Assembly (NCBI GenBank): GCA_030688135.1
Contig: JAUYIW010000029.1
Coordinates: 1 to 38,603 of the forward strand
Origin: Candidatus Uhrbacteria bacterium
Lineage (GTDB): Bacteria > Patescibacteriota > Patescibacteriia > UBA9934
Direction of reading: 5' to 3'
DNA length: 38,603 bases
Position numbers and translations under genes: made by a program
Shown here: positions 1-38,603 of the stretch, piece by piece
How positions within the stretch are numbered: the stretch's first letter is position 1
How the letters are laid out: each line of letters begins with the position of its first letter
The notes under the pieces: model-generated
What the model was told of the DNA's origin: nothing
Database searches by the model: none
The model's input: the letters and a program-made list of their open reading frames with translations, nothing else

Positions 1-2
1 AG

Positions 3-137
3 CGGTTCATTCCGCTGTACAAGGCGTTTTTCAAGGGGAAGAAAAATGAGAAGATGAAACGCAGCGGCGGCATGCCCGAGCCGCGCGGCTACGCGACGCA
101 CACTGTCCAACATCTAGCGTTGACAAAGTGTGTGTAG
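3..137 (+). CDS. 3' end of an ORF entering from the left edge (...RFIPLYKAFFKGKKNEKMKRSGGMPEPRGYATHTVQHLALTKCV*); no family recognised
   Basis: Frame open from the window edge to TAG 135-137. Locally G+C-rich (about 60-105). The stop lies inside the first 30-mer repeat unit. Confidence 0.2.
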   Translation, partial: RFIPLYKAFFKGKKNEKMKRSGGMPEPRGYATHTVQHLALTKCV

Positions 138-169
138 GTCAACATCTAGCGTTGACAAAGTGTGTGTAG
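108..169. repeat. Tandem direct repeat: 2 identical 30-mers CAACATCTAGCGTTGACAAAGTGTGTGTAG (108-137 and 140-169, period 32)
   Basis: Read directly. The units are separated by GT and each contains TTGACA. The core ACATCTAGCGTTGACA recurs at 17294-17309. Confidence 0.9.
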
Positions 170-307
170 ATTTTGTGAGAATTCGCGGTCAATTACCCGT
201 CTGTCACGGCCAAGGATCGTTGCAATTCTATTATGACTTTTCTCAGAGGCCAGACAGATTTCAATGATCTGACTCTCAAGTGTGGTGAGTCTTCTCGTAT
301 GAGCCAT
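146..307 (-). pseudogene. 53-codon remnant resembling the N-terminal HTH of IS30-type transposases; no catalytic domain follows
   Basis: Hand translation: MAHTRRLTTLESQIIEICLASEKSHNRIATILGRDRRVIDREFSQNLHTLCQR*. It fits the HTH pattern L..E...I......S...IA..LGR....I.RE. The C-terminus and stop lie inside the second 30-mer repeat. Confidence 0.4.
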
Positions 308-502
308 ATATTAAAGGATCCGGCTCACAGGAACAGGGATGGGCAATATGTTTAGAATTCGGCTTCCCGGCTATAAAGGAGGAACTAGCAATTAAAATGC
401 GCAGACAAATAGATTCTAATCTCAAACAAAACACTCAAAATTTGCTGATAGAACATAAATAACGTTCTTGGTACTCAGGACTTTCACTTGGGTATTTTTA
501 AT

Positions 503-537
503 AAAACAGACACCCGGTAAAGGTGCCTGTTTTATTT
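503..537 (-). terminator. Intrinsic terminator of the zinc-ribbon gene
   Basis: The 9-bp stem (506-514 / 522-530) has a G.U pair that is valid only in the minus-strand transcript. A T-rich tract follows. Confidence 0.6.
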
Positions 538-1044
538 TTAATTATTGTCTTCATTTTCGTCCTCTGACAAACTTTCATCTTCTTCGTAATCCTCTTCGTA
601 TTCATCGTCTTCCTCAATATCTTCTGCCAGGTCTGTGAGAAGATCGAGAATCTTTCCCATCTTTGTGTTCATTTCTTTGAGTTGCTTTACAACATCTTCA
701 CTTCCTCCTCGAGGGGTACTGTGGTAAGCAGGCTTGTCCGATCCCCCTCTGCGGTCAAAATCTTTCTTTGCGTATCGTGACTTTGATGTACCATCATCGT
801 CTCCACGGAAGCAGTTGTTACACAAAACTGGTCTTCGACCGTTTGGTTTAAAAGGGACTTCGCATGATTCATTACACTGTCCGCAAGTTGCACGATGCAT
901 TTCCGGGCGAGAATCACGGTCGCCACTGCGCTTCCAATCTCCACCGCCACCACCACTTCCACCGCTAAAACTTCTTCCTCCTTTATATCCGTCTCTCTTC
1001 TTGTCCTTCCAGTCTCCTGAACTCTGTTTCTTAAATGGTTTCAT
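538..1044 (-). CDS. CxxC...CxxC zinc-ribbon protein with a Gly/Arg-rich N-terminus and a poly-acidic C-terminal tail
   Basis: Zinc-ribbon core is ATCGQCNESCEVPFKPNGRRPVLCNNCF. The N-terminus carries GGSGGGGG/RG repeats. The last ~35 residues are almost all D/E. Confidence 0.7.
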   Translation of the reverse strand: MKPFKKQSSGDWKDKKRDGYKGGRSFSGGSGGGGGDWKRSGDRDSRPEMHRATCGQCNESCEVPFKPNGRRPVLCNNCFRGDDDGTSKSRYAKKDFDRRGGSDKPAYHSTPRGGSEDVVKQLKEMNTKMGKILDLLTDLAEDIEEDDEYEEDYEEDESLSEDENEDNN

Positions 1045-1051
1045 ATATTTA

Positions 1052-2530
1052 TTACTTAATTAACGTTGCTAGATCTAGTGTTTGGTCAAATCTGATTTGT
1101 TTTAGGAAATCTTCATCATGGCTTACAACAATCATACATCCTTCATAATCATTTAATGCCTTTGCAATAACTGGCAAATGTCTGAAGTTTATATGATTTG
1201 TTGGCTCGTCAAAGATTAATAGTCCTGGCTCTTGTAGAACAAAGCGAGCAAAACTTAGTAAACCTTTTTGACCTTCCGAGAGCGCTTCTACCCTTGTCGC
1301 GAGCGCCTCACCGTTCAGTAGGAATTTAGCGCCAGTGCGGCGAATCATTTCGTTTTCTGGTGCATCCATTACTTCTGCAAGGGAATCGTAAGCGGTTTTA
1401 GAAAAGTCTAGTCCGGAGAAATCCTGTCTGTAATATCCAACTTTTATTTCTTCAGTTATAACTGCGTCCTTACTTTCTCCTCCGGCAAGTGTTCGCAGTA
1501 ATGTGCTTTTGCCAATACCATTCGGTCCGGTAATAAGTAAGTGATGATTTCGTCTCAGCGTAATGTCGACCTTAGCATTATGCGGTTCCTGATTCAAAAT
1601 AACTTTTACACTGTTTAGCTGAACAATCGCTTTGGTAGTATGCTGTGCTGGAATAATAAACTCACCAATAGTGCGATCATCTCGTTTAACACCTACCATA
1701 TTACTCTCGGCCTCCCTAACTTCATCTTTGAGTTTACTCGCAAGTTTACGCATTTTTCCTCCTTTGTGCGCAAAGAAGTTTACTTTGTCTTTTCTGTCCT
1801 GAATAGTTTTTAGAAGCTGTGCATTTTTTGCACGATCGCGTTCAACACGCGCTGAAATCTCTTCTACTACGTCAGTATAGTTGCCATCATACTTTTCAAC
1901 CTTTCCAGTAAAGACATCGAGATGCAAGACGCCTTCGGTAAAACTATTCAAAAAGTCTGCATCATGGGAAATTACTAAAACGGTTTTTGGGTACATTATT
2001 AGAAAAGCTGTAAGATGCGCAATGCCGTCGCTATCAAGATTATTTGTTGGCTCGTCAAGTAGCAAGATGTCAGGTTCTTGAATAATAGCAAACGCTAGGA
2101 GTAATCGTGCCTGCTGACCACCAGAAAAGTCACTAATAACCTTATCGAGTGGCGTAGCAAAGTTAACAACTTCAAGAGCGTCGGCAATACGTTTATCAAG
2201 ATTATAAGGCACTTCGCTAAAGCCATGTGAAAAGTACTCGCGCACGGTTTCTGTTAAATGCTCCCGCCCCATAACCTGCTTTCCTGTAGCGATAGTCGTC
2301 TCGGCAGGGATATGAATACTTCCTTTGTCAGGCTTAAGCTCACCGGTTATAAGTTTGAATATTGTGCTTTTTCCAGCACCATTTTGACCCATAAGCGTTA
2401 GCTTTGAGTCCTCGCGAACAGAAAAACTAACCTCTTTTAAAATGAGGTTCTCGGCGCTGTAGCCGAAGTTGATTTCTTCAAAACGAATGATAACGTTATT
2501 TTGTGTCATAGAAGTAGGGGAGTGTACCAT
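1052..2530 (-). CDS. ABC-F family ATPase (two tandem ABC domains, no membrane domain)
   Basis: Walker A: GQNGAGKST and GPNGIGKST. Signature motifs: FSGGQQ and LSEGQK. Walker B: LLLDEP and LIFDEP. The likely true start is Met8 (2509). Confidence 0.85.
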   Translation of the reverse strand: MVHSPTSMTQNNVIIRFEEINFGYSAENLILKEVSFSVREDSKLTLMGQNGAGKSTIFKLITGELKPDKGSIHIPAETTIATGKQVMGREHLTETVREYFSHGFSEVPYNLDKRIADALEVVNFATPLDKVISDFSGGQQARLLLAFAIIQEPDILLLDEPTNNLDSDGIAHLTAFLIMYPKTVLVISHDADFLNSFTEGVLHLDVFTGKVEKYDGNYTDVVEEISARVERDRAKNAQLLKTIQDRKDKVNFFAHKGGKMRKLASKLKDEVREAESNMVGVKRDDRTIGEFIIPAQHTTKAIVQLNSVKVILNQEPHNAKVDITLRRNHHLLITGPNGIGKSTLLRTLAGGESKDAVITEEIKVGYYRQDFSGLDFSKTAYDSLAEVMDAPENEMIRRTGAKFLLNGEALATRVEALSEGQKGLLSFARFVLQEPGLLIFDEPTNHINFRHLPVIAKALNDYEGCMIVVSHDEDFLKQIRFDQTLDLATLIK

Positions 2531-2706
2531 GAAACTCGAAAAAAAGCTAGTGCAAGCCTATATATTCGAATTAAATACTAATGTAAGGTTCTGTTAAGCC
2601 TTGGTAAGCAGGATATTTATAATACTGCAGTGGCTCGAAAGCATGTTAATAAAGGAATTATCGTTGATTACTTTACAAAAAGGTCAAATCGTGGTATTAA
2701 CAAAAT

Positions 2707-3603
2707 ATGAAAATTCTTGGAATCGGACTAATGGGAGTACCTTTTTTTAATTTAGACGTAAAGAAAGAGGCAGAATCGCGTGGACACAGCATGGATTTTT
2801 GCCTTGCTAGTTCCTTAAATTTTGATATTAGCAATGAAAGCATCGATATAAGAGCAGGTGGTTTTAATTTGAAAGATTTTGATCTTATACACGTTGGATC
2901 ATTAATTCGAAATCGATGGCCACTTATTGCAACATTTGGATATCTTAGTCGTAATACCGGTTGTGCGATTGTTGATGATAGATTGATAAGTACAAATCTT
3001 GATCAGTATTCTGGACTCGCGAAGTACATTCTTGAACATGAGAATGGAATAAGGTTTCCTCGCTCGATTGTTTTCAAACAGGTTGAAGAAATTGAAGATA
3101 AGCTGTGTGAGTTTAAGTTTCCAGTTATTATAAAGACGAACTGCAGTAAGCAGGGAGCTGGTGTTGGTTTAGCACATAACATCAAAGACATTAAGAAGTT
3201 CGTTAAGCAAAAGCTAAAGATTAGTCAAAACATTGGATTTATTTTAAGAGAGCGAATACCAAATAATGGAGATTATCGCGTTAATGTAATTGACGGCAAG
3301 GCTGTTGTTTGTTTAAAAAGAACTCCAAAGAAAGGTGAATTTAGATCAAACATAAGCCTTGGTGGCAAACTTACAAAAACTAATGCGAAAGATGTAAAAG
3401 AGGTTTGTGCGGTTGGTGAAAAGATTGCACGTCTTTCAAACTATGATGTCGCTGGAGTCGACGTTATGGTTCATGCGGATACTGGCGTAGCATATGTGCT
3501 CGAGGTAAATAGGGCTCCTGGAAGTCTAGAGGACGATGTTTTGGCTTCGGGAGTGGATATGGCAAAACTTATTGTTGATTTGTACGAAAAGCGAGTCGCG
3601 TAA
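2707..3603 (+). CDS. ATP-grasp enzyme, RimK-like
   Basis: GDYRVNVIDGKAV...FRSNISLGG...VAGVDVMV...VLEVNRAPG is typical of the RimK/ATP-grasp C-terminal half. Confidence 0.65.
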   Translation: MKILGIGLMGVPFFNLDVKKEAESRGHSMDFCLASSLNFDISNESIDIRAGGFNLKDFDLIHVGSLIRNRWPLIATFGYLSRNTGCAIVDDRLISTNLDQYSGLAKYILEHENGIRFPRSIVFKQVEEIEDKLCEFKFPVIIKTNCSKQGAGVGLAHNIKDIKKFVKQKLKISQNIGFILRERIPNNGDYRVNVIDGKAVVCLKRTPKKGEFRSNISLGGKLTKTNAKDVKEVCAVGEKIARLSNYDVAGVDVMVHADTGVAYVLEVNRAPGSLEDDVLASGVDMAKLIVDLYEKRVA

Positions 3604-3645
3604 TAAAAAGATTGTCTAGCGACAATTTTTTTATTTGGATTAAGA

Positions 3646-3969
3646 TTAGCTCTTACTTTTGTTTACTTTATGAATTCCACGAAAGCCAAGGGAAATCAAA
3701 ATAAAAATTACTACCTTTAAGAGATAGTGTTCATTTAAATCAACAAAATTTAAAGTCATCGGAGTCATGTTGCCGGTTAAGATATGCGCCAATATTCCAA
3801 TTGGAAGTGCCCAAATCACCCAACTCACTTTAGGCACTTTAATGTTAGCCTTGAGCAAGACTTTTGAAAGTAACGGGGAAATTATCCACATTCCAACAAG
3901 CGCTATGCTAATGTCAAAAACAGCGTAATCGAGAACTCTGAATTGTCTTAGATATTCTAAAGTATTCAT
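3646..3969 (-). CDS. Small integral membrane protein; no family recognised
   Basis: 107-aa ORF with three hydrophobic helices. Confidence 0.5.
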   Translation of the reverse strand: MNTLEYLRQFRVLDYAVFDISIALVGMWIISPLLSKVLLKANIKVPKVSWVIWALPIGILAHILTGNMTPMTLNFVDLNEHYLLKVVIFILISLGFRGIHKVNKSKS

Positions 3970-4118
3970 AAATATACTATAAATTTACTATATTATATCA
4001 CATTTTAGAGCGTTGAGTTCCTTTATGCTTAGGTCTGTCCATGGCATATCTATTCATTGGATATTTGGCATAAATGCTGAAATTAACTACAGATTAGTCG
4101 TTGCCGACGACTTTACGC

Positions 4119-4147
4119 TTGACAAAAATACCAATTTAGTGTATAGT
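4119..4147 (+). promoter_or_regulatory. Sigma70-type promoter TTGACA-17-TATAGT for the cold-shock gene
   Basis: TTGACA at 4119-4124, a 17-nt spacer, and TATAGT at 4142-4147. This implies a leader of about 80 nt, which is usual for csp mRNAs. Confidence 0.6.
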
Positions 4148-4235
4148 GGCGAATAAGCAAAGAGTACTCACACGTGGAGATCCGTCGAATTTCCCACAGA
4201 GGCTAAATTTGCGGATTATTCATTATACACTACCT

Positions 4236-4433
4236 ATGACTGGTACAATCAAAAGATTGACAGACAAGGGGTTCGGTTTCATTGCCGTTGAAGGTGAAGA
4301 GAAAGATCTTTTCTTCCACTCATCTTCACTTGTTGATGTAACATTCGAAGAGCTCCGAGAAGGTGATGCTGTAACATTTGACACAGAAGACTCTGACAAG
4401 GGTCCACGTGCTACAAACGTTCAGCGCGCTTAA
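4236..4433 (+). CDS. csp: Cold-shock domain protein (CspA family)
   Basis: MTGTIKRLTDKGFGFI... carries the RNP1-like KGFGFI motif. I chose the start at Met31 of the listed ORF because the promoter -10 box overlaps the GTG at 4146. Confidence 0.85.
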   Translation: MTGTIKRLTDKGFGFIAVEGEEKDLFFHSSSLVDVTFEELREGDAVTFDTEDSDKGPRATNVQRA

Positions 4434-4442
4434 CTATCAAAC

Positions 4443-4478
4443 AAAAAAACCATCCTGTAAAACGGGTGGTTTTTTGTT
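4443..4478 (+). terminator. Intrinsic terminator after csp
   Basis: Stem AAAAACCATCC / GGGTGGTTTTT followed by a T-run. Confidence 0.7.
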
Positions 4479-4504
4479 TCTGCCTACTTTTGACTAAGTT
4501 TTTT

Positions 4505-4810
4505 TTAAACTCGTTCACGCACTTCTTGAGCTGTTGGTGTTTTTCTGGCTTTTAGAATCAAAGTAATAAACATCGCATAGGCTATTATATACAAAGAGTA
4601 TTCAACGAACTCAGCCCACTCTCCAAATGCTATTAGCTCCCTAACAGCATGCCAAAGTCTTGCAGCGCCCATAAAACTTAATGACCATACCGTTGCAAGT
4701 AATGCGGAATGTGTTAATCCGCGTTGTACTGCGTACCATGCGATGTACGCTGAGACGATAGCCATTATTGCTGTTATAAACGAAACACTAAAGTAAAATA
4801 GTTCTTCCAT
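4505..4810 (-). CDS. Small membrane protein; no family recognised
   Basis: 101-aa ORF with three hydrophobic helices. Confidence 0.5.
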   Translation of the reverse strand: MEELFYFSVSFITAIMAIVSAYIAWYAVQRGLTHSALLATVWSLSFMGAARLWHAVRELIAFGEWAEFVEYSLYIIAYAMFITLILKARKTPTAQEVRERV

Positions 4811-4865
4811 ATTTTAAAAATTGATTTAACGAATTTCTAAGTATATTATACATCACTATAAAATA

Positions 4866-4900
4866 AATTAAAACAAAAAACAGCCAGTAAAGGCTGTTTT
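4866..4900 (-). terminator. Intrinsic terminator of the helicase gene
   Basis: Hairpin CAGCC-AGTAAA-GGCTG flanked by A/T runs. A T-run follows on the minus strand. Confidence 0.65.
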
Positions 4901-4904
4901 AAAA

Positions 4905-6308
4905 TTATCTTTTGCTTCGTCTTTGGGTACTGCGTCGTCCACGTCCGGCTCCACCACTACGTGCAGGTCCTCTATGACCCGCACTAGACGACCCTCCGCC
5001 TGATCTTGCGCCACCTGCACGACCACTGCTACTACCTCCGCTTCGGCCACCACTATATCCTCCGCCACCCGATGATCGTCCTTGCGACGATTTTTTGTAG
5101 TAGCTTCTGCCACCTGGGCGACTAGATGTTGATTGCCTTCGCTGATCTTCGTCAAATTTTGCTCTATTAATTGGTTCAAACTTTTTACCGGCAAGAGACT
5201 TAATAGGAAGCGTAAGATTTATCAGTTTTTCAATTTGTTTAATATCTTTTTTCTGTTCAGGCGCAGCGAACGAGATTGCTTTTCCAGATTTTCCAGCACG
5301 AGCAGTTCTTCCAATTCGGTGAACGTAATCCTCAATTTGATCAGGCAGATCATAGTTTACAACCAGCTGAATGTTGTCTACGTCGATTCCACGTGAAGCA
5401 ATGTCGGTGGCAACTAAAATTCTATACTTGCCGGTTGAGAATCCCTTTAGTGCATTTTGTCTTTGATTTTGTGATCTATTCGAATGTATTTCGTCTACAG
5501 CAAAACCCATTCTTCTAATATCTCGTGTAATTTTTGCAGCTCCATGTTTGGTTCTGCTGAACACTAAAACAGAGCCTTTATATTCTTTGAGTAGTTCTTG
5601 TAGTAATCCAATTTTTTGATCTCGTGGAACAATGAAAACTTCTTGATCAACATTTTCAACAGTAGTTCCTGGTTTTGTAACCTCAATTCTAAGTGGCTTT
5701 CGCATGTACTGACTTGCAATTGCCGCAATCTCTTTTGGCATTGTTGCTGAAAATAACATTGTTTGGCGATCCTGTGGGATAAAGGCAAGAATCCGCTTTA
5801 GTTGTGGCGCAAAGCCCATGTCAAGCATACGGTCGGCTTCGTCTAGCACAAGCATACCAACCTCTGAAAGTGATATGTATTTTTGCTCAACTAGGTCAAT
5901 TAGCCGTCCAGGTGTTGCGACAATTATGTGTGGTCTTGCTTTAAGCTGTCTAATCTGCGATCCGGGATTAGTTCCACCAATTAAAATAGCGGTTCGAAGT
6001 CCGGATTTACCTGCAACTTTTCTTAGTGTTTCATCAACCTGCACGGCAAGTTCGCGAGTAGGAAGTAATATCAACCCCATTTGTTGAGTAGCTGAAACAT
6101 GCTGCAACATTGGAATTGAAAACGCTAATGTCTTACCAGAACCGGTTTGGGCAATACCTACAACGTCTTCACCGGAAGTAGCAATAGGAATGGCCTTGTA
6201 TTGAATAGGCGTTGGATGAGCAAAACCAAGCGCTTGAACGCGCTTTAATAATCCCGGTTTAATTCCTAAACCATTAAAATCCTGATGTTCTAATTCTTCT
6301 CTTGGCAT
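4905..6308 (-). CDS. DEAD-box ATP-dependent RNA helicase with a Gly/Arg/Ser-rich C-terminal tail
   Basis: Helicase motifs AQTGSGKT, PTRELA, DEAD, SAT and HRIGRTAR. The tail reads GGRSGGSSSGRAGGARSGG. Confidence 0.92.
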   Translation of the reverse strand: MPREELEHQDFNGLGIKPGLLKRVQALGFAHPTPIQYKAIPIATSGEDVVGIAQTGSGKTLAFSIPMLQHVSATQQMGLILLPTRELAVQVDETLRKVAGKSGLRTAILIGGTNPGSQIRQLKARPHIIVATPGRLIDLVEQKYISLSEVGMLVLDEADRMLDMGFAPQLKRILAFIPQDRQTMLFSATMPKEIAAIASQYMRKPLRIEVTKPGTTVENVDQEVFIVPRDQKIGLLQELLKEYKGSVLVFSRTKHGAAKITRDIRRMGFAVDEIHSNRSQNQRQNALKGFSTGKYRILVATDIASRGIDVDNIQLVVNYDLPDQIEDYVHRIGRTARAGKSGKAISFAAPEQKKDIKQIEKLINLTLPIKSLAGKKFEPINRAKFDEDQRRQSTSSRPGGRSYYKKSSQGRSSGGGGYSGGRSGGSSSGRAGGARSGGGSSSAGHRGPARSGGAGRGRRSTQRRSKR

Positions 6309-6317
6309 AAGAACAGA

Positions 6318-6346
6318 AGCATAGTCTATTTAGGGGGATTTGTCAA
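6318..6346 (-). promoter_or_regulatory. Promoter TTGACA-17-TATGCT placing the transcription start 2-3 nt before the helicase ATG (near-leaderless)
   Basis: The minus-strand TTGACA corresponds to plus-strand tgtcaa at 6341-6346. The -10 box corresponds to plus-strand agcata at 6318-6323. The ATG is at 6308. Confidence 0.4.
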
Positions 6347-6459
6347 TCACTATACATAAAAGTGACTCTCCCTGTCATTATATCAGATAAAACATACTCA
6401 ATGCCAATAGATCACGTATTCTGCATATTATAAATTTCAGACTACTGAACAAGAAATCA

Positions 6460-6490
6460 AATTATGGTGTCTCTAAGAGACGTCACAATT
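6460..6490 (+). repeat. Hairpin family H, copy 1 (core GTCTCTAAGAGAC at 6469-6481)
   Basis: 14-bp stem AATTATGGTGTCTC / GAGACGTCACAATT with 2 G.U pairs that are valid only on the plus strand. It lies in the leader/intergenic region upstream of 6557. Confidence 0.8.
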
Positions 6491-6556
6491 ATGCGGTATA
6501 CCCTTGGAATACTTTGAACATTAGTAAAACCTTGATATCATAAGGCGCATAAAGCT

Positions 6557-7666
6557 ATGATAAAGGAAAAAATTCAACAATCCATACGCTTCCTTCGTAT
6601 TCAGGAAATGTATGACAAATACGAACGTCTTTTACTTCCTGCAATGCTTGTAGTTGGTCTTATTGTTGATTTTATTACATTTAGAACAATCAAAGTTAGC
6701 ACGGCTTTTACGATTTTATGCGTGTATTTAGTTATTGCCGGTAGCACGATTGCCTTTATTAATATTTTTGACAGCAGAATAAGGCGTGGTAGAAATAGAT
6801 TAAGGTACCTACGACTTGCTTCTCCTCTTATTGTGCAATTTACATTTGGAGCTTTGCTTAGTGCGTCATTAATTTTTTATTGGTTTAGTGGAACGGTGTC
6901 GGTTAGTTGGCCACTTATTTTTATTATCGCATTTCTAATAGTTTCAAATGACGTATTCAAAGACAGATACCTTTCGCCAAAGGTGCAAATTGGCGTTTAT
7001 TACTTTGCATTGTTTTCACTATCGTCATTAATATTCCCGTTTATATTTAACTCAATTAGCGCTTGGGTTTTTGTATTAGGGGGTGTTGTAAGCGCACTGT
7101 TAATGTATGCTTACATAACTTTGCTCGCAAAGTCAGTAGAAGACATTCGAAATGTTAAAATAAAGTTATTTTGGGTTATTGGTTTAATTTTTATTTTTTT
7201 AAATGGCTTGTATTTTTTAAATGTGATTCCGCCAATCCCTCTTTCCCTTCGAGAAGCCGGCGTTTATCACAATGTCAAGCAATCTAGCGGTTTGTATATG
7301 TTGAGCGGAGAAAGGGAATCGTTACTAGATAAGATTATTCCAGGGCAAACGATTCATATTGAAAAGGGCCAGAGCGTTTACGCGTATTCTGCAATATTTG
7401 CCCCAGCTGAATTAAACACGGTGATTGTTCATAACTGGGAGTATTTTGACTCAGACACACGCAGATGGATTAGCAAAGATAAACTAACCTTTAGAATTTA
7501 CGGTGGTCGTGACGAAGGATTCCGTGGATATTCTGCTAAGTCTCAAGTTAGCGCAGGAAAGTGGAGAGTTAGTGTTGAAACAGAACGGGGTCAGGTATTG
7601 GGCCGATTACGTTTTGGAGTTGAAATTGTGGATGTTGCGCCAGATCTTATAAAATCAACAAGATAG
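6557..7666 (+). CDS. Polytopic membrane protein with a C-terminal soluble domain (DUF2914-like)
   Basis: About 6 TM helices, then ...GKWRVSVETERGQVLGRLRFGV. The family assignment is from memory of the DUF2914 pattern. Confidence 0.5.
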   Translation: MIKEKIQQSIRFLRIQEMYDKYERLLLPAMLVVGLIVDFITFRTIKVSTAFTILCVYLVIAGSTIAFINIFDSRIRRGRNRLRYLRLASPLIVQFTFGALLSASLIFYWFSGTVSVSWPLIFIIAFLIVSNDVFKDRYLSPKVQIGVYYFALFSLSSLIFPFIFNSISAWVFVLGGVVSALLMYAYITLLAKSVEDIRNVKIKLFWVIGLIFIFLNGLYFLNVIPPIPLSLREAGVYHNVKQSSGLYMLSGERESLLDKIIPGQTIHIEKGQSVYAYSAIFAPAELNTVIVHNWEYFDSDTRRWISKDKLTFRIYGGRDEGFRGYSAKSQVSAGKWRVSVETERGQVLGRLRFGVEIVDVAPDLIKSTR

Positions 7667-7668
7667 TT

Positions 7669-8415
7669 ATGGCAGTTTTAAATTGCTATAAACCTGAAGG
7701 AGCTACGCCTCTTAGCGTGCTCGATTCTATAAAACTCAAGGATAGTTCATTGGCAGATACATTAATGACGTATGCGGGTAGGCTTGATCCAATGGCTGAT
7801 GGAGTTCTGGTTGTTTTGACTGGAGACGACAGACTAAGGCGTGACGAATTTATGGCGTTAAACAAGACCTATCAAGCGTCTTTTTTGTTTGGCTTTGAGT
7901 CTGACAGTTACGATGCTTTGGGTTTGGTTAAACGTGGGCAGGATTGTCAGATAAGTGATATCGAGCGTGAGCTAAAAGATTTAGTAGGAGTTCACAATCT
8001 ACCGTTCCCTCCGTATTCGTCGTATAAAGTTCAGGGTAAACCACTACATTGGTGGACTAAGGAAGGAAGACTTGCTGAGATTGAAATACCAACAAAAGAA
8101 ATGAACGTACTTACGGTTTCAGATGTTTCACTCACGAGCATTACCTTAGAATCCGCACTTGCAAATATTGAGCGACGTATTGGTTTAGTTAAAGGTGATT
8201 TTCGTCAGGAGGAGATTTTAAAACAATGGCTCAAGGCTTTAGATGTAGTTAAAAACATATCACTTGCTACCGCTACACTAGAAGTATCTAGCGGTACTTA
8301 CATTCGAGCGCTTGCACACGATTTAGGAAGTCGTCTAGGCTGTGGAGCACTGCTATATTCGTTGACTCGTACAAAAGTTGGTAACTATTTGTTGGATGAT
8401 TCAACTAGATTATAA
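7669..8415 (+). CDS. truB: tRNA pseudouridine synthase, TruB-like
   Basis: AGRLDPMADGVLVVLTG contains the catalytic Asp motif. SSGTYIRALAHDLG is also characteristic of TruB. Confidence 0.75.
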   Translation: MAVLNCYKPEGATPLSVLDSIKLKDSSLADTLMTYAGRLDPMADGVLVVLTGDDRLRRDEFMALNKTYQASFLFGFESDSYDALGLVKRGQDCQISDIERELKDLVGVHNLPFPPYSSYKVQGKPLHWWTKEGRLAEIEIPTKEMNVLTVSDVSLTSITLESALANIERRIGLVKGDFRQEEILKQWLKALDVVKNISLATATLEVSSGTYIRALAHDLGSRLGCGALLYSLTRTKVGNYLLDDSTRL

Positions 8416-8418
8416 ATA

Positions 8419-8448
8419 AAAATGACCTCGAATGGTGTCATTTTAAAT
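8419..8448 (+). terminator. Intrinsic terminator after truB
   Basis: Stem AAAATGAC / GTCATTTT followed by a T-tract. Confidence 0.5.
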
Positions 8449-8570
8449 ATTTTGATTTGGTTTAAATAATTGCCCTGTTACTATCTTTTTTACGTGGTAA
8501 TTTTCTCATTATATTCAAATTGCAATAATCGTTCGATTATGATAAAACTGAAACATATAATAAATATTTT

Positions 8571-10253
8571 ATGACTGACCAAAACTCTCGTAAAGGCGTA
8601 CTTAGTTTGATGGTTTTAATTGCAGTAATCGCGATTGGCGGTTTCATTATTTTTGGAGGAGATGAGCAGGATCCAAGTGCTATTGGTTGGGACAAGGGGG
8701 TGACAACCATTGGAGCAGAGGTAGTTTACACCGAAGGTGCAGTTGAACTTACAAGTAATGATTTTGATTGGACAAGAGCAGAGGAGGGAAGCGTACTTGC
8801 CGAAGGCGATTCACTCGAAGTCGTGGGCGAAGGCCGTGCAATCGTGAATCTCGACGATGGCAGTGTACTTCGGCTAGATTCTAATACTTCCATCACACTA
8901 GCATCGCTCGATCCAAACCACATGATTATTTCTTTGATTAATGGTGAGCTTTATAGTCGCGTTATTGAAGCAGATAGAGTATTTGAGATTAGTGCAGGCA
9001 ATGTTATGTATGAGTCTATGGGTACTGCATACAGCACAAAACATTCAGATTCTGAAAATGGCGTTGAGGTTTATCATTCAACTGTGAAGGTGACAGATGA
9101 ATCTGGGAATGAAGTTTATGTTGAGCAAGGACAAAAATACGCGGTTGAGGACAAAATACTTGATGACATTTCAGAAAGTGATGTAGAAGAGGATGAGTTT
9201 ATTCAATGGAATAAGGAAAAAGATTTTGACAGTTTTGAAAACGAGCTAGGTATATTTTCAAAGGATAGTGATGACGTTGAATCATCTGTAGAATCGATTA
9301 GTCTTGTTTACGATGGAAACGGTAGGGTTACGTGGACGGCCGTAGGGGAGGCGGCACTTGGTTATAAGGTAGTTTGGTCAAAAACTAACGCGCCGACGTT
9401 CCCAACGCGCTCTGGTGACAAGTACAAGTACCTTAGCGACCCGGATACGATTTCATCTACAATTTACGCCTTTGATGGTAGCGGAACGTATTTTGTTCGA
9501 GTGTGTGAGTATCTAGGTGGAGAGTGTGGTGTGTACTCAAATGAAGTAAGTGCAAGTTTTACAGACTCAACAGGAAGAGATACTTTGGAAGACTCTACGG
9601 CTAAAGAAGAAACTGAAGATAACTCAGAGGAAGATAAGGAAGAGAGCGAAAAAGATACGGAAACTGAAGCGTCATCCGCAGTAGAGTCAATTTTAGTCAC
9701 GGCAAATGGCGAGTCAGTTTCATGGTTGGCAGACGGCTATTCTTCAGAAGGTTTCAAAGTGGTATGGTCAAAATCATCAGGACCAACGTACCCAACACGC
9801 TCTGGTGACAAGTATATATACCTTAGTAGCTCGTCGGCATCATCACAAACATTGACGCCATTTGATGGCAGTGGAACTTATTACGTGCGTGTTTGTGAGT
9901 ATTTAGGTGGCGCATGTGGCGTTTACTCAAATCAAGTGACTGTTATGTTTGCAGAAGATGTTGCAGTTGAAGATGTTGCGTCGATTTCTCTTTGGAGCAA
10001 TGGCGGAGAAACTATTGGTTGGTCGGTTGATGGATACTCGCAGATGGGTTACAAACTAGTTTGGTCAAAAAATTCCAGCCCAACTTATCCTTTACGTTCG
10101 GGTGATAAATATGAGTACTACAGCAATCCAGATACTTCTTCTGGATCGGTTTACGCATTCGATGATGAAGGAACGTATTATGTGCGAGTGTGCGAGTATC
10201 TCGGTGGTGCGTGTGGGGTGTATTCAAATCAGATTGAGGTAGTTCTAGAATAG
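8571..10253 (+). CDS. Membrane-anchored secreted protein: FecR-like domain followed by three tandem ~90-aa Cys-pair repeat domains
   Basis: N-terminal TM helix VLSLMVLIAVIAIGGFIIF. FecR-like segment LAEGDSLEVVGEGRAIVNLDDGSVLRLDSNTSITL. Three repeats each end in VRVCEYLGGxCGVYSN. Confidence 0.7.
   Translation: MTDQNSRKGVLSLMVLIAVIAIGGFIIFGGDEQDPSAIGWDKGVTTIGAEVVYTEGAVELTSNDFDWTRAEEGSVLAEGDSLEVVGEGRAIVNLDDGSVLRLDSNTSITLASLDPNHMIISLINGELYSRVIEADRVFEISAGNVMYESMGTAYSTKHSDSENGVEVYHSTVKVTDESGNEVYVEQGQKYAVEDKILDDISESDVEEDEFIQWNKEKDFDSFENELGIFSKDSDDVESSVESISLVYDGNGRVTWTAVGEAALGYKVVWSKTNAPTFPTRSGDKYKYLSDPDTISSTIYAFDGSGTYFVRVCEYLGGECGVYSNEVSASFTDSTGRDTLEDSTAKEETEDNSEEDKEESEKDTETEASSAVESILVTANGESVSWLADGYSSEGFKVVWSKSSGPTYPTRSGDKYIYLSSSSASSQTLTPFDGSGTYYVRVCEYLGGACGVYSNQVTVMFAEDVAVEDVASISLWSNGGETIGWSVDGYSQMGYKLVWSKNSSPTYPLRSGDKYEYYSNPDTSSGSVYAFDDEGTYYVRVCEYLGGACGVYSNQIEVVLE
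9291..10250 (+). repeat. Three in-frame coding repeats (9291-9560, 9681-9950, 9975-10250)
   Basis: Shared block GYKVVWSK..PTYPTRSGDKY.Y.S......FDGSGTYYVRVCEYLGGACGVYSNQV. Repeats 1 and 2 are separated by an acidic linker. Confidence 0.9.
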
Positions 10254-10269
10254 TTTGAAAAGATTGTCT

Positions 10270-10545
10270 ATGAGCCGACTTTACTATAAGAGTATGAAAA
10301 ATATTGGTTCAATTATATTCGGTATCGGCGCAACTCTACTAGTTGGCTATTGGGCCTATGAGGCAATTATATTCGTATTGCTCGAAAATGATCTTCCGCT
10401 AATAATTCGTATTGGAATCGCAGGAATATTAATTGGAATAGTAGTGGTATTATTTGGGCTAATCGTAGAAAGAATAACAGATAAAAAAACTGAGAAAATA
10501 TATGATGTTAACAACAACAGAAACAGTACCGGGAAAGGAAATTAG
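10270..10545 (+). CDS. Small two-helix membrane protein
   Basis: Hydrophobic segments IGSIIFGIGATLLVGYWAY and IRIGIAGILIGIVVVLFGLIV. The listed ORF starts at TTG 10255; I chose the ATG at 10270. Confidence 0.5.
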   Translation: MSRLYYKSMKNIGSIIFGIGATLLVGYWAYEAIIFVLLENDLPLIIRIGIAGILIGIVVVLFGLIVERITDKKTEKIYDVNNNRNSTGKGN

Positions 10546-10816
10546 TCAGATTTTAGGAATCGCCAAAGGCAATACAATTCGCGCCAAACATATTGGAAAA
10601 GATATCGTTGCAGGCCTACGCACAATTGTTGGAGGTGAAATTAAGGAATACGTGGAAGCTATGAATGATGCTCGTGAACAAGCTTTGCATAGGCTAACAG
10701 AACAGGCAGAAGAAATGGGGGCAGATGCCGTGGTTGCGGTCAGATTTACTACTTCGCAGGTAATGACTGGTGCTGCAGAACTATTAGTTTACGGCACAGC
10801 AGTAAAATTAAAATAA
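10502..10816 (+). CDS. YbjQ/UPF0145 family protein
   Basis: MMLTTTETVPGKEI...GGEIKEY...AREQALHRL...GADAVVAVRF...AELLVYGTAVKL matches the UPF0145 pattern. It overlaps the upstream ORF by 44 nt. Confidence 0.75.
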   Translation: MMLTTTETVPGKEISQILGIAKGNTIRAKHIGKDIVAGLRTIVGGEIKEYVEAMNDAREQALHRLTEQAEEMGADAVVAVRFTTSQVMTGAAELLVYGTAVKLK

Positions 10817-10846
10817 ACAACTTCCGTATAGCGCGGAGGTTGTTTA

Positions 10847-10881
10847 AAAAAGTGTACGTCTCTTAGAGACGTACACTTTTT
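10847..10881. terminator. Bidirectional terminator, which is also hairpin family H copy 2 (core GTCTCTTAGAGAC at 10858-10870, inverted orientation)
   Basis: Perfect stem AAAAAGTGTACGTCTC / GAGACGTACACTTTTT between convergent genes. An A-run precedes it and a T-run follows it. Confidence 0.8.
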
Positions 10882-10884
10882 GTT

Positions 10885-11829
10885 TTAGTTTATGTCGTAC
10901 AGATCAGGATCGATGGTACGTGTAAAGCATGTTTCTCCAATACCATGTTCCCAGTCTATGTCTTGAAATTTCGCTAAGGAACCTCCAATCCGTGGCATTG
11001 TTTCCACATAAATATTACCTTGAATGCCAACGCTTTCAGTTGCAAACGTTCCACAAACTTCAAATTCTAAATCACCAAGGACAGTGTATGTGTACGGTAC
11101 GCCTGTTTCAGGGTCAACGGATGCTACAAATCCCGAAATTGGACTGGACAGATCATAAAGTGTTGCAGGAAGCTCATCTTTTTCCGACCAAATATATACA
11201 GCTTGATTAACAATCATTTGCAAATCATTCAACCGTTGATCGTCAAATCGAACATTTCGTTGATGACCCGGACTGCCAACAAAGTAAAATCCTGCAGTAA
11301 TACTTAAAATCATAAGCGCTGAAGAAATCCAGGCACTAAGTTTTGGAACATTAGTTTTTTCACTCAAGTCCCGACGCAAGCTCCACAAGTAGTAACCGAA
11401 TACCGCTGCCGTAACGAGCAGCACTGCTACAACTTTGATAATAAATCGTGTGCTAAGTTCACCGCTTAAAAAGCTGTTAATAAGTGTAATGAGATCGATT
11501 ATTATCGTAATGGACGCTACGAACAGTGTGAAATATAAAAGCCATTTACGAACACGAATTTCAATTTTTTGTGGATTGGCTGAAATATCTTTGCCTATTG
11601 TCCAAGAGATCAGAATAAATATTGGCCAACCAACTATAAGTGCGGCCATTGCTCCTCTAAGTAAGTTGAGCGCTCCGCTATAGTAAAAATCAAGCGGGTC
11701 TGGAAGCATTATGTTCGTTGTCTGAAATATTATCGTTAGCAAACTAATAACTCCAATATAGAGGGTTATTATTGCCAATAAATAAGAAAACACGTCCTTT
11801 GGCGTGCTTTTTAGAGTCGATTTGGGCAT
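10885..11829 (-). CDS. Integral membrane protein with a DUF5671-like N-terminal region
   Basis: PKDVFSYLLAIITLYIGVISLL followed by 5 further TM helices and a soluble C-terminal domain. The family call is from memory. Confidence 0.5.
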   Translation of the reverse strand: MPKSTLKSTPKDVFSYLLAIITLYIGVISLLTIIFQTTNIMLPDPLDFYYSGALNLLRGAMAALIVGWPIFILISWTIGKDISANPQKIEIRVRKWLLYFTLFVASITIIIDLITLINSFLSGELSTRFIIKVVAVLLVTAAVFGYYLWSLRRDLSEKTNVPKLSAWISSALMILSITAGFYFVGSPGHQRNVRFDDQRLNDLQMIVNQAVYIWSEKDELPATLYDLSSPISGFVASVDPETGVPYTYTVLGDLEFEVCGTFATESVGIQGNIYVETMPRIGGSLAKFQDIDWEHGIGETCFTRTIDPDLYDIN

Positions 11830-11891
11830 ATCGTGAAAATTACAAATTTAGAATTAGAAATCCTAAATAAATTATAGCACGAGTTGCAATT

Positions 11892-12557
11892 TTAGTTGCG
11901 TGCATGTAGAGCAATAGCTAGTGCGTTTGCAACGTTTAATGATTCGATTTTTGTGCTATGGCTAATTTTAACTGATGGTGCTTCAATTTCAAGCTTAATC
12001 CCACTTCCTTCCGAACCGGCAATAATCACTGCTGGTTCGTTTGTTTCAATTGCATCGAGCGTAAGCGCCGAGTCAGTTATCTCAAGTCGGAATATATCGC
12101 GCTTGAGATTTTTGATTGTGGACTCAGCTTTATCTCGAGCTACATTCATCCACGGTACAAGAAATATGGCGCCAGAAGATGACCGCACAACTTTTGGACT
12201 TGTTGTGTCTGCCGATTCAATAAGAAGTAGGGAAGCGTTAAACCCAAGGCATAGTCTGAGTATTGCTCCAACATTTCCCGGATCTTGAACACCGTCTAGT
12301 ACTACGATCGTTTTTGAAGATTTGATATCGTCAATCTCAAACTTTGGAATGCGAGCAACGCCTGCAATTTCTTGCGGAGTTTCGGTTGTAACAAGCTTTT
12401 CGTATTCAAAAGAGTCTTCGCGTGTAAAGGTAAAATCAACTGCATCGCCAGCAGTTTCAATCACTTTTGCACCTTCAACCAAACAAAATCCACTTTCAAG
12501 ACGGCCCTTTTTAGTTGCAAGCGATTTAACAAGTTTTATTTGAGCATTGGTTAACAT
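11892..12557 (-). CDS. SpoU/TrmH-family RNA 2'-O-methyltransferase
   Basis: LDGVQDPGNVGAILRLC, IIAGSEGSGI and SLNVANALAIALH are the three SpoU motifs. Confidence 0.8.
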   Translation of the reverse strand: MLTNAQIKLVKSLATKKGRLESGFCLVEGAKVIETAGDAVDFTFTREDSFEYEKLVTTETPQEIAGVARIPKFEIDDIKSSKTIVVLDGVQDPGNVGAILRLCLGFNASLLLIESADTTSPKVVRSSSGAIFLVPWMNVARDKAESTIKNLKRDIFRLEITDSALTLDAIETNEPAVIIAGSEGSGIKLEIEAPSVKISHSTKIESLNVANALAIALHARN

Positions 12558-12777
12558 AAGGCGATAATACTAGTCAATTACGCGAAAGTCAAGATGTGTT
12601 GCTACTTCAATACTTCGCGTGACTTCATTTGATCGCGTTACTGTGTCATAAAGTGACCGATCGGATCAAATATGACACACTATATTTGATCAAATCGAGA
12701 AAAACTGACTTAAGATAAGTACGTATGTCTTATGTCACAAACCGTGATAAGTACTCTTTCATATCGATAATTTTTCT

Positions 12778-12806
12778 AAACAAAAAGCCCCCGTGGATGG
12801 GGACTC
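12778..12806 (-). terminator. Intrinsic terminator of the RRM gene
   Basis: Minus-strand hairpin AGTCCCC-ATCCAC-GGGGGCT with a G.U pair that is valid only on the minus strand. A T-run follows. Confidence 0.6.
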
Positions 12807-12830
12807 TTTATAATTGAACGTGTAAAGCGT

Positions 12831-13097
12831 CTAGGCTTCGTTTCGTTCGGTCATTGGACGAGCTTCAGACACTGTAATAGTGCGTCCGCCCATTTCTGCT
12901 CCGTTCAGCGCGTTAATGGCAGCTGCAGCACCTGCATCATCTGCCATCTCCACGAAGCCAAAACCTCGGCTACGGCCAGTAAATTTGTCGGTGATAATTC
13001 TCGCCGAAGTTACCTCGCCGTGCTGACTGAACAGGTCTCGTAGTTCGTCTTCCGTGCTTTGAAACGGAATTCCACCTACGTAGAGCTTGTTACTCAT
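12831..13097 (-). CDS. RRM-type RNA-binding protein
   Basis: RNP2 motif LYVGGI and RNP1 motif RGFGFVEM. Confidence 0.9.
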   Translation of the reverse strand: MSNKLYVGGIPFQSTEDELRDLFSQHGEVTSARIITDKFTGRSRGFGFVEMADDAGAAAAINALNGAEMGGRTITVSEARPMTERNEA

Positions 13098-13178
13098 AGC
13101 ATTGTAGAAACATGAGTTAGGATGTGCTCAGTTATCGAGCTCCATCTCCCTTTGGTACTAAACCTTTAGGATAGTGGG

Positions 13179-13208
13179 ATTATAACATAACATCAATCAA
13201 TGGCAAAT
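13179..13208 (-). promoter_or_regulatory. Extended -10 promoter (TGTTATAAT) for the RRM gene
   Basis: The reverse complement of 13179-13187 is TGTTATAAT. The -35 box is weak. Confidence 0.4.
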
Positions 13209-13235
13209 AACTGAAGCATAAAACTCAGGTTGATT

Positions 13236-13583
13236 TTAGTTGTTGATATCTGCTGTATTTTCACGATCATGAGCATCAGCCTCAAACTGCTTAATATACC
13301 GATTATGTTCGTCTAGCTTAAGCTCATCTTCTATTTCCTCTCGTTCAGCCATACTTTCAAGATAAGTCTTGATTTCATGCATTGCAAAACCAAAATATCT
13401 ATTATATTCTGCCCTAGTGTTTGGCATGCCAACCTCCTTTATTGCCAAATCGGCAGACTTTCTAATATTCCACTTATCACCTTTTGTGTGAAGATTTATA
13501 GCCTTATTAGCAATCCTGCGCGCTGTTTCGAGTGACTCACCTTCGAGTGGCGGAAGCCCAGCTTCTTCTAGAAGTTCATTCAT
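13236..13583 (-). CDS. Hypothetical protein, 115 aa
   Basis: Clean ORF with no recognisable motif. Confidence 0.45.
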   Translation of the reverse strand: MNELLEEAGLPPLEGESLETARRIANKAINLHTKGDKWNIRKSADLAIKEVGMPNTRAEYNRYFGFAMHEIKTYLESMAEREEIEDELKLDEHNRYIKQFEADAHDRENTADINN

Positions 13584-13656
13584 ACTATAAATTATTGAGC
13601 AATTATGATTATAATGATACCATTATAACAGATACCGGATATCAAATTTTAAATAT

Positions 13657-13857
13657 ATGTTAGAAACTATCGGGCTGTTCACTCATGTTGTAGGAGAACT
13701 TTTGGTTGCCTACACTGTACTTATGGTACATCATAGAGTCTTGAATCAGCATAAAATTGACAGAAAGGTTTTCGCTACTATGAGAAGCGAGCAAAGGATT
13801 GGAATACTAGGCGTGCTTCTAATATTGACTGGATTTATAATTCAAATTGTTTCTTAG
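13657..13857 (+). CDS. Hypothetical two-helix membrane peptide, 66 aa
   Basis: Two hydrophobic helices. It is divergent from 13583. Confidence 0.35.
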   Translation: MLETIGLFTHVVGELLVAYTVLMVHHRVLNQHKIDRKVFATMRSEQRIGILGVLLILTGFIIQIVS

Positions 13858-13880
13858 TCTAAAAGTTGTAAATTAATTAT

Positions 13881-14576
13881 ATGATTAAAATAGGATTTCC
13901 AATTTGGGGAAATGGAAAAAAACATAGCAATATTTCAGATGAGAAAAGCGAAAAAGCTCCTGCGTGGGGATATGATCCAACCATTCATGAGTCAAAGGTA
14001 AGTTCTGACGACTTGCCTAAAGTGGAGTCCCCTGTGGATCGTACTGAAGTAAAACCCATAACTCCTGGCGTTTATAATGTTGCCGATGTTATACCTACCG
14101 ATACCGGGTTAGCGGAAATTTTTATAAATGTAGAGGCTACTCCTGAATTGATGGATTTTTTTAAACGCTTCCCCGATAGAAGCATGAACATTAATGAAAC
14201 TTTAGAAAATTTAGTAAAGAGAGTTGAGAGCGGGGAACTTGAACTTCAGAGTATCAAAACCGGTCTAGAAGGGCTTTTAGATGAGTATAGGCAATTTCAA
14301 GAAGTAGCCAACACCGCTCTTGGACGTCATTATATTCCTTCGGTAGTTGTTGCTATGAAGCCGGAGATGGATATGAGTGGTGAAGGTATACGATCAACAA
14401 CATCGCTTCTTGCACGTAATTTTAGTAATGATTTAGAAGATGATCCTATCGGTAGTCAAATCTATGCAAGATTCGAAACTCTGCGTTGGCTTTTGCAGAA
14501 TAATAATGCGGCGTTAGTTGAGCTTGAGCAAAGAAGGCGTGCAGAAGATGGTTTTCCGGGCAATATCCCGGTTTAG
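13881..14576 (+). CDS. Hypothetical protein, 231 aa
   Basis: Clean ORF with no recognisable motif. A terminator follows it. Confidence 0.5.
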   Translation: MIKIGFPIWGNGKKHSNISDEKSEKAPAWGYDPTIHESKVSSDDLPKVESPVDRTEVKPITPGVYNVADVIPTDTGLAEIFINVEATPELMDFFKRFPDRSMNINETLENLVKRVESGELELQSIKTGLEGLLDEYRQFQEVANTALGRHYIPSVVVAMKPEMDMSGEGIRSTTSLLARNFSNDLEDDPIGSQIYARFETLRWLLQNNNAALVELEQRRRAEDGFPGNIPV

Positions 14577-14587
14577 TAGATTATTAT

Positions 14588-14616
14588 CAAGAAAACCATA
14601 AAAATGTGGTTTTTTT
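14588..14616 (+). terminator. Intrinsic terminator
   Basis: Stem AAAACCAT / TGTGGTTTT followed by a T-run. Confidence 0.6.
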
Positions 14617-14635
14617 GATTTGCAGTATATTGTTT

Positions 14636-14666
14636 CTCAAGGCTAAACCTTGCCAAGGTTTAGCCT
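14636..14666. promoter_or_regulatory. Perfect palindrome CAAGGCTAAACCTT-GCC-AAGGTTTAGCCTTG (14-bp arms), candidate operator
   Basis: Read directly. It ends 20 nt before the -35 box of the 14752 gene promoter. Confidence 0.6.
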
Positions 14667-14685
14667 TGGATTAGTATATATATTA

Positions 14686-14714
14686 ACTTGACATTTTAAG
14701 CATTTTCTGTTAAC
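14686..14714 (+). promoter_or_regulatory. Promoter TTGACA-17-(TGt)TAACTT for the 693-codon gene
   Basis: TTGACA at 14686-14691, TGT at 14706-14708 and TAACTT at 14709-14714. An AAGGA ribosome-binding site lies 8 nt before the ATG at 14752. Confidence 0.5.
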
Positions 14715-14751
14715 TTTGCAGGTTCTTTCACAATTTTAAAAGGAAAAATCA

Positions 14752-16833
14752 ATGGAATTAAAGCAGATTCTAGGAATCAGGACATCACAAGTCCTGAGCG
14801 CCAGACAGGTGCGGGAAGATCCAATTCAGGCTCTTATCCGCATTTGGGATACTTCGCCACATTATGAAATCGATCTTGGTGAACATGGCTTGATCGATTT
14901 TGTACTATGCGATCCAAAATATCTTCAGGATTTTATTCCCGGAGAGTTCTACGGAGTATATCTTGGTTACATGAACTTTGTGTCAACCAAGACTCCTGAG
15001 CGATGGATTCCATACGTGGCACTTCACGAGTGGGCTGAATACAATATCGGGCGAGAATTCAAGTCTCACGAAGATCCATTGGGGCTCGCAAAGCAATGGC
15101 AAGCATTGTTTGGAGAGATCCGTATGGCAGGTCTTGCTATGAGTGAAGATGAGTTCAATATGTACATTGTCTGGCGTGAAAGCGTTGAGACTACTAGGTA
15201 CTTTGAACTTGATCACGAGGCTCAGGAATGTTTGAAACGTGCAGGGTCTGAGCTAGCCAAAGGCAGTGTAAAGAGGCTTGCCTGGACTAGGCGCGACCTT
15301 CGGGCGTATAGCCTGCGCAGATTTATGAACTACGACCAAGCTTACATGATGGGTATGACGCATACAGAATCCCTGATCAGTGCAATTCTTGATTGCTCTC
15401 ACCCGGTAGGCGACATCTACGCTGTGCTTAGCTATTTTGCGTATGTGGATGTTGATGCTAAAGTATCTGTTCCACGCTCACTTGCGCATATCGTGTACTT
15501 TCTTGCTGCCGAGATTGAAAGACCGGTGCTAAAGATTGTGCAAGATGAAGGCAGTATGTATTCAGTGTCCCACGCAAGTGGCAGAACTCGACAAACAGTT
15601 GATGCTGTTATGCGCAGGCTTGGTGTAGCACAGGTTAGTAGAATGAGATCACTTCCAAATCAGATTCCCAAAAAGGAGATACAGATGTCATCTGCAATTC
15701 TGATAACGCATCGCGTGTACGTAAGTCCTCGGCAGGCTGAGATCTTGCTGGAGATGCGAAAGGGGCGTTCGCCTGCTGATAGGTTTTCCGATCTAGGCAG
15801 TGCGCTGTGCGCGACTCTGAGAGAGCTTGGTGTTGTGAACAAGGCCGAGAAGGGCAGTAAGCCTTTCTACGTGAGCGACGAACGAGCTCAGCGCATGCAG
15901 TTTATTCGTCAGACCAACGAGGACGATATTGCGTATCCTGTGCAAACTGAAAATGAGGCGACTACGCCCACTCAGTGGATTGACGACCTCGAACGTATTG
16001 CGACATCCGCCGAATCGAAAGGCGTTGATGAATCGTTGATTCTGTGTGGAGATGAAGATTCCGACACGCTGGTTGTTTATCTGGACGCTGAAGAGGCACG
16101 GTTGCTTCTAGATATCTTTTCCGGCACACGTTCAGCAAAACTATCCAAGGTACTCAGTCATTGGGGTTGGAAGCTGAAGGAGTTGGATGTCTTAAGAACC
16201 GAAGGCAGGCGTACTGTGATAGTGGAAGGAAATGCCTCCAAGGTCTTGTGGAGAAAGAGAGTTGAACGCGAAAGATTTGCGCGCGCAAAAGATGTAGCAC
16301 GCCTTCAGCCAAACCAATGGTTGCTTGATCTTCGTAGTATTGCCTACCCTAGCGTGGGCGAACACGATGCCACTGCAGAAACGCAAGCGTTGCCTGAGGT
16401 TCCGGCTGTGGCCGACGTGCCTCTGCAGGAAGAGCAGTGTCCAATCGAGGCGCCTGAACTTCCGGGAAGCTCTGGAACTTCGGCAGGCTCAAGAATTCCG
16501 GCAGTAGCTCGATATCTGTTTAGTAACTGCTCGAGGCCTGGCATATTATACAATCCTTCAGAAAACGAAATCGCTGAAGTGCTGACGCCAGAAATGGTAG
16601 ATGCGCTGACGCCAGTGGAGATCAAGATAGCAGAAAGACAGGCAGAGCATGAACGGATCGACCAAGAGATTTCACGGCTCGTCGCTATGAAGCACCAGCT
16701 AGATTTTGAAGGTCGAGCTGCGCTCGAAAAACGTCACCGTTTTATGGATGCGATTCGAGCAATTGTGACCTCAAGGCGCGCTATGCTTGCAGCAATGGAA
16801 GAAATGCGCGAAAGCTTCAAGGAAGAGTTGTAA
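14752..16833 (+). CDS. Large orphan protein (693 aa), compositionally atypical; possible repeated HTH-like modules and a C-terminal coiled coil
   Basis: Uninterrupted ORF with its own promoter, ribosome-binding site and terminator. No Walker A, HExxH or nuclease motif was seen. Confidence 0.7.
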   Translation: MELKQILGIRTSQVLSARQVREDPIQALIRIWDTSPHYEIDLGEHGLIDFVLCDPKYLQDFIPGEFYGVYLGYMNFVSTKTPERWIPYVALHEWAEYNIGREFKSHEDPLGLAKQWQALFGEIRMAGLAMSEDEFNMYIVWRESVETTRYFELDHEAQECLKRAGSELAKGSVKRLAWTRRDLRAYSLRRFMNYDQAYMMGMTHTESLISAILDCSHPVGDIYAVLSYFAYVDVDAKVSVPRSLAHIVYFLAAEIERPVLKIVQDEGSMYSVSHASGRTRQTVDAVMRRLGVAQVSRMRSLPNQIPKKEIQMSSAILITHRVYVSPRQAEILLEMRKGRSPADRFSDLGSALCATLRELGVVNKAEKGSKPFYVSDERAQRMQFIRQTNEDDIAYPVQTENEATTPTQWIDDLERIATSAESKGVDESLILCGDEDSDTLVVYLDAEEARLLLDIFSGTRSAKLSKVLSHWGWKLKELDVLRTEGRRTVIVEGNASKVLWRKRVERERFARAKDVARLQPNQWLLDLRSIAYPSVGEHDATAETQALPEVPAVADVPLQEEQCPIEAPELPGSSGTSAGSRIPAVARYLFSNCSRPGILYNPSENEIAEVLTPEMVDALTPVEIKIAERQAEHERIDQEISRLVAMKHQLDFEGRAALEKRHRFMDAIRAIVTSRRAMLAAMEEMRESFKEEL

Positions 16834-16870
16834 AGCATATTCAGAGTTGCAAGGCAGTGTAGTTACTCAA

Positions 16871-16900
16871 TCCCAGGCCAGAAATGGCTTGGGGTTTTTA
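16871..16900 (+). terminator. Intrinsic terminator
   Basis: Hairpin CCCAGGCCA-GAAA-TGGCTTGGG followed by TTTTT. Confidence 0.7.
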
Positions 16901-16953
16901 ATTTTAGTTGATCGTCTGATATACTACCTTCTGCAAGTAAGGAAAAATAAGTT

Positions 16954-17244
16954 ATGCAGAGATTTAAAAAAATTAAACATATAGAATTAAAGGTGTATGG
17001 AAATGTGCAGGGTGTTTTTTATAGAGAAGCAGTGCAGAGAATCGCTAATTCACTCAATGTGAATGGATATGTAAAGAATAACGTTAACGGAACGGTTAGC
17101 ATTTCTGCTGAGGCTGAGTCTGGTACGTTAGATGATTTTGTTGAAAAGTGTCATGAGGGTTCCGAGAGCTCTTATATAAAAAAAGTGCGTGTAGTGGAGG
17201 GCCCGGTTGAAGGATATCAAAATTTTGTTGTTAAATGGGGCTAG
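16954..17244 (+). CDS. acyP: Acylphosphatase (complete)
   Basis: VYGNVQGVFYR and NGYVKNNVNGTVSI are acylphosphatase signatures. Confidence 0.85.
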   Translation: MQRFKKIKHIELKVYGNVQGVFYREAVQRIANSLNVNGYVKNNVNGTVSISAEAESGTLDDFVEKCHEGSESSYIKKVRVVEGPVEGYQNFVVKWG

Positions 17245-17268
17245 GTTATAATATTTTGGAAAACTTCA

Positions 17269-17292
17269 CGTACGGGGTCACGTACGGGGTCA
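17269..17292. repeat. Tandem 12-mer CGTACGGGGTCA x2
   Basis: The units at 17269-17280 and 17281-17292 are identical. Each contains GGGGTCA. Confidence 0.9.
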
Positions 17293-17309
17293 GACATCTA
17301 GCGTTGACA
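17288..17309. repeat. GGTCAGACATCTAGCGTTGACA, matching 137-157 at 21 of 22 positions
   Basis: Direct comparison with GGTCAACATCTAGCGTTGACA at the left edge. GAGAATTCGC follows both copies (17348-17357 and 177-186). Confidence 0.85.
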
Positions 17310-17391
17310 TATTATGGAATTCTTTATCGGATTGATAGAAATTGTTGGAGAATTCGCAAAAACAATAAAAAATGGGACATTAAAAAAATAC

Positions 17392-17421
17392 TTGACAAAG
17401 CGGTGAAGCGTGCTGTATAAT
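17392..17421 (+). promoter_or_regulatory. Near-consensus promoter TTGACA-18-TATAAT
   Basis: TTGACA at 17392-17397 and TATAAT at 17416-17421. Confidence 0.55.
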
Positions 17422-17448
17422 CCAAACATTCGTAATCAAGCTCAGTAT

Positions 17449-17937
17449 ATGAACATGTTTGAAGGTCGACGTCGACTGGTACATCCAGAATCAAAACAAT
17501 CGAAAGTAGAATTGCCGCAAGATCAAGATACAGATGTCATGCGAATGCGTGGCAAGGTAGATTATGGTATTGATATTGAAGATCTTCCTCATTCAGGGTT
17601 GAGTCCTGAGGATTATGTTATTGAGAGAGAGACTCCTGTGATTCCTGATTATGACGAGGAAGAAGAAAGGAAAAAAAGTGCTGCGGAGTTTGATCCAGCG
17701 GACACCTCTTCAGATGAACCAACTGAATCTGAATCAGGAGAAGGTTTACCAGAACATGAGAACCCTGTTGGTGGAGTTGTTGGATCAAGACGTATTGCGC
17801 GCTATGTCGAGACGCCAAAGTTTCCAGATCGTAAATGGAAGCGGGGAGACAAGCATCGCGGAGCCGAGAAGCCGCATAAACAAGGTCGCCGTCCTACAGG
17901 ACAGGAAGGAAGTGATCAAGAAGATGTTGCGGCTTAG
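17449..17937 (+). CDS. Highly charged, probably disordered orphan protein (162 aa from ATG 17449)
   Basis: The listed ORF starts at GTG 17410, which overlaps the -10 box, so I chose the ATG at 17449. The sequence is acidic in the middle (DYDEEEE, DTSSDEPTESESGEG) and has a basic C-terminus. Confidence 0.45.
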   Translation: MNMFEGRRRLVHPESKQSKVELPQDQDTDVMRMRGKVDYGIDIEDLPHSGLSPEDYVIERETPVIPDYDEEEERKKSAAEFDPADTSSDEPTESESGEGLPEHENPVGGVVGSRRIARYVETPKFPDRKWKRGDKHRGAEKPHKQGRRPTGQEGSDQEDVAA

Positions 17938-18007
17938 TTGTTTGTGGATTTTTCTCATCACAATCCCTAGAAGGGAAAGATTCGTTGGGGCTCTGCGGTT
18001 ATAATCG

Positions 18008-18032
18008 GGGGTCAGGTCGTTACTTGTAGCAT
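18008..18032. repeat. Left arm of a perfect 25-bp inverted repeat (GGGGTCAGGTCGTTACTTGTAGCAT)
   Basis: Its exact reverse complement is at 18898-18922. Confidence 0.95.
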
Positions 18033-18036
18033 TTTC

Positions 18037-18045
18037 TGGTATAAT
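18037..18045 (+). promoter_or_regulatory. Extended -10 box TGGTATAAT
   Basis: It lies 4 nt after the left repeat arm and places the transcription start at about 18052, so the ATG at 18053 would be leaderless. Confidence 0.45.
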
Positions 18046-18052
18046 GAGGGGT

Positions 18053-18898
18053 ATGGTCAGGCCACTACGCATCAAATATCCTGGCGCTCTTTACCACGTC
18101 ACTAGTCGTGGAAACGCCTACCAAGATATCTTTCTCAACGACAAAGATCGTCGTGCGTTTTTGAATAACCTGAAATATTGCATAAAACTTCATAACCTTA
18201 TATGCCACGCATATTGTCTTATGAACAATCATTATCATTTACTCATAGAGACACCGGATGGAAACTTGTCACAGGCAATGCGTGACATAAACGGCAACTA
18301 CACGCAAGGATTCAACGCACGCCATAAATGCGTAGGACATGTGATGCAAGGTCGGTACAAAGCATTTCTCGTCGAGAAAGAACCTTATTTACTCGAAGTC
18401 GTACGTTATATTGTCAACAATCCTGTTGAGGCAAAAATGGTTGAACATCCCAAAAACTGGAAATGGAGTAGCTTTTGTGCGACAGCCGGATTTGTGAAGT
18501 CGCCAGCTTGGCTTATGACGGATTTTACGCTCAGCTTATTTTCTAAGAAAAGAAATGAGGCTCAGAAACAGTATCAAGATTTTGTGAAAGAAGGTATGGA
18601 ACGCGGTTCACCGTATGATGACGTGAAAGAAGGCGTTATTCTAGGAAGTCCTCAGTTCATCGGGTGGGTTTGGGAAAATTTTAAGGAGTTAGAGCTCGTA
18701 ACAGAGGTGAAAACGTCCAACCGGATGATCGGCAGGCCTAGTTTAGAGGACTTATTCTATGACATTACAAAGAAAAAACAACGGGACAATGCCATGAGAG
18801 TAGCTAGAGTACGGGCTGGCTACTCAGTAACTGAAATAGCTAATCATCTAGGACTTCACAGAACGACGGTTAGTAGAATCTTGAATAGTTCGCTATAA
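18053..18898 (+). CDS. Y1 (HUH) transposase of the IS200/RAYT type with a C-terminal DnaA-C-like HTH
   Basis: N-terminus MVRPLRIKYPGALYHVTSRGN. HUH motif NNHYHLLIE. Catalytic-Tyr region VRYIVNNPVEAKMV. C-terminal HTH MRVARVRAGYSVTEIANHLGLHRTTVSRIL. An alternative start is at 18044. Confidence 0.85.
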   Translation: MVRPLRIKYPGALYHVTSRGNAYQDIFLNDKDRRAFLNNLKYCIKLHNLICHAYCLMNNHYHLLIETPDGNLSQAMRDINGNYTQGFNARHKCVGHVMQGRYKAFLVEKEPYLLEVVRYIVNNPVEAKMVEHPKNWKWSSFCATAGFVKSPAWLMTDFTLSLFSKKRNEAQKQYQDFVKEGMERGSPYDDVKEGVILGSPQFIGWVWENFKELELVTEVKTSNRMIGRPSLEDLFYDITKKKQRDNAMRVARVRAGYSVTEIANHLGLHRTTVSRILNSSL

Positions 18899-18922
18899 TG
18901 CTACAAGTAACGACCTGACCCC
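18898..18922. repeat. Right arm of the 25-bp inverted repeat (ATGCTACAAGTAACGACCTGACCCC)
   Basis: It overlaps the last base of the transposase stop codon. Confidence 0.95.
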
Positions 18923-18955
18923 TTTACTAGTGAATCATCAAAATCGACGATCGAA

Positions 18956-18970
18956 GACCTGACCCCTTTA
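18956..18970. repeat. Second copy of GACCTGACCCCTTTA (first copy at 18912-18926)
   Basis: Identical 15-mers 44 nt apart. Confidence 0.9.
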
Positions 18971-18977
18971 TTACCTC

Positions 18978-19202
18978 TACAGGGAGGCTATACAAAAAAT
19001 TGCCAACTCAATGAATGTTAATGGATTTGTAAAAAATAATATCAATGGCACGGTTAGCATTTCAGCTGAAGGCGAATCAAACATTTTGGATAGCTTTGTC
19101 GAAAAATGCCGAAGCGGTTCAGAGAGTTCTTATATAAAAAAATTAAGGATTTCAGAAGGTCCTGTTGAGGGCTATCAAAACTTTACTGTGAAATGGGGGT
19201 AA
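18978..19202 (+). pseudogene. 5'-truncated second acylphosphatase copy (last 74 codons only)
   Basis: YREAIQKIANSMNVNGFVKNN...GYQNFTVKWG is colinear with 17020-17244, and I count 59 of 74 identical residues. There is no equivalent of codons 1-22. Confidence 0.75.
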
Positions 19203-19225
19203 CATATTTCCGCTATATAAACAGA

Positions 19226-19258
19226 AAAAAACAACCTCTATTTCGAGGCTGTTTTTGA
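19226..19258. terminator. Bidirectional intrinsic terminator
   Basis: Hairpin AAAAACAACCTC-TATTTC-GAGGCTGTTTTT. The mismatch becomes a G.U pair on the minus strand. T-runs lie on both sides. Confidence 0.65.
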
Positions 19259-19363
19259 TAGTCTTACTGCTTTTTGTTTTCTTCGGCGTCGTGCTGCGTC
19301 AACTTCTTTTTTTGCGGCAACCGCACGTGACTTTTTTCTACCTAATTTGTGTCGTGTTGGCAT
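19238..19363 (-). CDS. 41-aa very basic peptide (MPTRHKLGRKKSRAVAAKKEVDAARRRRKQKAVRLSKTASK), possibly leaderless
   Basis: Hand translation; the ORF is below the 60-aa cut-off of the ORF track. It has its own promoter and terminator. Confidence 0.4.
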   Translation of the reverse strand: MPTRHKLGRKKSRAVAAKKEVDAARRRRKQKAVRLSKTASK

Positions 19364-19370
19364 AATTATA

Positions 19371-19399
19371 AATATCAAATAATAAAATCCAAATGTCAA
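19371..19399 (-). promoter_or_regulatory. Promoter TTGACA-17-GATATT placing the transcription start about 1 nt before the ATG at 19363
   Basis: Plus-strand tgtcaa at 19394-19399 and aatatc at 19371-19376. Confidence 0.4.
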
Positions 19400-19530
19400 A
19401 TTTCCGTTTAATAATATAAAAGGATTCTACATTGAATGCTTACTTTAGTCAAGATTCAGTAATATATTATTTGAAAACTTAAAATCAAAGCACTGGACAA
19501 AGTAGCGAATATTAGATAAAACAAAGGCAT

Positions 19531-21042
19531 ATGGAAATACAAATAACAAAAGGAGATATTTTGGAAAGCAAAGCAGAATTGCTTGTTATTGGGTCATATC
19601 AAGGTGAATCAATGGATAATAATTTTCTTACACGTCTTGACGACCTTTTGAACGGCAAACTGCACAAATATGCTAAGACTCAAGAATTTGAAGGGAAGGC
19701 TGGGCAAACGCTTCTTTTTCCTGCTGCTGACGCAATGAAGGCTGAATATGCACTTGTTGTTGGCTTGGGTGAACTGGGTGATTTAAGCGAAGAAAACATT
19801 GAAGGGGTTCGCGAAGCGGCAGGAGCAGTTTTGCAAATAGCAAAAAAGCTTGGACTTTCAACTATTTCAATGGAACTTTTTGGTGAAGATGATGAAAAAT
19901 TTGATGCATTTTTACATGGTCAGGCCTTGGGAGAGGCACTGCTTTTGGCAGACTATGAATTTACAACGTACAAAAAGACAAAAAGCAAAGTGAAAATCAA
20001 TAATATTGAAATAGTTGCAGAAAATGGCCAGGACGCTAGAAAGGCACAACGCGGAGTAGAGAAAGCTATCAAAGTTGTTAAGGGTGTAATTTTGGCACGA
20101 GATCTTGTAAATACACCTGCGCAAGATATGTGTCCGGAAAAGCTCTCTAGCGTGGCTAGGGAAATTGCAAAGGAGTCAAAAGGCAAGGTTAAAGTTAGGA
20201 TTTTAGACAAAGAACAATGCCTTAAGAAAACCATGGGCGCATTCTTGGCAGTCGCGCAAGGAAGTGATTCTCAGCCTCAGTTCATTCATCTGTCATATAA
20301 GCCTGTAAAAGCAAAGAAAAGTATTGCGCTCGTTGGAAAAGGTATAACATTTGATTCTGGCGGACTATCTTTAAAACCGGCAAGGAGCATGGAAACAATG
20401 AAATGTGATATGGCCGGAGCCGCTTCGGTGCTTGGTGTATTTTCCATTTTAACAAGCCTTGAGCCAAACATAGAAGTACACGGGATAATTGCAGCTACAG
20501 AAAATCTACTTTCATCAAAGGCTATGAAACCTGGCGATATTGTAGAAGCATCGAACAAAAAAACAATTGAGATTTTAAATACAGACGCAGAAGGAAGGCT
20601 GGCTCTTGCTGACTCTTTAGTTTATGCCTCAAAGTTAAAACCCGATGCAATTATTGATCTTGCCACGCTAACAGGTGCGTGTGTAGTTGCGCTTGGGGAA
20701 GAAATCTCTGCGATAATGTCGAATAATGCTGAACTTGCAAATAAGCTAATTCGATATAGCTCTGAGTCAGGCGAGAAGATGTGGGAAATGCCATTAGAGA
20801 AGAAGTATAGAAAACTTATTGAGTCAGACGTTGCAGACCTTAGAAACATATCGACAACAAATTATGGCGGAACGCTAACGGCAACACTCTTTCTTCAGGA
20901 GTTTGTGCCAAAGGAAATTCCATGGGCGCATCTTGATATAGCAGGACCTGCTTTTGCAGAACGACCAATGGCATCATACATTCAAAAGGGCGGCACAGGA
21001 TTTGGAGTAAGAACACTTATAAGATTTATTGAGGGTAAGTAA
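19531..21042 (+). CDS. pepA: Leucyl aminopeptidase (M17)
   Basis: NTDAEGRLALAD signature, plus VGKGITFDSGG and DMAGAA. Confidence 0.92.
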   Translation: MEIQITKGDILESKAELLVIGSYQGESMDNNFLTRLDDLLNGKLHKYAKTQEFEGKAGQTLLFPAADAMKAEYALVVGLGELGDLSEENIEGVREAAGAVLQIAKKLGLSTISMELFGEDDEKFDAFLHGQALGEALLLADYEFTTYKKTKSKVKINNIEIVAENGQDARKAQRGVEKAIKVVKGVILARDLVNTPAQDMCPEKLSSVAREIAKESKGKVKVRILDKEQCLKKTMGAFLAVAQGSDSQPQFIHLSYKPVKAKKSIALVGKGITFDSGGLSLKPARSMETMKCDMAGAASVLGVFSILTSLEPNIEVHGIIAATENLLSSKAMKPGDIVEASNKKTIEILNTDAEGRLALADSLVYASKLKPDAIIDLATLTGACVVALGEEISAIMSNNAELANKLIRYSSESGEKMWEMPLEKKYRKLIESDVADLRNISTTNYGGTLTATLFLQEFVPKEIPWAHLDIAGPAFAERPMASYIQKGGTGFGVRTLIRFIEGK

Positions 21043-21049
21043 AATTAAG

Positions 21050-21078
21050 ACCGCTAGTACAAAGCCGGCGGTTTTTTA
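21050..21078 (+). terminator. Weak intrinsic terminator after pepA
   Basis: Stem ACCGC / GCGGT with a 13-nt loop, followed by TTTTTATT. Confidence 0.35.
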
Positions 21079-21159
21079 TTTAGTTCGGCTTTTTTCTAAA
21101 CCGGGTTTCGAAAATTTGTGGTACAATTATGGTGCGTTTAAGCAACGATGTAATATATT

Positions 21160-21390
21160 ATGAAAATTATTGTTTATTCCACGCCAACATGTCCATTTTG
21201 CAAGCACGTGAAAGAATTTCTTGATTCTCACAGAATAGACTACGCTGACATAGACGTTTCCGCAGATAAGAACGAAGCCGAGAAGATGATTAAGAAGTCA
21301 GGCCAAATGGGTGTTCCGGTAATTGACATAGATGGAGAAATTGTAATAGGTTTTGATAAGAAAAAATTAAAAGATTTGTTGGGAATTTAA
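21160..21390 (+). CDS. Glutaredoxin-like small redox protein
   Basis: CPFC active site and GVPVI, in a 76-aa protein. A TGGTACAAT extended -10 box lies at about 21117. Confidence 0.8.
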   Translation: MKIIVYSTPTCPFCKHVKEFLDSHRIDYADIDVSADKNEAEKMIKKSGQMGVPVIDIDGEIVIGFDKKKLKDLLGI

Positions 21391-21416
21391 AACAGGCCAC
21401 AAATGAACTGTACCTC

Positions 21417-21446
21417 AAAAAGTGGACACAAAAGTGTCCACTTTTA
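21417..21446 (+). terminator. Intrinsic terminator
   Basis: Hairpin AAGTGGACA-CAAAAG-TGTCCACTT followed by TTT. Confidence 0.7.
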
Positions 21447-21479
21447 TGTTCCGAGGTAATTCACTTAAAATAAGCAGGT

Positions 21480-21850
21480 ATGAACAAGAGAATACTCACA
21501 CAGGAGCAGATCGAGGAGCTATCGAGAAATGTGTGTGTCTGAAGGTGTTCGGAGAAGTCCGTTAAGTACAGTTCGGACTTAAGGTGCTGGCAGTCACAAG
21601 GTATGAGAAGAAAGGAATCCCTCCTTTGCAGATATTTACATAAGTAGGATTCAACTTGACTGCGATCGGCAAAAATGTTCCAGACGATCGGATGCACTTT
21701 TGGAGAAAAGTTGTAAAGGCGAAAGGTCTTGATGGATTGGCAACAGAATCACGTGGCAAAGCTGGTGGTGGAGGTAGGCCTAAGACAAAGAATTTAATAG
21801 ACGCAGAAAAGATAGAACGTCCGGAAACAACGGTTGCCTACCTAAAAGTA
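21480..21850 (+). pseudogene. Degraded IS3-family OrfA-like (HTH) transposase gene
   Basis: Conceptual repair gives MNKRILTQEQIEELSRNVCV*RCSEKSVKYSSD(F)KVLAVTRYEKKGIPPLQIFT*VGFNLTAIGKNVPDDRMHFWRKVVKAKGLDGLATESRGKAGGGGRPKTKNL. Lesions are TGA at 21540-21542, a 1-nt deletion near 21580 and TAA at 21641-21643. Confidence 0.6.
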
Positions 21851-22651
21851 GCGACATACTTTAACGCAATGGCAAATTGGGCGAATATCATTGAAAACGC
21901 ATATGGGCTAACAAAAGGCGGAAGTCTCCAAGGTAGAGTTAAGAGCGGTATCCAGCAAGCGGGTGAGGCCGGTGTTGCAGCGGCTACGGGTGGAATTGGT
22001 GGGGTATTGTTAAAGGCAGGTCAAACAGTCGCGGGTCAAACGAATAAGAACAAACAAAAAGCGCTGGATCAGTTGGTAGATTTTTTGCGTAAATCAGACG
22101 ACCTCCCAAAAGCCCCAGCCGGTAAAGCCGGCGGAGTAAATGTTCCTGAAGCGGATATAGTCGGTGATGTAACTACCTCAATCTCCAAAGCTAAAGAAGC
22201 GGTAACTTCTAAAACTACTCTACAAAACTTTGACTCAAAAATCATTGACGATTACTTTGGGATGGAAAAAGGATGGCTAATTGATAATGTAGATGATTTT
22301 GTTTTACTTGGTGATGAACTGAAGATAAGGAATAGGATTATTAAACATATCACCGAACAGCGCAAGTTAAAAGACGGAATGTCTAGCGGTCAAATCAAGG
22401 AAATGTTTGACAAGATTCCATCTGCTATTAAAGAAAAAGATTTTGAGATTCCGAATCCTAGTAAAACGGGTATAGATGGATCGATCCTAGTAGGTAAGTT
22501 TTACCCAGAAGAAAATCGAGGTCTTATTATCATTAAAGATTCCAACGGCTCTCTTCTTGATGTGTTTGAAGAAGATGTTAGTGAAATCCTTAATGCTTTT
22601 TTTAAGAATAAAAGCGGATACAAAAAACTGAAAAACAAATCAAAAAACTGA
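21656..22651 (+). CDS. Chimeric ORF: the first ~65 codons are the tail of the OrfA-like pseudogene and the rest is an orphan sequence
   Basis: TTG start inside the pseudogene frame. The downstream part (Gly-rich GVAAATGGIGGVLLKAG, then a Lys/Asp-rich domain) has no recognisable family. Confidence 0.4.
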   Translation: MTAIGKNVPDDRMHFWRKVVKAKGLDGLATESRGKAGGGGRPKTKNLIDAEKIERPETTVAYLKVATYFNAMANWANIIENAYGLTKGGSLQGRVKSGIQQAGEAGVAAATGGIGGVLLKAGQTVAGQTNKNKQKALDQLVDFLRKSDDLPKAPAGKAGGVNVPEADIVGDVTTSISKAKEAVTSKTTLQNFDSKIIDDYFGMEKGWLIDNVDDFVLLGDELKIRNRIIKHITEQRKLKDGMSSGQIKEMFDKIPSAIKEKDFEIPNPSKTGIDGSILVGKFYPEENRGLIIIKDSNGSLLDVFEEDVSEILNAFFKNKSGYKKLKNKSKN

Positions 22652-22846
22652 TCTGTTCTTATAGAGGAACGGTAGTCCTCATCTGTCATCTTCCGGAGAA
22701 GACGCCCGCAGTAAGCACCGTATTGGTTAAACCAATTTTCTGCATTTTATAAGAATGTATCAGTCTAATGAGAGTATACCACAAATACCACGAATTGTAA
22801 ATACCTATCTTCTCCCAAAATTTATGATGATGCGGTAGAGGTTCCT

Positions 22847-22876
22847 ATTGACAAAAAGACCTTTAATATGCTATAT
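22847..22876 (+). promoter_or_regulatory. Promoter TTGACA-18-(TGc)TATATT
   Basis: TTGACA at 22847-22852, TGC at 22868-22870 and TATATT at 22871-22876. Confidence 0.5.
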
Positions 22877-22885
22877 TTAAAATAA

Positions 22886-23032
22886 TATGTTTGAAACAAA
22901 TAGCCCAGAAGTTAAAGAAAACAGTAGGAAAAGAAGAATTTGGGAGCAAATGCACCCAGATCAGAATTGGAAAACAGGACTTTCTAAGGAACAAATTGAA
23001 GAAATTGAGAAGCAAAGAAAAACCGCCAGCTA
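22886..23032 (+). CDS. 48-aa orphan peptide (MFETNSPEVKENSRKRRIWEQMHPDQNWKTGLSKEQIEEIEKQRKTAS)
   Basis: Hand translation. The ATG lies 10 nt after the -10 box, and the stop sits in the loop of the terminator. Confidence 0.4.
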
Positions 23033-23048
23033 AGGCGGTTCTTTGTTT
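23018..23048 (+). terminator. Intrinsic terminator
   Basis: Hairpin AACCGCC-AGCTAA-GGCGGTT followed by CTTTGTTTT. Confidence 0.65.
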
Positions 23049-23335
23049 TCCAAATGATCGTATTATAGTTATCCGTTAGCTTGTCGCCGAACTTAATGTT
23101 CTTTTAAGATAACCTAATACGGATCATTCAGAAGTGTGAAAGGTTATTTTTTTAAATACTCCTATTGTCTTAAAAAACACAAACGGCATAGCCCACAGAG
23201 ATGCTACTAGAAATAACGCAAGATGAAAATGTAAATGGCGTTCACCGCAAAAAGATCACAGACCTTAAAAAGAAACGTGTTCGAGGATTCCTTTTGTGCA
23301 TGGATACGGTGGTGAGGTATTGTTACTATAACGAA

Positions 23336-23364
23336 ATAGTGACGTCTCTAAGAGACGTCACTAT
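23336..23364. repeat. Hairpin family H, copy 3 (core GTCTCTAAGAGAC at 23344-23356)
   Basis: Perfect 13-bp stem ATAGTGACGTCTC / GAGACGTCACTAT with loop TAA. It lies 24 nt downstream of the peroxiredoxin stop codon and has no flanking T-run. Confidence 0.85.
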
Positions 23365-23387
23365 TGTATTCGCTCTTTATATATAAT

Positions 23388-23912
23388 TTAAGCCTTTCCT
23401 AGTGTCTGTTCACCAGCCTGCCATTGTACTGGGCATAGGTCTCCGCTTTGAAGAGCTTCAAGTACTCTAAGCGTTTCTGTTACAGATCGGCCAACCGACC
23501 CCCAGGAAACTAGGCAATACTTAATGGCACCATCTGGATCAATAATGAATAGTCCTCGCTCTGCAGAGCCATCTTCAGCGTTAAGCACCTGATATGCTTT
23601 TGATATCTCCTGAGTTGTATCTGCAATAACCGGGTATTTAACTTCTGGTAAGTCACTTTCAAACCAGTTTTTGTGTGACCATTCAGAATCAGTAGAAACT
23701 GCAATAATTTCTGCACCGAGCTCACTAAATTTAGCCTGATGTTTGGCAAATTCTCGAATCTCAGTTGGGCACACAAAAGTGAAATCTCGTGGATAGAAGA
23801 AAAGAACTACCCATTTACCGCTGTATTCGTTAAGGCTAATCTTTTTAAAGTCATTGTTTTGATAGGCTGTAGCGCGTTCAAACGCAGGTGCCTTGGTTCC
23901 AATTTGAATCAT
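23388..23912 (-). CDS. Peroxiredoxin (AhpC/Tsa type)
   Basis: FTFVCPTEI active site, 174 aa. Confidence 0.88.
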   Translation of the reverse strand: MIQIGTKAPAFERATAYQNNDFKKISLNEYSGKWVVLFFYPRDFTFVCPTEIREFAKHQAKFSELGAEIIAVSTDSEWSHKNWFESDLPEVKYPVIADTTQEISKAYQVLNAEDGSAERGLFIIDPDGAIKYCLVSWGSVGRSVTETLRVLEALQSGDLCPVQWQAGEQTLGKA

Positions 23913-23975
23913 ATCTTTAGGGTTTATGGATTAGGTTATGAGTCTTTGGTGGTCTCTTTTGGCCACCCTTGTGAA

Positions 23976-24599
23976 TTATCTGGAGATGTTACTCCATTTT
24001 TCGTAAAGGGAGTTTACGCGCTCCCAGTCTAGATTTTTAAAGAAGTCGGCTATGTAAGCCTTGCGATCTGATCCATAGTCGATAAAATATGCGTGCTCGT
24101 AAACATCGAGTACAAGAATAGGCAAACATCCCCAAACCGCACCAGAGTCGTGTGAGTCGCAACCGTAAACTTTTAATCTACTAAGTTGAACATCCCAAGC
24201 CAGTACAACCCAGCCTCGCATTGCCATACCGCTTTCGGTGAAAAAGTTTATAAAGCTTTCAATTGATCCCCATTTTTCTACAATGGCTTGAGTTAGTAAA
24301 TTATCAGGTATAGATCCGTCTCCTCCAAGCGCCTCAAAGTAATATTCATGAAGGTAAACCCCGTTGGTGGCAAAAGTTTCACCGCTACGTAGTGATCTCA
24401 ATTCAGAGTATGTCTGATTTCCTGTCAATTTAGTTTCTCCTTTTGCAAATTTAGCTAATTCGATGCCAATTTCTTTCATTTTAGCAACATAACCGGCGTA
24501 CAGTTTATCGTGGTGAATCTCGATCGTTCTTTTTGATATTCCGGCAAGCTCATTATCGAAAGGTAATTCCTTTGCCTCATATTCGCTTAATTTTGGCAT
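23976..24599 (-). CDS. sod: Fe/Mn superoxide dismutase
   Basis: DVYEHAYFIDYGSDRKAY matches the DxWEHxxY signature variant. An N-terminal HH..KH-type region is also present. Confidence 0.88.
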   Translation of the reverse strand: MPKLSEYEAKELPFDNELAGISKRTIEIHHDKLYAGYVAKMKEIGIELAKFAKGETKLTGNQTYSELRSLRSGETFATNGVYLHEYYFEALGGDGSIPDNLLTQAIVEKWGSIESFINFFTESGMAMRGWVVLAWDVQLSRLKVYGCDSHDSGAVWGCLPILVLDVYEHAYFIDYGSDRKAYIADFFKNLDWERVNSLYEKWSNISR

Positions 24600-24668
24600 A
24601 TATTCGTTTAAATTAATGGTTTTATCAAGATTGTAGTATACTACGCAAATCAGAGACTTGCAAAAAGC

Positions 24669-25859
24669 ATGGAAATAAGCAAAAATGCATCTGTAAACAA
24701 AAAAACTATGAATACACCAAAGAAAGTTTTAGCAATCAGCGTCTTGGCCGTAGCAGCAATAATTGTGCTTTATGGCATTCGGTCAGTTAGACTTGGCAAT
24801 CTTAATTTAACCCTTCGAGGCGATGAGCTTGTCGATGGACTGCTTGTAGAACAAGAAAAAGCCGGTGGAGAAAGCTATTTAGTTCCACCTAATGAAATAT
24901 ATGACTCTGGACTTAGCGCAGAAGATATCCCAGCGATCGATGATCCAAAATTTGTGTCAGTAACGGCCGCAGATGACGTTCTAGCTGATGCTGTTTCTGG
25001 AATAGATATTGACGTTAACGGTGAGCATAGATTTTATCCATATCAAATCTTAAACTGGCATCATGTAGTAAACGATGACTTCGGTGGTCAAAAACTTGCG
25101 ATTACATATTGTCCATTTTGTCGAAGCGCGGTTGTGTATGAAAGGGTGTTGGGTGAAACTGAACTTTTGTTTGAAGCATCTGGAAAAGTTTATAATAATA
25201 ACTTCCTAATTTCAGACAGAGAAACTGGCAGTCTTTGGAGTCAAATGAGAGGAATCGGAGTTGTTGGCGAAAAAGTTGGCGAAACATTAACAACCTATCC
25301 GTCGATTGTAATGACTTGGGCAGCATGGAAGGCGCTTTATCCAAATGGGGAAGTGCTGTCAACAGACACTGGATATGCACGCGACTACACGCATCATCCT
25401 TATGTTGATTATGACATGTCAGACCTTATTTATTTCCCGCTAAATGCTACTTCAACTAATCTAACCCAAAAGTGGCTGGTAAATGGATTTAGCGATTCTG
25501 AATCTGGCGAACATATTGCATTCTCGAACAATATATTGAGTGGTTTTGGCGCTGCAAACGAAACTGTAGGAACTAAGGAAATTACTGCGTTATATGATTT
25601 TGAAACAGGTGCAATCAGAGTTTTTGACCGAAAAGTAGGCGACCAAGTGCTTTCGCTCAAATATGACTTTGAATTAGATGAAATCACTGACCTGGAAACG
25701 GGTTCGGTATGGAGCGCGTCTGGTTATGCTATATCTGGAGAATTGCAGGGAACACAGCTCGCAGAGCTTTATGCCCCAGAATCATTCTGGCTCTGTTGGT
25801 ATGCAGCGCATCCTAATACCACGGTTAGCGGACTAGCGACCGATGGAGGATTGAAATAG
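24669..25859 (+). CDS. Membrane-anchored DUF3179-like protein
   Basis: N-terminal TM helix. FYPYQILNWHHVVNDDFGGQKLAITYCPFCRSAVVYER matches my memory of the DUF3179 core. Confidence 0.6.
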   Translation: MEISKNASVNKKTMNTPKKVLAISVLAVAAIIVLYGIRSVRLGNLNLTLRGDELVDGLLVEQEKAGGESYLVPPNEIYDSGLSAEDIPAIDDPKFVSVTAADDVLADAVSGIDIDVNGEHRFYPYQILNWHHVVNDDFGGQKLAITYCPFCRSAVVYERVLGETELLFEASGKVYNNNFLISDRETGSLWSQMRGIGVVGEKVGETLTTYPSIVMTWAAWKALYPNGEVLSTDTGYARDYTHHPYVDYDMSDLIYFPLNATSTNLTQKWLVNGFSDSESGEHIAFSNNILSGFGAANETVGTKEITALYDFETGAIRVFDRKVGDQVLSLKYDFELDEITDLETGSVWSASGYAISGELQGTQLAELYAPESFWLCWYAAHPNTTVSGLATDGGLK

Positions 25860-25867
25860 TTAATATT

Positions 25868-26563
25868 TTGGAGGATATGGAAAATGGAGTACTCTACATT
25901 GTTGCCACGCCTATTGGAAATGTGGAAGATTTGTCGCCCCGAGCAAAACGAACGCTCGATGAGGTTGATCTTGTATTATGCGAAGATACGCGTGTGAGCT
26001 CGAAACTTTTTTCAAAGCTTGGAATAAATACGCCTCGCGAGTCTTTTCACCAACATACCGAGCGGGAAAAACTTAGTAGATTCGTGGATCGGCTTTTGTC
26101 AGGCGAAAACATGGCGTTAGTTTCTGACGCAGGAACTCCTACGATTTCTGATCCTGGAGGCAAATTAGTAGCGGAAGCAGCGGCATCCAACATAAAAGTA
26201 GTTCCAATCCCTGGTCCAAGTGCACTTATAACTGCACTTTCGGCAAGCGGATTTCCATCTGACGAATTTACTTTTCTTGGATTTGCGCCAAATAAAAAAG
26301 GACGGAATAAGTTTTTTGCAAATCTGGCTTTGATTGAACGAACCATAGCAATTTACGAATCAAAGCACAGAATTATAAAAACTCTCGAGGCCTTGCCACA
26401 AGATAGGCGAATTGTTGTTGCACGCGAGTTAACGAAAATGCACGAAACGATTTACCGAGGACTTCCAGCAGATGTAATCAAACAAATCGAATCAACCAGC
26501 GCAAAAGGTGAGTTTGTGATTATACTTGCGCCTATAAGCCATGAGCTAAAAGCTATAAGCTAA
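25868..26563 (+). CDS. rsmI: 16S rRNA (cytidine1402-2'-O)-methyltransferase
   Basis: LYIVATPIGNVEDLSPRAKRTLDEVDLVLCEDTR. The likely start is the ATG at 25877. Confidence 0.85.
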   Translation: MEDMENGVLYIVATPIGNVEDLSPRAKRTLDEVDLVLCEDTRVSSKLFSKLGINTPRESFHQHTEREKLSRFVDRLLSGENMALVSDAGTPTISDPGGKLVAEAAASNIKVVPIPGPSALITALSASGFPSDEFTFLGFAPNKKGRNKFFANLALIERTIAIYESKHRIIKTLEALPQDRRIVVARELTKMHETIYRGLPADVIKQIESTSAKGEFVIILAPISHELKAIS

Positions 26564-26565
26564 CT

Positions 26566-28023
26566 ATGTCACGCTTCTACATTACTACCGCAATTCCATA
26601 CGTAAACGCTTCTCCACACGTTGGACACGCTCTTGAGATGTTACAAACCGATGCAACTGCGCGTTTTTGGCGATCAAAATTAGGTGAAGCCAATGTAAGA
26701 GCTCTTACAGGAACCGATGAAAACAGCTTAAAGAACGTTAGGGCTGCCGAAGTAATAGGCGAGGATGTCTCATCTTTTGTAGAACGCCATGCTGAAGAGT
26801 ACAAGGATCTAGGTTCGCTTCTAAATCTATCGTTTGATGATTTCCTTCGCACAAGAGAAGATCGTCATATTAAAGGAGCACAAAAACTTTGGGAAGCGTG
26901 TGACCCCGATGACATTTACAAAAAGACTTATAAAGGACTGTACTGCGTAGGCTGTGAGCAATTTTATACCGAAAAGGAATGTCCAGATGGCTTTTGTCCA
27001 GAGCACAAGACTGAGCTCGAAGTAATCGAAGAAGAGAATTACTTTTTTAAACTTTCAAAATATCAAAAACAGTTAGAGGATTTAATTGAATCTGATGTTT
27101 TAAAAATCGTCCCACGTTCTCGCAAAAATGAAGTTTTAAGTTTTATTAAAGGCGGGCTTGAAGATTTTTCAATATCACGCTCGCAAGAACGCGCCCGTAA
27201 TTGGGGTGTTCCAGTTCCGGCAGATGAAGGTCAGGTTATGTATGTTTGGTTTGATGCGCTCAGTAACTACATAACAGCACTTGATTACGAGGGCGACGGA
27301 GACTTGTACAAAAACTTTTGGCTAAACGATGATTCAACAAAGGTTCATGTAATAGGGAAGGGAATTTTGCGATTTCATGCAGTTTATTGGCCAGCTATGC
27401 TTCTTTCAGCTGGCGTACCACTGCCAAATGAGATTTTTGTTCATGGCTATGTTACTGCCGAAGGCGAGAAGATGAGTAAATCAATTGGGAACGTAATAAA
27501 TCCGAAAGAATTGGTTCAAGAATATGGAGTTGATGCTGTAAGATATTTTTTCCTGCGAGAGATTCCGTCTCATGGTGATGGCGACTTTTCAAAAGATCGA
27601 ATGGAAGAGCGCTACGCAGAACTTGCAAATCAACTTGGAAATTTAGTTGGACGCATAGCAACAATGAGCAATAAATATTTTGAAGGTGAGTTAGACAGGC
27701 CTGAAATGGAATTTTCTGAAACTTATCATAAGCTTGATGCCGCAATGAGCGATTATGATTATAAAAAATACATCGACACAGTATTTGAGATTGTTGCAAA
27801 TGCAAATGAAATGACCGACAAAGAAGCGCCATTCAAACTTGTAAAAATAGATCCAGACAAAGCAAAGCGCGTTTTGTCTCAGCTAGCACAAATGATTCGC
27901 GTAATTGCTAACGCCCTGCTTCCAATCATGCCAGATGCTTCAACGGAAATTCTACGTCGCTATGAGGGCGACAAGATTTTGATTGGAGACGCACTATTCC
28001 CAAGACGGGATGGAACTAAATAA
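26566..28023 (+). CDS. metG: Methionyl-tRNA synthetase (short form)
   Basis: PYVNASPHVGH (HIGH motif), KMSKS, and the CxxC...C..H knuckle. Confidence 0.92.
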   Translation: MSRFYITTAIPYVNASPHVGHALEMLQTDATARFWRSKLGEANVRALTGTDENSLKNVRAAEVIGEDVSSFVERHAEEYKDLGSLLNLSFDDFLRTREDRHIKGAQKLWEACDPDDIYKKTYKGLYCVGCEQFYTEKECPDGFCPEHKTELEVIEEENYFFKLSKYQKQLEDLIESDVLKIVPRSRKNEVLSFIKGGLEDFSISRSQERARNWGVPVPADEGQVMYVWFDALSNYITALDYEGDGDLYKNFWLNDDSTKVHVIGKGILRFHAVYWPAMLLSAGVPLPNEIFVHGYVTAEGEKMSKSIGNVINPKELVQEYGVDAVRYFFLREIPSHGDGDFSKDRMEERYAELANQLGNLVGRIATMSNKYFEGELDRPEMEFSETYHKLDAAMSDYDYKKYIDTVFEIVANANEMTDKEAPFKLVKIDPDKAKRVLSQLAQMIRVIANALLPIMPDASTEILRRYEGDKILIGDALFPRRDGTK

Positions 28024-28148
28024 GCATTCTAATGCAAATGCAATTCTATTTGCAAATGCGAATCAGATTGCAACAACTCTTAAATGCACTGAAAATTATA
28101 ATCTTTCCCCCGTTGCAACCAATAATTAGAATTTAGTATTTACGTAAT

Positions 28149-28649
28149 ATGGATTTCTCCTACATAGACATCGGGCTACTCGCAATTGTAGTTCTTTTCC
28201 TATTGAACGGATTAAGAAATGGATTCATACGTGCGGCCGGAAATCTAATTGGTGCTGTTATTGGAGTAATAGGCTCATGGTATGTAATGGTTTGGCTACA
28301 AGATAACTACTCGATTTTTAGCCATCCAATGTGGGCTGTAATCATTTTTGTTGGACTAATAATGGCGATGAGCAAAATTGTAGGATTTATTGTAGATATG
28401 ATAGATGAAGCTTGGAAACTTATTACAATAATACCTTTCTTAAAATCAATAAATAAGCTACTTGGAGGAATACTTGGATTATTTGAGGGTATTCTAATGA
28501 TTGCGGCGATCGCTTATTTTGCTGGATATTATTTTGCTGAAACTCAAATTGGAGTAGCACTTCTTGGTTCGCCAATAATTAGCTGGCTTGGGTTTGTTAT
28601 AAAGATAGTCGCGTGGTTAACTCCTAAAGTAGCCGTGATTACTTCATAA
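28149..28649 (+). CDS. CvpA-like membrane protein
   Basis: Four TM helices. The N-terminus DIGLLAIVVLFLLNGLRNGFIR is typical of the CvpA family. Confidence 0.6.
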   Translation: MDFSYIDIGLLAIVVLFLLNGLRNGFIRAAGNLIGAVIGVIGSWYVMVWLQDNYSIFSHPMWAVIIFVGLIMAMSKIVGFIVDMIDEAWKLITIIPFLKSINKLLGGILGLFEGILMIAAIAYFAGYYFAETQIGVALLGSPIISWLGFVIKIVAWLTPKVAVITS

Positions 28650-28651
28650 TT

Positions 28652-29515
28652 ATGAAATTCAGACTTATCGATACTCATACGCATGCGCATTTTCAAGCGT
28701 ATAGCAAAGACATGGACGAAGTTGTTAATCGTGCGCTCGATGAGGGAACGGCCATGATTACGGTTGGAACACAGTCAACAACAAGCAGAAAAGGAATTGA
28801 GCTCGCAGAGCGTTATGATGGCGTTTGGGCAACAATTGGACTTCATCCAAGCCACCTACACAAGCAGGAATTTTTTGACGACAATGAACTTCCGCCTGAA
28901 AAAAGAGTGACCGGTAAAATCAAAACTCGCGCTGAATGGTTCGATGCTGATGAATACAGAAAGCTAGCAGAGCACCCTAAAGTCGTAGCAATAGGCGAGT
29001 TTGGGCTTGATTATTTTAGACTGCCTCCAAATGTTGACCGTGAGCAAATGATTGCTGATCAAAAAACTTCAGTTGAGGCTCAACTTCGATTTGCTACCGA
29101 AGTGAACAAACCAGTTATTATCCATAGCAGAGACGCTCATGAAGATCAATTTGAAATACTAAAAAAGGCGCTAGATCGTGGAGACATACCTGAACTTGGA
29201 GTTATTCATTGCTTTACCGGCAGTGCAGAAGATGCAGCGCGGTACAAAGCGATTGGATTTTTGGTTTCTATTGGTGGGATTGTTACATTCTCAAAAGGAT
29301 TACAAGCCACAGTAAAAGACATCCCGCTCGAGCAAATAATGCTCGAAACCGATGCGCCGTATTTAAGTCCCGAACCAAAACGTGGAAAACGAAACGAACC
29401 AAGCTACGTTAAATATGTGGCAGAAAAAATCGCAGAGATTAAGGGCGTTAGCTTCGAGGAGGTTGCAGAGACTACTACAAATAACGCAATGAACTTATTT
29501 AAACTCAAAGTGTAG
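28652..29515 (+). CDS. tatD: TatD-family metal-dependent hydrolase
   Basis: LIDTHTHAHF, GEFGLDY, HSRDA and ETDAPYLSP. Confidence 0.88.
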   Translation: MKFRLIDTHTHAHFQAYSKDMDEVVNRALDEGTAMITVGTQSTTSRKGIELAERYDGVWATIGLHPSHLHKQEFFDDNELPPEKRVTGKIKTRAEWFDADEYRKLAEHPKVVAIGEFGLDYFRLPPNVDREQMIADQKTSVEAQLRFATEVNKPVIIHSRDAHEDQFEILKKALDRGDIPELGVIHCFTGSAEDAARYKAIGFLVSIGGIVTFSKGLQATVKDIPLEQIMLETDAPYLSPEPKRGKRNEPSYVKYVAEKIAEIKGVSFEEVAETTTNNAMNLFKLKV

Positions 29516-29556
29516 GTAGCGTTGAATCAAAGCAAGATTGGTGATATAAAGATTCT

Positions 29557-29750
29557 GCGGTGGACCATTGGTCTAAGAAACGTTGATGCGCAAACGTTAA
29601 GACGACTGTCTCCGGTCTTTGAGCGCTCGGAGCTTGCGGCAGGATTGTGGGGTCTTGCACACGCAAAGGACAGTAGATTAAGGCAGTTTCAGCTGTCTTG
29701 GGTCCACCGCACCTTCTTACCGCCACATTCGTGAGGCGGTACTTTCTTTA
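29557..29750 (+). ncRNA. Candidate structured small RNA A (unclassified)
   Basis: Promoter: TTGAAT at 29522-29527, 17-nt spacer, TGaTATAAA at 29542-29550. An 11-bp closing helix joins 29556-29566 and 29701-29711 and encloses several hairpins. Terminator hairpin TACCGCC / GGCGGTA lies at 29718-29741. Confidence 0.5.
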
Positions 29751-29786
29751 CTTGACAATATTATAAAATAATGCTTTAATTAAGCA

Positions 29787-29960
29787 TCCATTAGTGATTC
29801 TTGCTAGTTCTAACGTACGACGTTGGTAGTAGCAGGGCAATTAAGGCGCGAGACTGGAGGGGTTTCGCTTGTTACTTGCCTGAGTGCGTAAGCTGTTCAG
29901 CGCTCGAATCACTTTGGAAACTTGCCACCCGCGTGCTCTGCGGGTGGCATTTATTTTTTT
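29787..29960 (+). ncRNA. Candidate structured small RNA B (unclassified)
   Basis: Promoter: TTGACA at 29752-29757, 17-nt spacer, TGcTTTAAT at 29772-29780. The closing helix AGTGATTC (29793-29800) / GAATCACT (29906-29913) encloses three hairpins. A strong terminator GCCACCCGC / GCGGGTGGC at 29924-29948 is followed by a T-run. Confidence 0.55.
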
Positions 29961-30034
29961 CTATTAAGTATTCTTTTCTTTAGACCTTAATACATTTCTT
30001 TGACTAAAATGTTAAAAACTGATTCAATGTAGTT

Positions 30035-30199
30035 GAAAAGGGGCGCGGGGGCTGCGAGTAAATTGTCCAAGCGCATGCACTAGTTACTCAATCAATTCGA
30101 TTGGTTTGGTGCCACAGCTAGTGAATGTATGAGGTATCAAGGCTTACCGCGTCCCACCCTTCTGCCGCTAGATCTCTTGATTTAGCGGTATTTCTTTTA
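30035..30199 (+). ncRNA. Candidate structured small RNA C (unclassified)
   Basis: Promoter: TTGACT at 30000-30005, 17-nt spacer, TGaTTCAAT at 30020-30028. GGGGCGCGG at 30040-30048 pairs with CCGCGTCCC at 30147-30155. Terminator CCGCTA / TAGCGG lies at 30165-30188 and is followed by a T-rich tract. Confidence 0.5.
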
Positions 30200-30268
30200 T
30201 AGCCGTCGTTCTTAAAGGTTAAAGTAAGCCCAACCCATACGTAACAGTAGCGCATTTTTCAAACAACC

Positions 30269-30297
30269 TTGACCAAAATCAGAGTATAGGATATACT
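30269..30297 (+). promoter_or_regulatory. Promoter TTGACC-17-TATACT, candidate atp operon promoter
   Basis: TTGACC at 30269-30274 and TATACT at 30292-30297. The leader is about 170 nt. Confidence 0.5.
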
Positions 30298-30471
30298 TTT
30301 GCCGTTCTTTAAACCTATTATTGAATACTCACTTGAGTATAGAACTCGGAAAAACGAATAGATTTATTCAAAGACGTTGGTAGGAATACTAATAGCTTAA
30401 GAATAAATGTATCGAATTTATGAGTTCTAGACCAGGTGCAGTGCTCGACGATGGGTCTATAATCCATCAAC

Positions 30472-30729
30472 ATGGAAGAAAAACCTCAAAAATCGCAGTC
30501 TGACGCCTACTATTACAAGCTTGCATTTCGCATGGCGAGTGATTTTGGAGCAACGCTTGCGATACCAGCCCTAGCGGCAGCATACATTGGGGTTAAAGTT
30601 GACGAAAAATACGGCACCGAACCTTTTGCGCTTGCCATTCTACTAGTTATGGCATTCACATTTACTGCTGTATTTATTGTAAAAAAAGCAGTTTATTACG
30701 CAAAACTTTATGAACGCGGACCTAAGTAG
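30472..30729 (+). CDS. AtpZ/AtpI-like small membrane protein
   Basis: 85 aa with two TM helices, in the first position of the atp operon. Confidence 0.55.
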   Translation: MEEKPQKSQSDAYYYKLAFRMASDFGATLAIPALAAAYIGVKVDEKYGTEPFALAILLVMAFTFTAVFIVKKAVYYAKLYERGPK

Positions 30730-31621
30730 TGGTCAATTTAAAGAAAAGGGAATATTTCAGAAAATCGGACTTTCAATGGCTGGGATTCCTTTAGCTGCTG
30801 AACCTATTTTTAATGTGGGAGGATTCACAATTACTAATTCGATGTTGAACGCTTACATTGCTGTAGCGTTTTTTATTATCATAGCGATAGTAGCACGCTC
30901 TCGTAAATCATTGGTTCCAAAGGGTATTCACAATTTTATAGAGGCTATTATTGAAATGGCTGTGGCCGAAATCGACAAAGTAACACAGGATAAGAAGAAA
31001 ACAATGCAATTTTTGCCCCTAGTTGCAACAATCTTCTTGTTTGTACTAGTATCAAATTGGATGGGACTTATCCCTGGCACTGGCTCTATTGGTATTTGGG
31101 GCTACATGCATGGCGAACTTGAATTAATACCGCTTTTTCGTCCAGCTAGCAGTGATTTAAATATGACTCTTGCTATTGCGATTGTGGCCATTGGAGCTAC
31201 TCATCTTGCAGGACTTCGACAACTTGGCATTGTCGATCATTTTAGCAAGTTCTTTAATTTCAAAGGTATTATTCTTTCTTTCAAAAAAGGTCCAATGGAA
31301 GTTATCATTGCCGTTGTTCAGTTTTTCGTTGGACTGATTGAATTCATTTCTGAATTTGCTAAAACACTTTCACTTTCACTCCGACTGTTCGGAAATGTTT
31401 TCGCCGGAGAAGTTCTGCTTACAGTAATGCTTGGACTTTTCAGCTTTGTGCTGCCAGTTCCATTTATGTTTTTGGAAATCTTGGTTGGAATAATTCAAGC
31501 AACTGTATTTGCAATGTTGACCCTCGCTTTCTTAGTTGTAGCCACCATGAGTCATGGCGATCACGAAGAAAAGCACGAGGAGCGTGTGGGGCCCACGGCC
31601 GAGGCTTCAGTTAATGCGTAA
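30710..31621 (+). CDS. atpB: F0 ATP synthase subunit a
   Basis: LSLRLFGNVFAGE contains the conserved Arg. An alternative start is at 30776. Confidence 0.9.
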   Translation: MNADLSSGQFKEKGIFQKIGLSMAGIPLAAEPIFNVGGFTITNSMLNAYIAVAFFIIIAIVARSRKSLVPKGIHNFIEAIIEMAVAEIDKVTQDKKKTMQFLPLVATIFLFVLVSNWMGLIPGTGSIGIWGYMHGELELIPLFRPASSDLNMTLAIAIVAIGATHLAGLRQLGIVDHFSKFFNFKGIILSFKKGPMEVIIAVVQFFVGLIEFISEFAKTLSLSLRLFGNVFAGEVLLTVMLGLFSFVLPVPFMFLEILVGIIQATVFAMLTLAFLVVATMSHGDHEEKHEERVGPTAEASVNA

Positions 31622-31673
31622 CTTACAACAAGGCTCGGCATCAGCTAGCCAGGTACCTACTGATGTACTGATT

Positions 31674-31698
31674 GTTACAGATATACAGATCGACAGAC
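31674..31698 (+). repeat. Degenerate heptamer arm (GT-TACAGAT-A-TACAGAT-CG-ACAGAC)
   Basis: It resembles the TACRRAC-heptamer arms at 32889, 35649 and 37431. It lies in the atpB-atpE spacer. Confidence 0.4.
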
Positions 31699-31767
31699 GT
31701 ATCAAAAACATCGCTAATCGACAATAAACCCAGTTGTCATAAATTAACAATCGTAATCTATTAATAA

Positions 31768-32001
<234 letters not shown>

Positions 32002-32005
32002 GATT

Positions 32006-32024
32006 GTCACAAAACTGGCGAGCT
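32006..32024 (+). repeat. 19-nt direct repeat GTCACAAAACTGGCGAGCT, copy 1
   Basis: Identical to 32139-32157. Confidence 0.95.
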
Positions 32025-32029
32025 TACAT

Positions 32030-32094
32030 TTCACGGGTCCCTGTCATCTTCTCGACGTACATCTAGGTACGCCTCAAAGATGACTTCCCGTTCA
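32030..32094 (+). repeat. Rod-like hairpin R1 (TTCACGGG ... CCCGTTCA)
   Basis: Nested pairings: ACGGG/CCCGT, GTCATCTT/AAGATGAC and CGTAC/GTACG. It shares the TTCACGGG/CCCGTTCA basal motif with 38363-38491. Confidence 0.7.
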
Positions 32095-32138
32095 AAGTAA
32101 TCTCATCCATTTTTGAACAATCTTACACAACATAGGTG

Positions 32139-32157
32139 GTCACAAAACTGGCGAGCT
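32139..32157 (+). repeat. 19-nt direct repeat, copy 2
   Basis: Identical to 32006-32024. Confidence 0.95.
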
Positions 32158-32223
32158 ATAAGCAGATGCTAGTGAGTTACCTCTGATGATCTATATGGTC
32201 ATCAGGAATTAACACATTAGAAT

Positions 32224-32886
32224 ATGACCGAGATTTCTCTCACAAATACTGTAATCGAAGGGGCGATCCCTTATGGTTGTGATAGCGAAAATGGCGCCAT
32301 TGCAGACGTTGCGTGTTCTACTATAGATTCCGGTGAATTAACTGCCGAAGAGTTAAATACAGAAGTGGTTAATGAAGAAACGGGAGGTATTGCCGGTGTT
32401 GCCGGTCAATTTGGCTTAAAAGGCGATATCTTTCTAGCTCAGCTTGTAAACTTCTTAATAGTTTTGGTTATACTGTGGATATTCTTATATAAGCCTGTCT
32501 TGAAATTTCTAAATGAGCGACAAGAAAAAATAGAAAAAAGCGTTAAGCATGCGGAAGAGATAGAAAAGAGAGTTAAAGCTATCGATATTGAACGAGAGTC
32601 TATTGTAACCGAAGCTCGTCAGGCTGCACAAACTATTCTTGAAAAAGCTCAGGCTGACTCAAAAACTCGATCTGATGAAATGGTAGAAGCTGCAAAGCGT
32701 GAAGTCGAGCGGGTAATCACAAGAGGTAAAGAGCAGTTAGCTGGAGAAAAAACAGAAATGATGCGAGAACTTAGAAAAGAAGTAGTTGCACTCGCCGTTA
32801 AAGCTGCCGAGCGTATTTTAACAGATGGAATCGATGAGAAAAAATCTCAGTCTCTTGCTGAAGAAGTTGTGAGAAAGCTAACGTAA
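32224..32886 (+). CDS. atpF: F0 ATP synthase subunit b with an N-terminal extension of about 60 aa
   Basis: TM helix IFLAQLVNFLIVLVILWIFLY followed by a long charged helix. There is no internal Met to shorten the extension. Confidence 0.85.
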   Translation: MTEISLTNTVIEGAIPYGCDSENGAIADVACSTIDSGELTAEELNTEVVNEETGGIAGVAGQFGLKGDIFLAQLVNFLIVLVILWIFLYKPVLKFLNERQEKIEKSVKHAEEIEKRVKAIDIERESIVTEARQAAQTILEKAQADSKTRSDEMVEAAKREVERVITRGKEQLAGEKTEMMRELRKEVVALAVKAAERILTDGIDEKKSQSLAEEVVRKLT

Positions 32887-32888
32887 TC

Positions 32889-32969
32889 GCTACAGACCTA
32901 CGAACGGTACGAACCTACAAACATAGACGTTCTCGGTTTGTAAGTCTGTATAGTTCGTATGTCTGTAAC
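32889..32969. repeat. 81-bp imperfect palindrome: two inverted 34-nt arms, each of four TACRRAC heptamers, around a 13-nt centre (an empty MITE-like element)
   Basis: Arm 32889-32922 compared with the reverse complement of 32936-32969. It fills the atpF-atpH spacer almost exactly. Confidence 0.85.
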
Positions 32970-32977
32970 TAAAGTAT

Positions 32978-33361
32978 ATGAAGGTTGATGCAAAAAAACT
33001 GGCAAAGATTCTTGTTGATAGTGTTGATGGCGCAAATGAATCTGAAGCAAATAAAATCATTAAAGACTTTGTGAAGTTTTTGGCAGAAAATAAACTGCTC
33101 GGAATGTGGCGAGAGATCGAACGAGGAATACATTCTTCATGGAAAGAAAAGTATGGTGCTTCACAGGTAACCATTGTATCCGCTCATCGACTAAGTATAG
33201 ATGCCAGAGATGTTATAACTGGTCTTGCAAAAGGAGCAGACATACATGAAACAGTAAACGAAAGACTAATCGGCGGTACTATCATACGAATCGATGACAC
33301 TAGAATAGATGGAAGCATTTCAGGAGCGCTAGATAAACTTCAAAGAGAACTCACAGCCTAA
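32978..33361 (+). CDS. atpH: F1 ATP synthase subunit delta (short, 127 aa)
   Basis: The C-terminal LIGGTIIRIDDTRIDGSISGALDKL is typical of delta/OSCP. Confidence 0.8.
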   Translation: MKVDAKKLAKILVDSVDGANESEANKIIKDFVKFLAENKLLGMWREIERGIHSSWKEKYGASQVTIVSAHRLSIDARDVITGLAKGADIHETVNERLIGGTIIRIDDTRIDGSISGALDKLQRELTA

Positions 33362-33413
33362 CTTATAGCCTCTTACTTTAGACTAGAAGCTATCAGCTCT
33401 AAACTATAAGCTA

Positions 33414-34952
33414 ATGTATATGACTAACAAATCAGACATAATTGAACAGCTTCGAAAACAAGTTGAAGTATTCAAGGCTGACGCCAACGTTGAATCGGTA
33501 GGAACCGTACTTTCTGTTGCAGACGGTGTTATTACGATGAGCGGACTATCAAATGCAAAAGCACAGGAAATGCTTGAGTTTGAAGACGGAACCATTGGAG
33601 TTGCTCTAAACGTTGAAGAAGAAACCATTGGTGCTGTAGTCTTAGGCGACGCTGGAAGTATTAACGAGGGCGACACTGTAAAATCAACTGGACGAGTTCT
33701 ATCGATTCCAGTCGGAGAACAAATGATAGGCAGAGTCGTTAGTCCTCTTGGAATTGCTATTGATGGTAAAGGTGATATCAAAACAGAAAATTACAATCCT
33801 GTAGAAAAGATTGCGCCTGGTGTTATGACTCGTAAATCTGTTTCTGTTGCATTGCAAACTGGAATTAAGGCAATTGATACATTGATTCCAATCGGACGAG
33901 GTCAGCGTGAGCTTATTATTGGCGACCGTCAGACTGGAAAAACAGCAATTGCGATTGATACGATCATTAATCAAAAAGGCGAGAATGTTAAATGTGTTTA
34001 TGTAGCTATTGGTCAAAAAGAATCAAAAATTGCTAGTATTACAGCCAAGCTCGAAGCAGCTGGAGCTATGGAATACACAACTATCGTTCTTGCAGGAGCG
34101 TCTGATCCAGCATCGCTAAGTTACATTGCTCCATACTCTGGTTGTGCGATTGCTGAATACTTCATGGAAAAAGGAGAGGACGTGCTAATAATTTTTGATG
34201 ATCTTTCAAAGCATGCATGGGCATACCGAGAAATTTCACTTCTGCTAAAGCGCCCACCAGGACGTGAAGCTTATCCAGGTGATGTTTTTTACTTACACTC
34301 AAGACTTTTAGAGCGTTCAGCTCGGCTTAATGAAAAATACGGTGGAGGTTCGATTACTGCACTTCCAATTATTGAAACTCAAGCTGGGGACGTATCTGCC
34401 TACATTCCAACAAACGTTATTTCTATTACCGATGGTCAGATCTTTCTGGAGAGTGATCTTTTCTACAAAGGTCAAAGGCCAGCATTGAACGTTGGGCTTT
34501 CGGTTTCTCGTGTAGGTTCGGCAGCTCAAACTAAAGCAATTAAAGCAGTTTCGAAAACTCTAAAAGTTGACCTTGCACAGTTCCGCGAACTCGAAGCTTT
34601 TGCGCAGTTTGCAACAGACCTTGACGAAGCAACAAAGAAACAGCTCGAACGCGGACGACGCGCAATGGAAGTAATGAAGCAAAAACAATACGCTCCAATG
34701 ACCGTTGCAGAACAAACTTCGATCATCTTTGCGCTAAACAATGGTGATCTTGATAACATAGCGCCAGAACGAATTGAAGAGTTCGAAGCTAAATTCCTAG
34801 ATTACATGCGAGCAAGCGGAAAGGAAGTGCTCGACGACATCTCTGCAACAAAAGATTTAACTGACGAAACTGGCAAGAAACTGGAGAAAATGATAAACGA
34901 CTTTAAGAGTACTTTCGCTCCGGAAGTAAAAGATGAAAAAAGCGTAATCTAA
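33414..34952 (+). CDS. atpA: F1 ATP synthase subunit alpha
   Basis: GDRQTGKT Walker A and a conserved alpha core. Confidence 0.95.
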
Positions 34953-34960
34953 AACTAACT

Positions 34961-34988
34961 GAGCACCCACAATGGGATGCCCCTACAC
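34961..34988 (+). repeat. REP-like element E1 (hairpin + CCCCTACAC)
   Basis: GAGCACCCACAATGGGATGCCCCTACAC, in the atpA-atpG spacer. Confidence 0.8.
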
Positions 34989-35015
34989 AGTTTTTTTCAA
35001 CCCATAAGCTACAAC

Positions 35016-35957
35016 ATGGCTGCTAACGCAAAAACAATTCGACGCCGCATCAAATCTATTGCTAACACTGGTAAGATTACCAAAGCAATGGAGCTTGTTG
35101 CTGCAAGTAAAATGCAACGCGCAGTAAACTCAGTGCTTGGTACACGACCTTATGCGCGAATGGCATGGGAAACTATTAATGCTGTTGCAAAGTCTGCTGG
35201 AGAAGTTACGCATCCTCTACTAGTTGAAAATAAAGAGGCAAAGAAAACTCTTTTTATACTTTTTACGTCAGACAGAGGTCTCGCTGGTGCGCTAAATACC
35301 AACATGAATAAAGCTGCTGCAAAAGCCGTTGCGCAGATTAAAGGTGATATTGAAGCAATAGCAGTAGGGAAGCGTGGAAACGCAGCGTTAAGACGAGCTA
35401 ACGTTCCTGTGATTGCAAGTTTTGAAGGACTTACAAACAAACCAATGTTTAAAGACGTACTTCCGATTGGCACACTTGTGCTTGAGGAATATCAGAAAGG
35501 AACTTACAAAGATGTAATAATTGGATATACTGACTTTATTTCTGCATTAAATCAAATTCCAAAAATACTGAAACTGTTACCGCTCGGTCAGCCGGAAGAT
35601 ATGGAAGGACTTGGAGAGGTTGGGAATAGAACGGAAAGTGAGAATGTAGTTACAGACCTACAAACTGTACAGAACTACAGAAAGGACGAATCTCGAGAGT
35701 ACAAATTTGAACCAAGTCCGGAAGAAGTGCTGAATAGAATACTTCCAAGACTAGTTGAAACAATGATTTATCAAGCGCTACTTGAGTCAGCTGCAAGTGA
35801 ACACTCAGCAAGAATGATGGCAATGAGAAGTGCGTCAGATAACGCTCAAGATATGTTGAAAGAATTAACCTTAACATATAACCAAATTCGCCAGGCTGGA
35901 ATTACGCAAGAAATTGCTGAAATAAGTGGAGGGGCTGCGGCGATCAATAATAAATAA
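35016..35957 (+). CDS. atpG: F1 ATP synthase subunit gamma
   Basis: MAANAKTIRRRIKSIANTGKITKAMELVAASKMQRA is the canonical gamma N-terminus. The listed start at 34977 lies inside repeat E1. Confidence 0.9.
   Translation: MAANAKTIRRRIKSIANTGKITKAMELVAASKMQRAVNSVLGTRPYARMAWETINAVAKSAGEVTHPLLVENKEAKKTLFILFTSDRGLAGALNTNMNKAAAKAVAQIKGDIEAIAVGKRGNAALRRANVPVIASFEGLTNKPMFKDVLPIGTLVLEEYQKGTYKDVIIGYTDFISALNQIPKILKLLPLGQPEDMEGLGEVGNRTESENVVTDLQTVQNYRKDESREYKFEPSPEEVLNRILPRLVETMIYQALLESAASEHSARMMAMRSASDNAQDMLKELTLTYNQIRQAGITQEIAEISGGAAAINNK
35649..35682 (+). repeat. Single heptamer arm inside the atpG coding sequence (GT-TACAGAC-C-TACAAAC-TG-TACAGAA-C-TACAGAA)
   Basis: It has the same 4-heptamer layout and 1-2-1 spacing as the intergenic arms. 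It is in frame and encodes VTDLQTVQNYRK. Confidence 0.7.
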
Positions 35958-35980
35958 ACACCGCATGCTGAAACATGCAG

Positions 35981-36012
35981 GACAACCACATAGGGTTGCC
36001 CCTACACGATCC
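35981..36012 (+). repeat. REP-like element E2
   Basis: GACAACCACATAGGGTTGCCCCTACACGATCC, in the atpG-atpD spacer. Confidence 0.8.
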
Positions 36013-36045
36013 GAAGCACATCAACCTATAAGCTATAACCTATAA

Positions 36046-37428
<1,383 letters not shown>

Positions 37429-37430
37429 TC

Positions 37431-37893
37431 GTTACAAACCTACGAACTATACAAACTTACAGACCAGTTTACGAAATATGGAGTTTATTTATCCAGATGA
37501 GAGCTATCAGATACTAGGTGTGCTGTTTGAAATAAATAAAGAGATCGGTTATGGTCACAGGGAGAAATACTACCAAAAAGCTATCGCAGCACATTTCGAT
37601 TTTCTTACAATTCCTTATAAGAAATAATTAAAAGTAGACCTAATTGCATGTAATCAAGTCGTAGGCCATTACTTCATAGACTTCCTTGTTTTCGACAAAA
37701 TAATCCTGGAAATAAAATCAACTAATAATTTTAGAGTCTCTGATTACAGACAGGTTAAGTCATACTTAAACTCAACAAATCTAAAACTCGGAATTCTAGC
37801 AACGTTCAGTCCAACAGGTATCCGCTACCGTAGAGTCCTTAATCTATATTGAACCTGCAGTCTGTAAGTCTGTACCGTCTGTAGGTCTGTAAC
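37431..37893 (+). mobile_element. MITE-like cassette: inverted 34-nt heptamer arms (37431-37464 and 37860-37893) flanking a GxxExxY-family pseudogene
   Basis: The arms match at 28 of 34 positions when one is reverse-complemented. The cassette starts 3 nt after the atpD stop and ends 6 nt before the atpC ATG. Confidence 0.6.
37478..37852 (+). pseudogene. GxxExxY-family (PD-(D/E)XK-like) protein gene with one in-frame TAA (37625-37627)
   Basis: Hand translation: MEFIYPDESYQILGVLFEINKEIGYGHREKYYQKAIAAHFDFLTIPYKK*LKVDLIACNQVVGHYFIDFLVFDKIILEIKS...LKLGILATFSPTGIRYRRVLNLY*. The GHREKYY motif and D...EIK are present. Confidence 0.65.
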
Positions 37894-37899
37894 TATATT

Positions 37900-38337
37900 A
37901 TGTCAAAGATTTCACTAAAAATCATAACCCCAGAACGAGTCGTATTCGAAGACTCGGTTGATTCGATTTCTGCAACTACTGAAATGGGTGAGGTTACAAT
38001 CCTGCCAAACCATGTTCCGCTAGTTTCACTTCTGCGCTCTGGCGAAATGCGACTTCGAGATAATGGACAGGAATCACTTTTAGCAGTCTCCACAGGGCTT
38101 ATAGAGGTTCGTGGTGGAAATCAAATAATAATATTAGCTGATTCTGCTGAGCGTTCAGAAGAATTAGACCTTGAAAAGATTGAAGAGGCCAAAAAACTAG
38201 CTGAAAAACGTGTGGAAGAAGCAAGGAATATGAACGATGTTGCCTATGCCGATGCTCTAGTTCATCTAGAGCGAGAGCTGGCTAGACATCGCGTGGCGAC
38301 AAAAAAGAAATACCGCGATGTTGGAAGACAGTCATAA
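37900..38337 (+). CDS. atpC: F1 ATP synthase subunit epsilon
   Basis: LKIITPERVVFEDSVDSISATTEMGEVTILPNHVPLVS is typical of epsilon. Confidence 0.9.
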   Translation: MSKISLKIITPERVVFEDSVDSISATTEMGEVTILPNHVPLVSLLRSGEMRLRDNGQESLLAVSTGLIEVRGGNQIIILADSAERSEELDLEKIEEAKKLAEKRVEEARNMNDVAYADALVHLERELARHRVATKKKYRDVGRQS

Positions 38338-38362
38338 GTGGGATCTGGCGAGTATATTATAT

Positions 38363-38491
38363 CTTGAATTACGAAACTCGCGATCTTTGCGTTCACGGGC
38401 GCCCGTCGCCCCCGTTCTCCCTACGTTTTAGTAGGGTTCACGGGGATCGACAGCCCGTTCATGCGAATCTCATCGAGTTTCGTAATTCAAG
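38363..38491 (+). repeat. 129-nt rod-like hairpin R2 with perfect 18-bp basal stem
   Basis: Basal stem CTTGAATTACGAAACTCG (38363-38380) / CGAGTTTCGTAATTCAAG (38474-38491). Inner pairings are GCGTTCACGGGC/GCCCGTTCATGC, CCCCG/CGGGG and, at the apex, CCCTAC-GTTTTA-GTAGGG. Confidence 0.8.
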
Positions 38492-38501
38492 GTATTATAA
38501 G

Positions 38502-38530
38502 ACCGGCTCTGAATTGAGCTGGTTTTATTT
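38502..38530 (+). terminator. Intrinsic terminator at the end of the atp operon
   Basis: Hairpin ACCGGCTC-TGAATT-GAGCTGGT followed by TTTATTT. Confidence 0.65.
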
Positions 38531-38545
38531 GATTATAAACTCGCC

Positions 38546-38577
38546 GGACACCCACAAGGGGTGCCCCTACATGATCC
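38546..38577 (+). repeat. REP-like element E3
   Basis: GGACACCCACAAGGGGTGCCCCTACATGATCC. It shares TGCCCCTACAyGATCC with E2. Confidence 0.8.
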
Positions 38578-38603
38578 AAATAACCCAAATCTTAACATTG
38601 TTT

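Follow-up and report, generated by a model that had tools for sequence, protein, structure and literature searches.

Intact and truncated acylphosphatase genes flanking a TIRYT transposon suggest in situ gene replacement in an Uhrbacteria-like Patescibacterium

The DNA analysed here (the window, 38.6 kb in all) carries an intact acylphosphatase gene (acyP) and a divergent acyP lacking its 5' end, on either side of a TIRtron, a transposon with terminal inverted repeats (TIRs). This is where acyP ancestrally lies in the genome of an uncultured, Uhrbacteria-like Patescibacterium, and the locus is a tidy example of a gene replaced next to a mobile element of a known type rather than a system of a new kind. 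In the explanation that we prefer, which is tentative and has somewhat less than even odds, a TIRtron inserted in the resident acyP, and a divergent intact allele and ~760 bp of foreign DNA were then joined on its left by recombination between TIRtron copies. Because old and new alleles of one gene stand side by side, the locus offers a clean, datable snapshot of in situ replacement in a CPR bacterium, a group in which recombination and horizontal gene transfer are hard to document.

Two acyP copies that diverged before one was truncated

16954–17244, forward strand: intact acyP, acylphosphatase gene, 96 codons (PF00708, ORF list and homologue alignment)
18974–19202, forward strand: remnant of the resident acyP from codon 22 onward, open frame of 74–75 codons plus stop (acyP homology from 18975/18978)

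The original prediction placed an intact acyP on the left and a colinear truncated copy of 225 nt on the right, and its coordinates and counts were exact. The paired segments (17020–17244 and 18978–19202) align without gaps and are identical at 59 of 74 residues and 159 of 225 nucleotides. A tblastx comparison of the two flanks recovered the acyP pair at E 1e-28, and tblastn extended the homology by one codon at the remnant, to 18975. Outside the segments, the 60 nt preceding each one and the 60 nt following each stop codon showed no similarity. Both copies matched PF00708 above its gathering cut-off of 22.5 bits (intact copy, 72.9 bits, E 2.7e-20; remnant, 52.7 bits, E 5.5e-14). Near its N-terminus the intact protein has the catalytic loop VYGNVQGVFYR, which matches V-x-G-x-V-Q-G-V-x-[FY]-R. 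The remnant lacks codons 1–21 and this loop, of which only ...YR is left, and in the homologue alignment its junction falls just 3' of VQGVxYR, the best-conserved motif. No trace of codons 1–21 was present at the left flank of the TIRtron, and tblastn found no acyP 5' fragment in the whole window.

Differences between the copies are distributed over codon positions 1, 2 and 3 as 11/10/45, and Nei–Gojobori estimates gave a pS of 0.88, which is saturated, and a dN of 0.15; as had been claimed, the duplication is not fresh. The 15 amino-acid changes are conservative, neither copy is degenerate when aligned with eight outgroups, and the 74 codons of the remnant contain no stops and no frameshifts. 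Since the differences are mostly at third positions and synonymous sites are saturated, both copies evolved as working genes under purifying selection, and the truncation is recent relative to their divergence. Duplication of acyP in situ was ruled out by this divergence pattern, taken with the conservative changes and the open frame of the remnant. Among 1.84e9 representative proteins, the closest to the intact acylphosphatase was the truncated copy (79%), with the runner-up at 57%. That the copies are mutually closest fits a close donor, and fits old paralogues equally.

It is extremely improbable that the truncated copy is a selected, functional short protein of 63 aa starting at the ATG at 19011. 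The open frame and conservative substitutions would suit such a protein, and public records annotate one of 63 or 70 aa. However, acylphosphatase activity is defined by strand beta-1 and the phosphate-binding loop VxGxVQGVxFR, both missing from it; it also has no evident RBS or promoter, and no homologous short form is known.

The ancestral acyP slot in related genomes

19227–19256, no strand assigned: native bidirectional terminator hairpin, common to the resident acyP and the convergent small gene (equivalents in L003, L006 and L104)
19238–19363, reverse strand: small basic protein gene, 41 aa, MPTRHKLGRKK..., a synteny anchor conserved in relatives
19531–21042, forward strand: pepA, leucyl aminopeptidase, synteny anchor and taxonomic marker (PF00883, PF02789)

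The locus belongs to a conserved neighbourhood that runs SpoU ... acyP, terminator, small basic gene, pepA, grx ... ahpC, with the left half (SpoU, p231, p693) and the right half (small gene, pepA, grx, ahpC) in the same order in L003, L006 and L104. The best PepA relatives were from Uhrbacteria/Patescibacteria at <=68% identity, the nearest among 5.8e9 proteins being 68% identical. The small basic gene is 83.6% identical in nucleotides to that of L003 over 122 nt, has a tblastx match in L006, and has homologues (MPSRHNL...) in L103 and L104. L006 and L104 keep acyP, terminator, small basic gene and pepA in that order, with a single intact acyP immediately before the terminator; L003 has p693, terminator, small gene and pepA, with acyP absent. 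The right copy thus holds the ancestral right neighbours and the left copy the ancestral left neighbour. Gene order identifies the truncated copy as the 3' remnant of the resident acyP in its ancestral slot. No close relative, second population or donor lineage was found in any database searched, nor was an empty site. A metagenome scan for acyP relatives found none.

A second possibility raised at the outset was that the copies are old tandem paralogues. In such a history two acyP genes would have lain between p693 and the small gene, a TIRtron would have entered the second, and its 5' end and the intervening DNA would have been lost by deletion, perhaps between two TIRtron copies. We consider this unlikely. 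The copies' mutual closeness (79% versus 57%) and the ancestral neighbours kept by both would be accounted for, redundancy would make an insertion in one copy tolerable, and a comparable case exists in L086, where a TIRtron separates an intact tRNA-Gln from a truncated tRNA 3' fragment. Relatives give the proposal no support, however: acyP is single in L006, L103 and L104, is missing from L003, and occurs as a tandem pair in none of the four. It also demands that a reduced genome kept two acyP genes under long purifying selection, and additional steps in the form of two TIRtron insertions and a deletion.

A TIRYT transposon between the copies

18008–18033, forward strand: TIR-L, left terminal inverted repeat, GGGGTCAGGTCGTTACTTGTAGCATT, 100% complementary to 18897–18922
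18053–18898, forward strand: TIRYT gene, Y1 HUH transposase with C-terminal HTH, 281 aa (PF01797, HTH families, NF047646)
18897–18922, reverse strand: TIR-R, right terminal inverted repeat, perfect 26-nt pairing with TIR-L
18956–18973, reverse strand: second, partial TIR-R end, GACCTGACCCCTTTATTA (direct repeat D3)

The transposase had been called RAYT-like, and it does pass the NCBIfam model for REP-associated tyrosine transposases (NF047646, 84.9 bits, cut-off 80). By its C-terminal HTH, its 26-nt TIRs and their GGGGWSAS tip, it is the TIRYT of a TIRtron, an already known class. The translation (284 aa when started at ATG 18044) shows the HUH motif HYH and the catalytic Y in RYIVNNP, and profiles matched PF01797 (E 6e-10) and, at residues 252–282, HTH_23, HTH_28 and other HTH families. 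The perfect 26-nt inverted repeat had been missed by the original prediction. Right after TIR-L, at 18037–18045, comes a conserved extended -10 element, TGGTATAAT. The partial TIR-R agrees with the tip and flank of TIR-R (18912–18929) at 17 of 18 positions.

The TIRtron is a separately delimited mobile unit. Its TIR is conserved in L083, L084 and L097, and an 11-nt tip in L086 and L106. Transposases 69–75% identical and bounded by the same TIR occur in other samples, and at least five other contexts were found for the element, none with acyP or a flank duplication. Homologues numbered at least 7904 at E<=1e-10, many of them on Logan contigs of ~0.9–1.0 kb, and miniature TIR dimers (MITE-like; head-to-head doublets of 57–58 nt) were present in other metagenomes, making TIRtron-type Y1 elements a very large family in Patescibacteria.

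TIRtrons carry a TIR-associated tyrosine transposase, TIRYT (Di Nocera et al. 2013, PMC3733652), of Y1 HuH subclass 2.1 (Quentin et al. 2018, PMC6006769), for which the same C-terminal HTH domains are described. The present element shares with them a RAYT-homologous Y1 HUH transposase, the C-terminal HTH, TIRs at short fixed distances, a tip (GGGGTCAG) that fits the published GGGGWSAS motif (PMC3733652), and TIR dimers or clusters in related genomes. It differs in its Patescibacterium host, in the extra partial right TIR, in having no dispersed TIRs in the 38.6-kb window beyond that one partial copy and tip-like 12-mers, and in its placement between an intact gene and a truncated homologue. 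Membership of the REPIN–RAYT systems (Bertels & Rainey 2011, PMC3116915; PMC3337134) was rejected, as the TIR is not self-complementary, the window contains no REPINs, and the contexts are IS-like. Common to both are the NCBIfam model passed, inverted flanking repeats, the 57–58 nt doublets in relatives, and GTAG in the repeat. By contrast, the single repeat here is not a palindrome, no REPIN population was found within the window, and the family is IS-like (~0.9–1.0-kb collapsed contigs, differing insertion sites) where RAYTs are single-copy and vertically inherited.

Elements of the IS200/IS605 family lack terminal inverted repeats and carry imperfect subterminal hairpins. The present element resembles IS608 and ISDra2 in its Y1 HUH chemistry and in showing no target-site duplication at the examined ends, whereas its ends are long TIRs without significant local hairpins (z about 0; 0.05–0.9 for ends versus shuffles). 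Membership was rejected because the ends fold no better than shuffles and a long perfect TIR is present. To our knowledge, TIRYT transposition has never been characterised biochemically, and TIRtrons, described in 2013, have never been studied functionally; insertion behaviour is therefore assumed by analogy with IS200/IS605.

An independent assembly of SRR13727534 (Logan) suggested an outer boundary for the repeat. Its contigs L001 and L002 match the window at 100% identity, L001 ending at 18037 and L002 starting at 18944. With the k=31 and distinct 31-mers of the Logan assembly (PMC12424806), these stops fit simple arithmetic (18037 = 18008+29; 18944 = 18973-29) and imply a multicopy unit spanning 18008–18973, of which the partial TIR-R would be the outer boundary. 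The remnant's acyP homology begins 4 nt past this end. The same contig ends would arise from a population polymorphism diverging after 18037 and converging at 18944, and there is no obvious repeat at the other Logan contig ends, 14244 and 21904.

Fusion of two loci, or of two co-occurring relatives, through the repeated TIRtron during assembly is very improbable. The link across 18038–18943 exists only in the window's assembly, the k=31 assembly breaking on both sides. Against a chimera, the halves are complementary parts of one conserved neighbourhood in the order seen in L003, L006 and L104, a second related PepA (>68%) is absent from a collection containing this very sample, and the acyP copies, at 71% nucleotide identity, have no long k-mers in common.

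Non-syntenic DNA downstream of the intact gene

17266–17309, forward strand: palindromic repeat cluster just past the acyP stop codon, tandem 12-mers and a 22-nt hairpin motif
17311–17364, forward strand: atpB (ATP synthase F0 subunit a) fragment, ~18 codons, 54 nt, reading EFFIGLIEIVGEFAKT (blastn 81%, L021 and L014)
17392–17421, forward strand: sigma-70 consensus promoter upstream of ORF162 (TTGACA, 18 nt, TATAAT; 12/12 matches)
17449–17937, forward strand: ORF162, highly charged orphan (GC3; annotated publicly as 162 aa)

On its 3' side the intact acyP is joined to ~760 bp of non-syntenic DNA (REP-like hairpins, the atpB fragment, the strongly promoted ORF162) that reaches up to the left end of the TIRtron. 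The predicted contents of the interval, namely tandem 12-mers, a consensus promoter, the charged orphan ORF162, a RAYT-like transposase (Y1_Tnp) and nested inverted GGGGTCAG motifs, are all real. The 12-mers, TCACGTACGGGG twice at 17266–17289, form the hairpin CGTACG-GGGTCA-CGTACG. Their cluster bears two GGGGWSAS-type tips, GGGGTCAC and GGGGTCAG, and the 22-nt hairpin motif GGTCAGACATCTAGCGTTGACA, which occurs twice more at 105–170 of the window; in L106, the TIRtron is flanked by similar tandem TIR tips. Four GGGGTCAG motifs lie in the interval, and the window total is 5 versus 0.25 expected by chance. Tips of this type stand near both ends of the interval (17274–17293 and 18956–18966).

The only ORFs within 17245–18977 are ORF162 and the transposase gene. 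ORF162 had no match in Pfam, NCBIfam or PHROGs and no relatives in the fetched loci or viral contigs. Its GC3 of 0.29, against a GC of 0.46, is like that of this genome's real genes, and it is probably expressed. The atpB fragment, also missed by the original prediction, matches segments inside full-length atpB ORFs of L021 and L014; its own ORF does not continue, and the window contains no intact atpB.

A proposed replacement of the left flank and its alternatives

In the preferred explanation, a TIRtron would first have inserted at codon 21/22 of the resident acyP, inactivating it. Homologous recombination would then have swapped all DNA to the left of the transposon, with homology provided on the right by the portable transposon and on the left by conserved DNA further upstream (p693, or else the 5' end of acyP). 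The incoming acyP–spacer–ORF162–TIRtron segment would come from a related lineage, as a xenologous replacement, erasing resident codons 1–21, restoring acylphosphatase function and turning the resident 3' part into a recent pseudogene. If the left side was exchanged in this way, the two flanks of the present TIRtron do not belong together, and the absence of acyP codons 1–21 at its left flank is as expected. As in known IS-mediated recombination and xenologous displacement, the element's flanks are mismatched and a resident gene is replaced in situ by a divergent homologue; here, in contrast, the resident 3' remnant is still an open ORF, so that the sequences of both alleles, old and new, remain readable at one locus. 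This explanation requires TIRtron insertions near acyP in donor and recipient alike, and its repeat boundaries are read from contig ends. The donor lineage, the empty site and a second TIRtron copy from the source genome were all unrecovered.

A prior insertion in the recipient would be unnecessary if the foreign acyP–spacer–ORF162–TIRtron had arrived in one step, by homology-facilitated illegitimate recombination with a homology anchor on the left, an illegitimate join within the resident acyP on the right and no part played by the transposon. The atpB fragment shows that such joins occurred in this DNA. Nevertheless, the right junction would then fall within 4 nt of both the outer end of a TIR-type repeat (...CCCCTTTATTA) and the inferred boundary 18973 with no explanation, and we regard a one-step join as improbable.

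The original prediction also considered an element bringing a substitute 3' part of acyP with it. What stood of this is that the right copy is, by synteny with L006 and L104, the displaced native 3' part, and that the left 3' part is a long-diverged allele under purifying selection. What found no support is 17020–18977 as one integrating element, there being no integrase and no identical core, and the TIRtron being separately bounded and found elsewhere without acyP. In its current form, 17016/17020–18973 would be a single element inserting at codon 21–23 and displacing the native 3' part, in the manner of e14 or phage 21 in icd. This is decidedly unlikely. The recombinase would be the Y1 TIRYT, for example through aberrant left-end cleavage in a donor acyP that captured its 3' part. 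A related proposal, in which a TIRYT transposon extends leftwards by aberrant cleavage in a neighbouring conserved gene, inserts at the same sequence elsewhere and restores its target with the carried 3' part, has a small chance of being correct.

The prophage e14 spans 15 kb, encodes a site-specific integrase and has defined att sites; its excision yields a chimeric icd (Hill et al. 1989, via PMC13626634). In both cases an intact gene runs into the insert, a displaced colinear 3' fragment (the icdC pseudogene for e14) lies beyond it, and the differences are mostly synonymous or conservative (PMC13626634). An intact target with a displaced native 3' fragment is present here, whether the element supplied the 3' end alone or the whole gene. 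Also in favour of such an element, the boundary lies just 3' of VQGVxYR, the remnant is at its native position, the insert is non-housekeeping in content, GGGGWSAS-type tips are close to both interval ends, and TIR ends lie beside gene fragments here and in L086. Unlike e14, however, the present insert is <2 kb, the divergence is far larger (71% nucleotide identity), and the sole recombinase is a Y1 transposase, whose element has separate, conserved ends of its own and at least five other contexts lacking acyP or flank duplication. No tyrosine or serine integrase was found among the ORFs of 17245–18977 (Pfam, NCBIfam, PHROGs). The junctions, TTTTT/TATAGAGAAGC and CCTC/TACAGGGAGGC, have only scattered bases in common and dissimilar flanks, with no identical att-like core. 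Moreover, the left "end" at 17020 is set only by the start of the remnant and lies 990 nt away from TIR-L, and there is no known precedent for a Y1 element that restores a protein-gene target. Were a Y1 element to carry a replacement gene end, target-restoring integration would extend from integrase-based elements to single-strand transposons, and such a gene-restoring ssDNA transposon would also shuffle gene fragments (here atpB; in L086, the 3' end of a tRNA).

TIRtron-type elements can sit at rearrangement junctions. The atpB fragment, the tandem TIR tips and the partial TIR are further scars of illegitimate or transposon-associated joining, and gene fragments adjoin TIR ends both at this locus (atpB) and in L086 (tRNA).

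Two long-diverged acyP copies on either side of a transposon

An intact acylphosphatase gene and an open, 5'-truncated copy of its 3' part lie on the two sides of a Y1 transposase element in this region.

Features of the acyP region
16954–17244: acyP, intact acylphosphatase gene of 96 codons (PF00708, 72.9 bits)
17288–17309: 22-nt hairpin motif GGTCA(G)ACATCTAGCGTTGACA after the intact acyP, stem GTCAAC/GTTGAC, recurring at 105–170
17311–17364: 54-nt fragment of atpB (ATP synthase F0 subunit a), reading EFFIGLIEIVGEFAKT, with no continuing ORF
18008–18033 and 18897–18922: perfect 26-nt inverted repeat GGGGTCAGGTCGTTACTTGTAGCATT (TIR-L and TIR-R)
18053–18898: Y1 transposase gene (TIRYT), HUH motif HYH, catalytic tyrosine in RYIVNNP, C-terminal HTH
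18978–19202: acyP remnant, a colinear, ungapped, open copy of the last 74 codons
19238–19363, minus strand: gene for a very basic 41-aa protein (MPTRHKLGRKKSRAVAAKKEV...), convergent with acyP, no family assignment

The coordinates of this pair, the equal length of its two segments and their 59 of 74 identical residues, as described in the original prediction, were all reproduced by alignment, which gave 159 of 225 identical bases. With tblastn, homology of the remnant reached back one further codon, to 18975. Comparison of the flanks showed no similarity left of both segments or past both stop codons, and a displaced 5' fragment (codons 1–21) was absent beside TIR-L and elsewhere in the window.

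The 66 nucleotide differences between the copies are distributed 11/10/45 over codon positions 1/2/3, with a saturated pS of 0.88 and a dN of 0.15 (Nei-Gojobori), and the substitutions at 15 residues are of conservative type (V/I, K/R, L/M, F/Y, A/G). Compared with eight outgroup acylphosphatases, neither copy appeared degenerate, a conserved Gly being retained in the remnant and altered in the intact gene; when their rates of change were compared to look for remnant decay, there was no asymmetry between them, though this relative-rate test has low power. Given saturated synonymous sites, conservative changes and the lack of degeneracy, both copies were functional for almost all of their divergence. 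The intact acyP is a long-diverged allele, and by these substitution patterns the truncation is recent relative to the divergence of the two copies. Synonymous saturation agrees with the earlier claim that this is not a fresh duplication and, together with the conservative substitutions and the dissimilar DNA past the stop codons, excludes tandem duplication in situ followed by decay. It is scarcely credible that the remnant acts as a functional 63-aa protein, since the catalytic loop is missing.

The remnant occupies the ancestral acyP position

The gene pepA begins 329 nt downstream of the remnant. Its PepA sequence places the window in Patescibacteria, in the vicinity of Candidatus Uhrbacteria; the best PepA match across a 185,579-species genome set and 5.8 billion proteins is only 68% identical. 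In two relatives' loci (L006, PepA 59% identical; L104, 65%), one intact acyP precedes a terminator, a convergent gene for a 41–42-aa basic protein and pepA. In the closest relative (L003), the same terminator, small gene and pepA come after a homologue of p693, an orphan protein encoded left of acyP in the window, and acyP is missing; a fourth locus (L103) has a single acyP further upstream. The small basic gene, conserved in all four loci with pepA on one side and acyP or p693 on the other, is 83.6% identical over 122 nt between the window and L003. The wider order common to relatives is SpoU ... acyP, small gene, pepA, grx ... ahpC. In the window, the native terminator (19227–19256) is retained beside the remnant, and the ancestral left neighbour beside the intact acyP. 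The order of acyP, terminator, small gene and pepA in relatives thus shows that the remnant occupies the ancestral acyP slot; it is the 3' part of the resident acyP.

None of the four relatives examined (L003, L006, L103, L104) has two acyP copies. In a full representative search, the nearest relatives of the two copies were each other (79%, with the next at 57%), which is compatible with the proposal of an element placed between tandem acyP paralogues; no relative supports such a pair, more steps would be required, and we regard this origin as unlikely. A search for acyP homologues returned only the two window copies, a metagenome scan with conserved acyP peptides returned nothing, and looking up the exact proteins of acyP, the remnant and TIRYT recovered the window's own population only. 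Neither an empty site nor a close relative was found in any collection searched. A candidate second truncated acyP, P0244, proved to be full length with a mis-called start. An assembly chimera is very improbable, because the two halves of the region complement each other within a single conserved neighbourhood and the collection containing this sample has no further related PepA.

Between SpoU and acyP (13881–16833), p693 and a second orphan, p231 (693 and 231 aa), have no family matches. Their only counterparts are in L003 (5847–9568; 33–41% identity), being absent from L006 and L104, and the C-terminal two thirds of p693 has a GC content of 0.48–0.49 versus 0.41 for the window. The pair looks like a lineage-specific insertion adjoining the acyP slot. 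In L103, an AAA protein and a 726-aa protein make up another insertion, which lies on the downstream side of acyP.

A transposon separate from acyP

The description of the transposase as RAYT-like holds insofar as TIRYT passes the NCBIfam model for REP-associated tyrosine transposases (84.9 bits, cut-off 80); by its TIRs and its GGGGWSAS tip, the element itself is a TIRtron. The window TIR tip agrees with the published motif of TIRtrons, the TIR-associated tyrosine transposases (TIRYT) of Di Nocera et al. 2013 (PMC3733652), which Quentin et al. 2018 (PMC6006769) assigned, with their C-terminal HTH domains, to Y1 subclass 2.1. The class is already known, and the host group is new.

The same 26-nt TIR borders homologues 69–75% identical in unrelated samples (L083, L084, L097), and its 11-nt tip GGGGTCAGGTC is common to more distant members (L086, L106). 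At least 7904 TIRYT homologues were found at E ≤ 1e-10, many of them on Logan contigs of ~0.9–1.0 kb; no TIRtron was found on viral contigs. Neither acyP nor a flank duplication was present in any other TIRtron context examined; flank duplication as a general trait of the transposon was rejected, as it was not seen in L083, L084 and L097. With conserved TIRs of its own and acyP-free contexts, the transposon is an element of a known kind and an independent unit, of which acyP is not a part.

A metagenome scan also recovered the window TIR as 57–58-nt head-to-head dimers and 120–130-nt miniature elements (in JGI metagenomes, L094 11599–11655, L096 910–967, L098 ~120–175, L092 2080–2209 and L093 1704–1824). 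These dimers and transposase-less elements are REPIN/MITE-like derivatives of the window's TIRtron family. Hairpins at TIRtron ends were not significant. In L106, short tandem copies of the TIR tip lie just outside the full TIRs (3940–3970 and 4865–4900; GGGGTCAtgaaGGGGTCAGG; GTAAAGGGGTAAAGGGGTCAGG) and resemble the tandem 12-mers of the window (17266–17293), while (A)GTAAA precedes many TIR ends; both may belong to the TIR or be traces left by transposition chemistry.

In L086 (also L088), whose transposase is 65% identical, an intact tRNA-Gln(UUG) gene (2346–2419) lies on the opposite strand 65 nt left of TIR-L, and TIR-R is followed, after 39 nt, by a truncated tRNA 3' fragment (3448–3478; T-arm and acceptor, 1 mismatch in 26). 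Here too, as in the acyP region, a TIRtron separates an intact gene from a 3' fragment.

DNA between the intact acyP and TIR-L

From the intact acyP to TIR-L, the order is a cluster of small hairpins, the 22-nt hairpin motif, the atpB fragment, a consensus promoter and ORF162. Tandem 12-mers, a consensus promoter, this orphan ORF, the Y1 transposase and nested inverted GGGGTCAG motifs had all been noted for the interval and were confirmed, the promoter with 12/12 matches. The hairpin cluster holds two tandem GGGGWSAS-like tips, a structure also present at the L106 TIR ends. The atpB fragment begins 18 nt past a GGGGTCAG tip and is 81% identical in nucleotides to the matching part of full-length atpB in two other loci (L014, L021); no intact atpB occurs in the window. 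ORF162 had no relatives in Pfam, NCBIfam, PHROGs, the fetched loci or viral contigs. Four GGGGTCAG motifs lie in the interval, and the window total is five versus 0.25 expected. The insert is too short for its composition to inform on foreign origin, and scanning the window for tRNAs and Rfam families returned nothing.

Limits of the repeat

Two Logan contigs of SRR13727534, from an independent assembly, are 100% identical to the window over 14244–18037 and 18944–21904. Since Logan uses k=31, with each 31-mer present once only in a contig set (PMC12424806), these ends suggest that the assembly branches at 18008 and at 18973. TIR-L starts precisely at 18008, and an 18-nt partial repeat of the TIR-R tip and flank ends precisely at 18973 (GACCTGACCCCTTTATTA at 18956–18973, GACCTGACCCCTTTACTA at 18912–18929). 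We infer a multicopy unit of 18008–18973, with unique DNA resuming at CCTC/TAC..., 4 nt ahead of the acyP homology; identical contig ends are also expected from a polymorphism whose variants part after 18037 and meet again at 18944. A further caution is that no obvious repeat lies at the remaining contig ends, 14244 and 21904. The remnant abuts a TIR-type end.

Origin of the arrangement

Because the DNA left of TIR-L is non-syntenic and lacks acyP codons 1–21, the two flanks of the transposon do not belong together. We tentatively favour a TIRtron insertion into the resident acyP followed by recombinational exchange of the left flank. The TIRtron would have entered at codon 21/22, and recombination would have swapped all DNA to its left for the acyP–spacer–ORF162 segment of a related, TIRtron-carrying lineage, with right-hand homology supplied by the transposon and left-hand homology by conserved upstream DNA. 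Such a sequence of events would explain why the intact gene is seamless, why codons 1–21 are lost, why the junction falls at a transposon end, why outer synteny is preserved and why the pseudogene is recent, and needs no unknown enzymology. A one-step illegitimate join ignores the coincidence of the junction with the TIR end and is decidedly improbable.

The original prediction also considered a self-contained integrating element bringing a replacement acyP 3' part. Its displaced resident 3' part stands, the sequence signature is the same as that of e14/icd-icdC (PMC13626634), and the boundary directly follows the most conserved acyP motif; however, the interval has no integrase and no common core, and its sole recombinase has separate, conserved ends, making an integrating element of this kind quite unlikely. 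That the Y1 element carries a replacement gene end is improbable. Under insertion and exchange, the acyP arrangement would be a clear but ordinary result of mobile-element-associated recombination.

Other repeats in the window

The 22-nt hairpin motif is also present twice right where the contig begins, within a tandem repeat of 32 nt (105–170); it may represent a second small repeat family and be the cause of the contig ending there. The fifth GGGGTCAG (7587–7594), inside an ORF at 6557–7666 and without a TIR-like extension, is probably a chance occurrence. After the glutaredoxin gene, the stretch 21480–22700, within which one Logan contig ends (L002, 21904), holds a short ORF (MNKRILTQEQIEELSRNVCV*), HTH-like by eye, followed by a 331-aa ORF without a family match, and may be another degenerate mobile element.

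Follow-up and report, generated by a model that had tools for sequence, protein, structure and literature searches.

Three predicted structured RNA genes in the tatD–atp gap of an uncultured Patescibacteria bacterium

Genomic Context of the tatD–atp Gap

The window (the whole stretch of DNA analyzed here, 38,603 nt) comes from an uncultured Patescibacteria (CPR) bacterium and is a contig with 40.8% G+C; the relatives of its TatD and AtpB proteins recovered by protein similarity searches are all from Patescibacteria metagenome-assembled genomes. The genes run in the order M17 peptidase, glutaredoxin, AhpC, SOD, DUF3179, TP_methylase, MetRS, CvpA, and TatD, followed by a gap, atpI-atpB-atpE, and the rest of the atp operon, with relatives displaying a matching gene order. 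The gap between tatD and the atp operon (nt. 29516–30471, 956 bp) is the largest in the window and, unlike the other large gaps examined there, each of which holds a plausible small open reading frame (ORF), offers only overlapping frames of 60–73 a.a on both strands. These frames had no Pfam match at E ≤ 0.01, and a tblastn comparison of the gap with the genes occupying the same site in relatives returned no similarity, in agreement with the initial annotation, which had seen no credible ORF here. On the same tblastn result, we rejected a pseudogene remnant of those genes as the origin of the gap. Comparison with phages and plasmids (blastn) yielded nothing relevant, and a repeat search found no paralogues of the gap units within the 38.6-kb window. 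Next to the gap, the atp leader carries an inserted hairpin that is long and AT-rich. To our knowledge, the non-coding RNAs of Patescibacteria are little explored, and a literature search located no paper on them relevant to the tatD–atp locus.

Architecture of the Three Units

The gap was confirmed to consist of three units on the same strand (A–C), each comprising a promoter, a structured body, and an intrinsic terminator; this layout had been proposed from inspection of the sequence, and the pattern search, the folds, and the terminator and repeat searches agree on it. The sequence features listed in the initial annotation were all recovered. The features of the gap, with the promoter of the atp operon that follows, are as follows:

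29522–29550, + strand: unit A promoter; TTGAAT, 17-nt spacer, TGa-TATAAA (extended −10); pattern search and sequence
29556–29712, + strand: unit A body; closing helix (29557–29566 with 29701–29710) and three hairpin arms forming a four-way junction; fold of −65.2 kcal/mol, inverted repeat, and strand asymmetry
29711–29719, + strand: unit A tail ACCUUCUUA; single-stranded, between closing helix and terminator; fits AC(N)CUUYU
29718–29750, + strand: unit A terminator; UACCGCC...GGCGGUA, then CUUUCUUU; fold and inverted repeat
29752–29780, + strand: unit B promoter; TTGACA, 17-nt spacer, TGc-TTTAAT; pattern search
29787–29920, + strand: unit B body; closing helix plus UCCA/UGGA around three hairpins; fold z-score of −6.82
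29923–29960, + strand: unit B terminator; 11-bp stem with 8 G-C pairs, T-run; terminator scan
30000–30028, + strand: unit C promoter; TTGACT, 17-nt spacer, TGa-TTCAAT; pattern search
30040–30155, + strand: unit C body; closing helix kept in the C1 and C2 units of a relative (L082 and L199, below), interior not
30156–30163, + strand: unit C tail ACCCUUCU; sequence and motif search
30163–30199, + strand: unit C terminator; 12-bp stem plus T-run; terminator scan
30269–30297, + strand: atp operon promoter; TTGACC-17-TATACT

The promoters of units A–C have the layout TTGAnn-17-TGnTnnAAW in common. When the 38.6-kb window was searched for TTGA-N16-TGNTNNAAW, five matches were found against 0.6 expected, a count reached in none of 100 shuffles, and three of the five are those of the units (29522–29550, 29752–29780, and 30000–30028, all on the + strand). 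Four intrinsic terminators were found in the region scanned (1.0 expected), those called including the ones at 29923–29949 and 30163–30190; the stem of the unit A terminator (29718–29741) is bulged and was thus missed by the terminator scan, being found instead by the fold and the repeat search. Including terminators, the predicted lengths are ~190 nt for unit A, ~172 nt for unit B, and ~165 nt for unit C.

In each unit, the closing helix pairs bases just after the predicted transcription start with a segment just before the terminator. In unit A, the body of which begins at the predicted transcription start, the 11-bp helix between 29556–29566 and 29701–29711 was recovered exactly as first described, by both the fold and the inverted-repeat search. 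The closing helix of unit B, AGUGAUUC (29793–29800) with GAAUCACU (29906–29913), lies in a four-way junction fold, and the three hairpins within the helix and the strong terminator with its T-run, both previously pointed out, were present in the fold and the terminator scan. Likewise, unit C carries the helix of GGGGCGCGG (30040–30048) with CCGCGUCCC (30147–30155), the ACCC that follows it, and, in the fold, the apex CAAUC-AAUUC-GAUUG, all as the initial annotation had them.

Minimum free energy z-scores against dinucleotide shuffles were −3.59 (unit A), −6.82 (unit B), and −4.06 (unit C). The G+C fraction of the bodies is 0.54, 0.49, and 0.53 for units A, B, and C, respectively, compared to 0.20 in the spacers with the promoters and 0.41 across the window; a G+C-rich body set in AT-rich surroundings is a classical signature of structured RNA genes in AT-rich genomes. 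The + strand folds of the units use 6–10 G-U pairs and are 14–20 kcal/mol more stable than their reverse complements, with the same trend seen in the units of relatives, indicating that the structure is a property of an RNA read from the + strand and not of a DNA palindrome.

Searches against Known RNA Families

A search of the whole window against Rfam 15 gave no match at the gathering score or at E ≤ 1. When cmscan was run on nt. 29400–30500 at E ≤ 10, a check that the initial annotation had proposed, the only match was to sau-6072 (a Staphylococcus sRNA; E = 2.6) on a terminator hairpin, and none of the units was assigned to an ordinary family. Rfam searches of the relatives' gaps, at gathering score and E-value thresholds, returned nothing meaningful, the SRP, 6S, RNase P, and Y RNA models produced no score at E ≤ 10 either in this gap or in those of the relatives, and ARAGORN identified 0 tRNA or tmRNA genes in the window and in the two relative contigs L082 and L199. 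The absence of classical housekeeping-RNA signatures noted by eye therefore extends to Rfam 15 and ARAGORN, which places the units outside the SRP, 6S, RNase P, tmRNA, and tRNA classes. Units A–C are not SRP/4.5S, 6S, RNase P, tmRNA, tRNA, or Y RNAs, nor a known riboswitch or other curated family. The suggestion that they belong to no known family and possibly represent new RNA classes is reasonable but unproven, and units A and B are without a significant sequence homologue.

Related Units in Two Other Assemblies

The nearest relative of TatD (76% identical) is encoded on contig JBDRFP010000006.1 of GCA_043818555.1 (locus L082), where a 1,019-bp gene-free gap follows tatD. A neighbouring contig of the same assembly (L199), found by an AtpB search, overlaps L082 at its ends by 141 nt, giving the order tatD, gap 1, an orphan 320-a.a gene, gap 2 (935 bp), and atpI. 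Both gaps are gene-free and punctuated by promoters and terminators, like the gap in the window. A segmental duplication flanks the orphan gene, and the protein that it encodes, sited between the duplicated RNA modules, had no homologue and no Pfam or PHROG match. Each gap contains a unit related to unit C:

C1, L082 7224–7357: starts GGGACGCGGRG, ends CUCCGCGUCCCA; promoter upstream
C2, L199 465–589: starts GGGACGCGGRG, ends CUCCGCGUCCCA; promoter upstream

C1 and C2 hardly differ in promoter, helix (GGGACGCGGRG/CUCCGCGUCCC), and tail. At most ~20 nt after each lies a second closed domain (T1 and T2), which starts with AUCGGCUGUGGUGUAAUG and ends with CCAGUCGAU and is followed by terminators and then a TTAACC/GGTTAA palindrome. 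Unit C of the window has the closing helix of C1 and C2, with a G-U in place of an A-U pair; its promoter is placed as in those units, and its tail is similar. The ends of the three C units are thus almost invariant and their interiors unrelated in either orientation, which argues for selection on the ends only; flipped copies of an invertible segment were rejected as an explanation of the interiors on the same comparison.

A covariance model built from these three C units (R3) linked two further domains, both weakly (10–16 bits): X2, a short C-like domain in L199 (791–880, E = 0.011), and a unit in GCA_035092285.1 (L322 1729–1875, E = 0.009 in a 2.6-kb search). The latter is the sole unit between tatD and atpI in that assembly, and its fold z-score is −4.5. 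Its promoter reads TTGACA/TGa-TCAAAT, its closing helix (GCGUGGCGGUAG/CUACCGCUACGC) has 12 bp, and it also carries the tail ACUCUUU and a terminator.

For units A and B, comparison with the closest relative revealed no significant sequence match (p > 0.2 for each), and covariance model R2 searches found no relatives of unit B, which is best read as a separate, orphan RNA. Covariance models built on the single sequences of A and B did return C2 as a top heterologous + strand match (E = 0.065 and 0.24, respectively), which says only that these RNAs have a four-way-junction layout in common. A′, the unit that comes first behind tatD in L082, was considered as a sequence homologue of unit A and withdrawn, given the A/A′ similarity is not significant; A′ resembles unit A in position and architecture only. 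A 20-nt motif, CTTGCRCACGMAAAGGMCAG, taken to be common to both, was likewise dropped, as the pattern misses A′ owing to a one-base indel, and a metagenome scan with this motif, covering window-like variants only, gave 12 matches, all attributable to chance.

Six units carry a very similar pyrimidine-rich tail directly after the closing helix:

Window unit A: AC-CUUCUUA
Window unit C: AC-CCUUCU
C2: AC-ACUUCU
X2: AAC-ACUUCU
L322 unit: AC-UCUUU
C1: AU-UCUUUCC

On these grounds, A, C, C1, C2, X2, and the L322 unit appear to form one small, loose family. Its proposed hallmarks are a GC-rich helix of at least 9 bp that closes the body at the transcript start and has a GCGG/CCGC core, a pyrimidine tail of the form AC(N)CUUYU immediately 3′ of this helix, a terminator or further domain behind the tail, and an interior that varies. 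Three units (A, C, and C2 of L199) have an exact CAC(N)CUUCU tail directly behind the helix; the tail motif, noticed post hoc, is not enriched window-wide (5 vs 2.25 expected). Unit A is tied to the family by the exact tail motif and weak architecture-level cross-matches only. Compensatory changes affect 8 of the 10 closing-helix pairs, in an alignment anchored on the helices, such that pairing is there by construction and is neither independent covariation nor a demonstration of homology. The tail resembles what we take to be the 3′ end of 16S rRNA (CACCUCCUU), and an anti-Shine–Dalgarno seed role for the CUUCU was considered, which is weakened by the genes in the window showing no Shine–Dalgarno sequences and often being apparently leaderless.

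Distribution and the atp Promoter

Outside these assemblies, tatD is followed by atpI after 14–110 bp in five relatives' loci, with no RNA cluster, and in at least seven relatives with 66–72% TatD identity tatD adjoins atpI or other genes sited there. Other occupants of the tatD–atp site include a GATase gene in one relative, a 405-a.a gene in another, and orphan genes upstream of atp in L201. The units had no match in 80 Patescibacteria tatD loci by blastn and nhmmer, the covariance models (including the single-sequence models of A and B) had none in the tatD loci of 86 other Patescibacteria (637 kb), and scans of viral contigs with four patterns gave chance matches or none. Conservation is confined to three assemblies, the window's own and the two others with C-like units. 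Given that most relatives have tatD next to atpI, the RNA cluster is, judging from the loci compared, a lineage-specific insertion at a variable tatD–atp junction and not a universal housekeeping locus. The initial annotation had named lack of conservation as an argument against its own reading; the C-like units in two other assemblies answer that argument in part, and the absence of the locus from most relatives leaves part of it standing. The atp promoter (TTGACC-17-TATACT-TTTGCCGTTCT) is kept in relatives with or without the RNA units, from which it follows that atp does not depend on units A–C.

Proposed Function and Alternative Explanations

The gap most likely represents three independent + strand genes for small, stable, non-coding structured RNAs, a reading that we consider probable. 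From the sequence features above, we infer that units A–C are transcribed and stable. Each would be read from its own sigma-70-type extended −10 promoter, with a transcript beginning within 0–6 nt of the closing helix. The body would fold into a multi-helix domain closed at its ends, which takes the form of a four-way junction in A and in B. The closing helix may shield the RNA ends from exonucleases, as paired ends do for other stable RNAs. Given that the closing helix and the pyrimidine tail are the only part kept across genomes, they likely act as a module recognized by a partner, which could be a protein or another RNA, and the variable interior may be lineage-specific cargo or simply unconstrained. 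The lack of Shine–Dalgarno use makes a classical sRNA role in masking ribosome-binding sites unlikely and favours protein binding. An RRM-type RNA-binding protein of 88 a.a is encoded at nt. 12831–13097, and we speculate, from its general RNA-binding activity only, that it is a candidate partner. We give a small chance to a bolder version, in which A, C, and their relatives would be a new modular class of Patescibacteria RNA, with a conserved "handle" (the closing helix and CAC-CUUCU tail), a dedicated partner, and a 50–135-nt interior swapped or diversifying rapidly as structured cargo, spread by duplication at variable sites.

Several other explanations were weighed against three independent RNA genes. 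The gap could be non-functional structured DNA, a MITE-like or decayed mobile remnant of insertions or duplications at a recombination hotspot, in which promoter-like and terminator-like sequences arose by chance. The tatD–atp junction is variable, relatives carrying the GATase gene, the 405-a.a gene, orphan genes, or nothing there, the segmental duplication in GCA_043818555.1 and the AT-rich hairpin in the neighbouring atp leader fit such a history, and the unit interiors are not conserved. However, decaying DNA would be expected, with a genome of 41% G+C, to approach the ~20–35% G+C of the other spacers, whereas the bodies are at 49–54%. Their structure is strand-specific through G-U pairs, three matched sets of promoter and terminator on one strand are far above chance, and each closing helix begins where transcription is predicted to start. 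Near-identical helices and tails around randomized interiors in the C family indicate selection on the ends, and no multi-copy interiors, target-site duplications, or phage or plasmid matches were found, making this origin unlikely. We regard as rather improbable a role of the units as cis-acting leader or attenuator modules of atp, in which riboswitch-like junction aptamers with terminators would regulate read-through into the operon. The three units point the same way as atp and immediately precede it, the succession of a promoter, a P1-closed multi-helix junction, and a terminator is the established layout of a transcriptional OFF riboswitch, and the C–T modules of GCA_043818555.1 stand upstream of a gene in both copies. 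Against this, every unit comes with a promoter and a strong terminator, atp is served by a separate promoter that lies after the last terminator and is kept in relatives without RNA units, no known riboswitch class matches, and inspection revealed no convincing anti-terminator pairing.

It is very unlikely that any of the units is a strongly diverged housekeeping RNA (6S, SRP/4.5S, Y RNA, or a minimal RNase P) missed by Rfam in this phylum. Stable housekeeping RNAs typically have their ends paired in a GC-rich helix, E. coli 4.5S RNA shares the terminal CCCACCC of unit C, and the search for ffs, ssrS, and rnpB covered only the window within this genome; yet the corresponding models were without a score at E ≤ 10 in any of the gaps searched, there is no SRP domain IV motif, and the units are branched and not 6S-like rods. 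In addition, a housekeeping core would not allow the mutually unrelated interiors of the C family, and housekeeping RNAs are universal, whereas this locus is absent from most close relatives. We can scarcely credit small proteins as the product of the units: although ORFs of 60–73 a.a exist, they overlap on both strands, use TTG or GTG starts upstream of or inside the promoter boxes, and in one case run through a terminator, with no Pfam match at E ≤ 0.01 and no ORF conserved in L082.

The three RNA genes that we favour are a well-supported computational prediction of new sRNA genes with narrow conservation, and not a demonstrated new system. CPR genomes are very small, and 1 kb devoted to three strongly structured RNAs, each with a promoter, is unlikely to be without use. 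If transcribed, the units would add new RNA families from a major branch of uncultured bacteria, and the combination of conserved ends and a free interior would help in tracing the protein or RNA that partners them.

Comparison with Known Systems

Among known RNAs, 4.5S or small SRP RNA (RF00169) shares with unit C a GC-rich terminal helix formed from both ends and followed by ACCC. The initial annotation had drawn this parallel for unit C, and the likeness is limited to these features: no SRP model scored at E ≤ 10, the gap units lack the domain IV (helix 8) motif and its GNRA tetraloop, and the C relatives are branched with unrelated interiors. The related suggestion of divergent 6S-type RNAs (RF00013) did not hold up either. 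The units are in a similar size range and have a closing stem made from the ends, whereas 6S RNA is a rod with a large central bubble; units A and B, like C1 and C2, fold as four-way junctions, no 6S model matched at E ≤ 10, and the units are not universal among relatives. For tRNA and tmRNA, marked by a cloverleaf with a T-arm and acceptor stem or by a tRNA-like domain with a tag ORF, ARAGORN returned no gene, and the Rfam models of RNase P RNA, which has a conserved P4 core (CR-I/CR-V), gave no match to these 120–160-nt units. MITEs or other terminal-inverted-repeat elements also differ, given the units have no paralogues in the window, unrelated interiors, no visible flanking duplication, and a strand-specific structure.

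By architecture only, the units recall Y RNA and YrlA-type RNAs, which likewise have a terminal-stem "handle", a variable or modular interior, and cloverleaf-like branching; there is no Rfam match to these, the window encodes no rsr (Ro), and the units showed no bulged-helix Ro site. Riboswitch-terminated sRNAs, such as SreA/SreB and EutX/Rli55, are known, and these share a promoter, a P1-closed junction fold, a terminator, and the lack of a downstream ORF with the gap units. They differ in that the gap units match no Rfam aptamer class, with no ligand or switching structure evident, and units A and B each precede another promoter.

Stand-alone bacterial sRNAs are short, seed-bearing RNAs, whereas units A–C are closed multi-helix junctions with paired ends. 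As genes, however, the two are alike: each of units A–C has, by prediction, its own promoter, a non-coding body, and an intrinsic terminator, and the three lie in tandem in an intergenic region, as stand-alone sRNA genes do.

Sequence Support and Variability of the tatD-atp Junction

The gap between tatD and the atp operon, which carries the predicted RNA units A, B, and C, was in part recovered by an independent assembly (L081, a Logan contig from SRR13727534) that differs from the window at a single base across positions 25871-29939. L081 spans all of unit A and the greater part of unit B, so that an assembly error confined to one contig does not account for the covered portion of the gap. 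The tatD-atp junction is a hotspot for variable gene content: in relatives (L083, L086, L088, L092, L201, L202, and L322; TatD identity 66-72%) it is either empty or occupied by a GATase gene, by a 405-aa gene, by orphan genes, or by one RNA unit.

Possible Local Duplication and a Segmental Duplication

A direct repeat, GCCGTCGTTCTTAAA (nt. 30203-30216) and GCCGTTCTTTAAA (nt. 30298-30312), suggests that the atp transcript start was partly duplicated immediately 3′ of the unit C terminator, a hint of growth of the locus through local duplication. In the assembly GCA_043818555.1, a segmental duplication (7180-7880 of L082 and 420-1146 of L199, neighbouring contigs) lies on both sides of an orphan 320-aa gene, the product of which had no homologue among 5.8 billion proteins. 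Each copy is ordered as a promoter, a relative of unit C (C1 or C2), a second closed domain (T1 or T2), a terminator, and a palindrome (AACTTAACC...GGTTAAGGAT). These T domains, of ~185 nt (AUCGGCUGUGGUGUAAUG...CCAGUCGAU), form a second putative RNA family in which the ends are conserved and the interior has diverged; they are not present in the window.

Other Features of the Window

Two further regions of the window contain the following predicted features:

Within 22848-23043, + strand: strong promoter, TTGACA-18-TATATT with TG
22887-23033, 3′ of that + strand promoter: 48-aa basic ORF
23018-23043: bidirectional terminator
12831-13097, − strand: RRM-type RNA-binding protein gene, 88 aa (Pfam RRM_1, E = 8e-25)
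13206-13179: strong promoter of the RRM gene's own

The region 22848-23043 is probably a small-protein gene rather than an RNA. The 88-aa RRM protein is a possible partner of structured RNAs. No Shine-Dalgarno-like sequence was found upstream of any gene in the whole window (25 bases before 40 start codons), and a TATAAT-like box lies a few bases 5′ of several start codons, suggesting that the lineage uses leaderless or Shine-Dalgarno-independent translation.

The atp operon leader (nt. 30304-30480) forms a single long, nearly perfect, AT-rich hairpin of ~145 nt (predicted fold −58 kcal/mol, z = −7.6). Lying between the atp promoter and atpI, the hairpin resembles either a palindromic element that has been inserted there or a site of the RNase III type; in all three relatives checked (L199, L200, and L201), the leader is shorter, at ~30-50 nt.

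Follow-up and report, generated by a model that had tools for sequence, protein, structure and literature searches.

The spacer between atpD and atpC in a Candidatus Uhrbacteria genome (Patescibacteriota) is occupied by a 463-nt insert in which two inverted arrays of heptamers enclose a broken gene of the GxxExxY nuclease family. With slightly better than even confidence, we interpret this region (positions 37431-37893 of contig JAUYIW010000029.1, whose entire 38,603 nt constitute the window analyzed here) as a degenerate copy of a mobile, selfish cassette of ~460-480 nt, built of heptamer arms around a GxxExxY gene. Comparable armed cassettes recur in dozens of unrelated genomes, where they lodge from the stop codon of one gene to the start codon of the next. 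They apparently represent a mobile element without an earlier description: a literature search, which reached few subscription journals or comment fields of databases, found no paper tying GxxExxY genes to heptamer arms.

The insert between atpD and atpC

A repeat search of the window recovered the inverted repeat as originally predicted, with arms of 34 nt at 37431-37464 and 37860-37893 that are complementary at 28 of 34 positions (82%) and enclose 395 nt. Each arm consists of four heptamers separated by 1, 2, and 1 nt, which in the window take the form TACRRAC. The left arm, on the forward strand, reads GT-TACAAAC-C-TACGAAC-TA-TACAAAC-T-TACAGAC (nhmmer E 1.4e-9) and thus combines TACAAAC, TACGAAC, TACAAAC, and TACAGAC; the right arm, on the reverse strand, is composed of four copies of TACAGAC, its reverse complement being GT-TACAGAC-C-TACAGAC-GG-TACAGAC-T-TACAGAC (E 1.2e-10). 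The window contains 31 copies of TACRRAC as compared with 14.8 +/- 3.8 in shuffled sequence, a number that no shuffle attains, and 16 of the 31 copies fall in two clusters, both of which had been named in the original prediction. The predicted placement was likewise found: the left arm begins 2 nt (TC) after the atpD stop codon (37426-37428), and another 6 nt (TATATT) separate the right arm from the atpC ATG (37900), so that the insert takes up nearly all of the 471-nt spacer. The upstream gene atpD (F1 beta subunit, 36055-37428) and the downstream gene atpC (F1 epsilon subunit, 37900-38337) both lie on the forward strand, in the same direction as the cassette. The sequence at the arm ends of the window copies displays no target-site duplication. 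Neither promoters nor terminators scored above chance within the cassette, and the sole convincing terminator of that scan lies 3' of atpC (38497-38528). An Rfam scan of the window returned no RNA family and no rRNA.

The interior carries a 124-codon frame plus a TGA stop on the forward strand (37478-37852), with the translation MEFIYPDESYQILGVLFEINKEIGYGHREKYY...KK*LKVD...DFLVFDKIILEIK...NLY* and a single in-frame TAA. When this stop is masked, the protein scores 83.4 bits against TIGR04256 (GxxExxY; cut-off 35 bits) over profile positions 2-115 of 116, and 83 bits over the full length of PF13366 (PDDEXK_3; cut-off 22 bits), which establishes the family assignment that had been made by eye. 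The motif GHREKYY spans residues 26-32, i.e. G26xxE29xxY32, and the copy also retains the PD-(D/E)XK catalytic residues D68 and E78-x-K80 as well as Q92xxxY96, a signature of RecB-like nucleases; the E29, D68, E78xK80, and Q92xxxY96 columns are invariant among aligned homologues. An AlphaFold model of a homologue (P0004; pLDDT 91.6) adopts a nuclease fold, and in a fold search it matched Cas4 SSO0001, lambda exonuclease, MGME1, and the AddB nuclease, with weaker scores for tRNA-splicing and cap-snatching endonucleases. In our reading, the window gene is that of a minimal RecB/Cas4-like PD-(D/E)XK nuclease. A sequence search of the PDB returned no relative, and searches of PHROGs and PADLOC gave marginal matches only. 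The family is large, comprising 17,697 clusters at 50% identity in a profile search, and its function is given as 'Unknown' in the one survey that lists it (PMC3424549).

The premature TAA (37625-37627, forward strand) stands at codon 50, where it replaces the near-invariant Gln of a K-E-Q motif, most simply through a CAA to TAA change. The same stop is present in a contig (L001) of Logan assembly SRR13727534, which possibly shares reads with the first assembly; that contig spans window positions 34260-38389 and differs by one SNP located away from the TAA. Recoding of the stop was considered and rejected, since atpF, also encoded in the window, ends in TAA. The 3' part of the broken frame has no plausible in-frame start. 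The window copy is a pseudogene of the GxxExxY family, not an intact gene, and its earlier description as 'autonomous-like' therefore holds by descent only.

Armed GxxExxY genes across genomes

The question of whether other GxxExxY genes carry such arms, raised in the prediction itself, was addressed with 80 loci of GxxExxY genes in other genomes, for the most part those of CPR/Patescibacteria together with some of Bacteroidota, totaling 613 kb. Inverted arms of 2+2 heptamers with an alignment score of at least 36 flank the gene at 62 of 75 testable loci; the same score was reached by none of 400 random pseudo-genes and by 14 of 253 other genes. The arms are thus not confined to the atp genes of the window, just as the ORF does not fall outside its family. 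Heptamer clusters number 297 in the loci and 74 in shuffles. The general consensus is TAC-N-AAW, the commonest repeated 7-mers being TACGAAT, TACAAAT, TACTAAT, and TACGAAA, and it is kept from CPR to Bacteroidota among proteins ~39-55% identical to the repaired protein of the window. That the arms are low-complexity or slippage-prone sequence unrelated to the ORF can practically be dismissed: heptamer arrays can expand by replication slippage and the genome, with 41% GC, is rather rich in AT, but the shuffles stay below the observed heptamer count, no pseudo-gene control attains the arm score, the profile E-values are of the order of 1e-9 to 1e-10, and dozens of unrelated genomes show the same arrangement.

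Within the 613 kb, arm pairs enclose either a GxxExxY gene or nothing, and their spacing is accordingly bimodal, 358-473 nt with the gene and 0-75 nt without it; 16 tight palindromes of the latter kind occur among the 80 loci. The contents of arms are judged only within these 613 kb around GxxExxY genes, since scans that started from the arms were unproductive: a search of public metagenome contigs with TACRRACNTACRRACNNTACRRACNTACRRAC yielded three unrelated heptamer or satellite arrays only, and a TACGAAW-type arm pattern had no match in viral contigs. One genome contains several divergent GxxExxY paralogues with different heptamer variants, and the motif of the arms there goes with the lineage of the cargo. 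Across genomes, the relation between protein clade and heptamer type is weak (49.6% vs 47.0% identity) because most of the clade uses TAC-N-AAW. Farther out in the family (Treponema, Fusobacteria, Sphingomonas, Persicobacter), GxxExxY genes have flanking repeats that are less canonical or direct. Distant plasmid-borne members are co-directional and sit within operons (for example, fabD-GxxExxY-fabG), again with non-canonical flanking repeats; the search for such members found no cyanobacterial plasmid match.

At loci with arms, the median element is 484 nt long, the left arm starts a median of 0 nt past the upstream stop codon, and 5 nt separate the right arm from the start codon that follows. 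Cassettes are co-directional with both neighbors at 66 of 71 loci, against a per-pair baseline of 78% (p = 1.4e-9), and their sites include rpsG-fusA, pheS-pheT, gatC-gatA, and pilB-pilC. Within operons, the unit lodges exactly from a stop codon to the start codon of the following gene on the same strand.

Movement and decay of the cassettes

A search for empty atpD-atpC sites, also suggested at the outset, showed that the closest relatives have spacers of 19-23 nt at this position, free of arms and gene, and that the window cassette is an insertion. Two of these relatives, L085 and L086, are empty, and in L085, whose AtpD is 90% identical, the 23-nt spacer carries neither arms nor gene. The relatives' spacers are unalignable, and the exact insertion junction cannot therefore be rebuilt. 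L085 nonetheless carries the same arm family elsewhere, with near-identical loops at atpB-atpE and atpG-atpD and a solo arm at atpF-atpH, for a total of five arms.

Two Moranbacteria, L007 and L009, are 97-98% identical over arms and gene but 80.5% and 75% identical over the two flanks, and the step in identity falls at the arm ends. The pair L036 and L040 displays the same trend more weakly. Altogether, divergence is clearly lower in the cassette than in the flanks for two of eight orthologous pairs, with no such excess of identity in the other six. At one site shared by L049 and L059, different cassette lineages with different heptamer variants are found. Conversely, a single lineage (76-82% amino acid identity) occurs at three non-homologous sites, each time with the termini TCTTTAC...GTAAAGA and without a target-site duplication at any of the three. 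Arms and gene hence travel as one sharp-ended unit, and comparison of cassette with flank divergence, together with the one lineage at three unrelated sites, supports mobility of this unit. Identical proteins were also sought in different contexts, a pattern that was not borne out: P0017 and P0053 each occupy one site across many samples, indicating that movement is not frequent.

Copies without a gene are found in the window itself. As the prediction had noted, a cargo-less palindrome (32889-32969; arms 32889-32922 and 32936-32969, 13-nt loop, RNA fold z = -5.6) fills the atpF-atpH spacer from the atpF stop to the atpH ATG. It ends, as does the cassette, in GTCTGTAAC-TA..TAT-ATG, and the arm profile detects both. 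A degenerate solo arm on the forward strand of the atpB-atpE spacer (31658-31690; TACTGAT-G-TACTGAT-TGT-TACAGAT-A-TACAGAT) is matched weakly (E 1.7); in L085, a full palindrome occupies this spacer. An arm-like array also lies inside atpG on the forward strand (35649-35681; GT-TACAGAC-C-TACAAAC-TG-TACAGAA-C-TACAGA), where it is in frame and falls in the variable loop of the gamma subunit; it lay outside the training set of the arm profile and is detected with an E-value of 9.4e-8. One source of such remnants is visible in L005, where positions 2561-2701 constitute an internal-deletion derivative: between intact arms, a GxxExxY ORF survives with ~55 nt at its 5' end and ~12-20 nt at its 3' end. 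The common arm profile, the copies in L085, and this remnant with both ORF ends bear out the proposal that cassette and palindrome belong to one family. Stop codons interrupt six of 81 GxxExxY copies. Cassettes thus decay by nonsense mutation, as in the window copy, and by internal deletion, and the latter gives rise to cargo-less palindromes and solo arms such as those at 32889-32969 and 31658-31690. The atpD-atpC insert is a dead selfish insert and not a missing operon gene.

These patterns of loss also bear on whether the repeats might serve the host, the palindromes acting as REP/BIME-like cis sites and the GxxExxY protein as a trans-acting, autoregulated endonuclease. The palindromes do separate genes needed in unequal amounts (rpsG-fusA, atpF-atpH, atpD-atpC, gatC-gatA), and some enzymes of the PD-(D/E)XK fold cleave RNA, in line with the weaker fold matches to tRNA-splicing and cap-snatching endonucleases. 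A host function is nevertheless improbable in view of the patchy distribution among close relatives, the frequency of pseudogenes and deletion derivatives, the presence in one genome of divergent paralogues with differing heptamers, and the L007/L009 cassette being less diverged than its flanks. In the window, moreover, the only GxxExxY copy in 38.6 kb is dead and yet the palindromes persist.

Relation to known elements and a candidate mechanism

A close parallel to the cassette is found in the intervening sequences (IVSs) of 23S rRNA genes that carry an S23p ORF (PF05635), as in Leptospira and Coxiella. These also are selfish elements of ~430-480 nt with terminal inverted repeats, a stem of ~28-34 bp, and one ORF of ~120 aa, and they share with the cassettes a sense orientation within a highly expressed transcription unit, a sporadic distribution, and ORF decay (PMC4990558). 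The Coxiella IVS, for example, measures 428-444 nt, carries a small ORF within a terminal stem of 28 bp, and is cleaved by RNase III; the mobility and purpose of IVSs are still unexplained (PMC4990558). Differences are equally clear: the IVSs sit in helix 25 or 45 of the rRNA and the cassette in the spacer of an mRNA operon, the IVS product is a four-helix bundle and the cassette ORF is of the PD-(D/E)XK nuclease type, and the IVS arms are merely complementary, unlike the conserved heptamer arrays of the cassette. In the same genomes as the cassettes, genes of the S23p family (23S_rRNA_IVP) are themselves found in operon spacers between arms of other tandem repeats. As these cassettes are armed without a nuclease, the arms may not be nuclease targets at all.

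The parallel raises the possibility that GxxExxY is a passenger gene within an insulating stem that acts at the RNA level, through RNase III or translation coupling, the protein serving some other function and the whole spreading by ordinary homologous recombination or horizontal transfer, in which the nuclease would play no part. Element size and stem match those of the rRNA IVSs, S23p-family genes that encode no nuclease occupy the same type of cassette, the arms adjoin the stop and start codons of the host genes and pair in the minimum-free-energy fold, and the bias to sense orientation fits a reliance on host transcription. Yet the heptamers do not behave as pairing alone would dictate. 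Position 4 varies without compensation, arm mismatches exhibit no G-U-compatible excess on the sense strand (73 vs 95), and heptamers in mirror positions are barely closer to one another than those in non-mirror positions (5.78 vs 5.62 of 7). Given the flat results of the mirror-heptamer and G-U tests, selection for an RNA stem is not claimed. Pairing alone also leaves unaccounted for both the conservation of TAC-N-AAW across phyla and the specificity of the arm motif for its cargo lineage within one genome, and the occurrence of the same termini at three non-homologous sites requires a mechanism beyond homologous recombination between flanks. A mere passenger in an insulating stem is consequently unlikely.

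Among mobile repeats, the cassettes resemble the REPtrons and TIRtrons (PMC3733652) in the placement of a small nuclease-type gene between inverted repeat copies, in the dispersal of gene-less repeats through intergenic spacers, mostly just 3' of coding regions and within operons, in the specificity of repeat families for gene lineages, and in the lack of a target-site duplication. Gene-less dispersed repeats, by which REPtrons are recognized, are here represented by 32889-32969, 31658-31690, the L085 copies, and the 16 palindromes. REPtrons and TIRtrons, in contrast, encode a Y1/HUH RAYT or TIRYT (PF01797), and the cargo of the cassettes is PF13366; a REP is one short hairpin tagged with GTAG, and REPs form no designed long stem across the gene, unlike the 2+2 heptamer arms. 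One might still envision REPIN-like repeats that are moved by an IS200-like Y1/HUH transposase (RAYT/TIRYT), with GxxExxY having landed in a single loop. The window does carry a Y1_Tnp gene (18044-18898) flanked by an inverted repeat of 26 nt without mismatch, the REP tag associated with RAYTs (CTAC...GTAG; PMC3733652) is seen at the ends of many arms, and strand-biased insertion free of duplications is typical of IS200/IS605-type mechanisms. The repeat of this transposase (GGGGTCAGGTCGTTACTTGTAGCATT), however, bears no relation to the heptamer arms and does not recur in full elsewhere in the window, whose arms end in GTAAC rather than GTAG. No arm pair in the 613 kb encloses a Y1 transposase, and an accidental landing does not account for the association of arms with GxxExxY at 62 of 75 loci across phyla. 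We consider this scenario highly improbable.

Free-standing homing endonuclease genes, such as seg and mob of phage T4 or the PD-(D/E)XK enzyme I-Ssp6803I, offer a further comparison, as they too are small nuclease ORFs between conserved genes and pass through a cycle of invasion, degeneration, and loss, of which the window copy would correspond to the degenerate phase. Presence or absence at the same spacer and an age below that of the flanks, two further traits of such genes, may be shared as well, to judge from the empty sites of L085 and L086 and from the L007/L009 pair. Homing endonuclease genes of this kind have been found chiefly in phages, introns, and inteins, and they have no terminal inverted repeats or miniature derivatives, unlike the cassette. 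MITEs and their autonomous insertion sequences do share terminal inverted repeats and short non-coding forms produced by internal deletion, but the cassettes have no DDE transposase and no target-site duplication, and their strict sense orientation and stop-to-start placement are untypical of MITEs. Finally, the tandem heptamers known from cyanobacteria, Beggiatoaceae, and Bacteroidetes (STRR; TAACTGA repeats, PMC4679880) form intergenic arrays that, like the cassette arms, end a few nucleotides 5' of start codons, and GxxExxY genes are also common in the phyla that harbor them. These arrays differ from the arms in being direct, contiguous, mostly non-inverted, and of other sequence, with no gene reported, and a link between the two is our conjecture.

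Returning to the selfish cassette, a mechanism can be sketched at two levels. At the DNA level, we infer that the encoded nuclease would recognize the heptamers as sequence-specific sites and would break arm-bearing or empty sites, whereupon host recombination would copy the cassette in by means of homology in the arms or flanking genes. The nuclease would in this way drive the mobility of its own cassette, by a process akin to homing or gene conversion as opposed to classical transposition. At the RNA level, and by analogy with the rRNA IVSs, the arms might pair as a stem of ~34 bp in the polycistronic transcript, leaving the foreign ORF looped out and the stop and start codons of the host genes at the stem base. 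RNase III, whose excision activity is a feature of the 23S rRNA IVSs, would probably cut this stem as well. A looped-out and processed stem would explain why the cassettes are tolerated in essential operons. With its nuclease dead, the window copy is now a passive remnant.

For the window, the practical outcome is modest, since the spacer insert is dead. More generally, the cassettes offer a source for the palindromes and heptamer arrays in CPR operon spacers that mislead gene calling, and GxxExxY proteins, tied to a defined cis element with 2+2 heptamers, sharp ends, and stop-to-start placement, become a testable system. We tentatively advance a broader proposal, which we hold to be less likely than not: that the cassettes form a widespread, unrecognized class of operon 'intervening sequence', in which a 125-residue nuclease reads 7-bp iterons and drives copy-in as the stem keeps the operon working. 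A nuclease of this size that does recognize a 7-bp word would interest tool builders. If correct, the proposal would provide a function for the large GxxExxY family and an origin for gene-less palindromes and solo arrays, possibly including the STRR/TAACTGA repeats of cyanobacteria, Beggiatoaceae, and Bacteroidota, and it would bring the ORF-bearing intervening sequences of rRNA, a puzzle for 30 years, into the same framework.

The atpD-atpC cassette and its nuclease-like gene

An inverted-repeat search of the window recovered two 34-nt arms at 37431-37464 and 37860-37893, complementary at 28 of 34 positions, separated by 395 nt and each built of four heptamers spaced 1-2-1. Together with ORF, profile and spacer checks, this search reproduced the coordinates and features originally predicted for the cassette. 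Two nucleotides separate the atpD stop codon from the left arm, and 6 nt lie between the right arm and the atpC ATG. The 32889-32969 palindrome, which had been described as similarly placed, indeed fills the atpF-atpH spacer in like manner. The window contains 31 copies of TACRRAC, versus 14.8 ± 3.8 in shuffled sequence, with 16 of the 31 in the two clusters named in the original prediction. All heptamer arrays of the 38.6-kb window lie within the atp operon, and it holds a single GxxExxY gene. As predicted, exactly one in-frame TAA (37625-37627) splits the enclosed frame (37478-37852), and the masked ORF belongs to the GxxExxY family, with end-to-end matches to TIGR04256 (GxxExxY; 83.4 bits, cut-off 35) and PF13366 (PDDEXK_3; 83 bits, cut-off 22).

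A second assembly (contig L001, Logan SRR13727534) spans 34260-38389 with the identical TAA and one SNP elsewhere. When the ORF is aligned with 25 homologues, the TAA coincides with a nearly invariant Gln in a K-E-Q motif lying after the N-terminal helices and before the catalytic core, making CAA to TAA the simplest history. The invariant residues 3' of the stop (D68, E78, K80, Q92, Y96) are all retained, and inactivation is therefore recent. Stop codons are present in 6 of 81 GxxExxY copies. Three of the seven in-frame stops in these six pseudogenes share alignment positions 49-50, that is, the K-E-Q motif: the window's own (37625-37627) and those in genes at L043 4001-4363 and L080 4001-4366, on contigs from other genomes. 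With a roughly estimated chance probability of about 0.03-0.07, this clustering may be coincidence or a recurrent route to silencing of the nuclease.

Sequence searches detected no relative of solved structure. In an AlphaFold model of the homologue P0004 (pLDDT 91.6), two N-terminal helices precede a beta-sheet core, and Foldseek matched it (E 3e-4 to 1e-2, TM about 0.5 on the query) to RecB-like PD-(D/E)XK nucleases, namely Cas4 SSO0001, lambda exonuclease, MGME1 and the AddB/AdnA nuclease domains. The invariant E29, D68, E78-x-K80 and Q92-x-x-x-Y96 of the alignment agree with the motif set of these enzymes. The family comprises 17,697 clusters at 50% identity (E <= 1e-3). Many members are about 260-275 aa long and carry two GxxExxY domains in tandem (e.g. 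P0216, P0220, P0224), which suggests a dimeric working unit and the emergence of single-chain pseudo-dimers, as among LAGLIDADG homing endonucleases. The family is annotated but without an assigned function; in a survey of PD-(D/E)XK families, the entry for PDDEXK_3 reads 'Unknown' (PMC3424549).

Heptamer arms around GxxExxY genes in other genomes

The window's repaired protein matched relatives in CPR/Patescibacteria only, at up to 55% identity. Scanning a single genome from each species yielded 80 GxxExxY loci, mostly from CPR with a few from Bacteroidota, and inverted heptamer arms flank almost all of these genes, with words such as TACGAAT, TACAAAT, TACTAAT and TACGAAA, usually laid out as two units, a gap of 3-5 nt and two more units. 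When the upstream flank and the reverse-complemented downstream flank were locally aligned, a score of >=36 was reached at 62 of 75 GxxExxY loci, versus none of 400 random pseudo-genes from the same loci; among other genes of these loci the figure was 14 of 253. The expectation that other GxxExxY genes would have such arms is thus borne out. A crude heptamer-chain detector found 297 clusters, compared with 74 in shuffles, and we regard chance as a negligible explanation.

The elements, whose median length is 484 nt, are wedged tightly between genes, with a median of 0 nt from the upstream stop codon to the left arm and 5 nt from the right arm to the next start codon. Co-directionality with both neighbours holds for 66 of 71 GxxExxY genes, against 78% for ordinary adjacent pairs in the loci (p = 1.4e-9). 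Like the window's atpD|atpC spacer, the sites used repeatedly separate partner genes in tight operons: rpsG|fusA (7-8 loci), pheS|pheT, gatC|gatA and pilB|pilC. A distant GxxExxY gene on a Sphingomonas parapaucimobilis plasmid (L093, NZ_CP155749.1; 1483-1911) lies between fabD and fabG, co-directional with both, with ACGCGAAG-type units upstream and fabG beginning 2 nt downstream, indicating that the operon-wedged habit extends outside CPR, with non-canonical flanks. On a GC-rich metagenome contig (L083, about 2000-2200), GTTCGTA units, which read TACGAAC on the opposite strand, form a long array beside inverted CGAACCCTACGAA units, so long arrays of such heptamers also occur in unrelated bacteria.

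Evidence for movement, and derivative copies

The cassette had been proposed to be an insertion, and empty atpD-atpC spacers in relatives support this. The closest relative found (L085, AtpD 90% identical) has a 23-nt spacer without arms or gene, and the more distant L086 a spacer of 19 nt. L085 nevertheless carries the TACRRAC family, as full palindromes with near-identical 25-nt loops at atpB-atpE and atpG-atpD, and at atpF-atpH as a left arm alone versus the window's full palindrome; no TACRRAC arms were found in L086-L088. Between two Moranbacteria loci (L007, L009), the pheS and pheT flanks are 80.5% and 75% identical and the arms plus gene 97-98%, with the step in identity at the arm ends, as for a unit younger than its surroundings. 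L036/L040 show the same trend (flanks 93-95%, cassette 98%), which was not seen in the six other orthologous pairs. L049 and L059 share a site with flanks at 83% and 81% amino acid identity but hold different cassette lineages: their GxxExxY proteins are only 64% identical, and each locus uses a single heptamer throughout, either TACAAAT or TACTAAT. Conversely, members of one lineage (proteins 76-82% identical) occur at three non-homologous sites with shared termini TCTTTAC...GTAAAGA and no target-site duplication. Movement does not seem frequent, since identical proteins each keep a single site across many samples.

Among pairs with at least four units per arm, inter-arm distances are bimodal, at 358-473 nt enclosing a GxxExxY gene and otherwise 0-75 nt; these arms were not seen to enclose anything else. 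The 'empty' copy at L005 2561-2701, whose left arm is the same as that of a full copy 1.3 kb away, retains some 55 nt from the start of a GxxExxY ORF together with its last codons, marking it as an internal-deletion derivative. The cargo-less palindrome of the window had been assigned to the same family, and indeed a single profile, built from arms of the window and L085, matches all four window arms. It recovered one more array at 35649-35681 (E 9.4e-8), 33 nt long and in frame within the variable loop of the gamma subunit encoded by atpG. By eye, it is identical to the cassette's left arm at 27 of 34 positions, and the subunit is several residues longer here than in relatives; an arm seems to have been absorbed into coding sequence. 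The atpB-atpE spacer holds a degenerate solo arm at 31658-31690 (TACTGAT-G-TACTGAT-TGT-TACAGAT-A-TACAGAT), followed by sequence resembling the loop of the full palindrome in the same spacer of L085 (1753-1843).

A second palindromic family, unrelated to the arms, occupies the atpE-atpF spacer (31999-32125) and the region after atpC (38355-38499, followed by a likely operon terminator at 38497-38528), with common blocks AAACTxGCGA, TTCACGGG, CCCGTTCA and AATCTCATC. In L085, a further short repeat, GGACCTATAGGACCCATAC / GTCCTATTGGTCCTATAGGACC, makes up the atpD-atpC (7375-7397) and atpA-atpG (4924-4953) spacers. The kind of small repeat found in atp spacers seems to vary from lineage to lineage.

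The role of the arms and the nature of the element

The arms could act as sequence-specific sites or as an RNA stem, and these readings are not mutually exclusive. TAC-N-AAW is kept from CPR to Bacteroidota, in loci whose proteins are about 39-55% identical to the repaired protein; heptamer position 4 varies freely and uncompensated between arms; and arm words differ between cargo lineages inside one genome. These patterns speak for the word itself being recognised, with the encoded protein as the most economical candidate reader. The arms also pair in predicted transcript folds, and a stem based at the host stop and start codons would explain tolerance in essential operons. 23S rRNA intervening sequences of similar size and shape are excised by RNase III (PMC4990558). 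The excess of G-U-type mismatches between arms that would signal selection on RNA pairing was not found. A purely RNA-level insulating stem with the GxxExxY gene as a passenger is a possible but rather unlikely account. A host regulatory hairpin system with the GxxExxY protein as its processing enzyme is less probable still.

Six further small ORFs within inverted repeats of these loci belong to the S23p family (PF05635, 23S rRNA intervening-sequence protein; L004 2119-2508, L007 6958-7317, L012 4748-5119 and 6356-6706, L016 2276-2638, L042 5020-5382). They occupy operon spacers in the same CPR genomes as GxxExxY cassettes, between inverted arms of other short tandem repeats (AAAGTCA, TGGTATT, TCTAAAT and others), and TACGCTGA-type units surround a second, divergent GxxExxY gene. 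At L069 5500-5790, a 96-aa GIY-YIG ORF has small-hairpin copies on its flanks.

REPIN-like repeats moved by a Y1 transposase are a remote prospect: the window does hold such a gene within a perfect 26-nt inverted repeat (GGGGTCAGGTCGTTACTTGTAGCATT; element 18008-18922), but this repeat is unrelated to the heptamer arms. The ORF (18044-18898, 284 aa) scores 39.7 bits on PF01797 (IS200-like Y1 transposases) and has a C-terminal helix-turn-helix. The end of the repeat recurs in a third, incomplete copy at 18958-18972. The whole resembles an element of the REPtron/TIRtron type, distinct from the heptamer cassettes.

We lean towards a selfish mobile cassette, with the arms and the nuclease gene as a single unit. 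It would spread by copy-in initiated by the encoded nuclease, and the arm stem would limit harm to the host operon; the window copy would be a dead remnant and 32889-32969 a miniature derivative. The closest known systems each share some features with the cassette, which differs from ORF-bearing rRNA intervening sequences in location and ORF family, from REPtrons/TIRtrons (PMC3733652) in enzyme class, from free-standing homing endonuclease genes in having terminal repeats, and from MITEs in lacking a target duplication, in each case departing from a defining feature. No published link between GxxExxY genes and heptamer arms was found in the literature searched, whose coverage is incomplete, so that an earlier description is possible. 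The heptamer cassettes belong with palindrome-flanked selfish small-ORF cassettes, and there is a fair chance that they will constitute a distinct class once their mechanism is known.
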